The notes under the pieces: model-generated | Told to the model about the DNA's origin: nothing | Database searches by the model: none | What the model saw: only the letters and a program-made list of their open reading frames with translations | Virus record (IMG/VR): IMGVR_UViG_2690316233_000014 | Origin: a virus | Lineage: Duplodnaviria > Heunggongvirae > Uroviricota > Caudoviricetes | DNA: 11,758 nucleotides | Strand: one strand, 5' to 3' | Position numbers and translations under genes: made by a program | In this document: piece after piece, positions 1 through 11,758 of the stretch | How the letters are laid out: the number at the start of each line of letters is the position of its first letter | Numbering within the stretch: position 1 is the first letter of the stretch

Positions 1-81
1 GTCATGTGGGATGGCTGGTTCAGACTTCAGGATATGGTTGAGGGTTACCTGGTGATGAAGTCTCTTGATCAGGAGATCTGA
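1..81 (+). CDS. 3' end of a + strand ORF entering from the left edge (partial, 26 codons then TGA at 79-81)
   Basis: Open frame 1 from position 1 to the stop at 79-81. Too short to assign; by P2-type gene order it could be the end of a late gene, which is inference only. Confidence 0.3.
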   Translation, partial: VMWDGWFRLQDMVEGYLVMKSLDQEI

Positions 82-99
82 TCAAGAGACAGGCAACTG

Positions 100-279
100 A
101 TGGGGGCGATGCCGGGCGAAAAAAGTGCGTTTGGTGATGTGGAGAAGGCCGCGCGGGTTTACGCAATTAACGAGCTGATGCCCGTCATGGAGGCCATGAA
201 GCACATCAATGACTGGCTTGGCGAAGAGGTGATCCGCTTTAACCCTTACGCACTGTTAGACACCCAGCCCACATCCTGA
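100..279 (+). CDS. small hypothetical protein, 59 aa (below the ORF-track length cutoff)
   Basis: ATG at 100, TGA at 277-279, weak AGG Shine-Dalgarno upstream. Translation MGAMPGEKSAFGDVEKAARVYAINELMPVMEAMKHINDWLGEEVIRFNPYALLDTQPTS is not low-complexity. Confidence 0.35.
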   Translation: MGAMPGEKSAFGDVEKAARVYAINELMPVMEAMKHINDWLGEEVIRFNPYALLDTQPTS

Positions 280-305
280 CGCGCTTCGCTTGTCTGCTGC
301 TTCGC

Positions 306-330
306 CGGGGCATAAAAAATTTATGCCCCG
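306..330. repeat. perfect palindrome CGGGGCATAAA-AAA-TTTATGCCCCG
   Basis: 11-bp arms with a 3-nt spacer, read directly from the sequence. No U-tract on either side, so more likely a protein-binding site or structural hairpin than a terminator. Confidence 0.5.
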
Positions 331-702
331 ACTCTCCAGCTCCTGTATCAATCAGATAATTTCACGACGCTTTCCTGCTGATTGCCATCATCGACAGTCA
401 GACTCTTACGCAATCCCACCGCGTTGATTGCATGTTCTCGCCGTCTCAGTGCGATTTTGACGGCCTTACCTTTCACCCCATCAAATCAAAAGCCCTCACA
501 TCTTTTTCACGCTCAGCGTGAGAAATACAGCCATTCTGTTGTGTCGCTGCGACATCGTTCAGGGGATGCTATTTACCCCCTGAAACGCGGGCTGTTCCCC
601 CGTCACCTGCGCGCAGAAAAAACGCGTTTTTTTGTGCACGCACGGATCCCTGACGGATCCAGCCGCCACGCGGGCCGGAAGGGCAAAAAGTCGTTCAAAA
701 AA

Positions 703-730
703 ATTGTGCAAATTTGTGCACTATTGTGCA
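703..730. repeat. three direct repeats of (A/T)TTGTGCA phased at exactly 10 bp
   Basis: ATTGTGCA 703-710, TTTGTGCA 713-720, ATTGTGCA 723-730. One-helical-turn phasing suggests cooperative binding on one face of the DNA (iteron or centromere-like). Confidence 0.5.
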
Positions 731-737
731 TTGAAAT

Positions 738-760
738 AAACGCTCTGGAGGAGGGCGTTT
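738..760 (-). terminator. putative intrinsic terminator of the 135-aa gene
   Basis: Stem AAACGCTCT/AGGGCGTTT (9 bp including one G-U) with a 5-nt loop, directly after the TAA at 764-766 and followed on the - strand by AUUUCAAU. The + strand side is also U-rich, so it may act in both directions. Confidence 0.4.
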
Positions 761-763
761 TAC

Positions 764-1171
764 TTATCTTTTATAGCCTTGCCCCTTCCTGGCCAGCGCC
801 CTGATGGCCGGGCGTGCCAACACCATATTTTGGCAATGATGAATTGCCCGGCAAAATTCATCTCTACCCATTGGATGCTCAACTGGCAATGTTAAATACA
901 GGTTCCATGCGTCGCCTAAAAGTTGGGCTATCTTTTGTTCTTCAGATGTCAGCAAGCAAGCGGTATCCGTAAAATAATCATACTTTTCATGTATGTTATT
1001 TAACGGTTTTGTCTGTAGTGCAGCCTGAGCTATACGGTATGCCTGAAGCATACGGGCGTCGTTGATATCCATTCCGAACGGAATTTCTGATGATTGTGAC
1101 TCTGCATCTTCAAGCCTGGCAATTTCTTTACGTAAGAAGTATTTCAACTCTTGTTTCTGTTTTCTGTTCAT
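764..1171 (-). CDS. hypothetical protein, 135 aa
   Basis: ATG at 1171-1169 with AAGGA about 8 nt upstream, TAA at 764-766, and its own upstream and downstream hairpins. Translation is protein-like but I do not recognise a family. Confidence 0.6.
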   Translation of the reverse strand: MNRKQKQELKYFLRKEIARLEDAESQSSEIPFGMDINDARMLQAYRIAQAALQTKPLNNIHEKYDYFTDTACLLTSEEQKIAQLLGDAWNLYLTLPVEHPMGRDEFCRAIHHCQNMVLARPAIRALARKGQGYKR

Positions 1172-1240
1172 GCTTTTTTTCCTTTTTCTCTGTCAATGTG
1201 TTGCATTGTGTCCCCCTTGTTTATGTTCCCGGATTAAAGT

Positions 1241-1264
1241 CATCAGGGCGGATGCGCCCTGATG
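1241..1264 (-). terminator. putative intrinsic terminator after parR
   Basis: 10-bp GC-rich stem CATCAGGGCG/CGCCCTGATG with a 4-nt loop, starting 6 nt after the parR stop (1270-1272) and followed by ACUUUAAU on the - strand. Confidence 0.45.
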
Positions 1265-1269
1265 TTGTG

Positions 1270-1581
1270 TTATTCGGGAAATAACGCCCGGATATTTCCG
1301 GCCATCTGACTGGTTATCTGTGCGGTTGATACTGGCTGTGACGCGGGGCATTCTGTCCTGGTTTGTGTCACTGATAACGCCTCATCGTCAGCCCATGCAG
1401 CCAGTCGGTAAGCCTCTGCTGGATTCATTTTCAGAAGTGCCAGCCCGGCCAGAAAAGCCACGCGTTGGCCGCTTTTGCGGGCTTCTGGTGTAAGGCTGTC
1501 CAGCCAGGCGCATGCTTCGCTTTCGTTCTTGACGGCCGCAGGCTTCAGATAGAAACTTATCCGTCTGGTTGGTGTCGTCAT
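1270..1581 (-). CDS. parR: ParR-like partition adaptor / centromere-binding RHH protein, 103 aa
   Basis: Internal ATG at 1581-1579 preferred over the track start at 1716 (which overlaps parM by 130 nt); strong AAGGAG 7 nt upstream. Sits immediately downstream of parM. Translation MTTPTRRISFYLKP...LDSLTPEARKSG...LAGLAL...LFPE parallels plasmid R1 ParR as I recall it. Confidence 0.75.
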   Translation of the reverse strand: MTTPTRRISFYLKPAAVKNESEACAWLDSLTPEARKSGQRVAFLAGLALLKMNPAEAYRLAAWADDEALSVTQTRTECPASQPVSTAQITSQMAGNIRALFPE

Positions 1582-1585
1582 TGGT

Positions 1586-2545
1586 TTACTCCTTGTCCAT
1601 TGCGTACAGCCCATTAACCAGAGCAAACTGTGGCACCCCGTACGCGATGAAAGTCGCATTAACTCCGCAGGCTTCGCGGATAGCGGGTGCCACAATCTCC
1701 GCCCCGCCACCGACAACCATCACCCGACCGTAACCCGAAAAACCCGCCAGCGCGCGGATCACGCGTTGTTTCAGTGTTTCTTCCTTTTCACGAATAACCG
1801 CCATCAGGCTGGCGTAATGCGCGTCATTGTGGATGTGCTGGCGCAGCCAGGCTTCATCATGGCGATGTTCGATAATGGTATTGGCGATGTGGTGACTGGT
1901 GCGCATACCGTTAGTGGCCATCACCGACAGTACGGCATCGGCCATCAGAGAAACGCCTACGTGTGGATCGCAAAACACCTGGCTGATACCTGCCAGTTGC
2001 CCCTGAACCTTTGCCACATCCAGCGTGGTTCCGCCCAAATCCACAATCAGCAGGGATTCAAACGGACTCATGTCAGCCAGTGCCTTAAAGCCAGCCGGAA
2101 TGGATTCAGGCATAACCCGCACGTTACGGATAGTGAATGCTTCGCCGTTCTGGTACTCCACCGGGCGCATGACGTTCGCTTTTTTGCGGTTGATGTTGGC
2201 CATGTCCGGCTGTGCGTTTGTGTCGAAATACTCGCTCAGTGGCAGGGTGACAACCACATCCACCTCCTGTGGCGTGATGCCTGATTTGACCAGCGCGTGA
2301 TGAATGGCAATGACATTCACATCGCTGTACTGGTATTGCGTGTCGGTCGTCTGGACAAAGCGATCGCTGACCGGATCAAAACCATAGCGCACGCCATCAA
2401 GCATGTAGTTCGCGGGCTGCGTGCCACCGAACGGCGCAGACCATTCCGACTTGAAGCTGTTCGGGCTGATGGCGTTGCGGCGTTCGCCGTTCTCAGTCCA
2501 TGCCAGCTTGATGTTGGTGGAGCCGTCGTCGATACAAATTTTCAT
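1586..2545 (-). CDS. parM: ParM/StbA actin-like segregation ATPase, 319 aa
   Basis: ATG at 2545-2543 with AAGGA upstream, TAA at 1586-1588. N-terminus MKICIDDGSTNIKLAW (actin-fold phosphate-1 motif) plus SPNSF, YQYSDVNV, IHHAL, VMPESIPAG, IVDLGGTTLD and VVGGGAE blocks match plasmid R1 ParM closely as I recall it. Confidence 0.9.
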   Translation of the reverse strand: MKICIDDGSTNIKLAWTENGERRNAISPNSFKSEWSAPFGGTQPANYMLDGVRYGFDPVSDRFVQTTDTQYQYSDVNVIAIHHALVKSGITPQEVDVVVTLPLSEYFDTNAQPDMANINRKKANVMRPVEYQNGEAFTIRNVRVMPESIPAGFKALADMSPFESLLIVDLGGTTLDVAKVQGQLAGISQVFCDPHVGVSLMADAVLSVMATNGMRTSHHIANTIIEHRHDEAWLRQHIHNDAHYASLMAVIREKEETLKQRVIRALAGFSGYGRVMVVGGGAEIVAPAIREACGVNATFIAYGVPQFALVNGLYAMDKE

Positions 2546-2576
2546 GTCGCTTTTCCTTATGTTGATTAATTAATCG

Positions 2577-2615
2577 TTTACGGGATTCTGAAATCCCGTT
2601 TTTGCCTGTTTTGTG
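2577..2615 (+). repeat. hairpin repeat copy 1: TTTACGGGATT-CTGA-AATCCCGT followed by a T-rich tail
   Basis: 8-bp stem ACGGGATT/AATCCCGT (2580-2587 / 2592-2599), 4-nt loop, then TTTTTGCCTGTTTTGTG. Lies between the Rep stop (2622) and the parM start (2545). Terminator-like on the + strand, or a ParR-binding (parC-like) site. Confidence 0.5.
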
Positions 2616-2621
2616 CGCGCT

Positions 2622-5462
2622 TCATATATCGCTGCGCGTTTTTTGGTCATTTACGGGATTCGTGAGTCCCGTTTCTGTCTGTTTTTTGTTTCCGCTGGTC
2701 AGGCCACCCCGCAGCAGGTCTGCTTTGCGGCTGGCGCGTTCAGTGGTTTCACTGATTCTCTGTGCGTGCTCTGCGTCGCGGATGGCGCGCAGCATGTCAG
2801 AAAGCACGGTAACGGGTGTTTTCATGGTGTTCTGGTCCTGCTGAAGTGTGGATGCCAGGCGTGCGGCGGCTTCAGGGTCTGATGCCCCCAGCTGTGCCAG
2901 ATAGCTGGCGACCGGGTTATGGCGGATCTCCGTGCTGCTTACGCCATGATTACGGCTCAGGCGCTGCCAGAGCTGCGTGATTCGGCTGTCCGGGCGGGTA
3001 TCCGGTTTGCGTACAATTTCAAATCCCTGCGGTGCAATGATGCTGCCGTCAACGTACAGACTGCCGCCCCGTAACAGGTGCTGCATCTGTTGTTCACCGA
3101 TATGCAGGCCGAGAGATTCAGCAGACTCCCGCCATTCTTTAGCGAGTAATTCGTGGTTATCAGGCAAAGGCCGCTGCTGTTTGCGGCTCTGTGTCCAGCT
3201 CTGCATTTCATCACTGCTGTTTTTTGCCTGTTTGTCACGAAGCGAATGCATCAGCGCCCGGCGTTCGTGCCGTTTCAGTGAGCGCATCCATTCGTTCACT
3301 TCAACGCCGTCAGGGAGCTGCGGCCACGGTGCTGGCCGTTCTTCCGGCTGTTCTGTCCCGTTGTTGTCCGTTTCCTGTACACGGGGACAGTTATTGCCAC
3401 GAGTCCAAGGGGCGGCAGGGCCGCCCTGAAGGTCAAAACCATTTTCGCGGGCACTGTCTTCCGCTTCCGGTTTGCGTCTTACCAGCTTCCAGTTATCCGG
3501 ATGCGTGCACACACGGGAGGATTCCCCGATGAGTGGTGACCAGATCCCGTAAATCTGTACGCTCTGTTCGCCGTAATCGTTCAGCTCATCGGCGAGGTCG
3601 TAGGCGGTGCGAATCAGGTAGTCCTTGCGTGGAACAAGTACGCCGCCCTGTTTCTCTATGTAGGTGGCAAAACATCCGGCATCAGCGGCGGCAAGAACCG
3701 CATCCATTGCGTCATCCTTCAGCCGTTGCGGGCCTTCCGGGTTGCGTGCCATCTGGCTGGCAAGGCGGCGCAGTTCACGCCATACCTGGCGGGAGGGGAT
3801 GCCAAAGAACTGGAACTGGCGGACCCGGTGAAGGCGCGCCCAGCCGATGGCGCGTTCCACGCTCTCGGCCATTGATTTTCCGGTTTCGTGGTCAACGCGT
3901 GGCTTGCCCGTTTTCGGGTCGATGCCATCCACGGCACGGCTGTCCAGGTTTTTCCCGATGTAGGTGGCGATGTAGCTGGTCGGTGTGCCTTTTGAGCCGT
4001 CGACGTACTCCGCCTTAAAGCGTGGGGTAATATCATCACCCAGCTCGTGACGATCTTCCTGAATGGCAATATCGCGGGTGTGGGACACAATAGTGTCGAT
4101 TTCTTCCGGATGAGCAAAGACCATCATATGCCAGTGCACGGTGCCGTCATGGTGAGGCTCCACCGTGCGGATGCCATACCAGCGCAGGCCGTCGCGGTTC
4201 AGTTTCTTGCGGACCGCCGCAAAAAACGTGTTAACCAGGTAATCGCTGGAGTCGCGCATGGTGGCCCCGTTCCATTTGGGATTCGGATGACCGTTCTCTG
4301 TTGTGGCGTGGTATTTTGACGGGCAGGTGACAGTCAGAAACACCGCTTTGTCGCCACGGGCTTCGGCCAGAAGTTCCAGCCCCTTCATGGTGGCCATCAT
4401 TTCTGCCTTACGGTGAACCGGGTTACTTACTCCCGCGTAATACACTGTCTCGAGATCAATCGTGAACCCATCTTCGTTTTCCAGCATGAAACTTTTCAGG
4501 AAATCGCGTGTTTTCTCGCGCTGTGCGCGAAACTCGCTTAATGCGTCCTGGCTCAGATAGGGCGATGTTTTTCTGGAAACCAGACAGGCGGCGCGGAGTT
4601 GTTCTTCTCTCCACTCGCAACGTAACAGCCACAGTTTGCGTTTCCACCATTCCGCACAGGTCAGGCGAAGGATTGCGCCCGGCAGCAGCTCCGTGTCCGG
4701 TTCGTTCCTCCGGTCTTTATCTGTTGTCAGTGCGTCATAATGTGGAGGCATGATGTGCAGGTGTAACGCCATGCGGGCCAGCATCTGATACGCCTTCAGC
4801 GTTACATCCATGGTCAGTTCGCCATCGGTCGCGCCAAAGCCATCGCAGAGTTTTTCGAAGGTGCTGCTGAACATCGCCGCCGTCATGGTGGCCAGCGTCT
4901 GTATCTGGTGTTTGTTGAGCTGCGGCAGGTAAAGCAAATCGTCCAGGCGTTCGCGTCCGGCAAGGGAGCGATAACCAGGTGTCAGCCAGCGCCCGTCAGT
5001 GCGATCCAGACGTTCGAATATTTTGCGCAGGGTTCCGCGTGTATAGCGTTCCGCCTGCCAGCTCTTTTTGCCTTTCTGACGATCGGCTTCCTGCTTCTTG
5101 CGCAGGAAAGAGAGGTGGCGGCTCAGAGGTTCTCGCAGATAAACGGGAAGCGCCTTCAGTGTGGCAAAGGCACGGGCTACCGGGTCTTGTTCTGTTGCCC
5201 GGCGCTTACTGATGATGCTCTGTGCCAGCTTTTCACGCTGTCCGGCTTCCTCAAGGGATGCCATGAGTTTTTTACCCATGGCGGATTGTGCGAAAAAGGC
5301 TTCTTCCTTCGCTTCCTGTTCTTCCTGTGCCCTTTTGTCCGCCTCAAGGTAGCAACGGATGGCGCGTTGCAGGTCGGTTTCAGTTTCCTGCCTGCGCTCC
5401 GTAAATCTGGCCGGATCAATAGCTGGTCGTGGTTCATTCCAGCTCCATGCAAACGCACTCAT
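2622..5462 (-). CDS. rolling-circle replication initiator, HUH endonuclease of the P2 gpA / phiX174 A type, about 946 aa
   Basis: HUH motif VHWHMMVF (codons near 4128-4136) and paired active-site tyrosines in SYIATYIGK (YxxxY, near 3960-3976). No Walker A motif, so not a P4 alpha primase-helicase. ATG at 5462-5460 forms an ATGA overlap with the upstream stop; the track start at 5489 is GTG. Confidence 0.85.
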   Translation of the reverse strand: MSAFAWSWNEPRPAIDPARFTERRQETETDLQRAIRCYLEADKRAQEEQEAKEEAFFAQSAMGKKLMASLEEAGQREKLAQSIISKRRATEQDPVARAFATLKALPVYLREPLSRHLSFLRKKQEADRQKGKKSWQAERYTRGTLRKIFERLDRTDGRWLTPGYRSLAGRERLDDLLYLPQLNKHQIQTLATMTAAMFSSTFEKLCDGFGATDGELTMDVTLKAYQMLARMALHLHIMPPHYDALTTDKDRRNEPDTELLPGAILRLTCAEWWKRKLWLLRCEWREEQLRAACLVSRKTSPYLSQDALSEFRAQREKTRDFLKSFMLENEDGFTIDLETVYYAGVSNPVHRKAEMMATMKGLELLAEARGDKAVFLTVTCPSKYHATTENGHPNPKWNGATMRDSSDYLVNTFFAAVRKKLNRDGLRWYGIRTVEPHHDGTVHWHMMVFAHPEEIDTIVSHTRDIAIQEDRHELGDDITPRFKAEYVDGSKGTPTSYIATYIGKNLDSRAVDGIDPKTGKPRVDHETGKSMAESVERAIGWARLHRVRQFQFFGIPSRQVWRELRRLASQMARNPEGPQRLKDDAMDAVLAAADAGCFATYIEKQGGVLVPRKDYLIRTAYDLADELNDYGEQSVQIYGIWSPLIGESSRVCTHPDNWKLVRRKPEAEDSARENGFDLQGGPAAPWTRGNNCPRVQETDNNGTEQPEERPAPWPQLPDGVEVNEWMRSLKRHERRALMHSLRDKQAKNSSDEMQSWTQSRKQQRPLPDNHELLAKEWRESAESLGLHIGEQQMQHLLRGGSLYVDGSIIAPQGFEIVRKPDTRPDSRITQLWQRLSRNHGVSSTEIRHNPVASYLAQLGASDPEAAARLASTLQQDQNTMKTPVTVLSDMLRAIRDAEHAQRISETTERASRKADLLRGGLTSGNKKQTETGLTNPVNDQKTRSDI
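2651..2688 (+). repeat. hairpin repeat copy 2: TTTACGGGATT-CGTG-AGTCCCGT followed by a T-rich tail
   Basis: About 35 of 42 positions identical to copy 1 and 73 bp away. Stem ACGGGATT/AGTCCCGT with one G-U pair. Lies inside the last ~20 codons of the Rep ORF. Confidence 0.5.
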
Positions 5463-5848
5463 GGCTGGTATCCCGTCACGCGCTGCCACTCCTGCGAGAA
5501 GAGGGCGGAAAGGCGGTTAAATTCAGCGGTGTATTCACTCAGCGAGGCACACCCGCCAGCAGTGCGATGCGCCAGCATTGCTGCAAATACGGAGGCCGGG
5601 GAGTCGTAATACGCCAGCAGTGATTCGCCGTGCGGTGTCAGGCAGTGTAACGCCAGTCCGTGTGGTGTGAAATCCACGCGGTAGCAGTCGTCTACTGTGA
5701 AATAAAGGGTGTCTGCATTCTCCGGTTTTGTGGTGCGTGCTCTGTTGTCACGACCACGGATGTAGAGATCAAATAACCCCTGAAGAACGGGAGCCAGACG
5801 GGTGTCCTGTGTGCGCACCCATCTTGTGAAGTCATGAGCGTCAATCAT
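5459..5848 (-). CDS. hypothetical protein, 129 aa, translationally coupled to Rep
   Basis: ATG at 5848-5846, TGA at 5459-5461 overlapping the Rep ATG. Family not recognised. Confidence 0.6.
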   Translation of the reverse strand: MIDAHDFTRWVRTQDTRLAPVLQGLFDLYIRGRDNRARTTKPENADTLYFTVDDCYRVDFTPHGLALHCLTPHGESLLAYYDSPASVFAAMLAHRTAGGCASLSEYTAEFNRLSALFSQEWQRVTGYQP

Positions 5849-5920
5849 GCTGCAATTCTCTTTACTACAGATGTGCGAAGGCCTCCCGCCGCAAGGTGCA
5901 GGAAAGGCCCGGAACAGGAA

Positions 5921-6151
5921 TTAATGGAGTTTGTTTTGCTGCTGGATGAGCTGTTGAAGCTCGTGCAGATCATCCGCCAGATAGCTGAAAACAGAGGCGG
6001 AATAAATGTTTGATAGTGCGTGGCTGCGCTCATGCAGCATATTGATGTGCATGATTTGCGCGACGCGTGATGCGCGGGAAAGTCTGCGGTTGATTTCAGT
6101 CTGGATGTGACGACGCTCCGCGATAGCGCGGTGCTGTTTGCGGTCTGCCAT
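5921..6151 (-). CDS. small basic helical protein, 76 aa
   Basis: ATG at 6151-6149 with AGAGG 8 nt upstream, TAA at 5921-5923. Translation MADRKQHRAIAERRHIQTEINRRLSR... is protein-like; preferred over the overlapping Ser/Arg-rich 205-aa track ORF. Confidence 0.55.
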   Translation of the reverse strand: MADRKQHRAIAERRHIQTEINRRLSRASRVAQIMHINMLHERSHALSNIYSASVFSYLADDLHELQQLIQQQNKLH

Positions 6152-6194
6152 GGTGTGGCCTCTTTGCTCGGTGATAGAAATAACTCACCATCCA

Positions 6195-6386
6195 GAGTTG
6201 AGAATCTCGGGGTGGCGAGACGTACAGGGTTCTCAACACCGGAGAGCAAAGAATCCGGCCCGACCGAAGTCGGCCCCGTACGCCCCGCCATAATTCTGAC
6301 GCGAAAAAGACGTGGCAATACAGTACGCACAAAAAAACCGCTTGCGCGGTTATGCGCTTTGCTCTGTATCGGGTTGAGAATCCCGG
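6195..6386 (-). ncRNA. candidate cis-regulatory or small-RNA leader with three related boxes
   Basis: On the + strand, box A GAGTTGAGAATCTCGG (6195-6210) and box C GGGTTGAGAATCCCGG (6371-6386) are 14/16 identical. Box B AGGGTTCTCAACACCGG (6226-6242) is complementary to both over 10-12 bp. A GGCCGAC-UUCG-GUCGGCC hairpin (6257-6276, - strand RNA) and a terminator lie between them. No ORF with a plausible RBS. Confidence 0.4.
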
Positions 6387-6455
6387 CACCCGTTTTATGA
6401 GGTGCAGCGGAAATGTAACCTGACCGATTGAGGCATGGCAAGCGGTTTTTTTGTG
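6328..6455. repeat. perfect 18-bp inverted repeat CACAAAAAAACCGCTTGC / GCAAGCGGTTTTTTTGTG flanking a 92-bp segment
   Basis: Left arm 6328-6345 and right arm 6438-6455 are exact reverse complements. The left arm is half of the - strand terminator; the right arm with CCGATTG...CAAGCGG plus a T7 run resembles a weaker + strand terminator. Confidence 0.55.
6330..6352 (-). terminator. intrinsic terminator or attenuator inside the leader
   Basis: On the - strand: AACCGC-GCAA-GCGGTT followed by seven U residues (GNRA-type tetraloop). Located upstream of the 76-aa, 129-aa and Rep genes. Confidence 0.45.
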
Positions 6456-6473
6456 TGTGCATGTTCTGGTTTC

Positions 6474-6773
6474 TTACTGGTTCAGAAAAAAATCAAAAAC
6501 GTTATCGATGCGTTGCAGCAGCTCTTGCTGCATTGCTTCCGGCGTTTCCGGTTCGCCAGGTGCCCCCAGCGTTGCGCAGAAATCAGCGATTTCATGATGG
6601 AGCGTCAGGCGAATGGCAGGAGCCGTGGTTCTGGCGTGCTCCAGCTCATTCAGCAGTGCCAGCACAGCAGACGGCGAGAGCATTGCGCGAAATGCCAGTA
6701 ATTTTTGAGGCGTTGCCATTCGTTGCAGGGCAAATGCCAGTTCGCGTAGCTTCTGGTGGTTGATGGTGCTCAT
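6474..6773 (-). CDS. hypothetical protein, 99 aa
   Basis: ATG at 6773-6771 in an ATGA overlap with the upstream stop; TAA at 6474-6476. Family not recognised. Confidence 0.6.
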   Translation of the reverse strand: MSTINHQKLRELAFALQRMATPQKLLAFRAMLSPSAVLALLNELEHARTTAPAIRLTLHHEIADFCATLGAPGEPETPEAMQQELLQRIDNVFDFFLNQ

Positions 6774-7036
6774 GCTCTGGCTTCCTTCAGTAGCTGGTTA
6801 AACATGTGAGTAAGTGGATTGCTACACCCGAACGGCATCGGGTTTACGTGGTAAGAAGCCTGGCCTCCTGTTTTGCGAGCGCGACCACCTGTGCTGCGGT
6901 TTGTTCTGATGACTAAGCCGCCGCGCCAAAGTCGGCGTAACTCAGCATTAATGGCTGTGGTTGGGGTGTTCAGTGCTGCGGCGATTTCTCCGCCGCTACA
7001 ACCCGGATGTGTAGTGATGTAGTCCAGAATGGTCAT
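6770..7036 (-). CDS. probable winged-helix DNA-binding protein, 88 aa
   Basis: ATGA overlaps at both ends. The segment SGGEIAAALNTPTTAINAELRRLWRGGLVIRT has a wHTH-like pattern; assignment is by pattern only. Confidence 0.55.
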   Translation of the reverse strand: MTILDYITTHPGCSGGEIAAALNTPTTAINAELRRLWRGGLVIRTNRSTGGRARKTGGQASYHVNPMPFGCSNPLTHMFNQLLKEARA

Positions 7037-7236
7037 TTGCGTGGCTCCTGTACCTGTCGGATAAGATTCACCCGCGCCACGTTGGTGGCGCAGAAGTAAG
7101 TGCCGTCAGTGAGGTAGATGTGGTGTGCATCCTTTTCCGAACGATGTTTGTCGATAGTGGTAATCAGGCGTTCGTCGACCTCGTATTCGCGCCCTCTGGA
7201 GGTAAAGCGAATGACGGGAAAATGCTTAATTGCCAT
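7033..7236 (-). CDS. hypothetical protein, 67 aa
   Basis: ATG at 7236-7234 with AAGGGGG upstream, TGA at 7033-7035 overlapping the next start. Confidence 0.55.
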   Translation of the reverse strand: MAIKHFPVIRFTSRGREYEVDERLITTIDKHRSEKDAHHIYLTDGTYFCATNVARVNLIRQVQEPRK

Positions 7237-7259
7237 TGCGCCCCCTTTGTCCAGTAACC

Positions 7260-7676
7260 CTATGCGTTAAATACGGCACGTTGCGCGTCATCAATGAATA
7301 CAGCTTGAGATCGTTCTATCAGGCGGAGATTTGTCAGAAGCTCTGACTCTTTTGTGTGGTAAGGCGTTATCAGGTATTTGCCGTGCAGTTCGGCAATAAT
7401 GGTGTATTGCGTCATTATTGCCGAACCAAGAATGTAAATGCGGCGTCCAATGCTGGACGGATTCATGGCTGCAACTGTTGACTGTGTTTTAAGAGTGTCG
7501 ATTTCTTTGCTCTGTTCCTCAATAATTTTGGCTGCTTCAGAGGGGGCTATTGCGATGGTCAGTGCGTAAAGCGCTGCCATATGTTGATTATCTTTCTGGG
7601 CTGCCCTGGACAGCTTGTCTTGCTCTGCTGACACTATTTTTAATGTATTGATAATATTTTTTTCTCTTGCGTTCAT
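7260..7676 (-). CDS. hypothetical protein, 138 aa
   Basis: ATG at 7676-7674 with GGAG 8 nt upstream, preceded by about 100 nt of non-coding sequence containing repeats. Confidence 0.6.
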   Translation of the reverse strand: MNAREKNIINTLKIVSAEQDKLSRAAQKDNQHMAALYALTIAIAPSEAAKIIEEQSKEIDTLKTQSTVAAMNPSSIGRRIYILGSAIMTQYTIIAELHGKYLITPYHTKESELLTNLRLIERSQAVFIDDAQRAVFNA

Positions 7677-7725
7677 TTTATATCTCCGTTATTTACGTGT
7701 GCGAATACCTCCGCGAATGCGGATA

Positions 7726-7754
7726 GTTTTCAGGTTTTCAGGTTTTCAGGTTTA
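7726..7754. repeat. tandem octamer GTTTTCAG, about 3.6 copies
   Basis: Copies at 7726-7733, 7734-7741 and 7742-7749 plus a partial copy. Sits in the gap between the 37-aa ORF stop and the 138-aa start; the palindrome TCCGCGAATGCGGA (7709-7722) is adjacent. Confidence 0.6.
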
Positions 7755-7776
7755 ATCTGGTGTTTTGTTTAAGCTG

Positions 7777-7890
7777 TTATTTGTCAGTGAAAAAGCGTTC
7801 AATCTTTTTTACTGAATGAATAATTCGCATAATCCCAATGGCGCAGGCCACCGAAATAATCAGAACAAGCCATGAGATAAATATACTCAT
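7777..7890 (-). CDS. small membrane peptide, 37 aa, absent from the ORF track
   Basis: ATG at 7890-7888 overlaps the TGA of the upstream 80-aa ORF (ATGA); TAA at 7777-7779. Hand translation MSIFISWLVLIISVACAIGIMRIIHSVKKIERFFTDK: one transmembrane helix and a basic C-tail. Confidence 0.5.
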   Translation of the reverse strand: MSIFISWLVLIISVACAIGIMRIIHSVKKIERFFTDK

Positions 7891-8129
7891 GCGATATTCC
7901 CCAGCTTATACGGTTCAATGTGTTCCCCGCATTCTGCGGCACAGATCAGCTCGGAAAGTTCGTTCAGTGCATCCAGATCATCAGCGTAAAAAGCAACGTC
8001 ATACAAACTCCGGATTGCCCTGGTCAATGAATCACGGGCTGCATGTTCAGCATGAGCGCCTGATGCACTTAAGCGAAAATAAAATCGTTCAAGTGCTTTG
8101 TTAATGAGAGTTTTATATTCTTTGCCCAT
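7887..8129 (-). CDS. hypothetical protein, 80 aa
   Basis: ATG at 8129-8127, TGA at 7887-7889; fits the - strand operon and is coupled to the downstream small ORF. Preferred over the antisense + strand ORF 7838..8104. Confidence 0.55.
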   Translation of the reverse strand: MGKEYKTLINKALERFYFRLSASGAHAEHAARDSLTRAIRSLYDVAFYADDLDALNELSELICAAECGEHIEPYKLGNIA

Positions 8130-8140
8130 CGCAACGCCCT

Positions 8141-8419
8141 TTAATCTGCTTTCTGAATTTCAGCTTCTGAATCCATACAAATAATTTCGATATAGGGTTC
8201 ATCGCCATTAACCTGACGTGCCTTTTCAGCTTCGCTAATGATTTCTCGTACGGTCTGGTACGGAAGCTCCACAGTCAGGCGCGTACCGTTCAGATAAACG
8301 TAAGTAGCTGCGTTTTTTTCGGATGGAACAACTCCGTCAATTGCTGATGCGCGTAATAACAGTTCACCGCGAAAATCAATAAAACGGATAAATACACCTT
8401 GTGCATGCTCTTTGGTCAT
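8141..8419 (-). CDS. hypothetical protein, 92 aa
   Basis: Internal ATG at 8419-8417 preferred: it lies 10 nt after the upstream stop with AGGTG in between, whereas the track start at 8479 is TTG and overlaps the upstream gene by 50 nt. Confidence 0.55.
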   Translation of the reverse strand: MTKEHAQGVFIRFIDFRGELLLRASAIDGVVPSEKNAATYVYLNGTRLTVELPYQTVREIISEAEKARQVNGDEPYIEIICMDSEAEIQKAD

Positions 8420-8429
8420 AAAGCACCTG

Positions 8430-8780
8430 TTATAAATCAGCCTGTTTAATAAAACTTTGCCCGCGAAGCAGACGATCAACCGTGCGAAGTGCTTCGTATA
8501 ATGTGAAATCCTGCCCGAAGTGATTGTCGCCGCAGTTCAATGCAAAAATGCGGTTTCCGGTAAATGGATTGCGTGGGCATTTGTGGACCACGATTCCAGC
8601 TTTCTCAATCAGCCAGGCATGCTCGCCGATTTGTTTTACAGCGTGGCCATCCGGTGTTGCGTGCGTCTCGTTCAGGTTATAGCGACTGTTACTACGTGAT
8701 GCACTGGTAGCGACGTGGTGTACATGGCGTTCTACGCCATTACGAAATTTGGAGTATGGATTATTAGCGTTTTTTTTCAT
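8430..8780 (-). CDS. hypothetical protein, 116 aa
   Basis: ATG at 8780-8778, TAA at 8430-8432. Verified codon by codon against the track translation. Family not recognised. Confidence 0.6.
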   Translation of the reverse strand: MKKNANNPYSKFRNGVERHVHHVATSASRSNSRYNLNETHATPDGHAVKQIGEHAWLIEKAGIVVHKCPRNPFTGNRIFALNCGDNHFGQDFTLYEALRTVDRLLRGQSFIKQADL

Positions 8781-8801
8781 GATGGTGCTCTGTTCATTGT
8801 T

Positions 8802-9005
8802 TTAGCTGTTAGCCAAAGCGTCTTTTAACATCGCCACAAGGTTTACTTCAGGCTTTTCCATTTTGGCGCGTTTGGGGCGGATAATAATTCGACCGTCAGC
8901 CAACATCTTTTTGCATGTATTAAGAGGGATACCTGTTATCTCTGCATATTTCTGCAGGGATACATAGGGGGCATTCACATTGATATTGATGGTTATACCT
9001 GACAT
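8802..9005 (-). CDS. Cox/Apl-like small HTH protein (candidate excisionase / lytic-side regulator), 67 aa
   Basis: Strong AGGAGG 8 nt upstream of the ATG at 9005-9003. The segment PYVSLQKYAEITGIPLNTCKKMLADGRI follows the pattern of P2 Cox (IPYQEFAKLIGKSTGAVRRMIDKGKLPVI, as I recall it), and its position in the operon divergent from the repressor agrees. Confidence 0.6.
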   Translation of the reverse strand: MSGITININVNAPYVSLQKYAEITGIPLNTCKKMLADGRIIIRPKRAKMEKPEVNLVAMLKDALANS

Positions 9006-9021
9006 CCCACTAGCCTCCTGA

Positions 9022-9228
9022 TCAGGAAGATTTGTTTTGTTCTTTCTGGGTTAGCTCTAGGCCGCGAAGGAAGATCATGCGCGCCATGTTAGAGGATGAG
9101 CGTTGTTCTTTAGCTGCCATTTCATCAATGACGGCTCGCTCCTCGAGGGACAGCCGAAGTGCCAGTCTTGGACCTGTGGCGGTGTTACGCGGAATGCGTG
9201 ATCTGGTATCGTGAAGAACTTGTTTCAT
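9022..9228 (-). CDS. ribbon-helix-helix (Arc/CopG-type) DNA-binding protein, 68 aa
   Basis: RLALRLSLEERAVIDEMAAKEQRSSSNMARMIFLRGLE fits the beta-strand, helix, helix RHH pattern. It is the first gene of the leftward operon; no Shine-Dalgarno before the ATG at 9228, so the mRNA may be leaderless. Confidence 0.6.
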   Translation of the reverse strand: MKQVLHDTRSRIPRNTATGPRLALRLSLEERAVIDEMAAKEQRSSSNMARMIFLRGLELTQKEQNKSS

Positions 9229-9303
9229 AGTGGTATATTGTGATCATCTAATAGCTCGTGAAATCATTTTGGTATCAAAAAAGATACCTGTCAAGGTTTT
9301 TGT
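9229..9303. promoter_or_regulatory. divergent promoter and operator region between the RHH operon and the XRE repressor
   Basis: 75-bp AT-rich gap with an inverted repeat GGTATC-AAAAAA-GATACC (9271-9288), a further TGGTAT half-site at 9231-9236 and a TGATCA palindrome at 9241-9246. Candidate -35/-10 hexamers on both strands are not resolved. Confidence 0.5.
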
Positions 9304-9708
9304 ATGAAAAATGATATTGGTCAGCGGTTGCGTGAGGAAAGGGAAAGATTGGGACTTAGTCAAGTTGCCATGAGCGACATTGGTGGAGTCAAAAAGCTAA
9401 CTCAGCTTAGATATGAGAAAGGAGATAGCTTTCCTGATGCTGCGTATTTGGCAGCGCTGTCTCGTTTTGGCCTTGATGTTCAGTATGTTGTGTTGGGAAT
9501 TCACTCACCTGAAACTTATAACGATGATGAGCAGGAGTTGATTACTCGCTTTCGAGCAGCTTCGTTAGATGTGAAAAACGCGGTGATTGGGGCTTTAAAA
9601 GGTGCGATCAGTGAAAAGGAAACTCAGCCATCAGGACGTGAGTTAAATATTTCTGGTGGTAATAACCGTATCGCTGGTCGTGACTATAACGAAACTAAGG
9701 GTAGGTGA
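9304..9708 (+). CDS. XRE-family HTH repressor (CI/C-like), 134 aa
   Basis: ATG at 9304 with AAGG upstream. N-terminus IGQRLREERERLGLSQVAMSDIGGV is a classic Cro/CI-type HTH. Ends with three tandem in-frame stops TGA TAG TAG (9706-9714). Confidence 0.8.
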   Translation: MKNDIGQRLREERERLGLSQVAMSDIGGVKKLTQLRYEKGDSFPDAAYLAALSRFGLDVQYVVLGIHSPETYNDDEQELITRFRAASLDVKNAVIGALKGAISEKETQPSGRELNISGGNNRIAGRDYNETKGR

Positions 9709-9723
9709 TAGTAGGGAGGTGAC

Positions 9724-10374
9724 ATGGCCGTCAACTCAAACGGTTCAAACAATCGCGTTGCTGGGCGTGATTTTCACGAAAAGAATATTCAGATAGAGCG
9801 ATATGATGGTTCTCATACCGTCAATATCGCAATCCCTTCGAATAATGATGATGACGATCGCCCTTTGCTTAAGGCTCAGCGTAAGGAGCTAAATAGCTTG
9901 GTTGCTGCTATTGCAGAAGCTAGCAATACTGAAGCGTTTATTATTTGGCAAAAAGTACATGCGGAGATTGGTGTAGCTGGTATTGATGATATGACAGTAA
10001 ATCAATATAAAACAGCGGAGAGTTTTCTGCATGCAATGCTTGAGCGATGTAAAGATCATGATGCCTGTAAGGCTCTTGTAAGTTTATTACTACGTAACAG
10101 TGAAGACTGTGGACTTCGACAAAAACTTCTGCGGTATTGCCATATCAATTTCGGTACAGGACGTTTAAACGATCTTACTCGTTCTCAGTTACAGTCTGCA
10201 TTGTCGTGGTTAGAGCAACAATCGGCATCAAGCCACACAGAGAGTTCGACCTTACCAGAAGTCCGACTTCGTGCTTCAGAATTAATCCGACTTTATCCAA
10301 AAGAAATAATATTCTTTATCTGCGTAGGGGTTTTGGTAGGCGGTGTCATTTCTAGGGCGTTTTTTAATTTGTAA
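9724..10374 (+). CDS. tail-anchored membrane protein of unknown function, 216 aa
   Basis: Strong GGGAGGTGA Shine-Dalgarno before the ATG at 9724. C-terminal hydrophobic stretch EIIFFICVGVLVGGVISRAFF. The N-terminal motif SNNRVAGRDFHE echoes GNNRIAGRDYNE at the repressor C-terminus. AT-rich. Confidence 0.65.
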   Translation: MAVNSNGSNNRVAGRDFHEKNIQIERYDGSHTVNIAIPSNNDDDDRPLLKAQRKELNSLVAAIAEASNTEAFIIWQKVHAEIGVAGIDDMTVNQYKTAESFLHAMLERCKDHDACKALVSLLLRNSEDCGLRQKLLRYCHINFGTGRLNDLTRSQLQSALSWLEQQSASSHTESSTLPEVRLRASELIRLYPKEIIFFICVGVLVGGVISRAFFNL

Positions 10375-10403
10375 TCTTACTTGAGCTAAATTGAGGTAAT
10401 GAT

Positions 10404-10751
10404 ATGAAAGTAAAAAATGTTCAACTATTAGTTACTTTTTTATCTATGTTTTCTTTTTCCGCCGTCGCAATGCCTTTTAAAACTATTGAACGTGAGAGTT
10501 TTAATGGGGTATGGCCATTTAATACTGATGAGGTTCAATTACAGTGTCTTGATGGTAATCCTTATGTGATGAATTTTGACGATAATAAGTTATATGCACT
10601 TACAGGTTTGGCTCGAATAAAAGGTAAAACATTTGGTGCGTTACCGTTAGATAACAATAATCCATTTTGGCTAGATAATGATGCCGCCCCAGGGTTAAAA
10701 AAGAGTCTGGGGGATGTCACTAAGGCTGCATTTGATTTATGTGATAAGTAA
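10404..10751 (+). CDS. secreted or periplasmic protein with an N-terminal signal peptide, 115 aa
   Basis: GAGGT 7 nt before the ATG at 10404. MKVKNVQLLVTFLSMFSFSAVA looks like a Sec signal peptide; the mature part has two Cys residues. AT-rich. Confidence 0.65.
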   Translation: MKVKNVQLLVTFLSMFSFSAVAMPFKTIERESFNGVWPFNTDEVQLQCLDGNPYVMNFDDNKLYALTGLARIKGKTFGALPLDNNNPFWLDNDAAPGLKKSLGDVTKAAFDLCDK

Positions 10752-10756
10752 CTAAA

Positions 10757-11758
10757 ATGTCGGTTCGTAAGATTCCATCAGGTAAATGGCTTTGCGAATG
10801 TTATCCCTACGGGGCATCGGGAAAACGCATTCGTAAACAGTTTGCGACAAAAAGTGAGGCGCTCTCTTATGAGCGCCGTTTAATGAATAGTAGAGTTGGA
10901 GACGAGTTTCAAGATGGTTCTGGTCCTCGTCTTTCTGAGTTGATTGCTCGTTGGTTTGAGATGTACGGTAAAACCTTGTCCTCTGGTGCAGAGCGCAAAG
11001 TCAAACTTGAGGCGATTTGTTCCAGGCTGGGAGATCCATTTGCTTCTCAGTTTGACAAAAATATGTTTGCTACTTATCGGGAAAGAAGGCTATCAGGAGA
11101 ATGGAATCCCAAGGGGAAGAAAAAACTTAGTGAAGCAACCGTTAATCGCGAGCAGTCATATCTACATGCTGTTTTTGCCGAACTGAAGCGCCTTGGGGAG
11201 TGGTCTGGTGAAAACCCCCTGACTGGTATTCGCAAGTTTCGTGAGGAAGAAAAGGAACTGGCGTTTCTGTATGTAGATGAGATTGAACGCCTTCTGATTG
11301 CGTGTGATGAGTCACGGAATAAAGATTTGGGGGTTGTTGTCCGTATTGGGCTTGCGACGGGTGCTCGGTGGAGTGAAGCAGAAGGATTAAAGCAATCTCA
11401 AGTACTGCCCGGTCGAATCACATTTGTTAAAACTAAAGGAAAGAAGAACCGCACTGTACCGATTTCACCTCAATTGCAGGCTATGCTTCCTAAAAAACGA
11501 GGAGCGCTATTTTCACCATGTTATGAGGCTTTTGACGCTGCAATTAAGAGAGCGAAGATCGAGCTTCCTGATGGGCAATTAACTCATGTGCTACGTCACA
11601 CGTTTGCCAGTCATTTTATGATGCGGGGCGGAAATATTCTTGTGTTGCAAAAAATACTGGGGCATAGCGATATAAAAATGACTATGCGTTATGCGCATTT
11701 TGCTCCAGGTCATTTAGAGGCTGCTGTTGAATTGAACCCTTTTGACAATAGAGGGTAA
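10757..11758 (+). CDS. int: tyrosine recombinase / phage integrase, P2 Int-like, 333 aa
   Basis: Catalytic signature TGARWSEA ... HVLRHTFASHFM ... GHSDIKMTMRYAHF (Arg, His-x-x-Arg, Tyr). Length and blocks such as ITFVKTKGKKNRTVPIS and LQKILGH parallel P2 integrase as I recall it. Complete; stop at 11756-11758. Confidence 0.9.
   Translation: MSVRKIPSGKWLCECYPYGASGKRIRKQFATKSEALSYERRLMNSRVGDEFQDGSGPRLSELIARWFEMYGKTLSSGAERKVKLEAICSRLGDPFASQFDKNMFATYRERRLSGEWNPKGKKKLSEATVNREQSYLHAVFAELKRLGEWSGENPLTGIRKFREEEKELAFLYVDEIERLLIACDESRNKDLGVVVRIGLATGARWSEAEGLKQSQVLPGRITFVKTKGKKNRTVPISPQLQAMLPKKRGALFSPCYEAFDAAIKRAKIELPDGQLTHVLRHTFASHFMMRGGNILVLQKILGHSDIKMTMRYAHFAPGHLEAAVELNPFDNRG

Follow-up and report, generated by a model that had tools for sequence, protein, structure and literature searches.

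A very probable cos site of the P88 lineage in a palindrome-dense, non-coding region of a P2-family prophage

Between positions 500 and 760 of the viral DNA analysed here (11,758 nt, referred to below as the window), several palindromes lie close to three TTGTGCA repeats with a 10-bp period, and only one doubtful open reading frame crosses them. The question raised by this locus is what such a cluster does. In the original prediction the region was taken as a non-coding, cis-acting site, with a centromere, an origin, a packaging (cos) site or a multi-operator region as the options, and its location was said to match that of cos in P2-type genomes. Of these proposals the cis-acting site, the P2-type position and the cos reading were borne out, and the centromere option was not. 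Positions 575-730 (565-730 when compared with a satellite element) are very probably the cos site of a P88-type prophage of the P2 family.

All of the palindromes and repeats on which the prediction was based were found in the sequence. The GGATCC pair, which had been placed at 646-662, is present but lies two bases further left, at 644-649 and 655-660. The palindrome at 542-554 and a fourth exact copy of TTGTGCA at 632-638 had been missed. The features of the region, other than the cohesive-end segment, are as follows.

507-521, no strand: palindrome TCACGCTCAGCGTGA, in the portal-side (left) arm, outside the block conserved across lineages
542-554, no strand: palindrome TGTCGCTGCGACA, found in close relatives only
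607-616, no strand: palindrome CTGCGCGCAG, with a TGCGCGC core that is kept across lineages
617-632, no strand: palindrome AAAAAACGCGTTTTTT (A6CGCGT6), lineage-specific, its conserved part being only the T-tract before the proximal box
632-638, no strand: proximal box, the fourth exact TTGTGCA
634-639: GTGCAC palindrome
642-649 and 653-660, no strand: direct repeat ACGGATCC, giving two GGATCC sites 11 bp apart, each with a GATC
663-673, no strand: short GC-rich inverted repeat CCGC-CAC-GCGG, at a position where relatives often have an inverted repeat
677-703, no strand: purine-rich and A-tract segment, GGAAGGGCAAAAAG plus TCAAAAAAA, conserved and leading into the distal boxes
704-710, 714-720 and 724-730: distal TTGTGCA boxes at an exact 10-bp period; ATTGTGCA starts at 703

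Over 500-760 the arms of perfect palindromes add up to 26, the maximum of all 261-bp segments of the 11.7-kb sequence (mean 1.7, sd 4.1), and this sum was reached in one of 2000 dinucleotide-preserving shuffles. Not one of 5000 shuffles gave three copies of a 7-mer at exactly 10-bp spacing, nor did any other place in the window. The total count of TTGTGCA in the window (five) was unremarkable on its own (39 of 200 shuffles); it is the clustering and spacing of the repeat, not its bare count, that stand out. The open reading frame at 382-804 had no Pfam or PHROG match and the pattern of conservation among relatives was not coding-like there, which supports the earlier view that it is spurious. 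The single-strand fold of AAAAAACGCGTTTTTT was unexceptional (z = -1.2).

On sequence similarity, the window is part of a P88-like prophage of the genus Xuanwuvirus in the P2 family (Peduoviridae). With 98% identity, approximately 95% of it aligned to numerous chromosomes of E. coli, in which a replication endonuclease, ParM and an integrase are annotated, and it also aligned with phage P88 and its relatives. The elements that surround the region are listed below.

94-279, + strand: 3' end of the portal gene Q (P2 gpQ homologue), the last 62 codons, whose translation matches the C-terminus of the P88 portal protein
306-330, + strand: perfect hairpin with 11-bp arms and no T-run, directly after the Q stop codon
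738-760, no strand: terminator-like hairpin at the end of the cargo ORF, outside the conserved block and in the variable region
764-1171, - strand: cargo ORF, convergent
1270-1581, - strand: ParR (Plasmid_stab_B)
1586-2545, - strand: ParM
2622-5489, - strand: gpA-like replication protein, 955 aa

A portal gene is annotated at the Q position in both P88 and P88_4B11, and Q is read towards cos. The hairpin at 306-330, which was not called by a terminator scan, sits where tQ of P2 and tW of 186 lie, and the annotated cohesive ends of those two phages are found approximately 190 bp past the portal stop codon, after the terminator. The conserved block of the window, placed between the end of Q with its hairpin and the variable cargo (from 731) that precedes the gpA homologue, reproduces the P2/186 cos layout; the interval between cos and gpA is a known hotspot of variable cargo (PMC9122126). 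An ISEc13 insertion at 92/93 breaks up the portal gene of the present copy, so that the cos here may have ceased to act for the prophage that carries it and may serve only mobilisation by another P88-type phage. The P2-family cos and its position are well known, and one is expected in a P2-like prophage. A literature search returned no described cos of P88 or of Xuanwuvirus; the cos of the P88 lineage does not appear to have been described, and the genome and phage records examined carry no annotation of it.

Relatives were gathered by scanning IMG/VR, and a set with a single genome for each species, for a pattern of three boxes at fixed spacing. Among the matches listed were more than 120 loci with a TTGTGCA-type cos, from E. 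coli, Enterobacter, Kluyvera, Mixta, Pantoea, Erwinia, Citrobacter, Apirhabdus and Symbiopectobacterium, and also of the Klebsiella-phage type. The matches listed from the scan of genome contigs were mostly unrelated TTGTGCA arrays from Bryobacteraceae, and the host range is under-sampled. Twenty-eight non-redundant relatives (from E. coli, Enterobacter, Kluyvera, Mixta, Citrobacter, Apirhabdus, Symbiopectobacterium and Klebsiella-type phages) were aligned. Only about 583-730 could be aligned in these 28 diverged relatives, the flanks being unrelated on both sides, and BLAST homology to most phage records stopped at exactly 730, the end of the third box. A lack of conservation among related elements, together with a lack of binding by any protein of the element, had been named as what would refute a cis-acting site; of the two, conservation was found, over about 583-730.

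Within this block the cohesive-end core CCCCG.C.C was invariant in 28/28 relatives, and TGCGCGC, the T-tract with GTGCA, GGAAAGGG, the A-tract and the three distal boxes were likewise invariant or nearly so. The invariance of the triplet among the 28 is partly circular, since the search pattern demanded three boxes; support that is independent of the pattern came from P2, 186, P4, PSP3 and phiRSA1, from phiT5282H (found via BLAST) and from conserved positions that the pattern did not specify. At the 663-673 position, 22 of the 28 had an inverted repeat whose arms were of at least 4 bp, in a GC-rich segment and with a shifting register; one example is CGCCAG..CTGGCG, which 186 and PSP3 have too. 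The A6CGCGT6 and GGATCC-N5-GGATCC elements and TCACGCTCAGCGTGA were confined to the P88 lineage of E. coli and were variable even there (AAAAAGCGCGTTTTTTT, AAAAAGGCCTTTTTT), and a single GATCC of the lineage-specific ACGGATCC repeat was kept in other lineages. Being lineage-specific and variable, these palindromes are not part of the conserved functional core. Some inverted repeat was found at the same place by the overhang in P2, 186 and P4, and a CGCTCAG/CTGAGCG motif similar to TCACGCTCAGCGTGA was found in the left arms of P2, 186 and PSP3, and not of P4. The 166-bp block was present in 1148 of 5426 complete E. coli genomes.

The strongest evidence that the block is a cos site came from comparing the positions of the TGCA boxes with those in other P2-family elements. 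Positions were counted from the 5' end of the overhang, and corresponding sites are listed.

P2: distal TGCA at -123, -111 and -101; proximal at -29
186: distal TGCA at -124, -111 and -101; proximal at -29
P4: distal TGCA at -124, -111 and -101; proximal at -29
PSP3: distal TGCA at -120, -111 and -101; proximal at -29
phiRSA1: distal TGCA at -129, -110 and -100; proximal at -29
Window: distal TGCA at -123, -113 and -103; proximal at -31

Several elements had one or two extra TGCA sites in the right arm, for example at -35 in 186, P4 and PSP3, and the left arms of the four coliphage-type elements (260 nt) had either no TGCA or one that was far off. The box geometry is common to P2-family cos sites, and the triplet in the window is therefore the version of the P88 group (TTGTGCA, 10 + 10 bp); the classical distal triplet is TGCAT with a spacing of 10 + 12/13 bp. 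The proximal box of the window has its equivalent in the TGCATTAAAACC box at -29, which lies at the edge of the published 55-bp core of P2/P4 cos. This core is that of Ziermann and Calendar (1990), as cited in PMC9594776 and PMC5694545. In the literature, cos is given as the sole region of homology between P4 and P2. P4 has all four boxes, set apart from the core by an unrelated spacer, and since it keeps them though homologous to P2 at cos only, the boxes belong to cos. No statement on the distal TGCAT triplet was found in the literature searched, a search that the 1990 paper fell outside; the distal-triplet feature was derived here from P2, 186, P4, PSP3 and phiRSA1. The 3 + 1 geometry, constant between the phages of E. 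coli and one of Ralstonia, is presented as a lead and not as a conclusion.

No cos sequence had been recognised in this region in the original prediction. When the reverse complement of the window was compared with the annotated ends of P2, 186, P4 and PSP3, the segment at 589-607 proved homologous to the cohesive end of P2, 186 and phiRSA1, and the box distances agreed. The alignment with known P2/186 cos regions that had been put forward as a check recovered both the cohesive-end homologue and the box layout. Two features are added to those listed above.

575-588, no strand: conserved left flank of the cohesive-end box, ACCCCCTGAAACGC...
589-607, - strand: predicted 19-nt cohesive-end segment (cosN-like), GGTGACGGGGGAACAGCCC, with a register set by homology and uncertain by about 3 nt

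Thirteen of 19 positions matched between GGTGACGGGGGAACAGCCC and the P2 end GGCGAGGCGGGGAAAGCAC. The former begins with GGTGA, as does the end of phiRSA1 (5'-GGTGAGGCGGGG...), which was determined experimentally according to PMC5694545. In the lineage of Klebsiella phage 3LV2017, which has TTGTGCA boxes, GGCGAGGCGGGGGAGCAAG occupies the cohesive-end position and matches P2 at 16/19 positions; judged by these matches, the 3LV2017-type lineage bridges the cohesive-end forms of the window and of P2. A YGCGCGC box adjoins the cohesive end on the portal side in P2, 186, P4, PSP3 and phiRSA1, whereas the TGCGCGC of the window is on the other side of the overhang. The exact nick positions at 589-607 are those that we infer from homology, and no phage record or IMG/VR contig ending at the predicted overhang was found, nor did the collections searched yield an end-mapped genome of a P88-type phage. 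The sole linear record with ends in the region was LR595891 (P88_4B11), which is cut at 685|686, at a distance of 79 bp from the predicted overhang. In that record the repeats at the contig ends had been trimmed, and nt 1 was then placed by the authors with reference genomes as the guide. Because nt 1 was picked in this way, the ends of LR595891 are weak evidence of termini, and as physical termini they were rejected.

A second kind of element carried the same block. At one locus (L129) the cos block was found without a portal gene, and this locus, together with L255 and L256, represents a satellite of 11-12 kb that, in complete E. coli genomes, is inserted by tRNA-Arg/yfdC in one strain and by hpt in another. 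L255 occupies 1,563,400-1,575,700 of ETEC1748. Its gene order begins with an integrase, an HTH regulator, an Icd-like protein, small ORFs and an 889-aa toprim (P4 alpha-like) protein, and also runs through an integrase-like protein, cos, an Ogr/Delta zinc-finger protein, a 236-aa protein with no family match, a capsid homologue and MazEF. Neither a portal nor a terminase gene was found in the satellite. The capsid gene encodes a homologue of the P2-family major capsid protein, with 34-35% identity to both P88 and P2 gpN. Similarity to the window was restricted to 565-730, at 81% identity, and ended at the third box. An element that lacks packaging genes and keeps just the cos block is what a packaging signal would predict, and the relationship of this satellite to P88-type phages would, by analogy, mirror that of P4 to P2. 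A capsid-encoding satellite with a P88-type cos is offered as a lead rather than a conclusion.

In the mechanism proposed, the phage terminase would recognise cos on replicated phage DNA and cut there for packaging. The small terminase subunit (the gpM homologue) would bind the TGCA boxes, three of them on one face of the helix (704-730) and one at 632-638, and this binding would position the large subunit (the gpP homologue) over the G/C-rich segment at 589-607. Staggered nicks there would leave 19-nt 5' cohesive ends (5'-GGTGACGGGGGAACAGCCC, on the - strand). With a cut at 589-607, the mature genome would have the boxes in the final ~125 bp of its right end and the portal gene at its left end. 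The cos site of lambda consists of the nicking site cosN and of cosB, with the R3-I1-R2-R1 sites for the small terminase and IHF. We infer by analogy that gpM is the box-binding protein; any role of the lineage-specific palindromes is likewise conjectural. A search of 560-760 for the IHF consensus WATCAANNNNTTR with at most one mismatch found no site.

The gpM proteins of P88 and P2 share 37% identity. Those of the phages with a TTGTGCA-type cos form a clade, with identities to P88 gpM of 63% for phiT5282H, 60% for Klebsiella phage Kp4850-1 and 55% for 3LV2017; the next-best gpM proteins reached at most 40%, and those of the TGCAT-type phages P2, 186 and PSP3 had 35-39% identity to P88 gpM. 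This apparent covariation of the small terminase with the type of cos gives indirect support to the reading of the boxes as terminase sites. It is tentatively suggested, with the balance tipping slightly the other way, that the four boxes are the 'cosB' of P2-family terminases, read by gpM, and that TGCAT and TTGTGCA define packaging-specificity groups. If this were true, P88-type phages would have satellites of their own, including the capsid-encoding 11-12 kb element, which classical P2 could not package, and P4-type satellites would be unable to use P88-type helpers.

Other functions for the boxes and palindromes were weighed against packaging. ParM and a Plasmid_stab_B ParR are encoded 0.5-1.8 kb from the TTGTGCA repeats, and centromeres are typically short, helically phased direct repeats, so the repeats might be parC, bound by the StbB-type ParR of the element and acting with ParM in segregation of a plasmid prophage. 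This reading is scarcely tenable. R1-type parC lies upstream of parM and overlaps its promoter, whereas the repeats lie downstream of the operon, ~540 bp past the 3' end of parR and beyond another ORF. At least 25 related loci have the boxes and a gpA homologue but neither ParM nor ParR, which argues that the boxes are not a ParR centromere; the satellite retains them without parMR, and in P2, 186, P4, PSP3 and phiRSA1 they stand at the same positions with no par genes annotated in the arms examined. A better candidate for parC is found directly upstream of parM, where the palindrome ACGGGATTCTGAAATCCCGT occupies 2580-2599 and has a second copy at 2653-2672. The centromere option of the original prediction was consequently rejected, on the persistence of the boxes without parMR and on their position on the wrong side of the operon. 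It is also very unlikely that the boxes and palindromes serve as operators or a promoter for a phage regulator, or as a terminator insulating cos from the cargo genes. In P2 the outermost TGCAT overlaps the likely -35 element of the old promoter (from our own reading of the sequence and the annotated transcript starts), and on the - strand of the window boxes 1 and 2 can form a 5-bp stem followed by a run of seven T, which a scan flagged as terminator-like. However, no promoter-like site was detected in 500-760, the neighbouring cargo gene runs convergently and ends in a hairpin (738-760), and the cargo varies between relatives while the boxes are constant. The RNA fold of the box region was weak (-7.4 kcal/mol, z = -1.25), the TGCAT boxes of P2, 186 and P4 lack a T-run, and the TGT-N12-ACA dyad of the P2 late-promoter activator was absent on inspection of the sequence. 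A hairpin or terminator role for the palindromes and boxes was rejected on their unexceptional folds (z of about -1.2). As regards an origin, those of the P2 family lie inside gene A, and the satellite has separate GGTTACA iterons away from the cos block.

A further alternative accepts that the region is cos and moves the cut to about 667-704, near the LR595891 ends, with GGAAGGGCA/A-tract as the cleavage site flanked by the boxes. The P88_4B11 record begins and ends exactly at 685|686, and the lineages of E. coli and Enterobacter keep GGAAAGGG(C/T)A(T/A)AAA. Against this, the first nucleotide of that record was set by its authors, the 667-704 segment is not conserved in the Klebsiella-type lineage while the 589-607 box is invariant, and the segment matched the P2 end at only ~8/19 positions (ungapped, by eye), which is worse than the 13/19 of 589-607. 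The box distances of the known cos sites were reproduced only with an end at 589-607. The author-chosen nt 1, the lack of conservation in the Klebsiella type and the box distances together disfavour a cut near 685, which is highly improbable. The preferred reading remains a cos site with its cohesive end at 589-607 and its boxes on one side.

About one in five complete E. coli genomes contains the cos block without an annotation. Some phage records carry spurious hypothetical proteins annotated across it. Recognising cos would fix the natural genome ends of P88-type phages and would mark the boundary of the cos-adjacent hotspot of cargo and defence genes. The block is short (~166 bp) and is a candidate packaging signal in the design of cosmids or transducing particles with P88-type helpers. 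Since the box positions are constant from E. coli to Ralstonia phages, reading of cos by the small terminase is testable by box swaps.

Among known systems, the closest likeness is to the cos of P2, 186, PSP3 and P4, which have 19-nt 5' ends. Shared with these are the position between the portal gene and a variable region, the homologous cohesive-end box with an adjoining GCGCGC, an inverted repeat between the overhang and the box at about -30, distal boxes at about -100, -111 and -123, and the sharing of the site with a satellite. In contrast, the box is (G/T)TGCAT in those elements and TTGTGCA(A/C) here, the distal spacing is 10 + 12/13 rather than 10 + 10 bp, GCGCGC lies on the other side of the overhang, and the inner repeat is CCGCCC..GGGCGG where the window has A6CGCGT6; the P2-type ends are known, whereas those of the window are predicted by homology. 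The Ralstonia phage phiRSA1 (Aresaunavirus) shares the GGTGA start of the overhang and the 3 + 1 layout, across distant Peduoviridae, but differs in its beta-proteobacterial host, its TGCAT boxes and its unrelated flanks. The cos of the Pseudomonas phage phiCTX (21-nt ends) is also of the P2 family: the overhang is related (AGGCGTGGCGGGGGGACGACT, with GCGCGCGCC after it) and the right arm has short repeats, but its boxes are GCAGAAA at -82, -36 and -27, not TGCA at -100 to -125. The phiCTX record annotates 'R4, R5, R6 repeats' across its cos.

Beyond the P2 family, the region resembles R1-type parC in having short direct repeats with a helical period near a parMR operon, but differs from it in position relative to parM, in having too few repeats and in the independence of those repeats from parMR. 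The cos of lambda has a cleavage site with repeated small-terminase sites on one side only, one of them near and the others farther away. The outline is alike in the window, but there is no sequence similarity, the lambda ends are of 12 nt rather than 19 nt and the terminase families differ. By this comparison the cos of the window is not of the lambda type, and the resemblance between the two would be functional only.

The left edge of the window is part of an insertion sequence, with the following features:

Window 1-92: terminal part of the IS4-like element ISEc13, encoding the transposase C-terminus (...SLDQEI*)
Window 74-92: ISEc13 inverted-repeat end, AGATCTGATCAAGAGACAG

The alignment to related prophages started only at base 93. 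The insertion site lay inside Q, the portal gene, which is therefore disrupted in this prophage copy. Such a copy probably cannot make its own virions; its predicted packaging site (cos) was intact despite the broken portal gene.

The distance between Q and cos was not constant. In about a dozen P88-like IMG/VR loci (L018, L023, L026, L048, L053, L071, L096, L102, L106, L111, L116 and L126), the end of the portal gene was separated from the distal TTGTGCA boxes of cos by approximately 1070 bp, as opposed to approximately 425 bp otherwise, indicating that these loci carry some 615 bp of additional DNA between Q and cos. On the other side of cos, one open reading frame was found in only some relatives:

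Window 764-1171, minus strand: 135-aa ORF in a cos-adjacent cargo position, convergent on cos

This ORF had no match in Pfam. Its C-terminal half matched PHROG 13916, a profile of 67 positions labelled 'DNA ligase', and its N-terminus matched phrog_660, which is annotated as unknown function.

A repeat pair was located further into the window, near the parM gene of the ParMR module:

Window 2580-2599: palindrome ACGGGATTCTGAAATCCCGT, immediately upstream of parM
Window 2653-2672: second copy of this palindrome (80% match), within the 3' end of the gpA-like replication gene

Both copies were part of a 34-nt direct repeat with a spacing of 73 bp. The pair could plausibly represent a parC centromere or ParR operator of this StbA/StbB-type module.

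A P88-type cos was also borne by a satellite-like mobile element of 11-12 kb, which occupied two different chromosomal sites:

L129, 1-4500: satellite-like element
L255, about 9400-21900: satellite-like element, E. coli ETEC1748
L256, about 3300-14160: satellite-like element, E. coli M15

Ahead of cos, the element encodes an integrase (int), a regulator of the HTH type, a protein resembling Icd, a toprim primase and an integrase-like protein. GGTTACA iterons are present on the right side of cos, and the genes beyond it are those for Ogr/Delta, a protein of 236 aa that matched no family, a P2-family major capsid homologue and MazEF. The element's own capsid homologue (423 aa) was 34-35% identical to P88 gpN and P2 gpN, and no portal or terminase gene was present in the element. 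Coverage of a 4.5-kb satellite query reached at least 80% in each of 57 complete E. coli genomes. No description of a capsid-encoding P4-like satellite was found in the literature that could be searched.

Paired TTGTGCA arrays were observed in many copies in unrelated Bryobacteraceae/Bryobacterales MAGs (Acidobacteriota) among the matches listed (L133-L230; for example, L161, L162, L168 and L230). Each comprised two to three boxes, approximately 100 bp with GAAAAAACAAATAAG..TTTAATTTCTT, and then three boxes. These arrays have no relationship to P2-type cos; they resemble dispersed copies of a repeat element or a regulator-site family.

The ends of the linear P88_4B11 record (LR595891.1) corresponded to window 685|686. 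This record was a plain circular permutation with its break point between GGAAGGGCA and AAAAG, 79 bp away from the homology-predicted cohesive end, and the methods of the paper gave no explanation for the choice of 685|686 as nt 1. In phiCTX, the record annotation across cos reads 'R4, R5, R6 repeats'. The phiCTX overhang (ends L258/L259) was a related one, but the right arm of phiCTX carried GCAGAAA boxes at -82, -36 and -27 from the overhang 5' end in place of the TGCA boxes, indicating that both box sequence and layout vary among Peduoviridae genera.

Follow-up and report, generated by a model that had tools for sequence, protein, structure and literature searches.

A ParMR partition cassette conserved in P88-like prophages and its possible role on the transient phage circle

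We report that parM and parR, two adjoining genes in an 11,758-nucleotide stretch of phage DNA (hereafter, the window), very probably form a working ParMR cassette. This type II cassette is conserved in the early replication block of P88-like phages and may serve the transient extrachromosomal phage circle, a role to which we assign an even chance. The genes themselves, as well as the hypothesis of a plasmid state, are already known from the literature and from RefSeq and PHROGs annotation: Rousset et al. 2022 described this partition system in about a quarter of P2-like phages and likewise speculated on a plasmid state (PMC9122126). A literature search for studies of ParM function or expression in P88 or P2-like phages returned annotations only.

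Results

ParM is intact and ParR lies directly downstream

The parM gene (stbA; 1586-2545, minus strand) encodes an actin-fold ATPase of 319 amino acids, as evidenced by Pfam and PDB matches. Its residues 1-157 match Pfam StbA_N (1.8e-82) and residues 159-316 the ParM C-terminal domain PF21523 (2.9e-68), while a sequence search of the PDB aligned residues 2-316 (315 residues) with R1 ParM at E = 1.1e-92, with 46.7% identity over the full length. The nucleotide-binding motifs IDDGSTNIK, MPESIPAG, VDLGGTTLD, and VGGGAE are all kept, and at residues 5, 145, 168, and 278 they match those of R1 ParM. The initial annotation had placed the parMR module at 1270-2545, which is exact, and had taken the ParM homolog to be intact, which the full-length protein with its domain matches and complete set of motifs bears out; the comparison with R1 ParM revealed no inactivating changes in any of the four motifs. 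Of 89 related loci, 88 likewise encode an intact ParM, and the dN/dS of parM, 0.086, points to strong purifying selection.

The parR gene (stbB; 1270-1581, minus strand) encodes a 103-amino-acid adaptor of the StbB family (Pfam Plasmid_stab_B, 4.3e-24) that also matches phrog_2515, "partition protein," at 1.5e-57. In the best reading, the gene starts with the ATG at 1581 and stops at 1270, and the same 312-nt coding sequence is annotated by RefSeq in relatives. A longer open reading frame with a TTG start (1270-1716) was considered as parR and is an unlikely gene; it overlaps parM. Direct reading of the sequence located a ribosome-binding site, AAGGAG, at 1589-1594 (minus strand), the end of which lies 7 nt before the start codon (ATG) of parR; parM and parR are separated by 4 nt. 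Given this placement and this short gap, translational coupling of the two genes is plausible. The coupling claimed in the initial annotation thus stands as regards the gap and the AAGGAG before parR, but the AAGGAG abuts the parM TAA (1588-1586) and does not overlap it, as had been stated.

ParR has an RRISFYLKP strand together with two helices at its N terminus, then a linker that varies, and at its C terminus a conserved tail, NIRALFPE. In an alignment that took in homologs from Hafnia, Plesiomonas, Serratia, and Enterobacter together with D6 StbB, the tail followed the pattern N-I-x-x-L/F-F-P-D/E in phage ParRs from all five genera; D6 StbB ends in a looser version, NLADSLPD. The same C-terminal motif occurs in a bona fide IncI1 plasmid ParR. 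Across the 89 loci, ParR is 103-104 amino acids long in nearly all cases and displays two N-terminal alleles and a hypervariable linker, with a dN/dS of 0.30-0.38 for the gene. A search of the PDB with the ParR sequence gave no match, even at E = 10.

Two palindromes upstream of parM are a candidate centromere

A search for direct and inverted repeats found two related copies upstream of parM, which we consider a candidate centromere/operator (parC) for ParR. The proximal copy, a 42-nt repeat in the rep-parM spacer (2574-2615, minus strand), holds the palindrome ACGGGATT-N4-AATCCCGT, with its core at 2582-2597. The distal copy (2647-2688, minus strand) lies 73 bp upstream, inside the last rep codons, and is 81% identical to the proximal one. 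The pattern GGGAYT-N4-RRTCCC occurs only twice in the window, versus 0.01 occurrences expected by chance. The palindrome arms are conserved in 86 loci, and E. coli, Plesiomonas, and Hafnia all have a two-copy palindrome before parM, at a spacing of 72-73 bp. Because the distal copy in Hafnia sits inside a different upstream open reading frame (orf167), the element travels with parM and not with rep. An association of the repeats with rep or an origin was rejected, since in Hafnia they flank parM and a 167-amino-acid open reading frame separates them from rep.

We also rejected a role of the palindromes as RNA hairpins, as their variants are single-sided mismatches or a change to G-U in the outermost pair, and compensatory pairs do not occur. 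Read on the coding strand, the palindromes have no U-tail; read on the opposite one, they look like intrinsic terminators, but no gene is known to be transcribed in that direction. When we tested for co-variation of the palindromes with the two ParR alleles, none was found; this result fits the invariant DNA-reading strand of ParR but provides no positive support for ParR binding there.

Alignment A1 revealed a segment, ATTAATTAATCAA (2562-2574, minus strand; 17-29 nt upstream of the parM ATG), that is common to E. coli, Hafnia, and Plesiomonas and may be a weak -10 region, although a promoter scan called no consensus sigma-70 promoter upstream of parM. The parM Shine-Dalgarno sequence, AAGGA, is located at 2554-2558 (minus strand). 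Terminator scans of the coding strand from rep to parR predicted none.

The cassette is a fixed neighbor of rep in a P88-like prophage

The element is a P88-like E. coli prophage (Xuanwuvirus, Peduoviridae; P2 family), as characterized by a gpA Rep, an integrase, a P2-type portal/terminase/capsid module in related loci, and nucleotide identity to P88: Against P88, 520873, PhiR44_2, and others, the window is 94-95% identical over 56-78% of its length. Its rep gene (2622-5489, minus strand; Pfam Phage_GPA, 5.5e-132) encodes a gpA-type rolling-circle replication endonuclease of 955 amino acids, and the window ends at the stop codon of a tyrosine integrase gene (10757-11758, plus strand; Pfam Int_N, 5.2e-32, and Phage_integrase, 2.5e-22), so that no att site is visible in it. 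The rolling-circle Rep and tyrosine integrase that had been noted beside parMR are hence both supported by Pfam, and the P2-like nature of the element is confirmed by the phage type and by the full P2 structural module that accompanies rep and parMR in related loci (L001 and L002). The structural phage genes that were to be sought elsewhere in the element are thus present in these relatives; within the window, only the 3' end of the portal gene is found, at the left edge, and an IS4-family element interrupts the portal gene in this genome. As regards a degenerate chromosomal remnant, which had been named as a refuting outcome, the portal gene is cut, but both the integrase and the early region are undamaged. 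The chromosomal gene yecA adjoins the integrase in locus L001, which is near-identical. A search with the P2 cos sequence as query, allowing up to 3 mismatches, gave no match.

The rep gene lies directly upstream of parMR in the same orientation, and parMR forms the distal end of a co-oriented leftward gene block, just past rep. The spacing between rep and parM is fixed, at 76-92 bp in all 85 of 85 loci, while the interval from parM to the portal gene is variable (926-4432 bp). The initial annotation had put parMR at the post-Rep position where P2-type phages carry variable accessory genes. The location, in the gpA-gpQ interval, is correct, but parMR itself is fixed there and syntenic in four other genera. 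This interval is known as a site of accessory cargo in P2 phages and a hotspot for anti-phage systems, and Rousset et al. count the partition system among its contents (PMC9122126). The cassette shares the replication-to-portal interval with old, tin, retrons, and other cargo but differs from them in being its invariant, rep-proximal part, with variable cargo placed between parR and cos/portal. PADLOC gave no match for parMR.

An old phage module that resides on chromosomes

Among complete E. coli genomes, 1308 of 5426 (~24%) carry parMR. Of the features expected of a type II (ParMRC) system, a ParM with intact motifs and a small, co-oriented ParR gene directly downstream are both present; residence on a low-copy extrachromosomal replicon is not observed, as 1454 of the 1456 copies in these genomes are chromosomal and 2 lie on plasmid records. 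In PLSDB, 7 of 72,556 records carry parMR at ≥90% identity, and only one is a phage-sized circle: a 34,461-bp record that covers a P88-like genome in full, with its integrase and a Hok/Gef gene. The remaining records are large replicons with an integrated phage or a linear, insertion sequence–riddled contig; the latter, a 26.7-kb Shigella "plasmid" match, was rejected as an episomal phage. A phage-sized Plesiomonas contig of 32,167 bp has its integrase 142 bp from the contig end. PhiSM, a ParM-bearing relative, integrates into pdxB when lysogenizing K-12 (PMC6456863). Like phage-plasmids of the P1, N15, SSU5, and D6 types, the element thus combines structural and plasmid maintenance genes, yet with 2 of 1456 copies on plasmids, a single PLSDB circle, and an integrated PhiSM, its prophage is not normally kept as a separate replicon. 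Extrachromosomal persistence, as proposed in the initial annotation, therefore lacks support as the usual condition. As nearly all copies are chromosomal, a role for short-lived circular DNA is more likely than a plasmid lifestyle.

Of 3 genomes with co-resident P88-like prophages, 2 have prophages with a common ParR class, one pair being identical in ParR. Because two plasmids with a common partition system are expected to be incompatible, this sharing counts for an integrated lifestyle. At least one P88-like prophage has cleanly lost parMR, without obvious further decay, so the module is dispensable for chromosomal residence.

Beyond E. coli, ParM homologs with 54-63% identity occur in P2-family prophages of Hafnia, Plesiomonas, Serratia, and Enterobacter, and these four genera keep the same slot order, rep-parM-parR-(cargo)-portal. 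Homologs at or below 53% identity are found in plasmid or integrative and conjugative element (ICE) contexts. Taken together, the intactness of ParM, the dN/dS values, and the use of the same slot across genera argue that parMR is an old, selected phage module and not a recent plasmid capture. In a neighbor-joining tree of ParM, two phage clades each receive 100% bootstrap support and their union 70%, so that support for the phage ParMs as one monophyletic group is only moderate; some plasmid ParMs are about as close to the Serratia/Enterobacter clade as the E. coli phage ParM is. A scan of genome contigs with a single ParM yielded three loci, all 98-99% identical, and a scan of viral contigs with the clade alignment yielded only P88-like loci, at 99-100% identity; the loci from both scans served for population statistics and not for distant context.

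Comparison with known partition systems

The cassette resembles parMRC (stbAB) of plasmid R1 in its full-length homologous ParM, its StbB-family ParR gene downstream, and its repeats upstream of parM, but it resides on an integrating P2-family phage that is chromosomal in 1454 of 1456 cases. The parC site of R1 contains ten iterons, arranged in two blocks of five 11-bp iterons, whereas the candidate phage centromere has only two palindromes, 73 bp apart. In a collection of 50,697 phage records, the only other phage with a ParM homolog was D6, a P1-like phage-plasmid. Its ParM is 47.3% identical, with an StbB-type gene after it, and its GenBank note already reads "similar to phage P88 StbA." D6 differs, however, in being annotated as a circular 91-kb record and called a plasmid prophage in the literature; moreover, its ParM groups among plasmid ParMs in the tree, outside the P2-family phage clades, and its StbB aligns only loosely with the phage ParR.

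By analogy, the closest functional counterpart appears to be srpMRC of the SXT/R391 ICEs, which reduces loss of the excised form and stabilizes a mini-F plasmid (PMC4489591). Both systems pair an actin-type ATPase with an adaptor and have a binding site upstream (a candidate one in the phage), and both belong to elements that are normally integrated and undergo rolling-circle replication only when excised. They differ in that SXT/R391 is an ICE and not a phage, with the relaxase TraI in place of gpA, and SrpM is only distantly related to R1 ParM (PMC4489591). A further counterpart is AlpAC of the Corynebacterium prophage CGP3, which is induced early and without which phage DNA does not replicate efficiently after induction (PMC4446434). 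CGP3 is likewise an integrated prophage whose actin-like protein is co-transcribed with an adaptor that binds upstream DNA; it differs in its Gram-positive host, its distant actin-like family, and a gene order with the adaptor first. We detected no sequence relationship between the phage parMR and AlpAC.

Discussion

On the evidence above, we think it about evenly balanced whether the cassette serves the circular phage genome during its brief extrachromosomal life. In such a scheme, ParR dimers would bind upstream of parM at the two GGGATT-N4-AATCCC palindromes, the spacing of which (73 bp) amounts to about seven helical turns, and the conserved C-terminal tail of ParR would capture the ends of ParM-ATP filaments, which on growing would push sister circular phage genomes apart. 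Since the prophage is normally integrated, parMR is proposed to act only while the genome is extrachromosomal and copied by gpA, either following infection or once the prophage has been induced and excised. ParMR might then disperse, position, or retain monomeric circles and so improve replication and packaging, and/or it might prevent loss of the excised element before re-integration. This role would be paralleled by srpMRC and by AlpAC of CGP3, both tested precedents in integrating elements. Against the model, we count the presence of only two candidate sites, the lack of co-variation between the palindromes and the ParR alleles, the terminator-like character of the opposite strand, the at least one clean loss of parMR, and the one 34.5-kb circular record, which would also fit an episomal state.

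A complete type II cassette adjoining a Rep gene also speaks for a facultative plasmid prophage: should integration fail or no attB be available, the phage would live on as a low-copy plasmid that relies on gpA for replication and on ParMR for partition. This possibility was already raised by Rousset et al. 2022 (PMC9122126), and both the 34,461-bp circle, a whole P88-like genome with integrase and Hok/Gef gene, and the 32,167-bp Plesiomonas contig, with its integrase 142 bp from the end, can be cited for it. We nevertheless regard it as unlikely, given the chromosomal location of all but 2 of 1456 copies, the integrated phages or linear contig in the other PLSDB records, the integrated state of PhiSM lysogens (PMC6456863), and the co-residence of identical ParR alleles in one genome. 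The lone circular contig could also have arisen by spontaneous induction. Moreover, rep lies in the repressor-controlled leftward block, so that, judging from P2 biology, a quiescent plasmid state would need Rep expression without lytic development.

Location in the gpA-gpQ interval, the anti-phage hotspot (PMC9122126), together with the allelic diversification of ParR and its hypervariable linker, could instead suggest accessory cargo that acts in trans. Through partition incompatibility, for example, such cargo might destabilize plasmids entering the cell or rival P2-like phages with a centromere in common, or it might benefit the host in some other way. We find this improbable: parMR is the fixed and not the variable part of the interval, PADLOC did not match it, the palindromes have not diversified along with the ParR alleles, and co-resident prophages often share these alleles. 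Furthermore, with the nearest plasmid, ICE, and phage-plasmid ParMs at ≤53% identity and D6 StbB aligning loosely with ParR, cross-recognition is unlikely. The prophage that deleted parMR without obvious further decay would also fit a cassette without function that an ancestral phage took up from a plasmid and that has since been a neutral passenger. This already strongly disfavored reading is hard to reconcile with the parM dN/dS of 0.086, the intact ParM in 88 of 89 loci, the conservation of the cis element, and a synteny that is kept down to 54% protein identity in five genera, and we consider it scarcely credible; the synteny between genera likewise contradicts a very recent clonal spread.

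If the cassette does serve the transient circular genome, it would extend to the P2 family the principle, known from srpMRC and AlpAC, that partition machines can serve elements that normally stay integrated, and it would provide a tractable E. coli model for a phage-encoded actin cytoskeleton. If a plasmid state is allowed instead, P2-like phages would have to be counted as phage-plasmids. Either outcome is within reach of simple genetics on P88 or PhiSM. More tentatively, and with clearly less confidence than in a role on the circle as such, we suggest that P88-like phages and their Enterobacterales relatives possess, in ParM filaments of their own lineage, a viral cytoskeleton that, during infection or induction, moves or separates the monomeric circles that gpA produces by rolling-circle replication, or that holds a short-lived, partitioned pre-integration episome. 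Were this true, roughly one in four E. coli P2-like prophages would belong to the first integrating phages of Gram-negative bacteria for which a need for an actin-like machine is known.

Host element and the parMR genes

The window spans the early/replication arm of a P88-like prophage, which belongs to the genus Xuanwuvirus in the P2 family. The sequence aligned with the Escherichia phages 520873, P88, PhiR44_2, vB_EcoM-569R5, and Chuche at 94-95% identity over 56-78% of its length, with Citrobacter phage PhiSM at 93% identity over 61%, and with prophages in many E. coli chromosomes at 98% identity over 95%. In a near-identical E. coli chromosomal locus (L001), the same gene order runs on into P2-type portal, terminase, scaffold, and capsid genes, which supplies the structural phage genes that the initial annotation had proposed to look for elsewhere in the element; on the other side, this prophage ends at an integrase adjoining yecA. 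From a divergent promoter region at ~9230-9300, all genes as far as parR run leftward, while a CI-like repressor gene and the integrase gene (10757-11758, + strand) run rightward, the last base of the window being the end of the integrase stop codon. Positions 1-92 hold the terminal part of an IS4-family (ISEc13-like) element that abuts the last ~62 codons of a P2-type portal gene (93-279), and the portal gene is thus interrupted in this genome. The G+C content falls from 0.55-0.60 in 1250-7000 to 0.35-0.46 in 7250-11758, where the repressor-integrase arm also carries two possible lysogenic-conversion genes, one for a 216-amino acid product of unknown function (9724-10374) and one for a DUF2511 protein whose N terminus is signal-like (10404-10751).

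The proposed ParM/ParR pair was borne out by Pfam and PDB matches. ParM (1586-2545, − strand; 319 amino acids) matched StbA_N (1.8e-82) and the ParM C-terminal domain (2.9e-68) and aligned over its full length with the PDB sequence of R1 ParM (E = 1.1e-92, 46.7% identity), with all four nucleotide-binding motifs at R1-equivalent positions (phosphate-1 IDDGSTNIK, catalytic MPESIPAG, phosphate-2 VDLGGTTLD, and adenosine VGGGAE) and no inactivation of the ATPase motifs. The 103-amino acid parR open reading frame (ORF), from an ATG at 1581 to 1270 on the − strand, matched Plasmid_stab_B (StbB/ParR; 4.3e-24) and begins 4 bases after the parM stop. Its ribosome-binding site, AAGGAG (1594-1589, − strand; 7 nt before the ATG), abuts the parM stop rather than overlapping it as first described.

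The element is normally integrated

The parMR segment (1172-2700) occurred in 1308 of 5426 complete E. coli genomes, at 1456 places, 1454 of them on chromosomes and 2 in plasmid records. In PLSDB, parMR was present at ≥90% identity in only 7 of 72,556 records; the other 1677 matches were ordinary plasmid parM genes at 60-80% identity. Five of the seven carriers, large replicons of 228 kb to 1.4 Mb, contain the phage within them, and a sixth is a Shigella contig that is linear and riddled with IS elements. The seventh, NZ_CP148288.1, is circular and, at 34,461 bp, amounts to a complete P88-like genome; besides integrase and parMR (99.6% identical), it has a Com/methyltransferase pair and, near ogr, a gene for a Hok/Gef toxin. 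This circle could equally stem from spontaneous induction, as an assembly of induced phage DNA, or be a true episome. Among 50,697 phage records, ParM homologs were found only in 14 P88-like records (95.6-99.7% amino acid identity) and in phage-plasmid D6 (47.3%). PhiSM, whose ParM is 99.4% identical to that of the window, lysogenizes K-12 experimentally via integration into pdxB (PMC6456863). From the chromosomal copies, the scarcity in PLSDB, and PhiSM integration, the normal state of the parMR element is therefore integrated, and the extrachromosomal persistence that had been suggested at the outset is not supported as its usual condition.

Two further contigs deserve mention. A Plesiomonas shigelloides homolog contig (WEKF01000002.1) is phage-sized at 32,167 bp with its integrase 142 bp from the end (half of the contig was covered), a hint that the phage may have been excised or episomal in that culture. 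A 226-kb contig labeled as the Firmicute Vagococcus sp. WN89Y (NZ_JBQPOM010000071.1) holds an enterobacterial P88-like ParM locus at 98% identity, probably through contamination or mislabeling.

parMR is conserved in position beyond E. coli

In the protein search, ParM homolog identities dropped from 92% directly to 63%. The intermediate homologs, from Plesiomonas (63%), Hafnia (62%), Serratia (58%), and Enterobacter (54%), are without exception part of P2-family prophages that share one gene order: rep, zero to two ORFs, parM, parR, variable cargo (HicAB, KAP NTPase, and others), sometimes ogr, and portal. Those homologs at ≤53% identity that were checked lie in plasmid or integrative and conjugative element (ICE) contexts with Rep3, ParAB, or Tra genes. 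A neighbor-joining tree recovered an E. coli/Hafnia/Plesiomonas clade and a Serratia/Enterobacter clade, each at 100% bootstrap; because their union reached 70%, a single origin of the phage ParMs is likely but not secure.

Among 89 P88-like loci, ParM is an intact 319-amino acid ORF in 88, the exception being the linear Shigella contig, and ParR has 103-104 amino acids in nearly all. Pairwise dN/dS was 0.086 for parM and 0.30-0.38 for parR. The rep-parM distance was 76-92 bp in 85 of 85 loci, while the stretch between the end of parM and that of the portal gene ranged from 926 to 4432 bp (62 loci). Hence, parMR is a fixed, rep-proximal part of the gpA-gpQ interval between rep and the portal gene, with the variable cargo beyond parR; the cassette does occupy the post-Rep accessory position, as had been noted, but is not itself variable there. 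Together, these comparisons indicate a cassette that is old, fixed in position, and under selection. It is cleanly absent from one P88-like prophage, in E. coli CUVET19-1704 (L015, NZ_CP115358.1, 3984-4084), where the deletion edge corresponds to window position 2617, between the two 42-nt repeats upstream of parM (see below); an ead/Ea22-like pseudogene and then the portal gene come directly after rep.

In the window, the cargo between parR and cos/portal is orf135 (764-1171, − strand), for which no match was found in Pfam or PADLOC; its C-terminal half matched phrog_13916 (a 67-amino acid profile labeled "DNA ligase") and its N-terminal half phrog_660. Relatives carry ead/Ea22-like genes, an S8 peptidase with an AAA ATPase, and others at this position.

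A candidate centromere and its adaptor

Two copies of a 42-nt direct repeat lie upstream of parM with a spacing of 73 bp, the proximal one in the rep-parM spacer (2574-2615) and the distal one in the last codons of rep (2647-2688). Each contains the palindrome ACGGGATT-N4-AATCCCGT, and the pattern GGGAYT-N4-RRTCCC has only these two sites in the window, against 0.01 expected by chance. Across 86 P88-like loci, the arms are kept and variation falls in the four central bases. At the same place, Plesiomonas carries a related pair of repeats 72 bp apart, and Hafnia has GGGATT...AAACCC and GGGTTC...AATCCC, 73 bp apart; Serratia and Enterobacter have one long inverted repeat instead, GGGAAC...(26-28 nt)...GTTCCC. 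The distal Hafnia copy lies within a 167-aa ORF between rep and parM, which rules out that the repeats are tied to rep and shows that the element travels with parM. A role as an RNA hairpin had no support, as P88-like loci displayed no compensatory changes. On the opposite strand, the palindromes resemble terminators, although no transcript running that way is known. We consider the two palindromes a candidate centromere/operator.

In ParR, a conserved N-terminal part, made up of a strand and two helices, is joined by a hypervariable linker to a C-terminal tail, N-I-x-x-L/F-F-P-D/E, that is likewise conserved. The ParR of an IncI1 plasmid has this tail too, and D6 StbB a looser version of it. 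Such an arrangement would suit an adaptor that grips DNA with one end and ParM with the other. The N-terminal strand is invariably RRISFYLKP in E. coli and Plesiomonas, with RRVSFYLKP as the Hafnia form and RKISFYLKP as that of Serratia and Enterobacter; it would read the DNA, which fits the GGGA core common to the repeats. Among the 89 P88-like loci (L020-L099 included), the ParR N terminus comes in two alleles (class I, n = 61; class II, n = 25), and these and the linker diverge while ParM stays 96-100% identical and the tail NIxxLFPE is kept. The palindromes did not co-vary with these two ParR alleles. Co-resident P88-like prophages had the same ParR class in two of three genomes.

Probable expression with the replication genes

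A promoter scan found no consensus sigma-70 promoter upstream of parM, nor did terminator prediction yield a coding-strand site between rep and parR. An ATTAAT(T/C)AA element 17-29 nt before the parM ATG is conserved among E. coli, Hafnia, and Plesiomonas and may serve as a weak −10 region. The simplest reading is that parMR is co-transcribed with rep, which would tie ParMR production to the replication program. The gpA-type Rep itself (2622-5489, − strand; 955 amino acids) has a Pfam GPA domain at residues 194-518 only, followed by a long C-terminal part without a domain match. Rfam matches at 5921-6441 (− strand) comprise isrK (6331-6405; terminator at 6351-6336) and C4 antisense RNA (6208-6295), with promoter-like sites at 6441-6412 and 6318-6290. 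Immediately downstream follow the genes for a "derepression protein" (5921-6151), orf129, rep, and parMR. By its sequence, this part of a P2-family early region is an RNA control module of the P1 immI/Gifsy-1 isrK type, and transcription of rep and parMR may be under its control.

A proposed role in the extrachromosomal phase

Two actin-type systems in normally integrated elements have been studied experimentally: srpMRC of SXT/R391 ICEs, which cuts the loss of a transient excised form replicating by rolling circle (PMC4489591), and AlpAC of prophage CGP3, which is required for efficient phage DNA replication after induction (PMC4446434). The P88-like parMR resembles these systems in that its element integrates and resides in chromosomes, a rolling-circle Rep gene lies directly upstream, and selection is strong, features that favor a role in a transient extrachromosomal state. 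The ParR-palindrome complex would couple circular phage genomes to ParM filaments while the genome is extrachromosomal, after infection or induction, a reading that we hold at roughly even confidence. A plasmid-prophage, of which the NZ_CP148288.1 circle could be an instance, is unlikely, its lifestyle being argued against by the distribution of the cassette. Interference acting in trans or a benefit to the host is more doubtful still, and a neutral hitch-hiker, set against the dN/dS of parM, is highly improbable.

Neither the finding nor its plasmid interpretation is new: both genes already bear their names in RefSeq and fall into PHROGs families called "partition protein," a note in the D6 GenBank record points to similarity with "phage P88 StbA," and Rousset et al. 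(2022, PMC9122126), who put the partition system in about a quarter of P2-like phages, published the former as an observation and the latter as speculation. What our analysis adds is the distribution argument, the cross-genus synteny and selection evidence, the conserved two-palindrome element, and the link to the srpMRC and AlpAC precedents. The presence of the cassette is thus in itself no surprise, but the question of what parMR does is real and easily testable.

Follow-up and report, generated by a model that had tools for sequence, protein, structure and literature searches.

Two direct repeats at the rep–parM junction of a P2-like prophage probably make up a split parC, each forming one arm of the cis-acting centromere, and presumably also operator, of a prophage ParMRC system. 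A parC is something that one expects to find in a ParMRC system rather than a novel kind of element. This option had been one of several listed in a first-pass annotation of the same DNA, and it gains comparative support from the linkage of the repeats to parMR, the presence of twin boxes in four lineages, and the match between box type and ParR.

Genes and repeats at the rep–parM junction

The DNA that we analyzed, a stretch of 11,758 nt referred to as the window, represents a P2-like prophage of the P88 kind (Xuanwuvirus). Of 5426 complete E. coli genomes, 1291 carry this prophage, UTI89 and O157:H7 strains among them. Its rep, parM, and parR genes lie on the minus strand, which carries every gene from about 116 to 9228. 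The rep gene (2622..5489) encodes a 955-aa rolling-circle replication endonuclease of the P2 gene-A type (PF05840, E = 5e-132) with 30% identity to P2 A. The product of parM (1586..2545) is an actin-like segregation ATPase with Pfam StbA_N and ParM_N matches that aligns to the R1 ParM structure 1mwk with E = 1e-92. The parR gene (1270..1581) starts at an internal ATG of the ORF 1270..1716 and encodes a predicted centromere-binding adaptor (PF10784) of 103 aa, the length given in the P88 annotation. The N-terminal 55 residues of ParR share 35% identity with an R1-type ParR; across homologs that are 42–97% identical, neither the N-terminal strand nor the C-terminal tail of ParR varies. AlphaFold2 produced a poor model of the ParR monomer (mean pLDDT 55).

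A repeat search delimited two direct repeats of 42 nt, 2574–2615 and 2647–2688, with 81% identity and a start-to-start distance of 73. The spacing agrees with the first-pass annotation, which had described slightly shorter units of 38–39 bp. Copy 1, the parM-proximal arm of the proposed parC, lies in the 76 nt that separate rep from parM. It abuts the parM leader (2546..2573, minus strand), an ATTAAT..CAAC..ATAAGGAAA block, Shine-Dalgarno sequence included, that is conserved in E. coli, Hafnia, and Plesiomonas. Copy 2, the distal arm, lies within the last ~22 codons of rep, confirming an overlap with the Rep C-terminus that had been noted earlier. The 31-bp inter-arm core (2616..2646) includes the Rep stop codon (2622–2624). 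Neither the arms and their palindromes nor the core are assigned to a strand.

Both copies contain the palindrome originally reported, with an 8-bp stem and a 4-nt loop. Palindrome 1 (2580..2599) reads ACGGGATT-CTGA-AATCCCGT and has no mismatch in its stem; palindrome 2 (2653..2672) reads ACGGGATT-CGTG-AGTCCCGT and has a single T.G pair (T2659/G2666). These are the only two occurrences of the motif in the window, where 0.07 are expected by chance. Each palindrome includes a GGG-N10-CCC box, which begins 52 nt (palindrome 1) or 125 nt (palindrome 2) upstream of the parM ATG. A(n)C tracts across the repeat region recur every 10–11 bp or multiples thereof, a periodicity consistent with helical phasing.

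Conservation of the twin boxes and their association with parMR

The 250 nt that precede parM contain exactly two GGG-N10-CCC boxes in each of four diverged lineages, at a background density of 0.26–0.72 boxes per kb. Relative to parM, the boxes are located at −125/−52 in the window, −124/−51 in a first Hafnia lineage (Hafnia-1, L140), −128/−55 in a second (Hafnia-2, L312), and −131/−59 in Plesiomonas (L146), with a box-to-box spacing of 72–73 bp in all four. The twin boxes persist where ParM is 60–63% identical and the surrounding DNA is unalignable. No boxes were found before parM in Serratia, Enterobacter, R1-type, pOXA-48-type, IncI, or D6 loci.

Box-bearing loci encode a ParR with a TRR[IV]SFYL..AC..LD N-terminal type, whereas loci with an NRK[IC]SFY-type ParR have ATTTTTCT-type repeats in place of the boxes. 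The Rep of the box-less Serratia loci is 48–53% identical to box-bearing Reps. The type of site thus appears to track the N-terminal type of ParR, not the relatedness of Rep. The first-pass annotation had named absence of the repeats from related parMR loci as counter-evidence; such absence holds for NRK-type and plasmid loci, but the TRR-type loci of all four lineages carry the boxes. Within the clade, the ParR N-terminal strand is invariant and provides no variation in which covariation with the site could be followed.

Among 120 metagenome loci that matched a loose twin-box pattern, only L151, which is P88-like, encodes ParM; the others encode none and were regarded as chance matches in other DNA. 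The Plesiomonas-type box gave 42 single matches in IMG/VR, none of which adjoins a ParM. A ParM scan of genome contigs returned only three near-identical loci.

Both repeats are retained beside parM in all P88-like loci examined, and parMR with its repeats was found behind three kinds of upstream gene. In L075, another GPA Rep and an extra ORF lie upstream of both repeats, which are intergenic there; in L104, the repeats follow an unrelated 145-aa ORF. Homology to the window begins at 2687 in L075 and stops at 2689 in L104, a limit (~2687–2689) that corresponds to the outer edge of copy 2. This arrangement suggests that the repeats are linked to parMR rather than to rep.

The same loci bear on the idea, also from the first-pass annotation, that the repeats are part of a rolling-circle origin. 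They could be a site that Rep nicks or binds or a hairpin for single-strand initiation of the lagging strand. Rolling-circle origins commonly have hairpins, and the P2 origin, which lies inside gene A, is a precedent for an origin element within rep. However, the nick marked at 29892 inside gene A in the P2 record has its counterpart elsewhere: DNA and protein alignments to P2 place the homolog of the nick region (GCCGCGCC/TCGGAGTCCTGTCAATAACTGT) at 3388..3417 on the minus strand, inside rep and ~750 bp from the repeats, which disfavors an origin role. The presence of boxes is also independent of Rep relatedness, as the L075 Rep is 31% identical to the window Rep and 55% identical to the box-less Enterobacter Rep, and the loss of hairpin potential from the boxes of two lineages weighs further against an origin. 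We therefore regard this role as extremely improbable.

Sequence constraint and hairpin formation

Copy 2 is read in different frames by different proteins. Rep reads it in frame a in the window, c in L145, and b in Hafnia L140, where the rep stop codon falls inside the copy 2 loop; a different protein reads it in frame b in L104. Copy 2 is preserved whichever of the three frames is used, and likewise where it encodes part of an unrelated protein or is intergenic. Among 67 haplotypes, 38/38/41% of sites at codon positions 1/2/3 are variable in the Rep tail, compared with 49/29/59% in rep further upstream and 14/18/41% in parM. These patterns suggest that copy 2 is constrained at the nucleotide level and that the Rep tail is free of protein-level constraint. 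Since the tail shows no such constraint, the overlap of copy 2 with rep looks incidental, and the earlier proposal of a double function for copy 2 holds only in a weak sense. Alignment of homologs, which had been suggested as a way to tell protein from hairpin constraint, shows no protein-level constraint in the Rep C-terminal codons and no compensatory changes in the stems.

In the same 67 haplotypes, the inter-arm core is the most variable stretch (65% of sites) and exists as several alternative sequences. Conservation is highest in the flank and tail of copy 2, where 0 of 6 and 1 of 16 sites, respectively, vary. Palindrome 1 differs among the relatives in its loop and outer pairs but mostly retains a GGGATT/AATCCC core. 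Position 2666 is A in most relatives, which makes palindrome 2 perfect, and G in the window. Copy 1 is weakened in some relatives, to ACAGGATT..AATCCCGC or, in Cronobacter L143, to AAACCC, a point against the parC reading. Such damaged copies, together with the 81% identity of the two repeats, could indicate a functionless leftover of a local duplication. We consider this highly improbable given the conservation of the copy 2 flank and tail and of the spacing and position of the twin boxes across diverged ParM proteins and unalignable flanking DNA.

The folded transcripts are stable on either strand. The plus-strand hairpins have energies of −10.4 (copy 1) and −10.2 kcal/mol (copy 2), with z-scores of −2.55 and −2.41 relative to shuffled sequences; the minus-strand values are −10.7 and −9.0 kcal/mol, with z-scores of −3.6 and −3.2. 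Long-range pairing between the copies in 141-nt folds was dismissed as an automatic outcome of two similar palindromes. No compensatory stem changes were observed in the 67 haplotypes; all changes are single-sided, some fitting one strand and some the other.

The plus-strand hairpins raise the question of termination. As the first-pass annotation had noted, both are followed by T-rich tails (TTTTTGCCTG and TTCTGTCTGT) on the strand opposite to the local genes, all of which are on the minus strand, and both are called as terminator-like. Tandem Rho-independent terminators would halt antisense or convergent transcription, such as late portal/terminase read-through, before it enters rep. Both copies fit the plus-strand terminator consensus (8-bp stem, 4 G-C pairs, 5–6 T in the next 8 nt), their hairpins are stable, and the Hafnia-1 versions retain the hairpin and T-rich tail. 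Plus-strand transcription toward the repeats is conceivable because the portal gene, mapped from the P88 annotation, has its plus-strand end near position 47 and the late operon runs toward parR. Yet the ~2.5 kb upstream of the repeats contain no plus-strand gene end, and plus-strand hairpins at 738–760 and 1241–1264 intervene. The copies share a 16-nt tail and a 6-nt leader that two independent terminators do not need, UUUCUGUC, the tail of copy 2, makes a weak U tract, and stem variants in the haplotypes break pairs on either strand and are never compensatory. In Hafnia-2 and Plesiomonas, the hairpin and the T tract are gone (3–4-bp stems, 10-nt loops), but the twin boxes remain at the same positions. 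The hairpin and U tract of an intrinsic terminator are thus found in the window and in Hafnia-1, but neither the end of a transcription unit nor conservation accompanies them, and we judge that termination is quite unlikely to be what the repeats are for. Any terminator activity on the plus strand may be incidental and confined to certain lineages.

A composite role is conceivable but unlikely: in E. coli and Hafnia-1, the arms could be dual-purpose, serving in duplex form as a centromere and on the plus strand as a tandem terminator or ParR roadblock that would shield rep from late transcription, with ParMRC positioning excised genomes that replicate by the rolling-circle mode, as AlpAC does for CGP3. 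If this dual-purpose or positioning role were true, ParMRC would be working for a P2-like phage that integrates, not for the maintenance of a plasmid.

On the minus strand, the hairpins could act in a rep–parM transcript, in mRNA processing or stability or in the control of parM translation. They fold equally well on this strand, rep and parM are likely co-transcribed because no minus-strand terminator separates them, and the common copy 1 variants G2582A and T2599C (plus-strand notation) retain G.U pairing on the minus strand only. On the other hand, the common copy 2 variant G2666 creates a C.A mismatch on the minus strand, none of the 67 haplotypes shows a double compensatory change, and the hairpins of Hafnia-2 and Plesiomonas are lost while boxes and spacing remain. 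A search of Rfam with 2300–3000 at E ≤ 1 gave no match. Overall, a role as minus-strand RNA hairpins appears very unlikely.

A candidate split parC and its relation to known partition sites

The repeats have the location, repeated unit, and inheritance of a type II parC: the boxes lie in cis immediately 5′ of the parM-parR operon, two direct repeats each contain an inverted pair of half-sites, and the repeats stay with parMR and match the type of ParR. In the mechanism that we propose, each arm would carry one box of two inverted half-sites (AATCCCGT-like, GGG-N10-CCC), with the inverted G/C triplets about one helical turn apart and the boxes seven turns apart (73 bp). Ribbon-helix-helix dimers of ParR would attach to the boxes and to the phased A-tracts that flank them and bend or loop the ~105-bp region into a partition complex, which would capture the ends of ParM filaments by means of the conserved ParR C-terminal tail. 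Phage genomes outside the chromosome could then be moved or positioned by ParMRC. The hairpin form and plus-strand T tract seen in the E. coli lineage would follow secondarily from the inverted arrangement of the half-sites and from the A-rich flanks.

We infer ParR binding, complex formation, and any repression of parMR from sequence. A consensus scan of both strands between 2500 and 2720 predicted no sigma-70-like promoter. With no promoter predicted between or near the arms and with conservation lowest in the core, the proposed operator role has no support; parMR may be expressed by read-through from the early operon. Weak promoter candidates picked by eye in the core or leader (e.g., ATGACC-16-TATATG and ATTAAT) were insufficiently conserved to be accepted.

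ParMRC is a standard model of DNA segregation; to our knowledge, work on it has been almost entirely on plasmids, and a search of the literature for parC of P88, Xuanwuvirus, or P2-like phages turned up no publication about this locus. In this case, an integrating P2-like prophage carries both a complete parM-parR pair and a candidate centromere. With a defined cis site, stabilization of the excised circle, organization of lytic replication, and incompatibility with IncF-type plasmids become testable. The compact site, two palindromic boxes seven helical turns apart, may offer a minimal substrate for studies of partition-complex assembly by ParR.

The candidate site resembles intrinsic terminators in its G+C-containing 8-bp stem, 4-nt loop, and plus-strand T-rich tail, but it does not end a plus-strand transcription unit, and its copies share more sequence than termination needs. 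Among partition sites, parC can be split into two arms about a core, and the R1 parC comprises ten 11-bp iterons (PMC5016525). An R1-type locus, a pOXA-48-type locus, and phage D6 each have clustered repeats 5′ of parM, with the arms spaced 83, 73, and 85 bp apart, respectively. The half-site AATCCCG resembles the R1-type iteron AAAACCC (CCC every 11 bp). As in R1/IncF parC, the prophage site lies directly 5′ of parM, has two arms around a core, and is built of A/C-rich units with helical phasing and recurrent CCC triplets; the R1 counterparts of ParR (PF10784; 35% over the N-terminal domain) and ParM (E = 1e-92) are homologous. The R1 site, however, has ten direct 11-bp iterons (2 × 5) around a recognizable promoter, whereas the prophage site has two 42-bp arms, each with one palindrome, and no predicted promoter, its distal arm lies inside the upstream gene, and it resides on an integrating P2-like prophage rather than on a plasmid.

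Two boxes are fewer than the units of known parC-type sites (ten in R1, four in srpC), a count that speaks against parC. The srpC site of SXT/R391 ICEs consists of four 13-bp repeats, direct and inverted, and SrpR binding and plasmid stabilization have been shown experimentally (PMC4489591). Both srpC and the candidate prophage site are centromere-like, have few repeats, and precede a ParM-type gene, and both belong to elements that are normally integrated in the chromosome; SrpR, however, has no recognizable similarity to ParR, and the repeat sequences are unrelated. The alpS site of the AlpAC system, from the Corynebacterium prophage CGP3, has 24 short TTAAnnG-type repeats and acts on excised, replicating phage DNA (PMC4446434). 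Although the proteins are unrelated in sequence and the host and the phage type differ, both systems pair a prophage actin-like protein with an adaptor, which in AlpAC binds repeats 5′ of its own operon.

The repeat pair and its prophage

Between rep and parM lie two direct repeats 73 bp apart, as the first-pass annotation had proposed; each is 42 nt long (copy 1, 2574-2615; copy 2, 2647-2688; 81% identical) and contains an 8+4+8 palindrome, giving an 8-bp stem and a 4-nt loop, with one T·G pair in copy 2. On the plus strand both hairpins (~ -10 kcal/mol, z ~ -2.5) run into the T-rich tail described there. The motif has no further occurrence in the window (0.07 expected), and A(n)C tracts spaced at multiples of 10–11 bp span the entire ~105-bp repeat region. 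With the Rep stop codon at 2622-2624, copy 1 falls in the intergenic gap and copy 2 does overlap the final rep codons.

The minus strand encodes a gene-A-type rolling-circle replication protein (rep, 5489..2622; 955 aa, PF05840, E = 5e-132), parM (2545..1586; E = 1e-92 versus the R1 ParM structure) and parR (1581..1270; 103 aa, PF10784); genes for an HTH repressor and an integrase occupy the opposite window end. Phage P88 and related phages (genus Xuanwuvirus, Peduoviridae, P2-like) match the region at 94–97% identity. Identity reaches 99.7% over 1500-5600 in NZ_CP148288.1, a 34,461-bp entry deposited as an E. coli plasmid that may represent the phage genome in excised or circular form. The 191-bp rep–parM junction (2530-2720) is present in 1291 of 5426 complete E. 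coli genomes, where 1415 of its 1417 places are chromosomal. Given this frequency and the almost wholly chromosomal location, the element is a widespread integrated prophage equipped with a segregation pair of the plasmid type. A P88-like locus, 98% identical, also turns up in an assembly labelled as Gram-positive (L005, NZ_JBQPOM010000071.1, titled Vagococcus sp.), probably through contamination or mislabelling. The last ~144 Rep residues (~812-955; window 2622-3050) lack a match in P2-like phages outside Xuanwuvirus. A strong hairpin with a 10-bp stem (1241-1264), 6 nt past the parR stop codon, likely terminates the par operon and may work in both directions.

Linkage to parMR and constraint on copy 2

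Sequence comparisons show that the repeats belong to parMR as their neighbour. In one homologous locus (L075), homology with the window starts where copy 2 has its outer edge (2687), and upstream lie a different GPA Rep (31% identical to the window Rep) and a 159-aa ORF; in another (L104), homology stops at 2689, with yet another set of upstream genes. Presence of the GGG-N10-CCC box found inside each palindrome (2580-2599 and 2653-2672) is independent of Rep relatedness and tracks the type of ParR N-terminus: box-bearing loci encode TRR[IV]SFYL..AC..LD, and loci with an NRK-type ParR (Serratia, Enterobacter, pOXA-48-type) carry ATTTTTCT-type repeats in place of boxes.

Alignment of homologues shows that copy 2 is constrained as nucleic acid, not as protein. 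Among ~98 P88-like loci found in IMG/VR by the palindrome pattern (67 distinct haplotypes over 2480-2800), variable sites in the Rep tail (2625-2688) are spread equally over codon positions 1/2/3 (38/38/41%), versus the usual coding pattern in rep just upstream (49/29/59%) and in parM (14/18/41%). Every reading context found keeps copy 2: it is read in frame a (TGLTNPV) in the window, in frame c in a frameshifted Rep (L145), and in frame b in a Hafnia locus (L140) with the Rep stop codon in the loop; in L104 an unrelated protein of 145 aa reads it in frame b, and in L075 it is intergenic.

In L086:4116-5088 (IMGVR_UViG_2778261421_000003), a two-gene cassette (118 and 135 aa), which by eye looks like an antitoxin/toxin pair, replaces parR and parM beyond the first ~50 nt; both repeats and rep are retained. 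In L038:567-3272 (IMGVR_UViG_2874920711_000009), a 2.7-kb block with five plus-strand ORFs stands in place of window 2607-3156, and copy 2 and the Rep C-terminus are lost.

Paired boxes, termination and the replication origin

Tracing ParR and ParM homologues to their contigs gave access to distant loci. In four lineages, exactly two GGG-N10-CCC boxes lie within 250 nt before parM (background density, 0.26-0.72 per kb): at -125/-52 from the parM ATG in the window (E. coli, P88-like), -124/-51 in Hafnia L140 (ParR 75% identical), -128/-55 in Hafnia L312 (ParM 62% identical) and -131/-59 in Plesiomonas L146 (ParM 63% identical). A stricter pattern taken from the E. coli element, CGGGA-N9-CCC, matches both box sites and one other in the 8-kb Plesiomonas locus (0.09 expected); this third box, within the prophage portal gene (L146:6230-6246), may have arisen by chance or may be an additional ParR site. 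No GGG-N10-CCC boxes precede parM in Serratia, Enterobacter, R1-type, pOXA-48-type, IncI or phage D6 loci. In L312, the distal box, and the proximal one in part, fall within an unrelated 167-aa ORF. The inner pairs no longer form in L312 and L146, where stems are reduced to 3-4 bp around 10-nt loops and the boxes lack a following T tract; thus, the inverted G/C triplet pair is conserved and not the hairpin. Each conserved unit consists of inverted triplets separated by about one helical turn; there are two such units, spaced by seven turns.

The earlier suggestion of tandem plus-strand terminators is unlikely as the main role of the repeats. Their shape does suit termination in the window and in Hafnia L140, and plus-strand transcripts could in principle reach the repeats, since P88 annotation mapping puts the plus-strand end of the late portal gene near position 47. 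However, the shape is lost in the two box-keeping lineages, no plus-strand gene ends near the repeats, the sequence common to both copies far exceeds termination needs, and compensatory changes supporting an RNA stem were found on neither strand. Termination is a possible, lineage-specific side effect.

A rolling-circle origin structure, also suggested earlier, is very unlikely: in protein and DNA alignments, the equivalent of the P2 nick site falls at 3388-3417, ~750 bp away, so the repeats are not the nick site. The P2 record locates its nick site within gene A, and window 3388-3417 (minus strand, inside rep), where GCCGCCCCTTGGACTCGTGGCAATAACTGT aligns with the P2 nick region GCCGCGCCTCGGAGTCCTGTCAATAACTGT, is probably the rolling-circle origin of the phage.

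A candidate split centromere

We infer that ParR binds the repeats, which likely constitute a split parC centromere/operator. This reading is the best supported of those considered, by linkage to parMR, by the twin-box layout kept in four lineages and by the match between box type and ParR type. Its operator half fares less well: a sigma-70-like scan of both strands over 2500-2720 predicted no promoter near the repeats, and the core between the arms (2616-2646) is the most variable part of the region, leaving autoregulation of parMR unsupported. parMR may be transcribed by read-through from the early operon. Our literature search found no publication on this rep–parM repeat locus.

Across ParR (1270-1581) and its homologues (P0001-P0084; overall identity 42-97%), the N-terminal strand and C-terminal tail (NIRALFPE) are invariant and the middle is hypervariable. 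This, together with the mismatch in Hafnia L140 between ParM (94% identical to that of the window) and ParR (only 75%), indicates that the par module is itself mosaic. Over the N-terminal domain, the window ParR shares 35% identity with an R1-type ParR, and each half-site, AATCCCG, resembles the R1-type iteron AAAACCC, in which CCC recurs every 11 bp. R1 parC likewise has two arms upstream of parM (PMC5016525), but here each arm holds one palindromic box and the distal arm lies within the preceding gene. Among integrated elements, the closest analogues that have been studied are srpC of SXT/R391 (PMC4489591) and alpS of prophage CGP3 (PMC4446434).

Follow-up and report, generated by a model that had tools for sequence, protein, structure and literature searches.

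The 11,758-nt stretch of viral DNA analysed here (the window) carries a replication gene on its minus strand, and this gene very probably encodes the gpA homologue of a temperate prophage of the P88 type, related to P2, with a translation start at ATG 5462, an origin inside the gene and a modular tail. The ORF is real, and its product (Rep) is a P2 A-type HUH rolling-circle initiator of a P88-like prophage (Xuanwuvirus, Peduoviridae). Rep is already known as a routinely annotated prophage replication endonuclease, and the gene is of little importance in itself, being a matter of routine annotation and carried by roughly one in four complete E. coli genomes. As by-products for annotation, the Rep start can be set at the ATG, and the gene can be described as containing a nucleotide-invariant ori-like element. 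Residues 815-917 represent a conserved, uncharacterised piece of this very widespread protein.

Identity of Rep and its translation start

The ORF list and its translations contain the ORF 2622..5489 on the minus strand, which codes for 955 aa counted from a GTG and for 946 aa from ATG 5462. The coding sequence, its N-terminal and catalytic parts and its upstream neighbour are located as follows.

2622..5462, minus strand: coding sequence of Rep, a gpA-type replication endonuclease, 946 aa and a stop codon, ATG at 5462; based on the ORF list, Pfam, PHROG and annotated relatives
5142..5462, minus strand: N-terminal variable module, Rep codons 1-107, mosaic relative to P88; based on megablast and dN
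3936..4910, minus strand: Phage_GPA catalytic domain, residues 185-509; full-profile Pfam match
4128..4136, minus strand: HUH motif H443-W-H445, in EPHHDGTVHWH; invariant in aligned homologues
3960..3974, minus strand: active-site tyrosine pair Y497-x3-Y501 (YIATYIGKN); invariant in alignments
5459..5848, minus strand: upstream ORF, 129 aa, phrog_3237 (function unknown); its TGA overlaps the Rep ATG as ATGA
5463..5489, minus strand: 27-nt interval from GTG 5489 to ATG 5462; encodes the C-terminus of the upstream ORF product and no part of Rep

The initial annotation had assigned the protein to the gpA type, which is correct. Pfam PF05840 (Phage_GPA) was matched over profile positions 1-321 of 321 with a score of 440.1 bits (curated cut-off 31.4; E 5.4e-132). 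Matches were also obtained to PHROG 6857 and, with E 5e-277, to PHROG 91 ('nicking at origin of replication'). Megablast revealed 97% nucleotide identity with phage PhiR44_2 and 96-97% with P88 and its relatives. The window is syntenic with P88 and PhiR44_2, and the 2841-nt Rep CDS is annotated identically in PhiR44_2 and, by PGAP, in NZ_CP148288.1. Integrase, repressor and Cox-like genes are found upstream of Rep, an early-operon context that is P2-like.

The HUH and Y-x3-Y motifs showed no variation across alignments of 18 and 20 homologues, and they lie near the middle of the protein, as had been noticed initially, at 47-53% of the 946 aa. For P2 A, the use of two tyrosines in motif C is described in a portion of PMC3986222 that cites Odegrip and Haggard-Ljungquist (2001). 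The central Phage_GPA domain of Rep is predicted to carry the HUH metal site (H443/H445) together with two tyrosines (Y497/Y501). If it works like P2 A, Rep would nick one DNA strand at an origin within its own coding sequence, would then be covalently joined to the DNA via a tyrosine and prime rolling-circle replication, and may act mainly in cis. Two structure models of Rep had mean pLDDT values of 63 and 59, a low to moderate confidence that is due to shallow alignments. A Foldseek search of the PDB using the full model (mean pLDDT 58.9) gave HUH nucleases (AAV Rep OBD, Helitron, NS1 and TnpA-REP) as the top matches, all weak (E 0.01-0.1), and a phmmer search against all PDB sequences returned 0 matches at E<=1. 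The N-terminal part of Rep is mosaic: megablast identity to P88 begins only at query position 560 (window ~5141), and dN over codons 1-107 is ~0.87 against P88 and the relatives L006 and L009, compared with 0.012-0.021 in the core.

The choice of start codon had initially been left open between GTG 5489 and ATG 5462. Both candidates exist, and the ATG does overlap the stop of the upstream ORF as ATGA, a 4-nt overlap that is also found in the relatives L002, L010, L014 and L015. As judged from the sequence comparisons, Rep translation begins not at GTG 5489 but at ATG 5462, where it is coupled to termination of the upstream ORF; annotations, codon changes and in-frame stops of relatives favour this start. 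A start at GTG 5489 would yield a 955-aa Rep with nine additional N-terminal residues. This GTG defines the longest ORF because it is the first in-frame start following a stop, and its homologous codon in L015 is ATG. However, a Shine-Dalgarno-like AGGAG directly touches the GTG with zero spacer, and the nine codons evolve in the frame of the upstream ORF: between the window and L014 and L015, seven of the eight changed codons of the 27-nt interval are synonymous in that frame, whereas eight of eight are non-synonymous in the Rep frame. Furthermore, in-frame stops lie 3-4 codons 5' of the homologous start in the genes of the P88 type and of Hafnia (in P88-type rep genes, a TAA three codons before their own ATG), and GenBank and PGAP chose the ATG in all annotated relatives examined. 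We regard the GTG start as highly improbable.

Protein length and the origin-like element

A length of 946 aa is normal in the P88-type lineage. The description of Rep as unusually long holds relative to P2-like A, which is shorter by ~66 aa and ~115 aa in two regions, but same-length homologues are abundant. The 90%-identity cluster with a 946-aa representative comprises 16,881 sequences, and further clusters have 941- and 940-aa representatives; a tail domain with a known family or fold, which the initial annotation had also considered, was not found. The Rep tail DNA is present in 1372 of 5426 complete E. coli genomes (about a quarter), all annotated 'replication endonuclease'. The parts of the gene relevant to its length are given below.

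3384..3446, minus strand: candidate origin (ori / nick region), codons 673-693, core CCTTGGACTCGTGGCAATAACTG at 3388-3410
3021..3383, minus strand: post-ori tail shared across the family, residues 694-814; consists of a disordered linker, helices and, around LLRGG, a small alpha/beta unit
2712..3020, minus strand: lineage-specific C-terminal extension, residues 815-917; predicted helical, not in P2-like, 186-like or Gegavirus proteins

After the invariant NNC motif, 254 residues follow in the window Rep, compared with 139 in P2-like, 123 in 186-like and 123 in Gegavirus A proteins, and therefore the true C-terminal excess is ~115-130 aa. The several hundred extra C-terminal residues reported initially were an overstatement, as the stretch from residue 510 to about 814 can be aligned to A proteins of the P2-like, 186-like and Gegavirus types. 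Before the NNC motif and the origin, the excess over P2-like A is ~66 aa, mostly an N-terminal insert. The C-terminal region had also been described as rich in charged and Gln residues. Its DEKR content is 28.1% (residues 510-946) versus 29.2% in the whole protein, so the former description fails; Gln shows only a mild rise, 6.9% versus 5.2%, reaching 10% in residues 701-800.

The most likely origin is at codons 673-693 (window 3384-3446), where the nucleotide sequence is invariant. Zero substitutions were found over these 21 codons in all five comparisons, including that with the 59%-identical Hafnia homologue, in whose gene 63 of 63 nt of the element are the same and dS elsewhere is ~1.5. 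Ten codons of the region are identical in Gegavirus despite an aa identity of 44%, and the ori-like 23-mer occurs as one copy in each of 8 related loci. The peptide encoded by the element lies in a stretch of pLDDT ~26-30; an invariance at the nucleotide level would explain the 'invariant' peptide motif APWTRGNNCP within a region predicted to be disordered.

For the origin comparison, we used as query a 20-mer that we take to be the P2 ori sequence; string searches of the literature found no paper containing it. In the P2-like A gene, the 20-mer was located at the codons for APRSPVNNC, where it aligns with the window element, and a 3-mismatch form was found in the rep gene of a K139-type Vibrio phage. 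These two occurrences are consistent with PMC3986222, which places the P2 ori inside gene A and states that PV94, a Vibrio phage related to K139, has an almost identical one.

The C-terminal tail and the downstream partition cassette

In the alignment, the tail after the origin is modular, with residues 694-814 common to P2/186-type A proteins, residues 815-917 as a helical extension, and residues 918-946 as a run-on in which translation may continue into the upstream 42-nt repeats of a parMR cassette until a stop is reached. The features at and beyond the end of Rep are as follows.

2622..2711, minus strand: terminal 29 codons plus stop, residues 918-946, linked to the cassette; probably incidental read-through
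2647..2688, minus strand: 42-nt repeat copy 1, palindrome 2653-2672; within the final Rep codons
2574..2615, minus strand: 42-nt repeat copy 2, palindrome 2580-2599; situated after the Rep stop and before the start of parM
1270..2545, minus strand: partition cassette, parM (1586-2545) and stbB/parR-like gene (1270-1581); the repeats travel with the cassette

Residues 694-814, alignable with P2-like, 186-like and Gegavirus A proteins, have a dN/dS of 0.13-0.30 and a model pLDDT of ~80 at 770-820. The extension 815-917 is under purifying selection, with a dN/dS of 0.13-0.33, including against the Hafnia homologue. Both structure models predict helices at 826-876 and 883-919/920. P88-like phages have the extension, as does a Hafnia phage; the first half of the extension is also found in some other lineages. 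An exhaustive HMMER search with residues 790-946 against 1.84 billion representative proteins gave only 21 matches, and those inspected were tails or fragments of Rep, apart from two spurious matches to repetitive proteins (P0142 and P0148). A word-indexed search with the same residues revealed close relatives only, mostly fragments. Neither Pfam (whole protein) nor NCBIfam (whole protein and tail) revealed a family beyond Phage_GPA, and a Foldseek search of BFVD with the tail fold gave nothing at E<=0.001. Our best guess is that the extension may form a protein-protein contact or oligomerisation surface. It is unlikely, in our view, that it represents a new accessory module supplying a function that is separate in P2, for example host helicase or loader recruitment replacing gpB; if it did, its position just past the embedded origin would be relevant to action in cis.

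The final Rep codons had been reported to overlap a hairpin repeat, and the 42-nt copy at 2647-2688 confirms this. The true C-terminus had consequently been doubted. The stop at 2622-2624 is real and common to P88 and PhiR44_2, but the last ~29 residues do vary with the downstream cargo: after a conserved '...LL' the Rep C-termini of relatives diverge, and in L006 and L009 the C-terminus switches together with the cargo. Residues 918-946 change in this way because reading runs into the 42-nt repeat of the parMR cassette. In Hafnia, the repeat is read in another frame and the Rep stop sits in the palindrome loop. Residues 921-946 have pLDDT values below 50 (block means 35-40 in both models) and are predicted to be disordered, and the dN/dS of the terminal 29 codons is based on 3-5 substitutions. 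Residues 918-946 are probably incidental read-through and unlikely to have a role at the protein level. Evolutionarily, the last ~29 codons are part of the cargo cassette, and therefore length differences at the Rep C-terminus should not be taken as functional.

The cassette matched StbA_N (E 1.8e-82), ParM_N (E 2.9e-68) and Plasmid_stab_B (E 1.7e-24) in Pfam and 'partition protein' in PHROG. It combines an actin-like ParM ATPase with a small ParR/StbB adaptor in one operon, as in type II ParMRC systems. The two 42-nt repeats are strongly non-random (0 copies expected by chance). Located 5' of parM, they are conserved with parMR in Hafnia, where the same layout of 2 x 42 nt with 73-nt spacing co-occurs with parMR, and they are missing from non-par relatives. 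On the + strand the repeats score as terminators, and they are unlike the T-rich iterons that precede parM on an IncL/M plasmid. We infer that the repeats are probably a parC-like site.

Other readings of the 3' region were weighed against this. The two 3' hairpin repeats could be the Rep recognition or origin site instead of an element of the par cassette, since HUH initiators frequently recognise hairpins close to the nick site and the repeats are located at the end of rep and are non-random. However, L006 and L009, which are 87-88% identical and share the same 23-mer, have no repeats, and their rep 3' end and downstream sequence are different. The repeats instead accompany parMR in Hafnia, whose Rep shares only 59% identity although the intergenic DNA is highly conserved, and according to PMC3986222 the P2 origin maps within gene A, not past it. 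An origin at the repeats thus appears quite improbable. Slightly less credit still is due to the idea that the extension 815-917 is an added domain tied functionally to parMR, for example as a replication-partition link in a phage-plasmid lifestyle. In its favour, parMR lies directly downstream of Rep, Hafnia carries the same tail plus parMR, P88 is listed as a putative phage-plasmid (PMC7969092), and a 34.4-kb circular 'plasmid' record with the same phage gene order shows 99.6% identity over the 1.43-kb parMR/Rep-3' query. However, the extension to about residue 907-917 also occurs in L006 and L009, whose downstream cargo is not parMR, and 1533 of the 1535 places of the tail DNA in complete E. 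coli genomes are chromosomal.

The long C-terminus might also be an artefact, with a downstream gene fused through a lost stop or frameshift, or non-coding sequence being read. The tail has neither a Pfam or NCBIfam family nor a fold match, and many of its database entries are fragments. Against this, thousands of genomes carry an uninterrupted ORF of the same length class, the selection on residues 815-917 extends to the Hafnia comparison, and residues 694-814 have alignable counterparts in P2-like and 186-like A. Short matches with a named source carry the label 'partial', those inspected were Rep fragments or full Rep, and no standalone homologue was seen. An artefact is extremely improbable, and we retain the reading of a genuine gpA homologue with a modular tail.

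Comparison with known systems

P2 A (PF05840) and the window Rep have in common the full-length Pfam match, the invariant HUH and Y-x3-Y motifs and alignable residues ~91-814, at about 31-32% aa identity. In the P2-like genome, A is the last large gene of the early operon, as is Rep in the window, and an ori-like sequence lies at homologous codons (A-P-x-x-x-x-N-N-C) in both. The ori core is CTTGGACTCGTGGCAATAACTG in the window Rep versus CTCGGAGTCCTGTCAATAACTG in P2 A, 7 of 23 positions being different. P2 A has 765 aa in the P2-like record versus 946 aa, with ~66 residues fewer before the ori codons and ~115 fewer after them. P2 encodes gpB, whereas tblastn searches for a gpB homologue in the window and the P88, PhiR44_2 and pZ1323 loci gave no credible match (best E 0.011, on the wrong strand).

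The Reps of 186 (A)/Eganvirus and of Gegavirus (Klebsiella) have the core and the family-wide tail to about residue 814, like the window Rep, and the Gegavirus Rep contains a 23-nt ori-like core identical to that of the window at 43-44% aa identity. However, the 186-like (740 aa) and Gegavirus (804 aa) Reps end 123 residues past NNC and do not have residues 815-946, and their downstream cargo (DinI and others) differs from that of the window. Among Xuanwuvirus members, the PhiR44_2 replication endonuclease is equal in length to the window Rep, with 97.9% aa identity. The P88 replication endonuclease (940 aa) is about 90% identical overall and has the same tail, stop and downstream parM/parR, whereas a different mosaic module, accompanied by a different upstream ORF, makes up its first ~107 codons.

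The partition cassette resembles the stbAB type II ParMRC systems of R1/NR1 in its actin-like ParM, its StbB/ParR-like protein and the repeated DNA immediately 5' of parM; the parC of R1 is located immediately upstream of parM. Set against R1/NR1-type ParMRC loci, no sigma-70-like promoter for parM was detected between the window repeats. ParMRC plasmids carry arrays of ~11-bp iterons, whereas the window has two 42-nt units, each with a 16-20-bp palindrome, 73 nt apart.

Family, start codon and length of Rep

The minus-strand ORF at 2622..5489 was present in the ORF list and translation, and encodes 955 aa from GTG 5489 or 946 aa from ATG 5462. Residues 185-509 of the encoded Rep (numbered from ATG 5462) cover the full Pfam Phage_GPA profile (E 5.4e-132), and PHROG 91 ('nicking at origin of replication') and PHROG 6857 match the protein nearly end to end. 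The catalytic motifs, HUH as H443-W-H445 and the tyrosines Y497/Y501, fall at 47-53% of the 946 aa, in agreement with the initial annotation, which had placed these motifs near the middle of the protein. At the DNA level, identity is 97% with Escherichia phage PhiR44_2 and 96-97% with P88 and its relatives (Xuanwuvirus, Peduoviridae). The window additionally encodes an integrase, a repressor and a Cox-like protein, with an early operon in P2-like order, and GenBank and PGAP label the same gene 'replication protein' or 'replication endonuclease'. Rep is an ordinary P88-type gpA that has been annotated before. By tblastn, the P2 replication gene B had no homologue in the early operon (5459-9228, minus strand; best E 0.011, on the wrong strand).

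Of the two starts initially considered, sequence comparison identifies the coupled ATG 5462 as the Rep start. Within the sequence ATGA, this ATG overlaps the TGA that closes the upstream ORF (5459..5848), and both PhiR44_2 and the PGAP record NZ_CP148288.1 begin a 2841-nt CDS at the ATGA-coupled ATG. The loci L014 and L015 from related phages or prophages, two further lineages with the same Rep N-terminal type, carry the same upstream ORF of 129 aa, overlapping Rep by 4 nt. When the 27 nt from GTG 5489 to ATG 5462 were compared among the window, L014 and L015, eight codons were changed; read in the upstream frame, seven of the eight changes are synonymous, whereas in the Rep frame every one is non-synonymous. 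In P88-type genes the ATG is preceded, three codons ahead, by an in-frame TAA, in the Hafnia prophage gene an in-frame stop precedes the start by four codons, and AGGAG lies directly against GTG 5489 with no spacer. These observations together support ATG 5462.

Together, the 129-aa ORF upstream of Rep (phrog_3237) and the initial ~107 codons of Rep make up a mosaic unit (5142-5848, minus strand), whereas the P88 equivalent consists of a 121-aa ORF and another Rep N-terminus. The phrog_3237 ORF accompanies the matching N-terminus in three lineages, a hint that the two may be functionally paired.

Rep had initially been described as unusually long. It does exceed the A proteins of P2-like (765 aa), 186-like (740 aa) and Gegavirus (804 aa) phages, but 946 aa is the normal length within its own lineage: a 946-aa representative heads a 90%-identity cluster of 16,881 sequences, and the next clusters have representatives of 941 and 940 aa. 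The Rep tail DNA occurs in 1372 of 5426 complete E. coli genomes, annotated 'replication endonuclease' throughout among the matches listed. The proposed several hundred extra C-terminal residues were an overestimate, because residues 510 to ~814 align with the P2-like, 186-like and Gegavirus A proteins, so most of the post-catalytic region is family-wide. After the invariant NNC motif, Rep has 254 residues versus 139 (P2-like), 123 (186-like) and 123 (Gegavirus), giving a real C-terminal excess of ~115-130 aa; before the motif it has ~66 more residues than P2-like A, mostly an N-terminal insert. Nor is the C-terminal region enriched in charged residues as had been suggested (28.1% in residues 510-946 versus 29.2% in the whole protein), although Gln is mildly elevated (6.9% versus 5.2%).

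The modular tail and the downstream cargo

In alignment, the Rep tail is modular. Residues 694-814 are common to P2/186-type proteins and include a small alpha/beta unit around LLRGG in the predicted model (pLDDT ~80). The P2-like, 186-like and Gegavirus A proteins lack residues 815-917. The first half of this segment (to ~870) also occurs in proteins of some other lineages (P0058, P0061, P0064 and P0147), while the second half, a long helix, is restricted to P88-like and Hafnia proteins. Its dN/dS of 0.13-0.33, versus 0.05-0.14 in the core, shows that it is constrained as protein, more loosely than the core. Searches of protein families, solved-structure sequences and folds returned no match to residues 815-917, and when the tail was searched exhaustively against 1.84 billion representative proteins, only 21 hits came up, those inspected being Rep tails, Rep fragments or repetitive false hits. 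Our guess is that this uncharacterised segment may serve in protein contacts or oligomerisation. A functional link to the downstream partition genes is unlikely, because the same extension adjoins other cargo.

Different loci carry different cargo in the interval from Rep to the portal gene, which is a hot spot for such insertions.

Cargo between Rep and portal in the window and in loci of related phages or prophages
Window, ~1-2620: parMR
L009, 6432-9751: AAA ATPase and Peptidase_S8 pair
L006, 6279-8806: three unknown reverse-strand genes
L015, 5137-6860: Fic and Phd-like antitoxin
L014, 4990-6917: IS transposase

A 135-aa ORF in the window (764-1171, minus strand) matches phrog_13916, labelled 'DNA ligase', with its C-terminal half; in P88, the ORF in the corresponding place after parR is labelled 'carboxylate--amine ligase', with a note naming ClpX, and an L015 ORF downstream of Rep matches zf-C4_ClpX. 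These inconsistent annotations probably describe a small zinc-finger protein.

Repeats at the Rep 3' end

Two direct repeats flank the Rep stop:
2647-2688: 42-nt copy 1, overlapping the last Rep codons
2574-2615: 42-nt copy 2, directly past the Rep stop and upstream of parM

The last codons thus overlap the hairpin, as initially noted, and the annotated stop is real. Rep sequence past the conserved '...LL' (918-946) varies with the downstream cargo: in L006 and L009, which lack the repeats, Rep ends in 'HRTR' and 'QDKGNSEKKK', respectively. In Hafnia, the Rep frame reads the palindrome shifted by one base and terminates within the palindrome loop, and residues 921-946 have pLDDT below 50 in both models (block means 31-40). 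Considering these observations, the final ~29 residues look like a by-product of translation continuing into a DNA element that belongs to the par cassette.

A 20-nt palindrome (GGGAYT-n4-RAATCCC) lies within each repeat, and no such copies are expected by chance. The same layout, 2 x 42 nt exactly 73 nt apart ahead of parM, is found in Hafnia (L008:6214-6328). The repeats accompany parM (Pfam StbA_N, ParM_N) and a StbB/ParR-like gene, and are absent from relatives without parMR. In R1-type loci, parC occupies the matching position; repeat blocks upstream of one plasmid parM are also ~72-73 nt apart, but differ in sequence. We infer that the repeats are probably a parC-like site. On the plus strand they also score as intrinsic terminators, and no sigma-70-like promoter was found between them. 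A role as the Rep origin is unlikely: L006 and L009 retain the origin-like core within rep, while their rep 3' ends and downstream regions differ and have no repeats.

The window carries a plasmid-type ParM/StbB (ParMR) partition cassette (1270-2545, minus strand) within a P2-like prophage. The 34.4-kb circular 'plasmid' NZ_CP148288.1 is 99.6% identical over a 1.43-kb parMR/Rep-3' query and has the same phage gene order, and P88 has been listed among putative phage-plasmids (PMC7969092). Despite the plasmid-type cassette, 1533 of the 1535 places of the tail DNA in complete E. coli genomes are chromosomal and 2 are plasmid.

A candidate origin inside rep

Codons 673-693 (3384-3446, minus strand, 63 nt) had zero substitutions in five pairwise comparisons, including that with the Hafnia gene, which has 59% protein identity and dS ~1.5 elsewhere. 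Versus Hafnia and Gegavirus, this is the gene's most conserved nucleotide stretch, and eight related loci each contain a single copy of its 23-nt core. The encoded peptide lies in the least confident part of the model (pLDDT 26-30). The NNC peptide motif appears to be invariant because the constraint acts on DNA.

The P2 ori 20-mer, which we take to be GCGCCTCGGAGTCCTGTCAA, occurs once in the P2-like A gene, where it codes for A-P-R-S-P-V-N. The homologous Rep codons (AAPWTRGNNCP) are GCCCCTTGGACTCGTGGCAATAACTG. A K139-type Vibrio phage rep gene contains a version with 3 mismatches, consistent with the origin of PV94, a K139-related Vibrio phage, being nearly identical to that of P2 (PMC3986222). 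A passage of the same paper, citing Liu and Haggard-Ljungquist 1994, situates the P2 origin in gene A. We read 3384-3446, from its sequence and its position homologous to P2 ori, as a candidate cis-acting origin, at which site-specific nicking may occur. By analogy with P2, the HUH motif and tyrosines of Rep would nick this internal origin, Rep would become covalently joined to the nicked strand, and it would drive rolling-circle replication in cis.

Follow-up and report, generated by a model that had tools for sequence, protein, structure and literature searches.

Positions 6152-6473 of the window (the whole 11,758-nt stretch of DNA analysed here) constitute, with a probability of about 80%, an RNA immunity module of a P88-like (Xuanwuvirus, P2-family) temperate phage, which would work in the style of P4, P1 and Gifsy-1. 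Two catalogued regulatory RNAs are encoded on the minus strand, an IsrK/seqA-like RNA and a C4/CI-like antisense RNA; by analogy with those systems, both RNAs most likely keep a predicted anti-repressor gene and the replication genes of the P88-like prophage off. The module organisation is homologous to the P4 PLE-seqA-t1-cI-seqC region and to the P1/P7 c4 system. The class of mechanism is already known from P4 immunity, P1 c4 and Gifsy-1 IsrK and is left unchanged by the P88-like module; what is new is the phage group, in which it was undescribed before. All module features are read on the minus strand, in the transcription order isrK, C4, a2/b2 and epsilon-like gene (Table 1).

Table 1. Features of the module and its surroundings, with positions in the window
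Feature	Position	Strand	Basis or remark
Eta-like ORF, 205 aa; frame open from 6492	5845..6462	-	ORF list
Candidate sigma-70-type promoter (P4 PLE analogue)	6412..6441	-	promoter scan; activity putative
IsrK / P4 seqA-type RNA	6331..6405	-	Rfam RF01394
IsrK-like hairpin 1	6405-6386	-	fold
IsrK-like hairpin 2, target a1 in loop	6385-6370	-	fold
Target a1 (UUCUCAAC)	6380-6373	-	complement of a'
Target b1 (AGAGCAAAG), single-stranded	6365-6357	-	complement of b'
Intrinsic terminator AACCGC-GCAA-GCGGTT, then U7 ending 6331	stem 6351-6336	-	terminator scan; P4 t1 analogue
C4 / P4 CI-type antisense RNA	6208..6295	-	Rfam RF01695
C4 outer stem	6290-6274 with 6229-6213	-	fold
UUCG hairpin, loop 6268-6265	6273-6260	-	fold
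C4 second hairpin, loop bears b'	6259-6238; b' 6252-6243 (UCUUUGCUC(U))	-	fold
C4 single-stranded segment a' (GUUGAGAA)	6237-6230	-	fold
Downstream target region	6159..6204	-	exact complements and covariation
Target a2 (UUCUCAAC)	6204-6197	-	complement of a'
Small hairpin between a2 and b2	6189-6170	-	downstream target region
Target b2 (GAGCAAAGA)	6169-6161	-	overlaps SD AAGAGG 6164-6159; ATG at 6151
Epsilon-like 'derepression protein' gene, 76 aa	5921..6151	-	Pfam PF25738
orf129	5848-5459	-	phrog_3237
GpA-type replication endonuclease	5489-2622	-	Pfam Phage_GPA, E 5.5e-132

Two RNA families and a long reading frame in one leader

Both Rfam matches are above their gathering scores, are full length and have the same order and orientation in the window, P4 and P88. 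The isrK model RF01394 scores 63.1 bits (gathering score 50; model positions 1-77) at 6405-6331, and the C4 model RF01695 scores 78.5 bits (gathering score 45; model positions 1-87) at 6295-6208 with zero non-canonical pairs; with the latter model, P4 gives 74.9 bits and P88 80.5 bits. The original prediction had likened the leader to the seqA/seqB/seqC RNA immunity of P4 and proposed a covariance-model search of the minus strand. This likeness is borne out: the two models are the same as in P4 and occur in the same order, a PF25738 gene lies downstream, and the pairing boxes covary.

The minimum-free-energy structure of C4 is the Rfam consensus (-47.6 kcal/mol, z -4.94, 55% of the ensemble). 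It has the consensus shape, in which a long closing stem encloses a tetraloop hairpin, a second hairpin with a large loop and an unpaired segment, and includes a tRNA-like stem with the 3' tail CACCC. Compensatory changes are found at 16 of the 26 pairs of the C4 stems among 44 relatives. The IsrK-like RNA folds as three hairpins (z -3.13). RNA folding, also proposed at the outset, thus agrees with structured RNAs, and the UUCG hairpin and the terminator with its GCAA loop and seven T residues are both present as first described (Table 1). A further family, RF03163 (c4-a1b1), reaches 15.9 bits in the window against a gathering score of 46.7, and P4 lies just under this threshold at 44.1 bits; despite the sub-threshold score, a function of a1/b1 is supported by covariation in related sequences.

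The candidate promoter consists of a -35 element TTGCCA (6441-6436) and a -10 element TACATT (6417-6412) separated by 18 nt. It matches the consensus at 9 of 12 positions, and the predicted start at ~6405 is isrK model position 1. In 28 P88-like leaders, both hexamers are nearly invariant and the spacer is variable; P4 has TTGCCT-17-TATAGT at the equivalent position. A second candidate, TTGCCA-17-AATTAT (6318-6290), was rejected, as its -35 element varies among relatives and its start would sit in the C4 5' stem. More probably, the conserved AUUAUGG marks the 5' end of C4 together with the AUG of the Eta frame, and not a second promoter.

The stretch had been thought to hold no credible ORF. 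This part of the original prediction is not upheld, as the 205-aa Eta-like ORF spans the stretch and its frame is stop-free over the leader in 27 of 28 related loci. The ORF begins upstream of the candidate internal promoter, passes through isrK, C4, a2 and b2, overlaps the epsilon-like gene out of frame and ends with a TGA that overlaps the orf129 ATG (5848) as ATGA. Its frame relative to C4 is that of P4 eta, also with ATGA ends, and it begins within -4 to +18 nt of the preceding stop codon, whichever ORF that stop belongs to. The overlapping frame is stop-free in all 23 P88-type epsilon-like genes, the null probability being 0.03-0.18 per gene for sequences that are related and not independent. 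A reading frame through the RNAs is widespread (~100 of 124 loci). Support for the putative translation of the Eta-like ORF comes from these frame statistics on related sequences.

The product is low-complexity and looks non-protein-like, and its similarity to P4 Eta is marginal (E 0.03), so that the claim is limited to the same frame and position and does not extend to protein-level homology. The profile matches comprise a weak Phage_ASH match and PHROG matches to the N-terminal half (E 1e-15 to 2e-7), with no recognisable C-terminal Bro, Rha or ANT domain among them. In P4, eta, CI, seqA and the internal promoter have the same dual coding/RNA arrangement (PMC10111431). A conserved coding frame across the region, which had been named as grounds for abandoning the RNA element, is literally present, yet it does not refute that element because P4 is built in this dual way.

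The frame raises the question of whether the region merely encodes the N-terminal part of an Ash/Eta-family protein, with the RNA matches and repeats as by-products of coding. The conserved open frame and the Phage_ASH and PHROG 'transcriptional regulator' matches would fit such a gene, but the box changes preserve base-pairing, including G-U pairs, at six sites and do not preserve amino acids, and covariance-model scores depend on structure. In addition, a conserved candidate promoter and terminator lie inside the ORF, the product is of the low-complexity kind described above, and in P4 the Ash 'domain' is the RNA-bearing leader region (PMC10111431). A protein gene of this kind is therefore highly improbable.

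Two-part pairing and matched specificities

In the original prediction, three complementary boxes were described in the leader: boxes A and C as near-identical and box B as complementary to both. Of 16 positions, 14 are identical between box A (6210-6195, CCGAGATTCTCAACTC) and box C (6386-6371, CCGGGATTCTCAACCC), and within box B (6242-6226) lies GTTGAGAA, which is exactly complementary to the TTCTCAAC present in A and C. These a boxes are real; however, a second, longer set was missed. The segment a' of C4 is exactly complementary to a1 upstream and a2 downstream, and the b' loop pairs with b1 and b2. The lettering of A and C runs counter to transcription, along which box C lies upstream and box A downstream.

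There are thus exact complements of 8-9 nt at four sites, on both sides of C4. In 20,000 dinucleotide shuffles of the flanking sequence, all four never arose together, and single complements arose in 10 to 213 of the shuffles. A search of the whole window for additional C4 targets found none with both boxes.

Several lines of comparative evidence point to pairing as the conserved property. In 20 P88-like leaders, box pairing is kept in 95.9% and 95.6% of cells, compared with 24-52% when the partners are slid, which confirms the compensatory changes foreseen for related loci. On the a2/b2 side (95.6% of cells paired), 78 cells are double-changed against at most 19, and none of 500 shuffles is as high. 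In the same 20 leaders, a1 covaries with a' and b1 with b', and all six boxes change jointly among relatives. With G-U pairs among the box changes, it is on the minus-strand transcript that the pairing consists of standard pairs.

Pairing is also specific to each locus. Among 107 distinct loci, a complement of at least 7 nt between a' and a2 is found in 103 of 107 self combinations but in 21 of 972 non-self combinations, and one between b' and b2 in 88 of 107 and 33 of 972, respectively. These loci comprise 49 loop specificities and 29 segment specificities, and leaders that are otherwise near-identical carry at least 7 x 9 matched box specificities in reassorted combinations. The duplex energy of the window C4 is -24.6 kcal/mol on its own targets versus -9 to -16 kcal/mol on targets of other specificity. 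The averages are -27.9 kcal/mol for self duplexes and -13.5 kcal/mol for non-self ones.

The 8-bp core, with two direct copies and one inverted copy within 190 bp, could instead recall operator or iteron sites at which a DNA-binding protein acts. A protein site would, however, be expected to stay conserved and not to be swapped for at least 7 x 9 matched sequences, and the G-U pairs are mismatches when read on the other strand; moreover, the P2 replication origin lies inside gene A and not in a leader of this kind. Action of the repeats at the DNA level is thus hardly credible.

The leader had also been proposed to act as an attenuation switch. Pairing of the boxes in cis is possible, with a terminator placed between them, and this favours the proposal. 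An attenuator that acts purely in cis through alternative hairpins, with no stable RNA acting in trans, is nevertheless very unlikely: C4 is a very stable autonomous tRNA-like fold with 55% of the ensemble, members of the C4 family are processed trans-acting RNAs, and the many matched specificities are predicted by immunity between competing phages but are needless for a switch that works only in cis.

No box specificity is common to P88-like and P4-like elements. The resemblance of a' to the P4 target, and not to the P4 antisense box, prompted consideration of strand-swap cross-talk or C4-to-C4 sponging between helper-type phage and satellite, and this idea was rejected; a systematic box comparison of the P88 and P4 classes gave one exact reverse-complement relation (GTGGAAA / TTTCCAC) and zero shared 7-mers.

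Proposed control of the anti-repressor and replication genes

The epsilon-like gene is the predicted first gene under C4 control, and its product is a predicted anti-repressor. The protein scores 32.5 bits with PF25738 (gathering score 27), of which P4 epsilon is a full-length member with 170 bits, and it shares 32% identity with P4 epsilon over 50 aa (E 6e-9). In ~27 P88-like loci with a tblastn match, the epsilon-like start lies at a fixed offset from C4; the overlap of b2 with the SD and the downstream gene order (orf129, GpA) are also found in P88-like loci. The original prediction that a small immunity RNA controls the replication operon stands as regards an immunity RNA on the leader. 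Its first target, though, is the epsilon-type gene, whose SD is covered by b2, and replication would be reached only indirectly; orf129 and gene A are presumed, by analogy, to be affected via polarity. A protein repressor (HTH, 9304-9708) and an Arc/Cox-like gene are further encoded in the element, suggesting that the RNA is probably a second immunity layer.

The steps proposed for the lysogen and for lytic growth are modelled on P4, P1 and Gifsy-1 work. In a lysogen, the internal promoter would be constitutive, and most transcripts would end at the terminator to give an IsrK-like RNA of ~75 nt. Read-through transcripts would be processed to a stable C4 RNA of ~80-88 nt, possibly in a manner analogous to P1 and P4, in which RNase P forms the C4 5' end. 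The tRNA-like stem of C4 and its CACCC tail are indirect signs of such processing. C4 would bind a2/b2, in cis or in trans, and block translation of the epsilon-like anti-repressor. The untranslated C-rich ORF would then allow Rho-dependent termination, leaving orf129 and gene A silent. Pairing with a1/b1 might strengthen the terminator, an autoregulation like that of P4 t1; equivalently, the short RNA might titrate C4. From these systems, we infer promoter activity, processing, a 3' end at 6331, trans action and Rho dependence.

During lytic growth, transcripts from the upstream early promoter would be translated in the Eta frame through the whole module. This translation would melt the RNA structures and couple ribosomes to orf129 and gene A, and for these two reasons early-promoter transcripts are proposed to be insensitive to RNA immunity. 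The variable boxes would provide immunity specificity between related phages.

A more restricted, P1-type role is rather doubtful. According to it, C4 blocks only epsilon-like translation, as a secondary immunity like P1/P22 immI, and gene A is independent, being expressed via Eta-frame translation and the orf129 SD, with replication outside RNA control. It is consistent with b2 covering the SD of the epsilon-like gene only, with orf129 having its own SD and being ATGA-coupled to the Eta frame and not to the epsilon-like gene, which ends 72 nt before it, and with the presence of a conventional repressor for the early promoter. By contrast, the same architecture in P1 reportedly gives termination and polarity on downstream genes, as attributed to Biere et al. 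1992. In P4, too, it gives termination and polarity downstream (PMC10111431). The epsilon-like ORF is C-rich (C/G ratio 1.5-2.3), consistent with a Rho entry site, and because the candidate internal promoter precedes the replication genes and no further terminator intervenes, some mechanism for silencing them in the lysogen is needed.

The same pairing could alternatively serve activation of the Gifsy-1 IsrK type, in which the short RNA binds the C4 part of the long transcript in trans and frees the ribosome-binding site, making the module an induction trigger for the anti-repressor and not an immunity device. We regard this as possible, if tentative. The short RNA can compete, since its a1/b1 sites complement a'/b' in just the way that a2/b2 do; C4 is paired in cis with a2/b2 in the full-leader fold, and there is an experimental precedent in Gifsy-1 (PMC4825925). 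In P4, however, CI-seqA pairing raises termination and is required for immunity (PMC10111431, PMC3632133), and the sequence gives nothing that favours activation over repression. The ratio of short RNA to C4 could set a threshold, and activation and the repression preferred here are thus not exclusive.

Taken jointly, the features could describe a P4-style immunity/derepression cassette in P88-like helper-type phages that has been rewired as a frame-dependent switch, although this interpretation is unlikely. Internal-promoter transcripts would translate only the epsilon-type anti-repressor and be repressible by C4, and early-promoter transcripts would use the out-of-frame Eta-like ORF as a 'translation-only' ORF that bypasses RNA immunity and the epsilon start, with the ribosomes in it coupled to the replication genes. 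The epsilon homologue might inactivate the repressors of rival P2-family prophages, or its own repressor. If this is true, the P88-like cassette could be an evolutionary source or sink of the P4 immunity/epsilon region, which would contradict a published view that, of the genes specific to P4, delta alone has clear homologues in P2-like phages (PMC8628076).

Relation to P4, P1 and Gifsy-1, and distribution

The RNA immunity module of the window resembles P4 in several respects. In both, a promoter, a candidate one in the window, lies directly upstream of the seqA/IsrK hairpins, an intrinsic terminator separates seqA and CI, a2 follows right after CI, b2 is fused to the SD and ATG, and a hairpin with a GUUAUUU loop stands between a2 and b2. 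A long ORF from upstream of the promoter runs through the RNAs in the same frame, and an epsilon-family gene and then a replication gene lie downstream. Nucleotide identity of the leaders is nonetheless only ~48%; in their global alignment, the upstream half is misaligned because of a longer P4 spacer, and covariance-model coordinates were used instead. The terminator-to-C4 spacer is 35 nt in the window versus ~108 nt in P4.

The gene under control in P4 is kil, which lies in frame within eta (22 of 25 P4-like loci); in P88-like loci the epsilon homologue takes its place and is read in a different frame from the Eta-like ORF (19 of 20 loci). Because this gene is not contained in the Eta frame, the rules known from P4 may not carry over to the letter. 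For replication, the window has GpA where P4 has the alpha primase, and P4 alpha has no match in P88-like loci. The module is hosted by a complete P2-family phage that has a protein repressor and not by a satellite: P88 has full P2-type head and tail genes, and GpA replication together with these virion genes places the element outside the P4-like satellites. The P4 details used here come from PMC10111431, PMC3632133 and PMC4825925, and some are attributed to Forti 1999 and Briani 2000.

The family RF01695 takes its name from the P1/P7 immI c4 system. As is reported of Citron & Schuster 1990 and Biere et al. 1992, P1/P7 c4 has a two-part specificity with a and b sites, its targets lie on both sides on the same transcript with the downstream one over the ribosome-binding site, as in the window, and the regulated product is an anti-repressor in a second immunity layer beside a protein repressor. 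This comparison is based on Rfam family identity and the literature. The regulated product in P1/P7 is Ant/Icd as opposed to an epsilon-type (PF25738) protein in the window, which in addition has an IsrK-type terminator between a1/b1 and C4 and the module-spanning Eta-like ORF. P1, P7, N15 and P4 have been grouped together, and the term 'IsrK-C4 immunity system' has been used (PMC3632133).

In Gifsy-1 of Salmonella, IsrK, which is known to bind Hfq, has short and read-through isoforms, STnc1160 is processed from the read-through form, and orf45-anrP, an anti-repressor-type gene, is controlled by IsrK/C4-region pairing (PMC4825925); IsrK and STnc1160 are strongly expressed in lysogens (PMC7067206). 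The window likewise has an IsrK-family RNA with a terminator, a C4-like RNA and a predicted anti-repressor-type gene downstream. Gifsy-1 differs in being a lambdoid prophage for which the published model is activation by the short RNA; a lambdoid-type locus other than Gifsy-1 (L010) has Ash plus Rha as its long ORF. C4 and isrK matches are also found inside Ash/Bro-network genes of mobile elements, namely PICIs and helper-embedded PICIs (PMC10111431), but Bro-zone PICIs are satellites with primase-type replication, unlike the helper-type phage that hosts the window.

The original prediction had noted the paradox of a P4-type leader in a P2-type element. It is resolved because the module is characteristic of the P88-like (Xuanwuvirus) lineage, and P2 and 186 do not have it. 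A P2-family lineage therefore has its RNA immunity, Eta-frame and epsilon organisation in common with satellite P4, and the homology between P88-like phages and P4 bears on the origin of P4-type regulation and on prophage control of anti-repressor and replication genes. The matched specificities offer a natural system for RNA-based heteroimmunity and a source of orthogonal antisense/target pairs.

The RefSeq region inspected and the other records listed carry no ncRNA or Eta-like ORF annotation. In some records, a spurious opposite-strand or 'ash-like' annotation lies over the stretch. The 322-nt stretch occurs in 1178 of 5426 complete E. coli genomes (22%).

The isrK and C4 RNAs of the leader

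The DNA of the window comes from the early region of a P88-like phage (genus Xuanwuvirus, Peduoviridae), with 91–93% identity to several P88-like phages over a 901-nt stretch comprising the leader and flanking genes. The early operon occupies the minus strand, in the order MarR-type winged-helix gene, orf99, RNA module, "derepression protein" gene (termed epsilon-like below), orf129, GpA replication endonuclease gene, ParM and a StbB-like partition gene; the plus strand carries an HTH repressor, two cargo ORFs and an integrase. An Rfam scan of the whole window gave exactly two matches above the gathering score, both full length, on the minus strand and within 6152–6473. These are isrK and the C4 antisense RNA, which match phage P4 in identical order (60.8 and 74.9 bits, respectively). 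Published work (PMC3632133, PMC10111431, PMC4825925) treats isrK as equivalent to P4 seqA and C4 as equivalent to P4 CI RNA, and names the two together the "IsrK-C4 immunity system". In isolation, the C4 sequence folds into the Rfam consensus structure, which accounts for 55% of the ensemble (−47.6 kcal/mol, z −4.94), and compensatory changes occur at 16 of 26 stem pairs among 44 diverse relatives, in which some columns are fixed by the collecting pattern. Module elements read across 6480–6140.

Features of the leader and of neighbouring genes
Feature	Position	Strand	Details
Sigma-70-like promoter	TTGCCA 6441–6436, TACATT 6417–6412	-	18-nt spacer; sequence match
Two hairpins		-	between promoter and terminator
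isrK, RF01394	6405–6331	-	63.1 bits (threshold 50)
Terminator	stem 6351–6336	-	GCAA loop, seven U, U-run end 6331
Spacer		-	35 nt, terminator to 88-nt structure
C4 antisense RNA, RF01695	6295–6208	-	78.5 bits (threshold 45); very stable 88-nt structure
UUCG hairpin	loop 6268–6265	-	within 88-nt structure
SD and start of 76-aa ORF	AAGAGG 6164–6159, ATG 6151	-	epsilon-like gene
Eta-like ORF	6462–5845	-	205 aa
ParM	2545–1586	-	
StbB/plasmid-stability-like gene	1716–1270	-	
Two cargo ORFs	9724–10751	+	between repressor gene and integrase

The three complementary boxes of the original prediction exist: boxes A and C share 14 of their 16 positions, the exact complement of their 8-nt core lies within box B, and the UUCG hairpin is likewise present. 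A second, longer set of complements had been overlooked, in which the C4 loop UCUUUGCUC(U) (6252–6243) is complementary to AGAGCAAAG upstream (6365–6357) and also to GAGCAAAGA downstream (6169–6161), the latter site overlapping the SD. When the flanks were dinucleotide-shuffled 20,000 times, no shuffle yielded all four complements together. The unpaired C4 segment and the loop are designated a′ and b′, and their complements a1/b1 (upstream, in isrK) and a2/b2 (downstream). A second promoter-like match just 5′ of C4 (TTGCCA-17-AATTAT, 6290–6318, minus strand) has a −35 that is variable in relatives and a start that would fall inside the C4 stem, and is probably not a promoter.

The occurrence of a P4-like RNA in a P2-type element, which had seemed puzzling, is explained by the module being a lineage trait, since P88, a complete phage with P2-type virion genes, carries both RNAs and neither is present in P2 or 186. 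The derepression protein is a member of Pfam PF25738, the family typified by P4 epsilon, with which it shares 32% identity over 50 residues (E 6e-9).

Covariation and specificity of the boxes

Relatives were collected with a C4-core pattern, yielding 120 viral contigs, and with the derepression protein, yielding three further genomic loci; among the 107 distinct loci, the loop occurs in 49 sequence variants and the unpaired segment in 29. When complements of at least 7 nt were counted, a′:a2 was found in 103/107 self and 21/972 non-self combinations, a′:a1 in 105/107 and 61/972, b′:b2 in 88/107 and 33/972, and b′:b1 in 78/107 and 50/972. Comparison of 28 P88-like leaders shows a nearly invariant scaffold, made up of the promoter hexamers, hairpin 1, the terminator, the C4 stems and SD/ATG, and six short, hypervariable boxes that vary in concert.

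The check proposed earlier, for box conservation and covariation in relatives, came out decisively positive. Among 20 P88-like leaders, 95.9% of cells are paired in the upstream pairing and 95.6% in the downstream pairing, with 78 cells changed on both sides for each. None of 500 shuffles reached the observed values, and slid partners were 24–52% paired with at most 19 double changes. The presence of G-U pairs places the pairing in the minus-strand RNA. The mean duplex energy is −27.9 kcal/mol for self and −13.5 kcal/mol for fully non-self combinations.

The a and b specificities reassort, and the P88 class has at least seven a′ and nine b′ types, none of which is common to P4-like elements in the box comparison of loci L003–L122. 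Boxes common to P4-like satellites and other (lambdoid-type, unclassified) loci are ACGCCAA, TTCTCAC and TTTCCAC, and CCATTGAG and TCCTTGA; with several a′ and b′ sequences in common, RNA cross-immunity between satellites and unrelated prophages looks possible. At two loci of GGUUGCAA specificity (L020 2999–3262, L124 5745–6008), a1 has one base more and a2 one base fewer than in all other P88-like leaders. These indels (alignment A1, columns 35 and 205) are paired, preserving pairing register and downstream frame; both loci lack an in-frame ATG 5′ of the internal promoter. One contig carries two C4 modules of differing specificities ~870 bp apart (L067 7044–7951), and another carries P4-type and P88-type modules, with C4 sites ~8.4 kb apart (L094).

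The Eta-like frame and a proposed mechanism

The claim that the leader has no credible ORF does not hold, as the Eta-like ORF covers the entire module. In 27 of 28 P88-like loci, the 270-nt leader contains no stop in the frame of this ORF, each of the five other frames being open in at most 3 of 28. This frame, the one used by P4 eta, includes the AUGG conserved where C4 begins. In ~100 of 124 C4 loci, no stop interrupts the frame between a point upstream of isrK and one well beyond b2, and the frame usually closes with an ATGA that overlaps the following gene; the gene so overlapped in the window is orf129, whose ATG shares bases with the TGA. The ATG of the Eta-like ORF is 11 nt past the stop codon of orf99, and in relatives with different upstream genes the start is −4 to +18 nt from the preceding stop. 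In P4, CI and seqA lie inside eta, as does a constitutive promoter; only transcripts from the upstream late promoter yield full-length Eta, whose translation prevents termination (PMC10111431).

The regulated gene of P4-like loci, kil, lies within eta and shares its reading frame (22/25), whereas in P88-like loci the epsilon-like gene is completely overlapped by the Eta-like ORF and out of frame with it (19/20). The overlapping Eta-like frame is stop-free in 23/23 distinct P88-type epsilon-like genes, with amino acid identity to the window down to ~45–65%. The codon-permutation null for this is 0.03–0.18 per gene and the other alternative frame has 1–5 stops, statistics that are suggestive and not proof for 23 related sequences. 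The predicted product, in which S, T, R and C are abundant, has very little similarity to P4 Eta; selection seems to act on translation through the frame, not on the protein. In a lambdoid-type locus (L010 1385–2536), the ORF through isrK and C4 encodes a 383-aa protein with a Phage_ASH then a Phage_pRha domain, the module lying inside, and presumably controlling, a Rha-type regulator gene.

The observed anatomy, pairing potential, covariation, SD overlap, conserved promoter-like hexamers and conserved through-frame can be accommodated in a mechanism whose steps are inferred from P4, P1 and Gifsy-1. In a lysogen, the internal promoter would be constitutive, most transcripts would stop at the terminator, and C4 would be processed from read-through transcripts. 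In Gifsy-1 lysogens, IsrK and the C4-like STnc1160 are highly expressed in all conditions (PMC7067206). C4 bound to a2/b2 would block translation of the epsilon-like gene, and the untranslated ORF, with a C/G ratio of 1.5–2.3, would permit Rho-dependent termination before orf129 and gene A. Pairing with a1/b1 would increase termination (autoregulation); viewed from the other side, C4 would be titrated by the short RNA, in line with the activation model for Gifsy-1 (PMC4825925). During lytic growth, transcripts from the early promoter would be translated through the module in the Eta frame, which would make them immunity-insensitive and coupled to the replication genes. The phage also encodes a protein repressor, so RNA control is probably a second line of immunity over a putative anti-repressor, as in P1.

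Distribution, novelty and annotation

The element is real and functional-looking; its kind is known, its host lineage new. The RNA families, two-part antisense logic, internal promoter and through-ORF have already been described for P4, P1/P7, Gifsy-1 and PICIs. Our literature search found no description of this module in P88-like P2-family phages, of the epsilon homologue as its direct target, or of the out-of-frame overlap between the Eta-like ORF and the epsilon homologue. In a survey of P4-like satellites (PMC8628076), PF10554 (Ash/Eta leader region) served as the "epsilon" marker, whereas P4 epsilon is PF25738; the conclusion drawn there was that extended homology to P4 is found in no phage.

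This integrase-encoding phage has its ParM/StbB-like pair directly 3′ of gene A, and the pair is kept in P88 and P88-like loci. It suggests a plasmid-like maintenance option, recalling the P4 plasmid state. The cargo ORFs, in a typical "moron" position, encode a 216-aa protein (phrog_5825, plus a weaker membrane-protein-family match) and a DUF2511 protein.

Of 5426 complete E. coli genomes, 1178 contain the leader. In the one RefSeq region inspected, the gap is annotated with neither an ncRNA nor an Eta-like ORF, and the other listed records contain flanking CDSs only. Annotation artefacts over the module comprise an opposite-strand "hypothetical protein" in P88 RefSeq (L130 5033–5221), a legacy "cI gene product / transcriptional repressor" CDS in P4 RefSeq (L002 8168–8584) and a "similar to ash family protein" misc_feature in a PGAP record (L001 6339–6599). 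A P88-like early region also occurs in a contig labelled Vagococcus sp., a Gram-positive bacterium (L125, NZ_JBQPOM010000071.1, 1–12228). Its proteins are 75–100% identical to those of the window (88–100% across the four-gene block that begins with the epsilon homologue and ends with ParM), and the attribution probably reflects contamination or a mislabelled assembly.

What the first reader, a model, noticed from the sequence alone, without database searches (positions are those of the whole stretch)
6328..6455. Perfect 18-bp inverted repeat flanking a 92-bp unit, forming back-to-back terminator halves
CACAAAAAAACCGCTTGC (6328-6345) and its exact reverse complement (6438-6455) bracket box C. 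Each arm supplies the stem half plus U-tract of a terminator pointing outward on opposite strands. This fits a small sense/antisense RNA cassette or a bidirectionally insulated regulatory unit; an 18-bp perfect inverted repeat is unlikely by chance.
Basis: seen in the sequence. Interest (0 to 1): 0.5.

Follow-up and report, generated by a model that had tools for sequence, protein, structure and literature searches.

The report
Phage sRNA terminator mirrored at its promoter
The 18-bp inverted repeat is real: one arm is the terminator of a known phage immunity small RNA (IsrK/seqA type), and the other lies just upstream of that RNA's promoter, at the start of a read-through reading frame, in a P2-like prophage carrying a P4-style RNA immunity cassette. 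The cassette is a known kind; whether the mirror-image pairing has a function is untested.

Summary
Arms 6328-6345 and 6438-6455 form a perfect 18-bp inverted repeat; 300 shuffles never exceeded 14.

All the genes here are on the minus strand. Rfam finds an IsrK-type sRNA (6405..6331) followed by a C4/CI antisense RNA (6295..6208). This is the P4/P1-type RNA immunity cassette, sitting in the early operon of a P88-like P2-family prophage, upstream of a derepression (epsilon-like) gene and replication gene A.

The left arm is the 3' strand plus U-tract of the IsrK terminator. The right arm is not a terminator. It covers an A-tract and the start of the predicted -35 of the IsrK promoter, and also codons 3-9 of a conserved ~205-codon ORF like P4 eta. 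That ORF starts upstream of the promoter and ends in an ATGA overlap with the next gene.

The right arm is therefore transcribed only from the upstream early promoter. In such RNAs folding predicts an 18-21-bp long-range helix that replaces the terminator hairpin and buries the ORF's first codons. The arms co-vary between the E. coli and the Salmonella/Serratia lineages, but this is a single event.

The cassette is a known kind. The arm pairing is a plausible, untested regulatory addition.

The parts
6328..6345 (-). Left arm. On the minus-strand RNA it reads GCAA (loop) GCGG (3' strand of the terminator stem) UUUUUUU (U-tract, 6337..6331) GUG.
   Evidence: The Rfam isrK alignment ends in this hairpin plus U-tract, and the terminator scan finds stem 6351..6336 on the minus strand.
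6438..6455 (-). Right arm. On the minus strand it reads CAC, A7 (6452..6446), CCGC, TTGC. It covers the region just upstream of the IsrK promoter and the first 4 nt of the predicted -35 hexamer. It also forms codons 3-9 of the eta-like ORF.
   Evidence: It is conserved at the outer edge of the module in 26 different upstream junctions.
6331..6405 (-). IsrK / P4 seqA-type small RNA: hairpin 1, hairpin 2 carrying the immunity box (6384..6370), and a Rho-independent terminator.
   Evidence: Rfam RF01394, 63.1 bits against a gathering score of 50. P4 itself gives the same hit at the PLE leader. Relatives score 56-68 bits.
6412..6441 (-). Predicted sigma-70 promoter of the IsrK RNA: -35 TTGCCA at 6441..6436, an 18-nt spacer, -10 TACATT at 6417..6412. 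The implied start is about 6405, the first position of the Rfam model.
   Evidence: consensus match only. GCTTGCC at the -35 is shared with the P4 PLE region.
6208..6295 (-). C4 / P4 CI-type antisense immunity RNA. Its loop box at 6239..6227 is complementary to the IsrK box and to the downstream box.
   Evidence: Rfam RF01695, 78.5 bits against a gathering score of 45. The three boxes change together between phages.
6195..6208 (-). seqC-like target box (GAGAUUCUCAACUC), just upstream of the ribosome-binding region of the derepression gene.
5845..6462 (-). Eta-like bridging ORF of 205 codons. Its ATG (6462..6460) lies 11 nt after the stop of the upstream gene and upstream of the IsrK promoter. 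It reads through both arms, IsrK, C4 and seqC. Its TGA overlaps the ATG of the next gene (ATGA at 5848..5845).
   Evidence: It gives a weak Phage_ASH match (E 0.0026), whereas P4 eta gives 3.8e-23. It is 50% identical to the Salmonella counterpart.
5921..6151 (-). Derepression protein (P4 epsilon family). It is the first ORF after seqC and is nested out of frame inside the eta-like ORF.
   Evidence: Pfam PF25738, E 7.5e-08. RefSeq names it 'derepression protein'.
6474..6773 (-). Upstream early-operon gene (99 aa, weak Ead/Ea22 similarity). Transcripts through it carry the right arm into RNA.
2622..5848 (-). Downstream genes reached only by reading through the cassette: a 129-aa ORF (5848..5459) and replication endonuclease gpA (to 2622).
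   Evidence: Phage_GPA, E 5.5e-132. RefSeq annotation. ATGA junctions.

Best explanation
**What it is (confidence about 0.9).** The window is the early operon of a P88-like (Xuanwuvirus, P2-family) prophage. It carries a P4-type RNA immunity cassette on the minus strand, in this order:
- a constitutive-type promoter;
- IsrK/seqA sRNA with an intrinsic terminator;
- C4/CI antisense RNA;
- the seqC box;
- an epsilon-like derepression gene;
- replication genes.

The left arm of the repeat is the 3' strand and U-tract of the IsrK terminator. The right arm lies at about -50 to -33 of the IsrK promoter. It is also codons 3-9 of an eta-like ORF that begins upstream of that promoter. The right arm is therefore absent from IsrK itself and is present only in RNAs that enter from the upstream early promoter.

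**How the complementarity most likely works (inferred; about 0.4).** In early-operon transcripts the two arms pair in cis. They form an 18-21-bp helix that encloses the whole IsrK unit. This helix takes the 3' strand of the terminator away from its local partner and buries the first codons of the bridging ORF. That would link the fate of upstream-initiated transcripts to translation, in two cases:
- A ribosome that has just finished the upstream gene reinitiates on the bridging ORF. It occupies the right arm and translates through IsrK and C4. As shown for P4 eta, this lets transcription and translation run on into the replication genes.
- An RNA that is not being translated closes into the long helix and is silent for de novo initiation.

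Whether the helix lowers or raises termination at the IsrK terminator is not settled. Thermodynamically it abolishes the local hairpin. Topologically, however, it is itself a giant-loop hairpin with an A-tract facing the U-tract.
For: **Identity of the parts**
- Rfam hits for isrK and C4 lie above their gathering scores. The same pair is found in P4 and in relatives.
- A terminator and a promoter are predicted at the arms.
- RefSeq and Pfam context: derepression protein and gpA.

**The eta-like ORF**
- It is open for about 198-209 codons in roughly 90 of 99 distinct P2-like loci, with an in-frame ATG or GTG at the module edge.
- Its stop overlaps the next gene's ATG in 88 of about 94 distinct loci.
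- The published P4 mechanism is that eta starts upstream of the internal constitutive promoter, is coupled to the upstream gene, and prevents termination when translated (PMC10111431, read).

**Pairing of the arms**
- For RNA starting at the predicted IsrK start, the terminator hairpin has probability about 0.96.
- For RNA starting upstream of the right arm, that probability is 0.00 and the long-range pairs are at 0.9-1.0. This holds even when the 3' end is cut at the end of the stem.
- The same switch is predicted for most P2-type variants, though several already have a weak predicted hairpin. It is not predicted for the P4-like classes or for most lambdoid ones.
- The unpaired probability of codons 2-9 falls from 0.72 to 0.16 once the left arm is made. 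It stays low in an 870-nt RNA.

**Restriction to one context**
- The strong repeat is found only in loci with gpA plus the derepression gene. It is absent from P4-like satellites and lambdoid prophages that carry IsrK.

**Co-variation**
- Pair 14-140 is A-U in 21 units and G-C in all 6 Salmonella-lineage units.
- Pair 15-139 is C-G in 21 units and U-A in 3.
- These changes lie beyond the U-tract, so they exist only in read-through RNA.
- They are matched in the distal arm but not, in the same register, in the local flank.
Against: - There are no transcript data for this element. The promoter, the start site and the read-through are all predicted or taken by homology.
- The co-variation is essentially one lineage split. 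My rough chance estimate is 0.02-0.06. DNA-level template switching between the arms would give the same pattern.
- Several positions are tolerated as mismatches. 28-126 is U.C in 19 of 27 units, 17-137 is C.U in 7, and 11-142 is unpaired in 20. In some lineages (L074/L103) the complementarity is decaying.
- The right arm competes for the 3' strand of the terminator rather than pre-empting its 5' strand. The adjacent local hairpin should therefore win kinetically. A helix abutting the U-tract can itself terminate transcription (Yarnell and Roberts 1999, recalled from memory).
- Predicted loss of the terminator hairpin also occurs by chance in some lambdoid upstream contexts (L006, L108, L068).
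- P4 manages the same task without any such repeat.
- The motif AAAAAAACCGCTTG also occurs upstream of the promoter in P4-like satellites that have a different terminator. This suggests a promoter-related origin.
Confidence: 0.42

Rival explanations
1. The complementarity has no RNA function. The right arm exists because the IsrK promoter has an A-tract where a proximal UP-element subsite would sit, followed by its -35, and because an ORF starts there. The left arm exists because it is a terminator (GC stem plus U-tract). A7:U7 and CCGC:GCGG are convergent features. The remaining matches come from shared descent or from DNA-level homogenisation of a quasi-palindrome by template switching.
For: - The A7 run lies 5-11 nt upstream of the predicted -35. 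This matches the proximal UP-subsite position recalled from Estrem et al. 1999.
- AAAAAAACCGCTTG also occurs upstream of the promoter in P4-like satellites with a different terminator (GCGTG).
- P4 and lambdoid IsrK units work without the repeat.
- Mismatches are tolerated at several helix positions, and the terminator-loop position 126 takes all four bases.
- The arms in L074/L103 are decaying.
Against: - Eight further matching bases beyond A7 would be about 1.5e-5 by chance at a fixed register, and shuffles never exceed 14.
- The Salmonella/Serratia lineage changed both arms symmetrically beyond the A/U tracts.
- The strong repeat is confined to the one context in which upstream transcripts must cross the terminator without a protein antiterminator.
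Confidence: 0.3
2. The complementarity acts in trans. Free IsrK sRNA, made constitutively in the lysogen, pairs through its terminator 3' strand and U-tail with the right arm on early-operon transcripts. The right arm covers codons 3-9 of the bridging ORF. This would block translation of the ORF and so extend immunity to transcripts from the upstream promoter.
For: - There are 18 nt of perfect complementarity within the first codons of the ORF.
- Rfam describes IsrK as an Hfq-binding RNA.
- An A-rich tract on the target and a U-tail on the sRNA is the usual geometry for Hfq-assisted pairing (from general knowledge).
- In Gifsy-1, short IsrK acts in trans on the long transcript from its own locus (PMC4825925).
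Against: - The pairing segment of IsrK is locked in its own terminator hairpin.
- The co-varying positions 139/140 lie beyond the U-tract, so they are probably absent from terminated IsrK.
- The arms are nearly invariant across phages with different immunity boxes. This pairing would therefore not be immunity-specific.
Confidence: 0.1
3. The two arms are halves of back-to-back terminators that point outward on opposite strands, insulating a small sense/antisense RNA unit in both directions.
For: - The left arm is a true terminator half on the minus strand.
- On a hypothetical plus-strand RNA the two arms could pair, which would place a stem just before the T7 run at 6446-6452 (sequence).
Against: - No local hairpin precedes the right-arm T-run on the plus strand, and the terminator scan finds none there.
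- No plus-strand genes or transcription units run across this region.
- A stem with a 92-nt loop is not a usual intrinsic terminator.
- Both RNAs of the unit are on the minus strand.
Confidence: 0.05
4. The arms are terminal inverted repeats of a small mobile cassette (MITE-like), or paired binding sites for a DNA-binding protein.
For: - The 128-bp size with 18-bp terminal repeats resembles a MITE.
- Homology with P88 and Shae_phiSM breaks just outside the right arm.
Against: - There is no homology break at the left arm. The alignment continues through C4 and the downstream genes.
- The unit is always found in the same prophage context, with a median of one place per genome.
- The right-hand break coincides with the start codon of the eta-like ORF.
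- The left arm is fully accounted for as a terminator.
Confidence: 0.03

Closest known systems
Satellite phage P4 immunity region (PLE promoter - seqA - CI RNA - seqC, inside the eta/kil ORF)
   Same: - The same two Rfam families occur in the same order and on the same strand.
- The -35 GCTTGCC is shared.
- An ORF of about 200 codons starts upstream of the internal promoter, next to the stop of the upstream gene, and uses the same frame through the RNA genes.
- An epsilon-family derepression gene and replication genes lie downstream.
- In the published mechanism, translation of eta from the upstream promoter prevents termination (PMC10111431).
   Different: - The host element is a P2-family phage (gpA replication endonuclease, cox-like gene and C-type repressor), not a satellite.
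- There is no kil. The first ORF after seqC is the epsilon-like gene, and it is out of frame with the eta-like ORF.
- The ORF is only weakly similar to Phage_ASH.
- P4 has no inverted repeat between the promoter-upstream region and the seqA terminator.
IsrK of the Salmonella Gifsy-1 prophage (isrK-orf45-anrP)
   Same: - Same Rfam family (RF01394).
- A short terminated sRNA together with a read-through transcript that carries a C4-like RNA (STnc1160) and an antirepressor-type gene (PMC4825925).
   Different: - Gifsy-1 is lambdoid, and its downstream gene is AnrP.
- The read-through studied there starts at the isrK promoter itself.
- The lambdoid IsrK units examined here have no right-arm counterpart. 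Gifsy-1 itself was not inspected.
Phage P1/P7 immI region (c4 antisense RNA with a1/b1 and a2/b2 targets controlling icd-ant)
   Same: - An antisense RNA in the same transcript as its two target boxes controls an antirepressor.
- Immunity specificity is set by co-varying boxes.
- Rfam has a c4-a1b1 family that also matches the P4 leader.
   Different: - The promoter arrangement and downstream genes differ.
- No repeat of this kind was examined or is known to me there.
Long-range RNA structures that enforce translational coupling or processing (RNA-phage MS2 coat/replicase; rRNA processing stems)
   Same: A distant complementary segment buries the start region of a downstream cistron, or encloses a structured RNA. 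It is opened by ribosomes that arrive from the upstream cistron. This is resemblance by logic only, and rests on general knowledge.
   Different: There is no homology. Here the partner strand is also the 3' half of an intrinsic terminator. RNase III cleavage or coupling has not been tested.

Membership tests
IsrK / seqA sRNA (Rfam RF01394) | Covariance-model score at or above the curated gathering score, over the full model length | tested here: met
   63.1 bits against 50, model positions 1-77, at 6405..6331 on the minus strand. Relatives score 56-68 bits.
IsrK / seqA sRNA (Rfam RF01394) | Ends in a Rho-independent terminator and is followed by a C4/CI-like RNA in the same orientation | tested here: met
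   Terminator stem 6351..6336 plus U7. C4 lies at 6295..6208 on the same strand.
IsrK / seqA sRNA (Rfam RF01394) | Expressed as a discrete, Hfq-binding RNA | not testable with these tools
   There are no expression or binding data for this element.
C4 / CI antisense RNA (Rfam RF01695) | Covariance-model score at or above the gathering score | tested here: met
   78.5 bits against 45, model positions 1-87.
C4 / CI antisense RNA (Rfam RF01695) | A loop box complementary to one box upstream and one downstream in the same transcript, co-varying between heteroimmune phages | tested here: met
   The boxes are at 6384..6370, 6239..6227 and 6208..6195. All three change together in P88, 569R5 and Shae_phiSM.
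P4-type immunity operon (promoter internal to eta; eta coupled to the upstream gene) | A long ORF starts upstream of the internal promoter and reads through seqA, CI and seqC | tested here: met
   ORF 6462..5845 in the window. It is open in about 90 of 99 distinct loci. The frame is the same as in P4.
P4-type immunity operon (promoter internal to eta; eta coupled to the upstream gene) | Translation of that ORF from upstream-promoter transcripts prevents termination | not testable with these tools
   Only sequence hallmarks of coupling are seen. There is an 11-nt gap after the upstream stop in the window, an ATGA overlap in the Salmonella lineage, and an ATGA at the ORF's end in 88 of about 94 loci.
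Intrinsic terminator | A GC-rich local hairpin followed immediately by a U-tract on the transcribed strand | tested here: met
   Left arm, minus strand. Hairpin probability is about 0.96 in RNA that starts at the IsrK start site.
   The scan finds no plus-strand terminator at 6438-6455. The only local option is a 4-bp stem with a 16-nt loop (sequence).
Bidirectional terminator | One hairpin flanked by an A-tract on one side and a T-tract on the other, so that both strands see a stem followed by a U-tract | tested here: not met
   On the plus strand the IsrK hairpin is followed by TTATGCGCTTTGC, not a U-tract. The A-tract partner lies 92 nt away, not adjacent.
Classical attenuator / antiterminator | The alternative helix sequesters the 5' strand of the terminator before the 3' strand is made | tested here: not met
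   The right arm is complementary to the 3' strand and U-tract, not to the 5' strand.
MITE-like mobile cassette | Terminal inverted repeats at both homology breakpoints, with copies in unrelated contexts | tested here: not met
   Homology continues past the left arm. The unit is found only in the gpA/derepression context. The median is one place per genome.
UP-element-containing sigma-70 promoter | An A-tract at about -46 to -40 relative to a -35/-10 pair | tested here: inconclusive
   The position fits. However, the consensus is recalled from memory, the promoter is only a 9-of-12 consensus match, and activity cannot be tested.

The most novel reading that the evidence does not exclude
The repeat is a transcript-origin discriminator. 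Only RNAs that enter the immunity cassette from the phage early promoter carry the right arm. Its pairing with the IsrK terminator strand ties termination and read-through into the replication genes to ribosome occupancy of the first codons of an eta-like bridging ORF. This would be an RNA-only solution, in a phage family without N/Q-type antiterminators, to the problem that P4 solves by translation alone.
Probability: 0.35. Interest if true: 0.6.

Novelty: new member of a known kind. Interest (0 to 1): 0.42.

Why it matters
The cassette is common. It is present in about a fifth of complete E. coli genomes. RefSeq either leaves it unannotated or labels it 'ash family protein'. It probably controls the antirepressor-like gene and the replication genes of a widespread group of P2-family prophages.

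It also shows that a helper-type phage carries the RNA immunity logic known from its satellite P4, including an eta-like ORF that bridges translation across two structured RNAs.

If the arm pairing is functional, it would be a compact example of one terminator being read differently according to where the transcript began. It would also be a useful part for synthetic insulation. If it is not functional, it is a caution that a promoter-upstream A-tract and a terminator can mimic a designed palindrome.

Tried and rejected
1. **Wasted genome scan.** The single genome-contig scan, with pattern AAAACGGGTGYCGGG, returned almost only chance matches in unrelated bacteria.
2. **Badly designed first pattern.** The first IMG/VR pattern (AAAAWCGGGTGYCGGG) excluded the window's own variant. 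It returned mostly one lambdoid class plus noise. The second pattern worked.
3. **Weak complementarity elsewhere.** I looked for it in P4-like and Stx-phage upstream regions. Bulged or wobble pairings of 10-11 bp can be drawn by eye, but they do not displace the terminator hairpin in folding. I do not count them as support.
4. **Classical antiterminator.** Rejected, because the right arm pairs with the 3' strand of the terminator.
5. **MITE or mobile cassette.** Rejected, because there is no breakpoint at the left arm.
6. **Second promoter-like site.** The site at 6318..6290 would start inside the first stem of C4. I therefore do not treat it as the C4 promoter.
7. **Retrieval biased to near-identical loci.** The search for related loci with the derepression alignment returned only near-identical E. 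coli loci. Re-querying with Salmonella proteins was needed to reach a second lineage.
8. **Original P4 papers not held.** Sabbattini 1995 and Forti 1999 are not in the library. I rely on a secondary summary and on memory.
9. **No literature on this combination.** Searches for IsrK together with P2-like phages found nothing specific.
Full report
**1. The observation**

The plus strand reads CACAAAAAAACCGCTTGC at 6328-6345, and its exact reverse complement lies at 6438-6455, 92 nt away. With one mismatch the repeat extends to 21 nt (I3). It is the longest perfect inverted repeat with a spacer of 200 nt or less in the window. In 300 dinucleotide-preserving shuffles the longest was 9-14 nt. The repeat is real and is not a chance feature.

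**2. What lies there**

All plausible genes between about 100 and 9005 are on the minus strand. The window is the early region of a P2-family prophage of the P88 / Xuanwuvirus type, integrated next to yecA. On the plus strand it carries a helix-turn-helix repressor-like gene and an integrase. On the minus strand it carries a small DNA-binding gene at the position of cox (RefSeq 'DNA-binding protein'; no Pfam hit), several small early genes, replication endonuclease gpA and ParM-like genes.

Rfam, at gathering thresholds, finds two RNAs on the minus strand:
- an IsrK-type sRNA at 6405..6331 (63.1 bits, cut-off 50);
- a C4 antisense RNA at 6295..6208 (78.5 bits, cut-off 45).

P4 itself gives the same two hits in the same order, at its PLE leader and at cI. 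The literature equates IsrK with P4 seqA, and C4 with P4 CI RNA (PMC4825925; PMC3632133).

Three short boxes are mutually complementary: IsrK hairpin-2 loop 6384..6370, C4 loop 6239..6227, and a downstream box 6208..6195. They change together between related phages. That is the hallmark of this kind of immunity system.

The first ORF after the downstream box is a 76-aa protein of the P4 epsilon 'derepression' family (PF25738). It is followed by a 129-aa ORF and then gpA.

**3. Identity of the two arms**

Read on the minus strand, the left arm is GCAA-GCGG-UUUUUUU-GUG. This is the loop, the 3' strand of the stem and the U-tract of the IsrK terminator (stem AACCGC/GCGGUU at 6351..6336).

The right arm, read on the same strand, is CAC-AAAAAAA-CCGC-TTGC. 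The promoter scan places a -35 TTGCCA at 6441..6436 and a -10 TACATT at 6417..6412. That puts the start at about 6405, the first position of the Rfam model. The -35 context GCTTGCC is shared with the P4 PLE region. The right arm therefore spans roughly -50 to -33 of the predicted IsrK promoter. Its A7 run sits where a proximal UP-element subsite would be (position recalled from Estrem et al. 1999, not tested).

On the plus strand no hairpin precedes the right-arm T-run, and no terminator is called there. The IsrK hairpin read on the plus strand has no U-tract after it. The 'back-to-back outward terminators' reading fails for the right arm.

**4. An ORF that changes the picture**

A 205-codon ORF (6462..5845, minus strand; listed) has these properties:
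- It starts 11 nt after the stop of the upstream 99-aa gene.
- It starts upstream of the IsrK promoter.
- It runs through the right arm (codons 3-9), IsrK, its terminator, C4 and the downstream box.
- Its TGA overlaps the ATG of the 129-aa ORF (ATGA).

Across 99 distinct P2-type loci, an in-frame ATG or GTG sits at the outer edge of the module. The frame stays open for about 198-209 codons in roughly 90 of them, including the Salmonella/Serratia lineage. Twenty-six different upstream junctions are represented.

In 88 of about 94 distinct loci the stop overlaps the start of the next gene. That gene is a 121-130-aa ORF or gpA itself. In the Salmonella lineage the start also overlaps the stop of the upstream gene.

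The window ORF is 50% identical to the Salmonella one. It is only weakly similar to Pfam Phage_ASH (E 0.0026), whereas the P4 eta ORF scores 3.8e-23. It uses the same frame as P4 eta through the homologous RNA sequence.

The P4 mechanism is published:
- A constitutive promoter lies inside eta.
- Full-length eta is translated only from an upstream promoter and is coupled to the upstream gene.
- Its translation prevents termination.

This is summarised in PMC10111431, read; the original paper is not held.

This ORF explains why homology with P88 and Shae_phiSM ends just outside the right arm. The module begins at this ORF's start codon.

**5. Does the complementarity mean anything?**

*Distribution.* IsrK units occur behind many different upstream regions. 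The strong repeat (A5-7 CCGC TTGC upstream, GCGG T7 downstream) occurs only in loci that also encode gpA and the derepression protein. P4-like satellites and lambdoid prophages lack it, and so does P4.

*Folding.*
- RNA that starts at the predicted IsrK start forms the terminator hairpin with probability about 0.96.
- RNA that starts upstream of the right arm gives a hairpin probability of 0.00 and long-range pairs at 0.9-1.0. This holds even if the RNA is cut at the end of the stem.
- Most P2-type variants behave the same way. The P4-like classes and most lambdoid ones do not, but a few lambdoid ones lose the hairpin by chance. The prediction alone is therefore weak evidence.
- The mean unpaired probability of codons 2-9 of the bridging ORF drops from 0.72 to 0.16 once the left arm exists. 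It stays low in an 870-nt RNA.

*Co-variation.* In an alignment of 27 distinct arm combinations:
- The E. coli/Citrobacter lineage has CAC-A7-CCGCU paired with AGCGG-U7-GUG.
- The Salmonella/Serratia lineage has CACGUAC-A5-CCGCU paired with AGCGG-U7-ACGUG.
- Pair 14-140 is A-U in 21 units and G-C in all 6 units of the second lineage.
- Pair 15-139 is C-G in 21, U-A in 3 and unpaired in 3.
- The same changes break the in-register local helix formed with the terminator's own 5' flank, although that helix can shift register.
- The co-varying positions lie beyond the U-tract. They therefore exist only in RNAs that both began upstream and read through.

*Caveats.*
- This is essentially one evolutionary event. 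I estimate chance at roughly 0.02-0.06.
- Template switching between the arms at the DNA level would look the same.
- Several helix positions tolerate mismatches (28-126, 17-137, 11-142).
- In most units the perfect run is 15 nt, not 18.

**6. Mechanism**

What is shown:
- the identities of the RNAs;
- the terminator half;
- the position of the right arm relative to a predicted promoter;
- the conserved bridging ORF and its ATGA junctions;
- conservation of the arms and their limited co-variation.

What is inferred:
- Transcripts from the early promoter cross the cassette.
- The arms pair in those transcripts.
- This pairing matters.

My best reading is a cis long-range helix that is specific to upstream-initiated RNA. 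A ribosome that reinitiates on the bridging ORF occupies the right arm and translates through IsrK and C4, as in P4. This carries expression into the replication genes. Untranslated RNA closes into the helix, which buries the ORF's first codons.

I cannot say whether the helix lowers or raises termination. It removes the local hairpin thermodynamically. However, it competes for the 3' strand, so the adjacent hairpin should form first. In addition, a helix that abuts a U-tract and has an A-tract opposite it is itself terminator-like (Yarnell and Roberts 1999, from memory).

The variants and rivals are:
- trans pairing of free IsrK with the right arm;
- an RNase III-type processing stem;
- no RNA function at all, that is, promoter A-tract, -35 and ORF start on one side and a terminator on the other.

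**7. Comparison with what is known, and novelty**

The cassette is a member of the IsrK/seqA-C4/CI family. The operon logic is that of P4: a promoter internal to eta, with an epsilon-family gene and replication genes downstream.

It differs in several ways:
- The host element is a P2-family phage.
- There is no kil.
- The epsilon-like gene is nested out of frame in the eta-like ORF.
- It has the promoter-to-terminator inverted repeat, which P4 lacks.

I found no paper describing this cassette in P2-like phages. RefSeq mostly leaves it unannotated or calls the ORF 'ash family protein'.

I rate it a new member of a known kind. The arm pairing is a possible new variant.

**8. Verdict**

Interest is moderate. 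The feature is largely explained by known biology. The residual question is whether the mirror symmetry is a working RNA switch, and that is directly testable.

Noticed in passing
window 5845-6462 (minus strand): A 205-codon ORF starts upstream of the IsrK promoter and reads through IsrK, its terminator, C4 and seqC. It ends in an ATGA overlap with the next gene. It is conserved as an open frame in about 90 of 99 distinct related loci, and it looks like the counterpart of P4 eta.
   Followed up: yes
window 5921-6151 within 5845-6462 (minus strand): The derepression (epsilon-like) gene lies entirely inside the eta-like ORF in another frame. The 129-aa ORF is start/stop-coupled to the eta-like ORF, not to the derepression gene. 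This suggests two reading programmes that depend on where transcription began.
   Followed up: partly
window 6370-6384, 6227-6239, 6195-6208: Three mutually complementary boxes (IsrK loop, C4 loop, downstream box) change together between P88, 569R5, Shae_phiSM and the Salmonella relatives. This is as expected for immunity specificity.
   Followed up: partly
window 6352-6357 with 6325-6330; also loci L005-L179: The sequence just 5' of the terminator stem (CGCAU here; CGCAC, CGAUAC or CGACAC elsewhere) is complementary to the sequence just 3' of the U-tract (GUGCG here; AUGCG, GUAUCG or GUGUCG elsewhere) across all IsrK classes. This implies an extended helix that exists only in read-through RNA.
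   Followed up: partly
window 6445-6453 and 6331-6337: Within the eta-like ORF the A7 and U7 runs sit in frame as X XXY YYZ heptamers (A AAA AAC and U UUU UUU). This is the pattern of -1 frameshift sites. It could be coincidence, at about 1 in 9.
   Followed up: no
window 6290-6318 (minus strand): A second promoter-like site (-35 TTGCCA, -10 AATTAT) lies between the IsrK terminator and C4. It would start transcription inside the first stem of C4, so its role is unclear.
   Followed up: no
window 2574-2615 and 2647-2688: Two 42-nt direct repeats (81% identical) each contain a hairpin (ACGGGATT...AATCCCGT) followed by a T-run on the plus strand. One lies between the end of gpA and the ParM-like gene, and the other lies inside the end of gpA. 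All neighbouring genes are on the minus strand.
   Followed up: no
window 7388-7401 and 7413-7426: A perfect 14-bp inverted repeat with an 11-nt spacer lies inside a 138-aa early ORF.
   Followed up: no
window 1270-2545: A ParM-like segregation gene and a plasmid-partition-family gene sit downstream of gpA in this integrated P2-type prophage (RefSeq annotation of the near-identical locus L001).
   Followed up: no
L459-L461 (Salmonella), 60-440 and 1190-1500: Two complete IsrK-C4-derepression cassettes with different immunity boxes occur in tandem in one prophage, each with its own right arm and in-frame start codon.
   Followed up: partly
L305/L306 about 2632-2690 (P88-type upstream context): A 9-bp hairpin (CCGGCCAG...CTGGCCGG) followed 13 nt later by T7 lies between the upstream Band_7 gene and the right arm. 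It may insulate that accessory gene from the cassette.
   Followed up: no
E. coli RefSeq genomes: The IsrK/C4 pair is present in about a fifth of complete E. coli genomes. It is mostly unannotated, or is covered by a protein call named 'ash family protein'.
   Followed up: partly

Follow-up and report, generated by a model that had tools for sequence, protein, structure and literature searches.

Five small, tightly packed early genes of a P88-like Escherichia coli prophage fall into a conserved core and an exchangeable accessory. Judged by their substitution patterns and family matches, all five are genuine protein-coding early genes rather than chance frames. Allele comparisons show that four of them (orf116-orf92-orf80-orf37) form a block that purifying selection keeps together irrespective of the upstream immunity region, and that the fifth, orf138, is exchangeable: it is the cargo of a slot that directly follows a conserved stem-loop in the mRNA. 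As a tentative reading, to which we give somewhat less than even weight, the five products would be small host-directed binders made early in lytic growth, with orf138 as an arms-race accessory factor.

The genes were studied within a window of 11,758 nucleotides, the whole stretch of DNA that was analyzed. By nucleotide matching, the host element is a P88-like (Xuanwuvirus, Peduoviridae) E. coli prophage and a very common one: Xuanwuvirus phages and E. coli prophages match the window at 81-100% coverage and 90-99.5% identity, and 1381 of 5426 complete E. coli genomes, O157:H7 among them, carry similar DNA. With roughly a quarter of complete genomes carrying such DNA, the five products rank among the species' commoner proteins of unknown function. 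In O157:H7 the element adjoins yecA and matches at 98.3% identity. Sp13, the sole P2-like prophage of O157 Sakai, carries an epsilon-like gene and is induced by mitomycin C, whereupon its early-region transcripts increase; it is a defective P2-family prophage, yet it excises and replicates (PMC2669165). We infer from the P2-like type and the epsilon-like gene that the O157:H7 element matched here is Sp13 / CP-933T. The features of the early region, in the order in which the minus strand is read, are as follows.

9304-9708, plus strand: repressor, 134 aa, followed by two more plus-strand genes and the integrase
9266 to 9294, minus strand: sigma-70-like promoter, TTGACA / 17 nt / CAAAAT, matching the consensus at 10 of 12 positions
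9022 to 9228, minus strand: Arc-like ribbon-helix-helix gene, 68 aa, with which the early operon opens (match to the Arc-like repressor family phrog_3431, E 9.8e-29)
8802 to 9005, minus strand: Cox-like excisionase/repressor, 67 aa (phrog_575, E 1.2e-27)
8430 to 8780, minus strand: orf116, DUF4761 protein, 116 aa, basic, pI 9.7 (PF15958 and phrog 2492)
8141 to 8419, minus strand: orf92, phrog_3800 protein, 92 aa, acidic, pI 4.7 (E 7.5e-59)
7887 to 8129, minus strand: orf80, DUF4754 protein, 80 aa, acidic, pI 5.2 (PF15946, E 8.7e-54)
7777 to 7890, minus strand: orf37, predicted single-pass membrane peptide, 37 aa, whose start overlaps the orf80 stop (ATGA)
7710 to 7723, minus strand: conserved stem-loop with a 5-bp stem, TCCGCATTCGCGGA, separating orf37 from the cargo
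7237 to 7776, minus strand: variable cargo slot between orf37 and the 67-aa gene, its content differing among 83 related loci
7260 to 7676, minus strand: orf138, phrog_9338 protein, 138 aa, cargo of the variable slot (E 2.5e-76)
7033-7236: conserved 67-aa gene, the first past the cargo slot
2622-5489: Phage_GPA-type replication gene, 955 aa, with ParM-type partition genes beyond

The site at 9266 to 9294, just upstream of the Arc-like gene, is the best match in the region and the candidate early promoter; it is a consensus match only, and promoter-like sites in the region are in number not above chance. The Cox-like gene product gives a weak BLASTP match to 186 Apl, and a close homologue of its gene heads the early operon of plasmid pENTAS02. 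A sequence-only reading of this DNA had placed the five ORFs between the Cox-like gene and the replication module. The flanks were correctly named, but five more genes and two small RNAs intervene between orf138 and the replication gene: past the 67-aa gene come, in order, a MarR-like gene, an Ead-like gene, two RNAs that resemble isrK and C4, a P4-epsilon-like derepression gene and a gene of 129 aa.

The same reading had described five packed ORFs at 7260-8780, and its description is accurate: all five lie on the minus strand with the sizes it gave, and coding sequence makes up 1400 of the 1521 nt (92%). Starting from the side of the Cox-like gene, the gaps are 21, 10 and 11 nt, orf80 and orf37 share the 4-nt ATGA overlap, and the one wider spacing is the 100 nt before orf138, which is itself followed by 23 nt. 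Pairwise dN/dS, calculated over 14-42 distinct alleles per ORF from related loci, is 0.22 for orf116, 0.22 for orf92, 0.07 for orf80, 0.23 for orf37 and 0.70 for orf138. Four of the five match Pfam or PHROG families over their full length (E 1e-38 to 1e-76), and in an O157:H7 genome RefSeq PGAP calls a CDS for each of the five. It is because of these substitution patterns, family matches and CDS calls that we regard the five as real genes. Recognizing none of the products, the sequence-only reading had called them uncharacterized; the word is apt, but the genes are not new, being already catalogued under two Pfam DUFs and four PHROGs. Indeed, the full-length PHROG matches, 2492 (orf116), 3800 (orf92), 2549 (orf80) and 9338 (orf138), are all labelled 'unknown function'.

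The first gene of the run, orf116, matches the DUF4761 model PF15958 at 214.6 bits against a cut-off of 27, over profile positions 1-105 of 105, and PHROG 2492 at E 4.1e-44. It is predicted to begin with a disordered stretch of 35-40 aa, after which comes a core of some 65 aa with five beta-strands and a C-terminal helix; invariant residues of the core gather on the last strand and the helix. Zinc binding was considered and rejected, the two cysteines not being conserved. The family comprises 144 clusters, in Enterobacteriaceae, and its range is narrow, with members in 3 of 185,579 species-representative genomes in a species scan. Short DUF4761 proteins of 68-76 aa, consisting of the core only, are encoded by Senquatrovirus SEN5, Novemvirus phiT5282H and Reipivirus ST16-OXA48phi5.4, as well as by two plasmid-borne P2/186-like elements, and in every case the gene lies one or two genes downstream of cox. 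In SEN5 and phiT5282H it overlaps a Fil gene (Pfam Phage_186_Fil, E 4e-18), and a Dhr homologue (33% identity, E 2e-7) comes next after Fil. Because of these neighbors, DUF4761 can be said to share an early segment with the host take-over genes of 186. A role drawn from these neighbors would be guilt by association, and for DUF4761 only. A pattern seen by eye, H-x-W-[IL]...G...H-x-C, raised DUF4761 as a paralogue of Fil; hhalign gave 4% and the candidate was rejected.

The third gene, orf80, is the most conserved of the five. It matches PF15946 (DUF4754) at 180.2 bits against a cut-off of 27, over profile positions 1-80 of 80, and PHROG 2549 at E 4.9e-38; DUF4754 comprises 59 clusters. In the Klebsiella phage ST16-OXA48phi5.4, gp06 adjoins the DUF4761 gene and its N-terminal 80 aa belong to the PHROG of orf80 (E 5.2e-31; hhalign 78%). 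Since gp06 thus carries a DUF4754-type N-terminus beside DUF4761, the two families travel together in two genera. A relationship of orf80 to P2 B was tried and rejected: BLASTP aligned it with B residues 115-155 at E 0.004, in a database of 19 sequences, and hhalign gave 1.1% over 17 columns. No diverse B profile can be built, since the P2 B homologues in IMG/VR and in GenBank phages all share 85% identity or more.

Between these two, orf92 has only 20 relatives at E ≤1e-3 among 1.84 billion representative proteins and no Pfam or PDB match. Its 92 residues are counted from ATG, and a TTG-extended form of 112 aa is also possible. The protein may resemble flagellar FlbD, a lead for which Pfam gave no match. 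Three candidate relatives were set aside: gp07 of the Klebsiella phage (BLASTP E 0.045, hhalign 0.4%), a distant 207-aa fusion protein that has neither a Pfam domain nor an IMG/VR locus, and a distant 485-aa repeat protein that looks spurious.

The four genes from orf116 to orf37 are each present in at least 81 of 85 tabulated loci, under three different upstream immunity regions. P88 (NC_026014, gp04-gp07), other Xuanwuvirus phages and the O157:H7 prophage share these genes and their order, the proteins being 78-100% identical and bearing the same labels (DUF4761, hypothetical, DUF4754, membrane protein). The immunity region differs: the window and phage 520873 have the Arc-like gene, the short Cox-like gene and the 134-aa repressor, whereas P88 has a P2-type C and a long Cox. 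In both P88 and phage 520873 the cargo slot is empty and orf138 is missing.

The sequence-only reading had proposed to find the variable ORFs by synteny; by locus comparison only orf138 is variable, and orf116, orf92, orf80 and orf37 are conserved. Of the 83 related loci, 38 (46%) have an empty slot of 88-100 bp, 5 carry an unrelated gene of 105 aa there (phrog_21900), and about 40 carry alleles of the orf138 family. These alleles include 138-aa and 136-aa forms and, at the two loci L046 and L007, 122-aa forms with a different C-terminus; L007 has a second gene as well, and a Salmonella locus beyond this set (L086) has two genes in the slot. The stem-loop at 7710-7723 accompanies full and empty slots alike. 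In its alignment 98.9% of cells are paired, one pair shows a compensatory CG-to-UA change that 5 distinct sequences carry, and there are two wobble variants able to pair only on the strand of the early mRNA; as structured RNA, the intergenic stretch 7660-7790 scores a z of -0.98, nothing notable past the short stem-loop.

The orf138 family itself comprises 75 clusters and is essentially restricted to Escherichia. Among 138-codon alleles dN/dS is 0.57-1.7 over residues 1-100 against 0.16 over residues 101-138, and most sequence variation in the family alignment falls within residues 14-45. AlphaFold2 places two helices near the N-terminus, residues 3-28 and 32-64, in a predicted helical hairpin with pLDDT around 90, the rest of the protein falling below 56; the AlphaFold2 models come from shallow alignments, with mean pLDDT of 69.5 and 63.9, and the orf138 model has no fold match. 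Overall dN/dS stays below 1, and recombination with constraint relaxed, instead of positive selection, could account for the mosaic N-terminus.

The variable loci old/tin and Z/fun of P2 are accessory-gene (moron) slots of temperate phages, and tin and old are annotated in P2. Like such slots, the orf138 slot is a fixed point between conserved genes that holds none, one or two unrelated small genes. Unlike the P2 slots, it lies inside the early lytic operon rather than in a lysogenically expressed region and its cargo matches no defense system, and, unlike moron slots at large, its dominant cargo is one diversifying family instead of many unrelated systems.

The position of the run is that of the host take-over genes in P2/186-type phages, as the sequence-only reading had proposed: the five genes follow the Arc-like and Cox-like genes in the early operon, and in two other genera DUF4761 precedes Fil and Dhr. 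In 186 (cII, fil, dhr) and P2 (orf78, B, orf80-83) the corresponding genes likewise have a Cox/Apl gene upstream and a GPA-type replication gene downstream, and they are alike in style, packed small ORFs in an early lytic transcript. The likeness does not extend to the proteins, since the five share no sequence or profile similarity with any of these early genes. BLASTP of the five against 186 CII, Fil, Dhr and CP79-84 and P2 Orf78, B and Orf80-83 found no homology, and the profile comparisons reached the 1.1% with P2 B and the 4% with Fil given above, so that the run is not a set of known P2/186 early proteins. For Fil in particular, Phage_186_Fil has no match in the five at E up to 0.1 and the best BLASTP E is 4.5, although the model works, finding SEN5 gp39 at 4e-18. 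Similarly, orf116 shows no BLASTP similarity to 186 CII, a helix-turn-helix activator of about 169 aa, and has no helix-turn-helix family. The boundary also differs: 186 has the mapped terminator tR1 and P2 a putative terminator, whereas here there is only the 5-bp stem-loop, which lacks a U-tract.

Searches aimed at function, by the remote-homology and structure route that the sequence-only reading had recommended, yielded a function for none of the five. Four ORFs have no match to PADLOC-DB defense profiles at E up to 0.1, and orf80 has a single weak one (E 0.01, 11.7 bits), which falls at the end of a profile of 959 positions for a type IIG enzyme. NCBIfam and PDB sequence searches with single sequences and family profiles returned nothing meaningful for the five, PDB profile searches with family alignments A1, A2, A3 and A6 returned no match, fold searches gave no resemblance to any solved structure, and no enzyme, helix-turn-helix or other DNA-binding family was detected. 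None of these searches turned up a sequence or fold relative among characterized proteins of host take-over, anti-defense or regulation. The literature searched holds no mention of the DUF4761 and DUF4754 families or of the RefSeq accessions, and that on Xuanwuvirus, P88, CP-933T, Sp13 and Peduoviridae anti-defense contains no functional data on the five genes.

The five proteins are too small for enzymes and have no catalytic signatures, and they are therefore likely to act by binding macromolecules. Their traits are binder-like: a strongly basic or acidic charge, in orf116 the beta-sheet-plus-helix core, and no match to an enzyme family. On the reading that we tentatively favor, they would bind other macromolecules soon after induction or infection, and the conserved block would be a lineage-specific host take-over module with a role like that of 186 Fil, which blocks division, and Dhr, which blocks replication. 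The DUF4761 and DUF4754 proteins could be partners, and orf37 may be a membrane-acting component that is co-produced with the DUF4754 protein and inserted in the inner membrane. The accessory factor would be orf138, the one plausible anti-defense or exclusion candidate. Confidence in this reading and in each of its rivals was rated separately, and the readings are not mutually exclusive.

The rival that survives best, doubtful as we hold it to be, is that the block works for the phage itself, in replication or in the choice between lysis and lysogeny, either as a substitute for P2 B in helicase loading or as a CII/CIII-type modulator acting on phage DNA or regulators. The strong conservation of the four genes fits a phage-internal role in replication or regulation equally well as it fits host take-over: the block is strictly conserved under purifying selection, most severely at orf80, and wherever it occurs the GPA-type replication protein is the same long one (940-955 aa). 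Furthermore, B is confined to close relatives of P2 and P88-like phages have no homologue of it, DUF4761 stands where cII would be in a 186-like layout, with apl/cox before it and fil after it, and orf116 is basic, with a predicted disordered basic tail that would be compatible with nucleic-acid binding. Against this rival stand the hhalign comparison of DUF4754 with P2 B and the lack of any detected helix-turn-helix or DNA-binding family. Moreover, P88-like phages retain DUF4761 beside three immunity regions that are unrelated to one another, which argues against a regulator of an immunity-specific promoter.

It is unlikely that some or all of the five act early as inhibitors of restriction, abortive infection, CBASS-type or similar systems. 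The sequence-only reading had seen in the run a hiding place for anti-defense or host-manipulation genes, and the position does suit one; the PADLOC, NCBIfam, PDB and fold searches gave no match that would point to either activity. Four conserved genes under purifying selection are unlike the profile of variable counter-defense cargo. Only orf138 is variable, and its slot is the best place in which to seek a counter-defense gene. A divided version, which we consider speculative and again unlikely, would make the orf138 series, with its swapped-C-terminus 122-aa forms, a new family of early-expressed factors for counter-defense or inter-phage competition that has a cargo slot to itself and whose N-terminal helical hairpin diversifies to track a variable target in the host or in rival phages, and DUF4761-DUF4754 a separate Peduoviridae take-over module; the pair might then work alongside Fil and Dhr or in their place.

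The small membrane peptide orf37 could be read on its own, alone or with the coupled orf80, as a membrane-active toxin or superinfection-exclusion factor unrelated to the other ORFs, which would depolarize the inner membrane or block DNA entry. We consider this quite improbable. The peptide has the appropriate form, with one strongly hydrophobic helix (residues 1-21, 19-residue Kyte-Doolittle window means of 2.2-2.7) and a basic C-terminal tail; it is nearly invariant over 29 variants, its start overlaps the end of orf80, and in the Salmonella relative L086 a diverged 50-aa membrane-type ORF is kept in its place. In type I toxin-antitoxin systems, too, a small hydrophobic membrane peptide is the toxin, harmful on expression and countered by an antisense RNA encoded in cis or in trans; translational coupling within a long operon is atypical of these, no toxin family matches orf37, and Rfam finds no antitoxin RNA within orf37 or close by. 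As a gene of the lytic operon it is probably silent in the lysogen, which fits classical prophage exclusion badly. That the ORFs, orf37 above all, are chance frames rather than genes is scarcely credible: orf37 is very short and has no Pfam, PHROG or NCBIfam family match, but its dN/dS is that of a constrained protein (0.23), its frame is kept in all 80 loci (35 distinct alleles), and several pipelines call it, P88 and RefSeq annotating it as a CDS or membrane protein.

Beyond the sequence-only reading, the comparisons add the division between core and cargo genes and the company that DUF4761 keeps across genera, with Fil and Dhr in some and with DUF4754 in others. Were the block a take-over module, or orf138 a counter-defense factor, these genes would supply small proteins, new as inhibitors, that act on core processes of E. 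coli or on immune systems. If true, this would help to explain how defective P2-family prophages such as Sp13 excise and replicate (PMC2669165). The early region also carries a compositional boundary: GC3 of the five ORFs is 0.33-0.46, AT-richer than the 0.53-0.62 of the downstream genes, and the break falls at about 7250.

The early region of this P88-like prophage is divided compositionally at about position 7250, setting 7260-9005 apart from 2622-7236. The Cox-like gene and the five small early ORFs have a GC of 0.35-0.47 and a GC3 of 0.33-0.47, whereas the genes from the conserved 67-aa orf67 through the replication gene have a GC of 0.52-0.57 and, where computed, a GC3 of 0.53-0.62. This break suggests that the first early segment differs in evolutionary origin from the genes downstream of it.

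Another element of the region is a short stem-loop that precedes the cargo slot, the site between orf37 and orf67 occupied here by orf138.

7710-7723, minus strand: stem-loop of 5 bp (TCCGCATTCGCGGA), kept between orf37 and the cargo slot

Every related locus has it, with a filled or an empty slot alike. The stem is paired in 98.9% of cells. One base pair shows a compensatory change from CG to UA, and two variants with wobble pairs are able to pair on the early-mRNA strand only. By position, it stands where phage 186 has tR1 and where P2 has a putative terminator after B. The stem-loop lacks a U-tract and is therefore ruled out as a classical terminator. Directly upstream, CCTGAAAA is repeated three times in tandem (7727-7750, minus strand); closely related loci have two copies at this site, or diverged AAGAAAAYGTRAAAAC sequence in their place.

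The same segment can also be read on the opposite strand.

7628-7657, plus strand: promoter-like site (CTGACA, 16 nt, GATAAT), a consensus match lying antisense in the first orf138 codons

On the plus strand this site points towards the stem-loop, which has a T-rich run after it (7710-7735), and together they could specify a ~60-70-nt RNA complementary to the ribosome-binding site of orf138. Both elements are consensus matches occurring at chance frequency, and the wobble variants count against pairing of the stem on the plus strand.

The slot itself is at times further extended.

Locus L086 (Salmonella), 7497-7850, and the slot of the related locus L007: second slot gene, 109-117 aa, phrog_16975

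In both loci this gene, which weakly matches a PHROG labelled 'moron/membrane protein', follows the orf138-family member, so that two genes can be accommodated in the slot.

Downstream of the slot, two RNA matches precede a derepression gene.

6331-6405, minus strand: isrK Hfq-binding RNA (Rfam, 63.1 bits, E 7e-12)
6208-6295, minus strand: C4 antisense RNA (Rfam, 78.5 bits, E 2e-14)
5921-6151: P4-epsilon-like 'derepression protein' gene (Pfam Derepression, E 7.5e-8)

The two RNA matches lie in tandem directly upstream of the derepression gene, an arrangement within a P2-family prophage that looks like the antisense RNA control of an antirepressor in P1 ImmI. The arrangement might be relevant to the as yet unexplained induction by mitomycin C of Sp13, the P2-like prophage of O157 Sakai (PMC2669165).

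Two further genes lie on the lysogenic strand, flanked by the repressor on one side and the integrase on the other.

9724-10374, plus strand: protein of 216 aa that has a hydrophobic segment in its C-terminal part
10404-10751, plus strand: DUF2511 protein of 115 aa whose N-terminus resembles a signal peptide

The 216-aa protein has no confident family match; both genes are candidates for lysogenic conversion.

Downstream of the replication gene, this P2-family prophage also carries ParM-type partition genes.

1270-2545, minus strand: ParM (319 aa) and a Plasmid_stab_B partner

An E. coli 'plasmid' record (NZ_CP148288.1), circular and 34.5 kb long, consists of a complete P88-like genome that includes these genes, and the 32.5-kb Enterobacter soli plasmid pENTAS02 bears an early region and a replication gene resembling those of 186. 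Together with the partition genes, these records suggest that some such phages persist as plasmids.

Follow-up and report, generated by a model that had tools for sequence, protein, structure and literature searches.

At a cistron boundary in the Escherichia coli gal operon, the galE hairpin, an 8-bp stem with a 4-nt loop, serves as an intercistronic exonuclease block that sets polarity (PMC11925234), halting the exonucleolytic trimming that follows Rho termination or RNase E cleavage (PMC11925234). The locus described here, an untranslated spacer in the early operon of a P2-family prophage, resembles that system in having a small stem-loop, apparently on the sense strand, with a 4-nt loop, no U-tract and a position at a cistron boundary, that is, at a site where the upstream and downstream parts of an operon could differ in expression. 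It differs from galE in that the stem has 5 bp rather than 8 bp, in that the element is known from sequence alone, and in its placement, which is 61 nt past the preceding stop codon (in relatives 53 nt), with the next start 32 nt further on.

Two further kinds of described system invite comparison. As at the module boundaries of mosaic temperate phages, a conserved short non-coding sequence lies here at the point where alternative modules are swapped; unlike those boundaries, this one carries a structure with compensatory changes, and these changes indicate a role at the level of RNA rather than merely a patch of homology for recombination. The tandem repeat that adjoins the stem-loop recalls simple-sequence contingency loci, being perfect, short and changed by one unit through slippage, but it comprises three units only, and every other sequence examined has two. 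Moreover, the tract lies in a non-coding spacer without a promoter on the operon strand, in contrast to those loci, so that the gain or loss of a unit cannot switch a reading frame or the spacing of -35 and -10 elements.

The prophage and its early operon

The window, by which we mean the whole stretch of 11,758 nt that was analysed, is an E. coli prophage of P88-like type (Xuanwuvirus, P2 family). When 1 kb around the spacer was used as query, 14 phage records were matched, among them P88, P884B11 and Citrobacter phage Shae_phiSM, as were 1,365 of the 5,426 complete E. coli genomes. The prophage adjoins yecA in the closest annotated genome, where it shows the usual P2-like layout of integrase, HTH repressor, divergent Cox-like gene, small early genes and replication endonuclease. 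The early operon runs on the minus strand of the window. Its conserved front module comprises a Cox-like gene (8802–9005), a DUF4761 gene (8430–8780), an ORF (8141–8479), a DUF4754 gene (7887–8129) and, as the last gene, a homologue of P88 gp07 encoding a 37-aa hydrophobic peptide (7777–7890), the start of which overlaps the stop of the DUF4754 gene (ATGA). Beyond the spacer, on the same strand, are an optional cargo gene of 138 aa (7260–7676; phrog_9338, function not assigned), a 67-aa gene (7033–7236) and a MarR-like wHTH gene (6770–7036).

Some relatives (L038, L039, L079, L080, L082, L092, L095 and L124) have lost the stop codon of the 37-aa gene, and the ORF then extends to a TAA within the TTAAAT of the spacer, so that change is tolerated at the peptide's C-terminus as well as in the first third of the spacer. 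The 3' end of the same ORF (7784–7815, minus strand) contains a 12-bp A/U-rich inverted repeat (UCAGUAAAAAAG ... CUUUUUCACUGA) with 11 of its 12 pairs formed and an 8-nt loop. In relatives the one mismatch shifts from pair 6 to pair 5, leaving 11 of 12 still paired, which may reflect structure or merely codon changes. Elsewhere in the prophage, a plus-strand lysogenic operon between repressor and integrase (9724–10751) encodes a 216-aa protein with no assigned function and a 115-aa DUF2511 protein, neither of which was matched by PADLOC; this interval is a typical place for lysogenic-conversion or defence cargo. One related locus (L083) is an E. coli-type prophage region on a contig of a Firmicute assembly (NZ_JBQPOM010000071.1, labelled Vagococcus sp. 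WN89Y) with a 99% identical DUF4754 protein, and is likely to represent contamination or a mislabelled assembly.

Further along the minus strand, an isrK-like sRNA (6331–6405, 63.1 bits) and a C4 antisense RNA (6208–6295, 78.5 bits) both scored above the gathering threshold in Rfam. Both occupy a non-coding stretch of 323 nt, with a 76-aa homologue of the P88 'derepression protein' (5921–6151, minus) encoded downstream. The isrK-like RNA ends in an intrinsic terminator, AACCGC-GCAA-GCGGTT plus T7, which is oriented with the sense strand and lies (at about 6331) inside what the preliminary description regarded as the early operon. Direct repeats GATTCTCAAC and GAGCAAAG flank the C4 RNA and are complementary to its loops, and the region is a P1 c4/ant-like or P4 CI-like module, a known arrangement. 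A predicted 205-aa ORF (5845–6462, minus) crosses both RNAs and has weak PHROG 'transcriptional regulator' matches; as no CDS is annotated in the corresponding 323 nt of the closest RefSeq genome, this ORF is probably spurious and not a gene.

Layout and conservation of the spacer

The existence of a non-coding gap within the phage early operon, and its length, were confirmed: the 37-aa and 138-aa ORFs, both on the minus strand, are separated by exactly 100 untranslated nucleotides (7677–7776), the sole gap longer than 25 nt from the Cox-like gene to the isrK/C4 region. No ORF within the spacer is conserved in frame, and an 8-nt indel shifts every frame; a plus-strand ORF of 46 aa (7615–7755) was considered as a small gene and rejected, its frame being broken by the 8-nt indel. 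Read on the mRNA strand, the gap consists of UAA, the A-rich CAGCUUAAACAAAACACCAGAUUAAAC, three copies of CUGAAAAC, UA, the hairpin UCCGC-AUUC-GCGGA, GGUAUUCGCACACG, the ribosome-binding site UAAAUAACGGAGAUAUAAA and AUG. The conserved 3' flank of the hairpin, GGUAUUCGCACACG (7696–7709, minus), begins with two invariant G that complete a Shine-Dalgarno-like GGAGG. This GGAGG is half buried in the stem, and no start codon lies 3–12 nt past it. The remaining 19 positions (7677–7695, minus) form a module-specific leader with the Shine-Dalgarno sequence UAAAUAACGGAGAUAUAAA of the 138-aa cargo gene.

Conservation across the spacer was modest in comparison with its flanks, the mean pairwise column identity being 0.82, lower than the 0.89 found at third codon positions of the flanking ORFs. 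Constraint on the A-runs is striking by eye, yet the difference between A and non-A columns was not significant (Fisher p = 0.07), and we therefore claim constraint only for the hairpin and for the pair of invariant G after it. Single-sequence folds of the gap gave non-significant z-scores of -0.6 to -1.0 on the two strands. Rfam searches returned no gathering-level match in the gap, and chance-level hits only in 7000–8500 (E 2–7, well under the gathering score). Two other candidate functions were set aside: pairing of the spacer with the isrK-like or C4 RNAs of the same prophage was no better than with shuffled sequence, and the Hfq (ARN)n motif reached at most three triplets and is broken in the window's lineage.

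Copy-number history of the tandem octamer

The tandem octamers of the preliminary description (about 3.6 copies, 7726–7754) are real. The unit GTTTTCAG stands in tandem 3.5 times at 7726–7753 (TRF: period 8, 100% matches, score 56), which is the top-scoring TRF array of the window, and the octamer occurs four times in the window against 0.43 expected, a count reached in 0 of 200 shuffles. On the mRNA (minus) strand the array reads as AAAC followed by three copies of CTGAAAAC, one of which is a duplication private to the window; MAFFT places the extra unit at about 7746–7753, although its position inside the array is arbitrary.

Related loci were gathered via the neighbouring DUF4754 protein, via a DNA pattern and from annotated genomes. 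Among 102 distinct versions of the 270-nt locus, the window alone carries three full units and the others carry two. Most relatives carry a pair of imperfect octamers (AAGAAAAY GTRAAAAC); CCCGAAAAC CUGAAAAC is found in about ten versions, and one version (e.g. L001) has two perfect units. The closest relatives, with two units, are 8 nt shorter, and their alignment with the window shows one clean 8-nt insertion in the latter. A 151-nt query matched 748 complete E. coli genomes, none of them at ≥95% identity, and the best matches were 143 nt long. By a more sensitive search, about a quarter of the complete E. coli genomes (1,332 of 5,426) carry the element, and the full-length matches sampled from these genomes all measured 116 nt, against 124 nt in the window. 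In IMG/VR and metagenome contigs the exact three-unit string was present at 75 unrelated loci (74 metagenome, 1 IMG/VR), none of which had the hairpin after it. Arrays of (CTGAAAAC)n with three to seven units were seen in 74 unrelated environmental metagenome contigs (L286–L359); elsewhere, then, the octamer is a generic microsatellite unit, unrelated to this phage.

Since the three-unit allele is absent from all other sequences examined, the third unit is a private slippage duplication on a two-unit template. The suggestion that the tract can slip is thus borne out, the window and its closest relatives differing by exactly one 8-nt unit, but the slip is seen in the window only, every other sequence examined having two units. 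The perfect repeat is absent from most relatives and the copy number elsewhere is two, which takes away most of the case for a functional tract. On these comparisons, the octamer tract is neither a conserved array nor a variable tract. The ancestral state was two imperfect A-rich octamers (AAGAAAAY GTRAAAAC); in one sub-lineage these drifted to CCCGAAAAC-CUGAAAAC and later became two perfect units, and replication slippage then added the third in the window alone.

The functions that had been suggested for the repeat are not supported. As an internal promoter it fails, as there is no sigma-70-like site (-35/-10 with 16–18 nt spacing) on the minus strand of 7677–7776; sigma-32 and sigma-28 motifs were likewise not seen in the gap by eye. 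Nor does it behave as a binding array. The octamer sequence is not conserved, relatives having AAGAAAAY GTRAAAAC, CCCGAAAAC CTGAAAAC or other forms with A-runs alone in common, and no second octamer cluster was found in the window with up to one mismatch allowed, including the Pe/Pc switch region (9005–9304). To judge from these comparisons, the tandem octamer is without array function or evidence of function. A processing site in the gap, also suggested earlier, is possible, with support coming from the hairpin and not from the repeats.

The hairpin beside the repeat

The palindrome reported next to the repeat at 7709–7722 is present, one base to the right of that place at 7710–7723, and is an inverted repeat (TCCGC GAAT GCGGA) rather than a perfect palindrome. 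On the minus strand it corresponds to the predicted RNA stem-loop UCCGC-AUUC-GCGGA, with 5 bp, a 4-nt loop and a stability of about -7.7 kcal/mol. The motif TCCGY-N4-RCGGA occurs once in the window against 0.04 expected. The stem is conserved: across 39 distinct sequences, pairing was retained in 99.0% of cells, compared with 35–60% when the 3' partner was slid by 1–3 columns. Double changes from C-G to U-A have occurred at two of the five pairs, with no single-mutant intermediates observed at pair 3. The observed pairing or covariation score was reached by 0 of 500 shuffles, statistics that are inflated because the sequences are related, the covariation set being a narrow phage group (Escherichia and close kin) to which the DUF4754 family is confined; a scan of contigs for deeper relatives yielded two loci only. 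RNAalifold predicted this helix alone in the spacer, also when given a 290-column alignment reaching into both flanking genes.

The one-sided changes in the stem (U1·G14, U2·G13 and G4·U11) all leave wobble pairs on the mRNA strand, whereas on the plus strand each would be an A·C mismatch that largely collapses the stem. Because every one of these changes is a wobble on the mRNA strand, a hairpin in the sense transcript is favoured, a preference that counts three substitution events (p about 0.125), the double changes fitting either strand. Stability is -7.7 kcal/mol in the common form and -3.7 to -6.2 kcal/mol in variants that keep five pairs; about 7 of 102 distinct versions have A·A or A·G in place of the loop-closing pair, and the loop occurs as AUUC, AUUA, ACUC or AUGC. 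An alternative hairpin with the same 3' arm, GCGGA-GGUA-UUCGC, showed no covariation by eye and was rejected. A scan of the minus strand for intrinsic terminators had no match at the hairpin, which is followed by GGUAUUCGCACACG; as there is no U-tract after the stem, it is not an operon-strand terminator. Together, the alignments favour a conserved, hitherto unannotated intercistronic RNA stem-loop on the sense strand. It is an ordinary kind of element and a minor feature.

A mosaic junction after the hairpin

BLAST homology to P88-type phages ends at 7696, 14 nt past the hairpin, and homology to relatives with other downstream genes stops 0–14 nt after it. Four unrelated modules were found after the hairpin, namely the 138-aa family, P88 gp08 (MAIK...), a gene beginning MLRTNQ... 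and a gene beginning MKQNKED..., each with its own Shine-Dalgarno sequence and a start 27–32 nt after the stem. In P88 the 138-aa gene is absent and gp08 comes directly after the hairpin; in the window, the 138-aa gene is inserted there, with the conserved flank on one side and the gp08 homologue on the other. As homology stops here and unrelated modules follow, the hairpin is part of the conserved upstream module and marks its 3' boundary. Positions 7696–7723 were thus seen as an exchange point for early cargo genes, with at least four unrelated modules in different prophages (also L018, L097 and L002). PADLOC defence families were not found among the neighbouring genes, and the cargo genes after the hairpin have no assigned function.

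Proposed role of the stem-loop

Our tentative reading, to which we assign a probability of roughly 0.45, is that the repeat is a private slip and that the hairpin is a stem-loop of the sense mRNA that closes the front module as an exonuclease block or processing boundary. The spacer would close the conserved front module (cox-like, DUF4761, orf, DUF4754 and 37-aa peptide genes) of the early operon, and the functional element would be the 5-bp stem-loop, with its 4-nt loop, formed in the sense mRNA. It would act after transcription, either blocking 3'-to-5' exonucleases or marking a processing site, with different mRNA stability for the front regulatory genes and the cargo genes as the outcome, and it may also insulate the translation start of whichever cargo gene follows. 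Blocking or processing is the mechanism that we infer, by analogy; the history of the repeat, the hairpin's conservation, covariation and strand preference, and the junction are shown by the comparisons set out above.

In keeping with a boundary role, the hairpin lies in the sole long untranslated spacer of this part of the operon and at a module edge. Against it, a stem of 5 bp, at -7.7 kcal/mol and for some variants no more than -3.7 to -5.5 kcal/mol, is a weak barrier compared with the 8-bp galE hairpin, an exonuclease block leaves unaccounted for the invariant GG that makes the Shine-Dalgarno-like GGAGG, the fold z-scores of the gap are non-significant, and the loop-closing pair is broken in some lineages.

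Alternative explanations

A plainer account, which we consider unlikely, is that the gap provides spacing only: a neutral spacer would be carried along with a conserved module, the hairpin would be a relic (for example, of an old structure sequestering a Shine-Dalgarno sequence or of a terminator), and the covariation would reflect a few related haplotypes. The lower identity of the spacer (0.82) than of third codon positions (0.89) agrees with this, as do the non-significant A-run conservation (Fisher p = 0.07), the persistence of broken loop-closing pairs in some lineages, the fold z-scores of -0.6 to -1.0 and the narrowness of the phage group. It sits poorly with the two independent double compensatory changes, without observed single-mutant intermediates at pair 3, with 99% pairing against 35–60% in the slid controls, and with the invariance of the GG adjoining the stem.

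We think it improbable that the element works on the opposite strand, as an intrinsic terminator made of the hairpin and the T-rich run (the octamer complement) that ends antisense transcription, for instance of a cis-antisense RNA of about 70 nt running from 7628–7655 over the ribosome-binding site of the 138-aa gene. Like a Rho-independent terminator, the plus strand has a GC-rich hairpin beside a T-run, and 7710–7723 plus TAGTTTTC passes a loose terminator scan; in P88-type relatives a better T-run (TTGTTTTT) directly follows the hairpin. A promoter-like CTGACA-16-GATAAT (10 of 12 matches) lies on the plus strand at 7628–7655, antisense to codons 8–16 of the 138-aa gene, and many divergent variants of that gene have a -10-like GATAAT, TATAAT or GATGAT at the same Ile-Ile codons. 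This promoter-like site may be a by-product of coding, and the hairpin is equally conserved before three other modules that lack it. The window holds 30 such terminator-like scan sites against 13.6 expected, so the match at the hairpin is not special. Unlike a canonical terminator, the structure faces against the operon and has a stem of 5 bp only (-7.7 kcal/mol), and the operon strand lacks a U-run after the hairpin. In its natural variants only the mRNA strand retains pairing, the three one-sided changes giving A·C mismatches on the plus strand, where the stem collapses.

Similarly improbable is a Rho-dependent polarity site, in which untranslated, unstructured RNA richer in C than in G would load Rho, the hairpin would act as a pause and the cargo and replication genes would be attenuated, the extra CCUGAAAA unit strengthening the rut site. 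With 20 C and 7 G, the 78-nt segment 7798–7721 does rank highest in C/G along the entire operon strand (top 0.2%), and, apart from the spacer, this part of the operon has no long untranslated stretch. The bias of C over G is found only in the window's sub-lineage, however, most relatives having C/G of 1.1–1.6 (median percentile 0.82); the property that they share is about 50% A, and A-rich RNA is a poor ligand for Rho.

Less probable still is a protein-binding site, with the repeats and/or the hairpin forming either a DNA array for a phage regulator (Cox-like or MarR-like) or a nut-like RNA hairpin to which a phage protein would bind. The hairpin is the size of a boxB, it occupies an early-operon spacer upstream of the sense-strand isrK terminator (about 6331), and a gene for a MarR-type wHTH protein lies downstream. 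Against this, apart from the unconserved octamer sequence and the lack of another cluster in the window, the 8-bp spacing is not helical and the loop varies. The element is common to phages with different immunity regions, and its conservation there argues against a site for immunity-specific Cox or C proteins. By eye, DnaA-box, IHF, CRP, ops/RfaH, boxA and Xer/dif sites gave partial matches only, with none for boxA, ops, DnaA, IHF or Xer that would serve this reading, and no antiterminator family was found in ten neighbouring ORFs (Pfam and PHROGs; arginine-rich motifs by eye only), most of which have no assigned function.

The specific case of a nut-like RNA site for a phage elongation factor, which would let early transcripts pass the isrK terminator (about 6331) and reach the replication gene, is very improbable: a 5-bp hairpin in an untranslated early-operon spacer of a temperate phage, upstream of a terminator, is reminiscent of the lambda-type nut site (boxA + boxB), but the pyrimidine-rich 4-nt loop is variable, there is no conserved boxA (a CAGCTTAAACAA resemblance occurs only in the window's lineage), no N-like family was matched, and antitermination is not known from P2-family phages.

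Implications

With regard to the repeat, the locus illustrates that one private slippage event can account for a perfect repeat, however striking, which calls for caution before such a tract is read as a regulatory array. With regard to the hairpin, the analysis flags an unannotated, conserved stem-loop carried by roughly one in four complete E. coli genomes (1,332 of 5,426). If the sense-strand stem-loop does set an mRNA boundary at the end of the front module, it would help to explain how a P2-type operon can take on new early genes while expression of its front regulatory module is left undisturbed.

Follow-up and report, generated by a model that had tools for sequence, protein, structure and literature searches.

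The minus-strand open reading frame of 37 codons at positions 7890–7777 of the window, that is, of the whole 11,758-nucleotide stretch of viral DNA analysed here, is, we are confident, a real protein-coding gene under purifying selection. Its product is hydrophobic and helical; the gene overlaps the end of the DUF4754 gene, is strictly linked to it and lies in the early operon of a prophage. The sequence is already catalogued as a member of a narrow orphan family and is an uncharacterised phage micro-protein of an ordinary kind. As things stand, no new element has emerged: the existing annotation is confirmed, purifying selection and strict pairing with DUF4754 can be added to it, and the strict, deeply conserved linkage with DUF4754 is the sole modestly new point. 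The best overall reading, which we consider to have an even chance of being right, is that the peptide is a membrane-embedded partner of DUF4754 in an accessory early module at the inner membrane.

The 37-codon gene and its conservation

The first-pass annotation had described an open reading frame whose ATG overlaps the stop of the preceding gene and for which an upstream in-frame stop precludes a longer form. These elements are all present, as listed below together with the parts of the product and the upstream partner.

7777..7890, minus strand: 37-codon open reading frame with its TAA stop; P88 gp07 / WP_000021655.1 family, annotated in relatives, under purifying selection in its own frame only
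7828..7884, minus strand: codons 3–21, transmembrane helix IFISWLVLIISVACAIGIM (mean Kyte–Doolittle hydropathy 2.68, conservation table, AlphaFold2 helix)
7780..7827, minus strand: codons 22–37, juxtamembrane amphipathic net-basic tail RIIHSVKKIERFFTDK, predicted to be cytoplasmic (charge, conservation, codon constraint)
7887..7890, minus strand: ATGA, the start of the small open reading frame over the DUF4754 stop, kept in 122/123 loci
7897..7902, minus strand: Shine–Dalgarno-like GGGGAA within the final DUF4754 codons (sequence)
7906..7908, minus strand: in-frame TAA excluding a longer N-terminal form (sequence)
7887..8129, minus strand: DUF4754 gene, 80 aa, helical (Pfam PF15946, E = 8.7e-54; AlphaFold2 pLDDT 88)

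The ATG (7890–7888) overlaps the TGA (7889–7887) that ends the DUF4754 gene (8129–7887), and this arrangement is consistent with translational coupling, as had been proposed. A G-rich, Shine–Dalgarno-like GGGG is located at 7902–7899, 8 nt 5′ of the ATG. The in-frame TAA (7908–7906) lies six codons 5′ of the ATG, and the intervening codons (GCT GGG GAA TAT CGC) include no start that would permit a longer form. The product, MSIFISWLVLIISVACAIGIMRIIHSVKKIERFFTDK, is divided into a strongly hydrophobic segment and a charged tail. Only one other of the 74 ATG-started open reading frames of at least 30 aa in the window reaches a hydropathy of at least 2.5. The tail (residues 22–37) contains five K/R against two D/E residues and has a hydrophobic moment of 0.72, and AlphaFold2, with the single sequence as input, models residues 2–35 as one continuous helix with a pLDDT of 89.9. 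The hydropathy, the net-basic tail and the modelled helix thus bear out the earlier description of a single-pass membrane peptide with a basic tail, and a membrane location is likely.

To follow the frame in homologous loci, a check that the first-pass annotation had itself put forward, we gathered 124 related loci from RefSeq, phage records, IMG/VR and assemblies. The small frame passed this check, being intact in 123 of the 124 loci, where it encodes peptides of 37 aa (n = 110), 41 aa (n = 7) or 45 aa (n = 6); the sole broken copy (L004) is from a poorly assembled predicted prophage. Among the 45 distinct alleles of 37 codons, variable sites are distributed 14/5/20 over the first, second and third codon positions (chi-square p = 0.012). 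The pN/pS ratio is 0.26 in frame compared with 1.33 and 1.12 in the shifted frames; the value for the DUF4754 gene is 0.20. Constraint extends over the transmembrane codons 2–24 (0.27) and the tail codons 25–33 (0.19) and is relaxed in codons 34–37 (0.56). In pairwise comparisons down to 62% nucleotide identity, pN/pS of the small open reading frame ranges from 0.14 to 0.49.

S6, W7, L10 and G19 in the helix are invariant across 39 distinct variants, as are I24, I30 and F34 in the tail, while the last two to four residues vary. Small or polar residues recur in the helix at i, i+4, i+7 and i+11 (S6, L10, S13 and A17). A test for a conserved face gave p = 0.03 for the tail and was not significant for the transmembrane helix (p = 0.26). 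The constraint on both the transmembrane segment and tail codons 25–33 suggests a specific interaction of the peptide, as opposed to passive anchoring.

Length variation is concentrated at the C-terminus. The 45-aa forms (loci L042, L043, L068, L083, L084 and L086) arise from deletion of one nucleotide in a T5 run (codons 32–34; window positions 7789–7797), which replaces only the last four codons. As this deletion is found in three sequence backgrounds, it is either recurrent, through slippage, or a homopolymer sequencing error. An analogous shift, in the A6 run of codons 27–29, is seen in a database variant (P0076). The 41-aa variants end in KRRK or KRHK, so that positive charge is kept on the C-side.

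The most informative comparison is provided by three divergent lineages (L122, L124 and L125), in which DUF4754 shares only 34–40% identity with the copy in the window and the upstream 92-aa gene is missing. In all three, a 41-aa homologue of the peptide still follows DUF4754 with the same ATGA and a better Shine–Dalgarno sequence (AGGAGG). The peptide homologues retain 53–64% amino acid identity at 62–69% nucleotide identity, with pairwise pN/pS of 0.37–0.48. In the divergent lineages the Shine–Dalgarno-like GGGGAA is replaced by AGGAGG or GAGAGGG, the element being kept or strengthened. The pair thus persists at this depth of DUF4754 divergence and despite loss of the 92-aa gene; moreover, it is kept across two immunity/integrase backgrounds, the yecA type and the pdxB type.

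A scan of genome contigs returned just two loci, one of which is a probable contaminant. This is L005 (NZ_JBQPOM010000071.1), labelled Vagococcus sp. WN89Y, a Firmicute, whose DUF4754 protein is 99% identical to that of the window; the locus is probably enterobacterial DNA contaminating that assembly.

Database records, the upstream partner and the prophage setting

The peptide had been described as unannotated, which is contradicted by several public records. RefSeq holds the identical sequence as a ‘hypothetical protein’ (WP_000021655.1), present in the best-matching genome and in O157:H7; gp07 of phage P88 (YP_009113050.1, ‘membrane protein’) is 94.6% identical to the peptide; the record of phage vB_EcoM-569R5 has the small open reading frame as a ‘putative membrane protein’; and a protein look-up gave an exact match to the UniRef entry A0A0C2F1Q7, ‘Prophage membrane protein’. 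In the assembly index, ~12,950 blocks carry a gene call with exactly this 37-aa sequence. Annotation is patchy, the gene being missed in NC_049344, in NC_049341 and in the assembly behind L125. Full-length identity, together with a site after DUF4754 with the ATGA in a Peduoviridae early operon, places the window peptide in the P88 gp07 / WP_000021655.1 family. These entries and A0A0C2F1Q7 share the same place after DUF4754 and the same 4-nt overlap, and these records, which are computational annotations, show no difference of substance from the window peptide.

The family is narrow. When 1.84 billion cluster representatives were searched exhaustively with HMMER, nine hits were obtained, all of them variants or fragments of the same peptide, and scans of the peptide against Pfam, PHROG, NCBIfam and PADLOC, also at E ≤ 10, gave chance-level matches only; in the Pfam scan at E ≤ 10 the single match was PET117 (E = 0.19, chance level). 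A literature search using the peptide sequence, the accession, P88 and P2-like small membrane proteins found no paper on the peptide, nor did the search find one on DUF4754 or DUF4761, and, with the CP-933T papers included, it found no expression or proteomic evidence for the peptide.

For the upstream partner, a Foldseek comparison of the AlphaFold2 model of DUF4754 with the PDB returned generic helical bundles only and nothing at E < 1. Many of the ‘long’ DUF4754 proteins of 103–128 aa among P0002–P0052 are frameshifted read-throughs into the region of the small open reading frame and, as these long forms are mostly from single Logan/ENA contigs, they are probably assembly errors and not natural fusions. 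We also considered a start codon hidden in a conserved hairpin as a coupling device. In the start region CAUGAG can pair with CUCAUG, but this candidate was rejected because the stability of the hairpin is not above that of shuffled sequences (z = −1.3) and the hairpin is not kept in divergent loci.

The window is part of a P88-like prophage of the P2 family (Peduoviridae, genus Xuanwuvirus) that adjoins yecA/tyrP in E. coli. Of 5,426 complete E. coli genomes, 1,366, O157:H7 included, match a 1.3-kb query spanning the open reading frame, so that about a quarter of them contain this prophage region. The active phages P88 and Citrobacter phiSM, which carry the small gene (PMC6456863), are matched by the same query. 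On the plus strand are an HTH repressor-like gene (9304–9708), two accessory genes and an integrase gene running from 10757 to the window end. Facing the repressor gene, on the minus strand at 9266..9294, a consensus scan located a candidate early promoter (TTGACA-17-CAAAAT) that would drive the operon holding the small open reading frame; the number of such sites in the scan is not above that in shuffled sequences, and the position matches that of P2 Pe and 186 pR. The minus-strand operon reads, in order:

9228–9022, minus strand: Arc-like RHH open reading frame
9005–8802, minus strand: Cox-like gene
8780–8430, minus strand: DUF4761 gene
8419–8141, minus strand: 92-aa gene
8129–7887, minus strand: DUF4754 gene
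7890–7777, minus strand: 37-aa open reading frame
7776–7677, minus strand: 100-nt gap
7676–7260, minus strand: 138-aa gene
7236–7033, minus strand: 67-aa gene
7036–6770, minus strand: MarR-type wHTH gene
6773–6474, minus strand: Ead/Ea22-like gene
6405–6331, minus strand: isrK RNA
6295–6208, minus strand: C4 RNA
6151–5921, minus strand: derepression gene
5848–5459, minus strand: 129-aa gene
5489–2622, minus strand: replication endonuclease gene gpA

The early-operon location given by the first-pass annotation is therefore upheld, the gene lying in the Cox-to-gpA interval of the early lytic operon of the prophage. It is the final gene of the Cox-proximal block (RHH, Cox-like, DUF4761, 92-aa, DUF4754 and 37-aa genes).

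Two gene calls elsewhere in the operon differ between pipelines. The 68-aa operon-strand open reading frame at 9022–9228 (minus) has a full-length match to PHROG 3431, ‘Arc-like repressor’ (E = 1e-28), and at the same place RefSeq and other pipelines call a hypothetical protein of 45 aa on the other strand (9077–9214, plus); the RHH gene, and not the 45-aa call, is probably the real one. Further downstream, Rfam identifies a C4 antisense RNA at 6208–6295 (minus, 78.5 bits) and isrK at 6331–6405 (minus, 63.1 bits). Both are situated inside a mechanically called 205-aa open reading frame (5845–6462, minus) and upstream of a 76-aa ‘Derepression’ (PF25738) open reading frame (5921–6151, minus). 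Pipelines call either the 205-aa or the 76-aa frame at this locus, and the 205-aa call is probably spurious. The C4/isrK/Derepression cassette resembles the RNA-controlled antirepressor units of the P1/P4 type.

Possible roles of the peptide

As a partner of DUF4754, the peptide would have a two-residue periplasmic N-terminus, a transmembrane helix at approximately residues 3–24 and a cytoplasmic, amphipathic, net-basic helix at residues 25–35. An N-out/C-in topology is predicted by the positive-inside rule, because the N-terminus is uncharged, R22, K28, K29 and R32 come after the helix and the 41-aa forms add KRRK or KRHK. Ribosomes terminating on DUF4754 would probably translate the peptide by way of the ATGA overlap, and both proteins would then be made together. 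The peptide may serve to anchor or target the small, soluble, helical DUF4754 protein to the inner membrane or to a membrane protein, and the pair could fulfil an accessory, host-modulating role soon after induction or infection; on this reading the peptide would not be a free-standing pore-forming toxin. The strict pairing with DUF4754 fits a two-protein unit better than it fits such a toxin. We put the chance of the partnership itself at close to even or a little below. The linkage of adjacent genes may reflect co-inheritance alone, and the lack of a significant conserved face on the helix, the tolerance of the last four residues to frameshifts and a DUF4754 fold that offers no functional clue all speak against a partner role.

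It is possible to be more specific, although the extension is tentative and we think it somewhat unlikely. DUF4754 and the peptide might constitute a previously unrecognised two-component early module of P88-like phages, in which a co-translated micro-protein tethers a soluble helical protein to the inner membrane. Such a module would be a functional counterpart of 186 Fil/Dhr directed to the membrane, and would inhibit one particular process there, such as division, a protease or a transporter of the host. The fil and dhr genes of phage 186 and orf78 and B of P2 occupy the same operon slot, from the Cox/Apl switch gene to the first internal terminator, and are likewise small and early; the 186 record credits Fil with blocking cell division and Dhr with depressing host replication. 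By analogy, the slot provides a positional argument for a host-takeover role of the small open reading frame. In contrast, neither 186 Fil/Dhr nor P2 Orf78/B has sequence similarity to the peptide, and their products do not look transmembrane since they lack a long hydrophobic stretch like residues 3–21. Homology of the peptide to P2 Orf78 or 186 Fil/Dhr was accordingly rejected on sequence. Provided that the peptide is made, it can be counted among the many uncharacterised micro-proteins of phages; the function of the pair would account for a conserved component of the early programme in P88-like phages and might lead to a small inhibitor of some membrane function of the host.

The same features could be read without a role for DUF4754, which would then be irrelevant or co-regulated. 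The peptide would be a small transmembrane modulator that acts by helix–helix packing on a host membrane protein such as the divisome, the FtsH protease or a transporter or sensor kinase. Known proteins of this kind act on the divisome (Caulobacter SidA and SPO1 Gp56), on FtsH (MgtR and lambda CIII) and on a transporter or sensor kinase (AcrZ and MgrB). SidA, of 29 aa, and Gp56 are small single-pass division inhibitors, Gp56 being the product of an early phage host-takeover gene. The peptide is like SidA and Gp56 in being a tiny single-pass membrane protein, and has no homology to either of them or to the MgtR, CIII, AcrZ or MgrB families. The spacing of small and polar residues in the helix, the invariant G19 and the conserved juxtamembrane tail would suit helix packing, and the timing would fit early host takeover. 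Nevertheless, the conserved-face test on the helix was not significant and the strict coupling to DUF4754 would be left unexplained, and we regard such a modulator as unlikely.

The first-pass annotation had likened the peptide to small membrane toxins and to Kil or division-inhibitor peptides. Type I toxins (Hok/Gef, TisB, Ldr, Ibs and ShoB) are proteins of 20–50 aa with one hydrophobic helix and a charged end that reside in the inner membrane, and the peptide shares the length, the single helix, the charged end and, by prediction, the inner-membrane location with the toxins of this type in E. coli. This general architecture holds, and the genes for host shutoff, fil and dhr, take this operon slot in phage 186. 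The family assignment does not follow: no toxin (Hok/Ldr/TisB), Kil, DicB or holin model matched at E ≤ 10, and Rfam detects no antisense family over 7677–7890, the only Rfam hits being C4 and isrK, 1.4 kb away. Unlike the type I toxins, the gene has no known cis-antisense RNA family and does not stand alone, but overlaps DUF4754 inside a phage operon. Homology to lambda Kil, Rac KilR, DicB or 186 Fil found no support in Pfam or PHROG, translated Fil and Dhr are visibly unrelated to the peptide, and none of lambda Kil, DicB and 186 Fil is known as a transmembrane peptide. A free-standing membrane toxin or ‘kil’ would be a peptide that, alone, depolarises the inner membrane or arrests growth like Hok, TisB or Ldr. 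Against this, the gene belongs to a constitutive early operon, from which it is co-translated, and is not tightly silenced, the identical peptide is intact in thousands of lysogens and defective prophages, and early collapse of the proton-motive force would be expected to hurt phage replication. We regard a toxin, too, as unlikely. A holin or antiholin was rejected, as the gene is in the early operon between Cox and gpA and not in a lysis cassette, with no holin family match.

Many phage exclusion proteins are small inner-membrane proteins, and the gene varies and recombines within a mosaic accessory block. These properties would accord with a membrane factor for superinfection exclusion or anti-defence, whose early synthesis would keep other phages from entering or counteract a membrane-associated defence of the host. 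We consider this role improbable, given that the gene sits in the lytic early operon and not in the lysogenic-conversion loci of the P2 family (P2 old and tin) and that no match to PADLOC or any other family was obtained.

Finally, the absence of any protein function, with the open reading frame a by-product of mRNA structure, of ribosome unloading before the regulatory gap or of chance, is very improbable: the frame is indeed very short, its start region can pair and its C-terminal residues tolerate frameshifts, but substitutions are concentrated at third codon positions, pN/pS is low in its own frame only, the start hairpin is neither conserved nor more stable than shuffles, and amino acid identity is retained in the divergent lineages while nucleotide identity drops.

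The gap downstream of the gene

The Cox-proximal block ends in the 100-nt gap that follows the small open reading frame, in which we identified a hairpin from pairing and covariation:

7710..7723, minus strand: hairpin TCCGC-N4-GCGGA, at the end of the Cox-proximal block

In 64 distinct gap sequences, 99.7% of the hairpin cells are paired, and conservation of the hairpin exceeds that of the genes on either side. Its loop is free to vary, a change from C-G to U-A in 14 sequences provides one covarying pair, and three wobble pairs are valid solely on the operon strand. Since no U-tract follows the hairpin on the operon strand, it is not a canonical intrinsic terminator, in contrast to the terminator found at this slot in 186 and P2. 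It is preceded on the operon strand by an A/C-rich, G-poor stretch, and may act as a site of processing, as a stabiliser or within a Rho-dependent terminator.

Two further elements were seen in or next to the gap. An 8-nt tandem repeat, CCTGAAAA (minus strand), is present in three copies at 7727–7750, within the A/C-rich stretch; exactly two tandem copies occur in four related loci, and the repeat is degenerate in most others. On the plus strand, a promoter-like site at 7628–7655 is followed by the hairpin at 7710–7723 with a T-rich tail, and, judged by these sequence signals, the site could give rise to an antisense RNA of ~65 nt that would cover the ribosome-binding site of the 138-aa gene. 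Counts of such sites are not above those in shuffled sequences, and the wobble pairs argue against folding of the plus strand.

Many of the matches in E. coli prophages end at ~7696, just past the small open reading frame and its gap. Beyond this point the downstream gene differs, being either the 138-aa gene or directly the 67-aa gene. The loss of homology indicates that the DUF4754–peptide pair closes a mosaic block, with ~7696 marking, as judged from these alignments, a recombination boundary of the mosaic early region.

What the first reader, a model, noticed from the sequence alone, without database searches (positions are those of the whole stretch)
8802..9303. Three-component switch: RHH gene precedes the Cox-like gene on the lytic side
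P2 and 186 have a single Cox/Apl gene first in the early operon. Here a ribbon-helix-helix protein with an apparently leaderless start comes first, then a Cox-like HTH. The operator region has a GGTATC-A6-GATACC inverted repeat plus an additional half-site. This may be a variant immunity switch or an inserted regulator.
Basis: partly seen in the sequence, partly recalled or inferred. Interest (0 to 1): 0.35.

Follow-up and report, generated by a model that had tools for sequence, protein, structure and literature searches.

The report
RHH-first lysis-lysogeny switch, P2-like prophage
In this P2-like E. coli prophage, the first gene switched on for lytic growth encodes a small ribbon-helix-helix DNA-binding protein, followed by the usual Cox-like excisionase; this layout is a conserved but unstudied switch variant found in many bacteria.

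Summary
On the minus strand a 68-aa ribbon-helix-helix (RHH) gene (9022-9228) lies between the early promoter and a 67-aa Cox-like gene (8802-9005). An exact GGTATC-A6-GATACC inverted repeat (9271-9288) fills the spacer of the only strong promoter found.

The window is a P88-like (Xuanwuvirus) prophage next to yecA, found in 524 of 5426 complete E. coli genomes. It is 96% identical to phage 520873, whose record already names the two genes "Arc-like repressor" and "Cox-like excisionase and repressor".

The RHH gene is real. Relatives at 33-57% identity exist, the predicted fold is RHH, and the order repressor / RHH / Cox-like recurs in every Enterobacterales locus examined. In Burkholderia and Ralstonia P2-like phages the same RHH family is again the first lytic-side gene, but no Cox-like gene follows. 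The RHH therefore looks like an original partner of this repressor type, not an insert.

Its function is inferred, not shown. I think it most likely represses the repressor's own promoter (Cro-like), leaving the Cox-like protein mainly as excisionase.

- "Leaderless" is unproven: there is no Shine-Dalgarno sequence, but the predicted promoter gives a leader of about 31 nt.
- The "extra half-site" belongs to a near-invariant 24-nt block, not to the repressor's operator set.

Verdict: a new variant of a known kind, of moderate interest.

The parts
9022..9228 (-). RHH gene (68 aa), first gene of the early (lytic) operon. It has a conserved N-terminal arm (H-x-x-RSR-I/L-P-R/K), a beta-strand (LALRLS) and two helices.
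   Evidence: PHROG 3431, E=9.8e-29. Relatives at 33-57% identity. A family profile hits HP0222 (E=7e-4) and Arc (E=0.014) in the PDB. 11 of 14 relatives hit Pfam RHH_5. AlphaFold2 pLDDT 80 with helices 28-40 and 45-67, and the best Foldseek hits are almost all RHH proteins. Codon-position identity 63/73/38%.
8802..9005 (-). Cox-like winged-helix gene (67 aa), second gene of the early operon; the probable excisionase.
   Evidence: PHROG 575, E=1.2e-27. 45-47% identical to the annotated cox genes of HP2/S2, K139 and Yersinia phage vB_YenM_31.17. 60-66% identical across enterobacterial genera. AlphaFold2 pLDDT 65; best Foldseek hits are Pukovnik Xis 4j2n (ranks 1-2), P2 Cox 4lhf (rank 4) and RdfS (rank 48). 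No Pfam hit.
9014..9019 (-). Shine-Dalgarno sequence AGGAGG of the Cox-like gene, in the 16-nt gap after the RHH stop codon.
   Evidence: Read from the sequence. Anti-SD duplex -10.3 kcal/mol, against +0.6 for the RHH start.
9229..9252 (-). Near-invariant 24-nt block (CTATTAGATGATCACAATATACCACT here) that abuts the RHH ATG. It lacks an SD. On the plus strand it carries TGGTATATT (9231-9239), the inferred extended -10 of the repressor promoter Pc. It is the candidate binding site for the RHH and/or the Cox-like protein.
   Evidence: Mean pairwise identity 84% over 12 Enterobacterales loci (11 distinct taxa plus a second E. coli variant), against 38% at RHH third codon positions and 30-60% in the rest of the intergenic region. 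A TATA(C/T)C core sits at the same distance from the ATG in Burkholderia and Ralstonia phages. The RNA is unstructured.
9266..9294 (-). Early promoter Pe: -35 TTGACA (9294-9289), 17-nt spacer, -10 CAAAAT (9271-9266). The predicted transcription start is near 9259.
   Evidence: The only promoter-like site found in 8700-9800. The -35 TTGAC(A/T) is conserved at the same distance from the RHH ATG in all loci.
9271..9288 (.). Operator O1: the exact inverted repeat GGTATC-A6-GATACC inside the Pe spacer. Inferred site of the HTH repressor.
   Evidence: Different inverted repeats occupy the same position in loci with different repressors, for example L009 GATCTATAGATC, Salmonella TATTTGCAGA-TT-TCTGCAAATA and Yersinia AGGAAC-AATAC-TTCCT.
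9301..9318 (.). Operator O2: an imperfect copy of O1 (13 of 18 positions), 30 bp away, overlapping the repressor start codon.
   Evidence: The same two-site layout, 32 bp apart, occurs in the Salmonella and Yersinia operator types. Also flagged as inverted repeat I1.
9304..9708 (+). Immunity repressor (134 aa): XRE-type HTH, no peptidase domain, C-terminal tail ...NNRIAGRDYNE.
   Evidence: Pfam HTH_31 / HTH_3 below their cut-offs; NCBIfam RstR / DicA-like. Homologous repressors lie divergent from the RHH gene in all related loci.
9724..10374 (+). Flk_N-like, C-terminally membrane-anchored protein (216 aa), co-transcribed with the repressor. Its N-terminus repeats the repressor's tail motif.
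   Evidence: PHROG 5825, E=4e-103; NCBIfam Flk, E=8.6e-16. Motif sharing and co-occurrence across loci.

Best explanation
This is the lysis-lysogeny switch of a P88-like (Peduoviridae) prophage. It carries an immunity module unlike that of P2 or 186.

Lysogenic side (plus strand): an XRE-type HTH repressor, a Flk_N-like membrane protein, a DUF2511 protein and the integrase.

Lytic side (minus strand): the early promoter Pe has the repressor's palindromic operator O1 inside its spacer, with a weaker copy O2 30 bp upstream. Pe transcribes first a 68-aa RHH protein, then a 67-aa Cox-like winged-helix protein, then the replication genes.

Shown here:
- Both small genes are real and conserved.
- The RHH gene is the constant first lytic-side gene of this module.

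Inferred:
- The RHH dimer is the Cro/Cox-type counter-repressor. It would bind the near-invariant 24-nt block that abuts its own start codon and carries the -10 of the repressor promoter Pc. That would shut off repressor synthesis and probably also dampen Pe.
- The Cox-like protein serves mainly as the excision directionality factor, perhaps also assisting at Pc.
- RHH translation does not use a Shine-Dalgarno sequence. It starts either from an unstructured leader of about 31 nt or, less likely, from a leaderless transcript made by a weak second promoter.
For: Gene reality:
- HMMER finds relatives at 33-57% identity, 64-81 aa long, with the same N-terminal arm and a beta-alpha-alpha pattern.
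- Codon positions 1/2/3 are 63/73/38% identical across genera.
- The antisense ORF that RefSeq annotates instead loses its Met or gains stop codons in Yersinia, Photorhabdus, K. oxytoca and phiE202.

Fold:
- The family profile hits HP0222 and Arc in the PDB.
- The AlphaFold2 model has pLDDT 93-97 over the two helices, and the best Foldseek hits are almost all RHH proteins.

Position in the operon:
- Pe lies upstream.
- The gap to the Cox-like gene is 16 nt here and overlaps by 4 nt in Salmonella. The gap is 9-16 nt in the other enterobacterial loci, except K. oxytoca, where an 80-aa ORF is inserted.

Conservation of the layout:
- HTH repressor / RHH / Cox-like recurs in Salmonella, Photorhabdus, Serratia and K. 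oxytoca, and in Hafnia, Buttiauxella, five Yersinia species, Mixta and a Serratia MAG. A short 'Candidatus Erwinia dacicola' contig shows only RHH followed by Cox-like.
- Burkholderia phiE202 and phiBP82.2 and Ralstonia RsoM1USA have a homologous repressor with its membrane protein, divergent from the same RHH family, but no annotated Cox-like gene. In RsoM1USA the repressor is IS-disrupted.

The operator belongs to the repressor:
- The inverted repeat in the Pe spacer changes with the repressor type, while the RHH gene and the block stay the same (L009).

Candidate RHH target:
- The block is 84% identical across genera and overlaps TGGTATATT.
- The outward-facing beta-strand residues R25 and S/T27 are conserved where the block is conserved. 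They differ in the Burkholderia/Ralstonia group, whose block also differs.

The Cox-like gene combines with other modules:
- The same Cox subfamily is the first early gene, next to unrelated long CI repressors, in HP2, K139 and Yersinia phage vB_YenM_31.17, and by ORF position in Klebsiella phage 4LV2017, where it is unannotated.
Against: - No binding, transcription or genetic data exist for any of the three proteins.
- Pc is inferred by eye from a conserved extended -10. The promoter scan did not report it.
- The block's conservation could be due to the Pc core promoter alone, or to the equally conserved Cox-like protein.
- The block has no clear dyad symmetry of the kind many RHH operators show.
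- No sequence motif is shared between the block and the att region, so the excisionase role is unsupported by sites.
- The window protein itself scores below the Pfam RHH cut-offs (13.5 bits against 20.5).
Confidence: 0.5

Rival explanations
1. The Cox-like protein keeps both classical Cox roles (Pc repressor and excisionase), as in P2 and HP1. The RHH is an auxiliary autoregulator of the early operon: an Arc-style negative feedback on Pe, or a modulator of Cox dosage.
For: The Cox-like protein is the most conserved of the three (60-66% across genera). Its putative recognition helix (T30, C31, M34) is invariant, which matches an invariant DNA block. In HP2, K139 and Yersinia vB_YenM_31.17 the same Cox subfamily is the first early gene with no RHH gene beside it. 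The block lies downstream of the Pe start, where a bound protein would also act as a roadblock.
Against: Burkholderia and Ralstonia phages have the repressor, the RHH gene and the same promoter geometry, but no annotated Cox-like gene. In those phages the RHH cannot be a mere accessory to Cox.
Confidence: 0.25
2. The RHH and the Cox-like protein act together as a two-protein excision and regulation complex. Neither is sufficient alone.
For: The two genes are adjacent in every Enterobacterales locus examined except K. oxytoca, where an 80-aa ORF lies between them. The gap is 9-16 nt elsewhere, and stop and start overlap in Salmonella, which suggests translational coupling.
Against: Each family occurs without the other: the RHH alone in Burkholderia and Ralstonia phages, and Cox-like alone in HP2 and K139. 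No interaction data exist.
Confidence: 0.12
3. The RHH gene is an inserted accessory gene (a moron or orphan antitoxin-like regulator) unrelated to the switch.
For: The strongest structural hits are RHH antitoxins (TacA, CopA, AtaR). There is a weak NCBIfam RelB hit (E=0.044). P88 itself lacks this gene.
Against: No toxin gene is adjacent. The position, directly between the operator/promoter and the early genes, is fixed across genera and across two proteobacterial classes, and it co-occurs with one repressor family.
Confidence: 0.05
4. The RHH ORF is not a gene. The real gene is the 45-aa plus-strand ORF (9077-9214) that RefSeq PGAP annotates in E. coli genomes.
For: PGAP calls the antisense ORF and not the RHH in the three RefSeq E. 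coli genomes whose annotation was read, and the hit tables of the rest list the same product pattern. Third codon positions coincide in the two frames, so both stay open in close relatives.
Against: The antisense frame lacks a Met start in Yersinia, Photorhabdus and K. oxytoca and has internal stops in phiE202. Position 2 is more conserved than position 1 only in the RHH frame. The RHH frame gives a confident RHH fold and distant homologues.
Confidence: 0.03

Closest known systems
Phage P2 switch (C repressor, face-to-face Pe/Pc promoters, multifunctional Cox) and its close form in phage P88
   Same: Same virus family and same overall layout: int and repressor on one strand, the early operon leading to the gene A replication protein on the other, with opposed promoters in a short intergenic region. 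In P88 the downstream early genes (DUF4761, DUF4754, GPA) are homologous to those in the window.
   Different: P2 and P88 have a roughly 99-aa C repressor that binds direct repeats, and Cox (Pfam Phage_Cox) is the first early gene. Here the repressor is an unrelated 134-aa XRE-type protein with a palindromic operator. The first early gene encodes an RHH protein, and the Cox-like protein does not match Pfam Phage_Cox.
Cox genes of Haemophilus phages HP2/S2, Vibrio phage K139 and Yersinia phage vB_YenM_31.17 (PHROG 575)
   Same: The window's 67-aa protein is 45-47% identical to these and of the same size and family. The pL/PL promoters annotated in HP2 and K139 lie at or just upstream of the start of the first early gene, much like the inferred Pc here.
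   Different: In those phages cox is the first early gene, the repressor is a long CI-type protein, and a CII-like gene follows in K139 and the Yersinia phage. Here an RHH gene precedes cox and there is no CII-like gene.
'Arc-like repressor' genes of Burkholderia phages phiE202, phi52237 and phiBP82.2 and Ralstonia phage RsoM1USA (PHROG 3431)
   Same: Same RHH family. It is again the first gene opposite a homologous XRE repressor and membrane protein, with the same promoter geometry: TTGACA, an inverted repeat in the spacer, and a leftward -10 (TATACT) abutting an RHH start that lacks an SD. Deleting the repressor-side genes of phiBP82.2 makes the phage lytic (PMC13026187).
   Different: No Cox-like gene follows the RHH gene there. 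Identity to the window's RHH was not measured directly; tblastn with two relatives gave 31-32% (Salmonella P0013) and 46-49% (Serratia P0036). The RHH itself was not studied in that paper and is not annotated in the RefSeq phiBP82.2 record.
P22 Arc (immI region), lambda Cro and 186 Apl as functional analogues
   Same: Small dimeric DNA-binding proteins made from the lytic transcript that turn down an opposing or their own promoter. Arc shares the RHH fold and an N-terminal arm.
   Different: Arc controls the antirepressor promoter Pant, not the main switch. Cro and Apl are helix-turn-helix proteins. Sequence similarity to Arc is marginal (profile E=0.014; Pfam Arc matched by 1 of 14 relatives at E=0.065).

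Membership tests
Ribbon-helix-helix (Arc/MetJ/CopG) superfamily | Beta-strand followed by two helices, about 45 residues | tested here: met
   AlphaFold2 model: an extended segment, then helices 28-40 and 45-67, with pLDDT 93-97 over residues 31-60. Most of the best Foldseek PDB hits are RHH proteins (TacA, PutA, CopA, AtaR, Arc, ParG, CopG, AmrZ), with target-normalised TM-scores up to 0.78.
Ribbon-helix-helix (Arc/MetJ/CopG) superfamily | Sequence match to curated RHH models | tested here: inconclusive
   The window protein scores 13.5 bits on RHH_1 (cut-off 20.5) and 13.2 on RHH_5 (cut-off 26). Among relatives, 11 of 14 match RHH_5 (best E=2.5e-6). The family profile hits HP0222 (E=7e-4) and Arc (E=0.014).
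Ribbon-helix-helix (Arc/MetJ/CopG) superfamily | Dimer that inserts a two-stranded sheet into the major groove of a repeated DNA site | not testable with these tools
   Needs biochemistry. No clear dyad was found in the conserved block.
PHROG 3431 'Arc-like repressor' | Full-length profile match | tested here: met
   E=9.8e-29, residues 1-68 on profile positions 1-67 of 67.
P2 Cox family (Pfam Phage_Cox, PDB 4lhf) | Sequence match to Pfam Phage_Cox | tested here: not met
   No Pfam family at E<=0.1. No PDB sequence match.
P2 Cox family (Pfam Phage_Cox, PDB 4lhf) | Winged-helix fold of the Xis/Cox type | tested here: inconclusive
   The model is of only moderate confidence (pLDDT 65). Its elements are strand, two helices, two short strands and a C-terminal helix. 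Foldseek hits: Pukovnik Xis (prob 1.00, target-normalised TM 0.74), P2 Cox 4lhf (prob 0.96, query-normalised TM 0.56), RdfS.
P2 Cox family (Pfam Phage_Cox, PDB 4lhf) | First gene of the early operon; represses Pc and directs excision | tested here: not met
   It is the second gene, after the RHH gene. Its functions cannot be tested here.
PHROG 575 / HP2-K139 type Cox | Profile match and homology to annotated cox genes | tested here: met
   E=1.2e-27. tblastn: 45-47% identity to the HP2, K139 and Yersinia cox genes.
P2-type transcriptional switch | Opposed (face-to-face) early and repressor promoters between the two operons | tested here: inconclusive
   Pe was found by the scan. Pc is inferred from a conserved extended -10, TGGTATATT, at 9231-9239, and the scan did not report it. 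There is no transcript mapping.
Type II toxin-antitoxin RHH antitoxin | Adjacent cognate toxin gene in the same operon | tested here: not met
   The neighbours are the promoter region and the Cox-like gene. No toxin family was detected.

The most novel reading that the evidence does not exclude
A distinct and widespread class of Peduoviridae immunity module exists with these features:
- An RHH protein translated without a Shine-Dalgarno sequence (possibly from a leaderless transcript) has taken over the counter-repressor role that Cox, Apl or Cro play elsewhere. It acts on an almost invariant site fused to its own start codon.
- The XRE repressor is coupled, through a shared NR(I/V)AGRD(Y/F)NE peptide, to a membrane-anchored Flk_N-like partner that senses or sequesters it.
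- The Cox-like protein is reduced to an excisionase.
Probability: 0.3. Interest if true: 0.6.

Novelty: new variant of a known kind. Interest (0 to 1): 0.45.

Why it matters
P2, 186 and HP1 are the textbook models for simple phage switches with opposed promoters. In all of them one protein (Cox or Apl) both counters the repressor and directs excision.

This module appears to split or re-assign those jobs between an RHH protein and a Cox-like protein, and it uses a different repressor. It is not rare. It sits in about a tenth of complete E. coli genomes, including many O157:H7 strains, and in prophages of Salmonella, Yersinia, Serratia and Klebsiella. Without the Cox-like gene, it also occurs in Burkholderia and Ralstonia phages that are being engineered for therapy.

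The RHH gene is missing from the RefSeq E. coli genome annotations inspected here, which call a probably spurious antisense ORF instead. It was also overlooked in the one experimental study of a related switch. Recognising it would improve prophage annotation and guide the construction of strictly lytic derivatives.

Tried and rejected
A narrower alignment gave 10 loci.
- Single-sequence searches of the PDB with the RHH and Cox-like proteins gave nothing meaningful; the only hits were lectins at E~0.6.
- I looked for motifs shared between the conserved block and the att region, as P2 has cox boxes at both Pc and attP. Shared 7- and 8-mers were close to shuffle expectation, so the excisionase role gains no support from sites.
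- I looked for dyad symmetry or clear repeats in the block. There are only weak 10-bp-spaced A(T/C)CAC repeats, and the TCACG further downstream is explained by Ser-Arg codons and is absent in Yersinia. Not convincing.
- The position-3 conservation test cannot separate the RHH frame from the antisense ORF, because the wobble positions coincide. It was replaced by the position 1 versus 2 ranking and by loss of the start codon or gain of stops in distant relatives.
- Five literature searches (CP-933T and cox; P88 and P2-like immunity; Xuanwuvirus; P2-like and RHH; Milagro) found no description of this RHH gene.
- Rfam found no known RNA in the switch region.
Full report
WHAT THE WINDOW IS

The 11.8-kb window is the left end of a P2-like prophage of the P88 group (Peduoviridae, genus Xuanwuvirus).
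- The switch region 8325-10800 is 96% identical to Escherichia phage 520873 (NC_049344).
- The 550 bases around the finding occur, mostly at 99% identity or better, in 524 of 5426 complete E. coli genomes. Many are O157:H7 strains. In the four RefSeq E. coli loci inspected, the prophage lies next to yecA.
- The minus strand carries the early operon, ending in a 955-aa gene-A replication protein and ParM.
- The plus strand carries, in order, a 134-aa XRE-type HTH protein (9304-9708), a 216-aa Flk_N-like membrane protein (9724-10374), a DUF2511 protein and the integrase.

CHECKING THE OBSERVATION

The gene order is as described. A 68-aa ORF (9022-9228, minus strand) is followed after 16 nt by a 67-aa ORF (8802-9005, minus strand) that has a strong AGGAGG ribosome-binding site.
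- The first ORF matches PHROG 3431 'Arc-like repressor' over its full length (E=9.8e-29).
- The second matches PHROG 575 'Cox-like excisionase and repressor' (E=1.2e-27).
- The RefSeq record of phage 520873 already uses these two names.

The inverted repeat GGTATC-A6-GATACC is exact and unique, at 9271-9288.
- The only sigma-70-like promoter found in 8700-9800 is on the minus strand: TTGACA (9294-9289), a 17-nt spacer, CAAAAT (9271-9266), 10 of 12 matches.
- The repeat fills that spacer exactly.

IS THE RHH ORF A GENE?

This needed testing. RefSeq's PGAP annotation of E. coli genomes does not call it and instead calls a 45-aa ORF on the opposite strand (9077-9214). The two frames share wobble positions, so both stay open in close relatives. 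Four lines of evidence favour the RHH frame.
1. An exhaustive HMMER search finds relatives at 33-57% identity and similar length. They share the arm H-x-x-RSR-L/I-P-K/R-G, a hydrophobic-alternating strand and two helices. Some are tandem fusions of two such domains.
2. Across 12 enterobacterial loci, codon positions 1/2/3 are 63/73/38% identical. This is the normal ranking in the RHH frame and an abnormal one in the antisense frame.
3. The antisense ORF has no Met start in Yersinia, Photorhabdus and K. oxytoca, and has internal stops in Burkholderia phage phiE202.
4. The family profile hits HP0222 (E=7e-4) and Arc (E=0.014) in the PDB, and 11 of 14 relatives hit Pfam RHH_5. The AlphaFold2 model (pLDDT 80; 93-97 over the helices) retrieves mostly RHH proteins by Foldseek.

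The window protein itself stays below the Pfam cut-offs. The fold assignment therefore rests on the family and on the model.

THE COX-LIKE PROTEIN

- It has no Pfam hit, so it is not a member of Pfam Phage_Cox.
- It is 45-47% identical to the annotated cox genes of Haemophilus phages HP2/S2, Vibrio phage K139 and Yersinia phage vB_YenM_31.17.
- A moderate-confidence model (pLDDT 65) resembles mycobacteriophage Pukovnik Xis, P2 Cox (4lhf) and the RdfS excisionase.
- In HP2, K139 and the Yersinia phage, and in P88 with its true Phage_Cox protein, cox is the first early gene. In Klebsiella phage 4LV2017 the unannotated match is in the same position.

HOW CONSERVED IS THE ARRANGEMENT?

Enterobacterales:
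- The order HTH repressor / RHH / Cox-like is present in divergent E. coli variants and in Salmonella, Photorhabdus, Serratia and Klebsiella oxytoca. K. oxytoca has an 80-aa ORF inserted between the RHH and Cox-like genes.
- It is also present in nine of ten further species loci: Hafnia, Buttiauxella, five Yersinia species, Mixta and a Serratia MAG. The tenth, a 1-kb 'Candidatus Erwinia dacicola' contig, shows only RHH followed by Cox-like.
- Across these loci the RHH is 42-57% identical to the window's and the Cox-like protein 51-66%.

Beyond Enterobacterales:
- The same RHH family is the first gene opposite a homologous XRE repressor and membrane protein in the P2-like Burkholderia phages phiE202 and phiBP82.2, and opposite an IS-disrupted copy in Ralstonia phage RsoM1USA. 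tblastn also finds it in phi52237 and phiX216.
- In the three loci inspected, no annotated Cox-like gene follows.
- An earlier comparative study had noted that no C, cox or apl equivalents could be identified in these Burkholderia and Ralstonia phages (PMC3448106).

The RHH is thus the constant lytic-side partner of this repressor type. The Cox-like gene combines with several repressor types. This argues against 'inserted regulator'.

THE CONTROL REGION (sequences aligned on the RHH start codon)

1. A -35 TTGAC(A/T) lies at a fixed distance from the ATG. A locus-specific inverted repeat occupies the spacer.
   - E. coli variant L009 has a repressor only 31% identical and a different repeat (GATCTATAGATC), but the same RHH gene.
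   - Salmonella, Yersinia, Hafnia and others each have their own repeat.
   - In the E. coli, Salmonella and Yersinia types, a second imperfect copy lies 30-32 bp upstream. In the window it is at 9301-9318, over the repressor's start codon.
   - These repeats are therefore the repressor's operators.

2. The 24 nt directly before the RHH ATG (9229-9252) are almost invariant.
   - Mean pairwise identity is 84%, against 38% at RHH third codon positions and 30-60% in the rest of the intergenic region.
   - On the plus strand the block reads TGGTATATT. This is an extended -10 aimed at the repressor gene, whose -35 would lie in the first RHH codons.
   - Burkholderia and Ralstonia phages have TATACT at exactly the same distance from their RHH ATG.
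   - I take this to be Pc. It would face Pe, with the two start points only about 13 nt apart, as in P2-type switches. This is inference: the scan did not report it and there is no transcript mapping.

3. Both persist in loci whose operators are unrelated, so they are not evidence for a third repressor site.

LEADERLESS OR NOT?

- No locus has a Shine-Dalgarno sequence before the RHH start. The anti-SD duplex is +0.6 kcal/mol in the window, and the few pairings of -5 to -6 kcal/mol elsewhere lie too far upstream. Most of the Cox-like genes do have one, at -5 to -11 kcal/mol.
- The initiation region is less structured than 196 of 200 shuffles, and the second codon is usually AAA (9 of the 12 enterobacterial loci).
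- From Pe, the leader would be about 31 nt.
- A leaderless transcript is not excluded. CAATAT occupies exactly -12 to -7 relative to the A of the ATG, and a conserved T(T/G)(C/T)ACA element lies 16 nt upstream of it. However, these hexamers are weak, and the first overlaps the Pc -10 on the other strand, which alone could explain its conservation.

MOST LIKELY MECHANISM

In the lysogen, the XRE repressor bound at O1 and O2 blocks Pe. When Pe fires, the first product is the RHH.

I propose that the RHH binds the invariant block over Pc, stopping repressor synthesis and probably damping Pe. This is the role of Cro, or of Cox and Apl at Pc/pL. The Cox-like protein would act mainly as excisionase.

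In favour:
- The RHH is constant across the module's whole range, including phages without an adjacent Cox-like gene.
- The block is fused to its start codon.
- The outward-facing strand residues (R25, S/T27) are conserved where the block is conserved, and changed in the Burkholderia and Ralstonia proteins, whose block differs.

Against:
- There are no functional data.
- The block has no obvious dyad.
- The equally conserved Cox-like protein could be what binds the block.
- No shared sites link the block to the att region.

I give this reading about 0.5. The main rival is that the Cox-like protein keeps both Cox roles and the RHH is an Arc-like autoregulator (about 0.25). A joint RHH/Cox complex gets about 0.12. 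An unrelated insert or a non-gene get 0.05 or less each.

COMPARISON WITH WHAT IS KNOWN, AND NOVELTY

The parts belong to known kinds: an RHH repressor, a Cox/Xis-type winged helix, an XRE repressor and opposed promoters. Public phage records already carry the PHROG-derived names.

I found no paper that describes or tests an RHH protein in a P2-like switch. The one experimental study of a related module (phiBP82.2, PMC13026187) deleted the repressor-side genes and does not mention the RHH in the sections I read. The RefSeq record of that phage annotates a long antisense ORF over the RHH gene.

I therefore class this as a new variant of a known kind. It is of moderate interest, raised somewhat by its breadth and by the side observations listed under things noticed in passing.

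Noticed in passing
window 9304-9708 and 9724-10374 (+); also L011, L018, L023, L026, L030, L031, L035, L036: The repressor's C-terminal tail (...SGGNNRIAGRDYNETKGR) is repeated at the N-terminus of the next gene, the Flk_N-like membrane-anchored protein (MAVNSNGSNNRVAGRDFHEKN...). Nine locus types have both the tail and the Flk_N gene. Six have neither (Photorhabdus, four Yersinia species, a Serratia MAG). One (L009) has the tail only. A weaker version occurs in Burkholderia phiE202 and Ralstonia RsoM1USA. This suggests either a direct repressor-membrane protein link or a split ancestral fusion protein.
   Followed up: partly
window 9229-9252: The 24-nt block abutting the RHH start codon is far more conserved across enterobacterial genera (84% pairwise identity) than the flanking coding sequence at silent sites (38%). 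Its core, GATCACAATATA, includes a GATC site. Whether this reflects the Pc core promoter, a protein binding site or a translation signal is unresolved.
   Followed up: partly
window 9077-9214 (+): RefSeq PGAP annotates a 45-aa 'hypothetical protein' antisense to the RHH gene in E. coli genomes and omits the RHH gene. Comparative evidence indicates the antisense call is spurious.
   Followed up: yes
window 6208-6295 (-), 6331-6405 (-), 5921-6151 (-): Rfam finds a C4 antisense RNA (78.5 bits) and an isrK sRNA (63.1 bits) just upstream of a gene of the Pfam 'Derepression protein family' (PF25738). This looks like an RNA-controlled antirepressor-like module inside the early operon. It may be how this repressor, which has no peptidase domain, is inactivated.
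   Followed up: no
L009:1288-1790 compared with window 9229-9330: A heteroimmune E. coli variant has a repressor only 31% identical and a different operator, but the same RHH gene, Cox-like gene and 24-nt block. The recombination junction lies inside the intergenic region, between the Pe -10 and the block.
   Followed up: partly
L018:3135-3915 (Salmonella): Two tandem paralogous repressor genes (126 and 125 aa), both with the NRVAG(R/G)DY tail, lie between the switch and the Flk_N-like gene.
   Followed up: no
L029 (phiBP82.2, NC_070912) 2671-3450: The RefSeq record annotates a 259-aa 'gp38' ORF that overlaps both the repressor gene's 5' end and, in antisense, the unannotated RHH gene. Deletions named after this numbering may remove the RHH gene and the promoters.
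   Followed up: no
proteins P0016, P0021, P0026: Some distant relatives (120-153 aa) are tandem fusions of two RHH domains of this family, that is, possible single-chain dimers.
   Followed up: no
window 1586-2545 (-) and L001:236-547: This P2-like prophage carries a plasmid-type ParM segregation gene, and in phage 520873 also a partition protein gene, directly after the gene-A replication gene.
   Followed up: no
L028:1640-3349 (Ralstonia phage RsoM1USA): The repressor homologue is annotated only as a misc_feature ('similar to XRE family transcriptional regulator'), and two IS2-type transposase genes sit between it and the switch region. This may explain that phage's behaviour. Two further small RHH-like ORFs (gp39, gp40) follow the RHH gene.
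   Followed up: no
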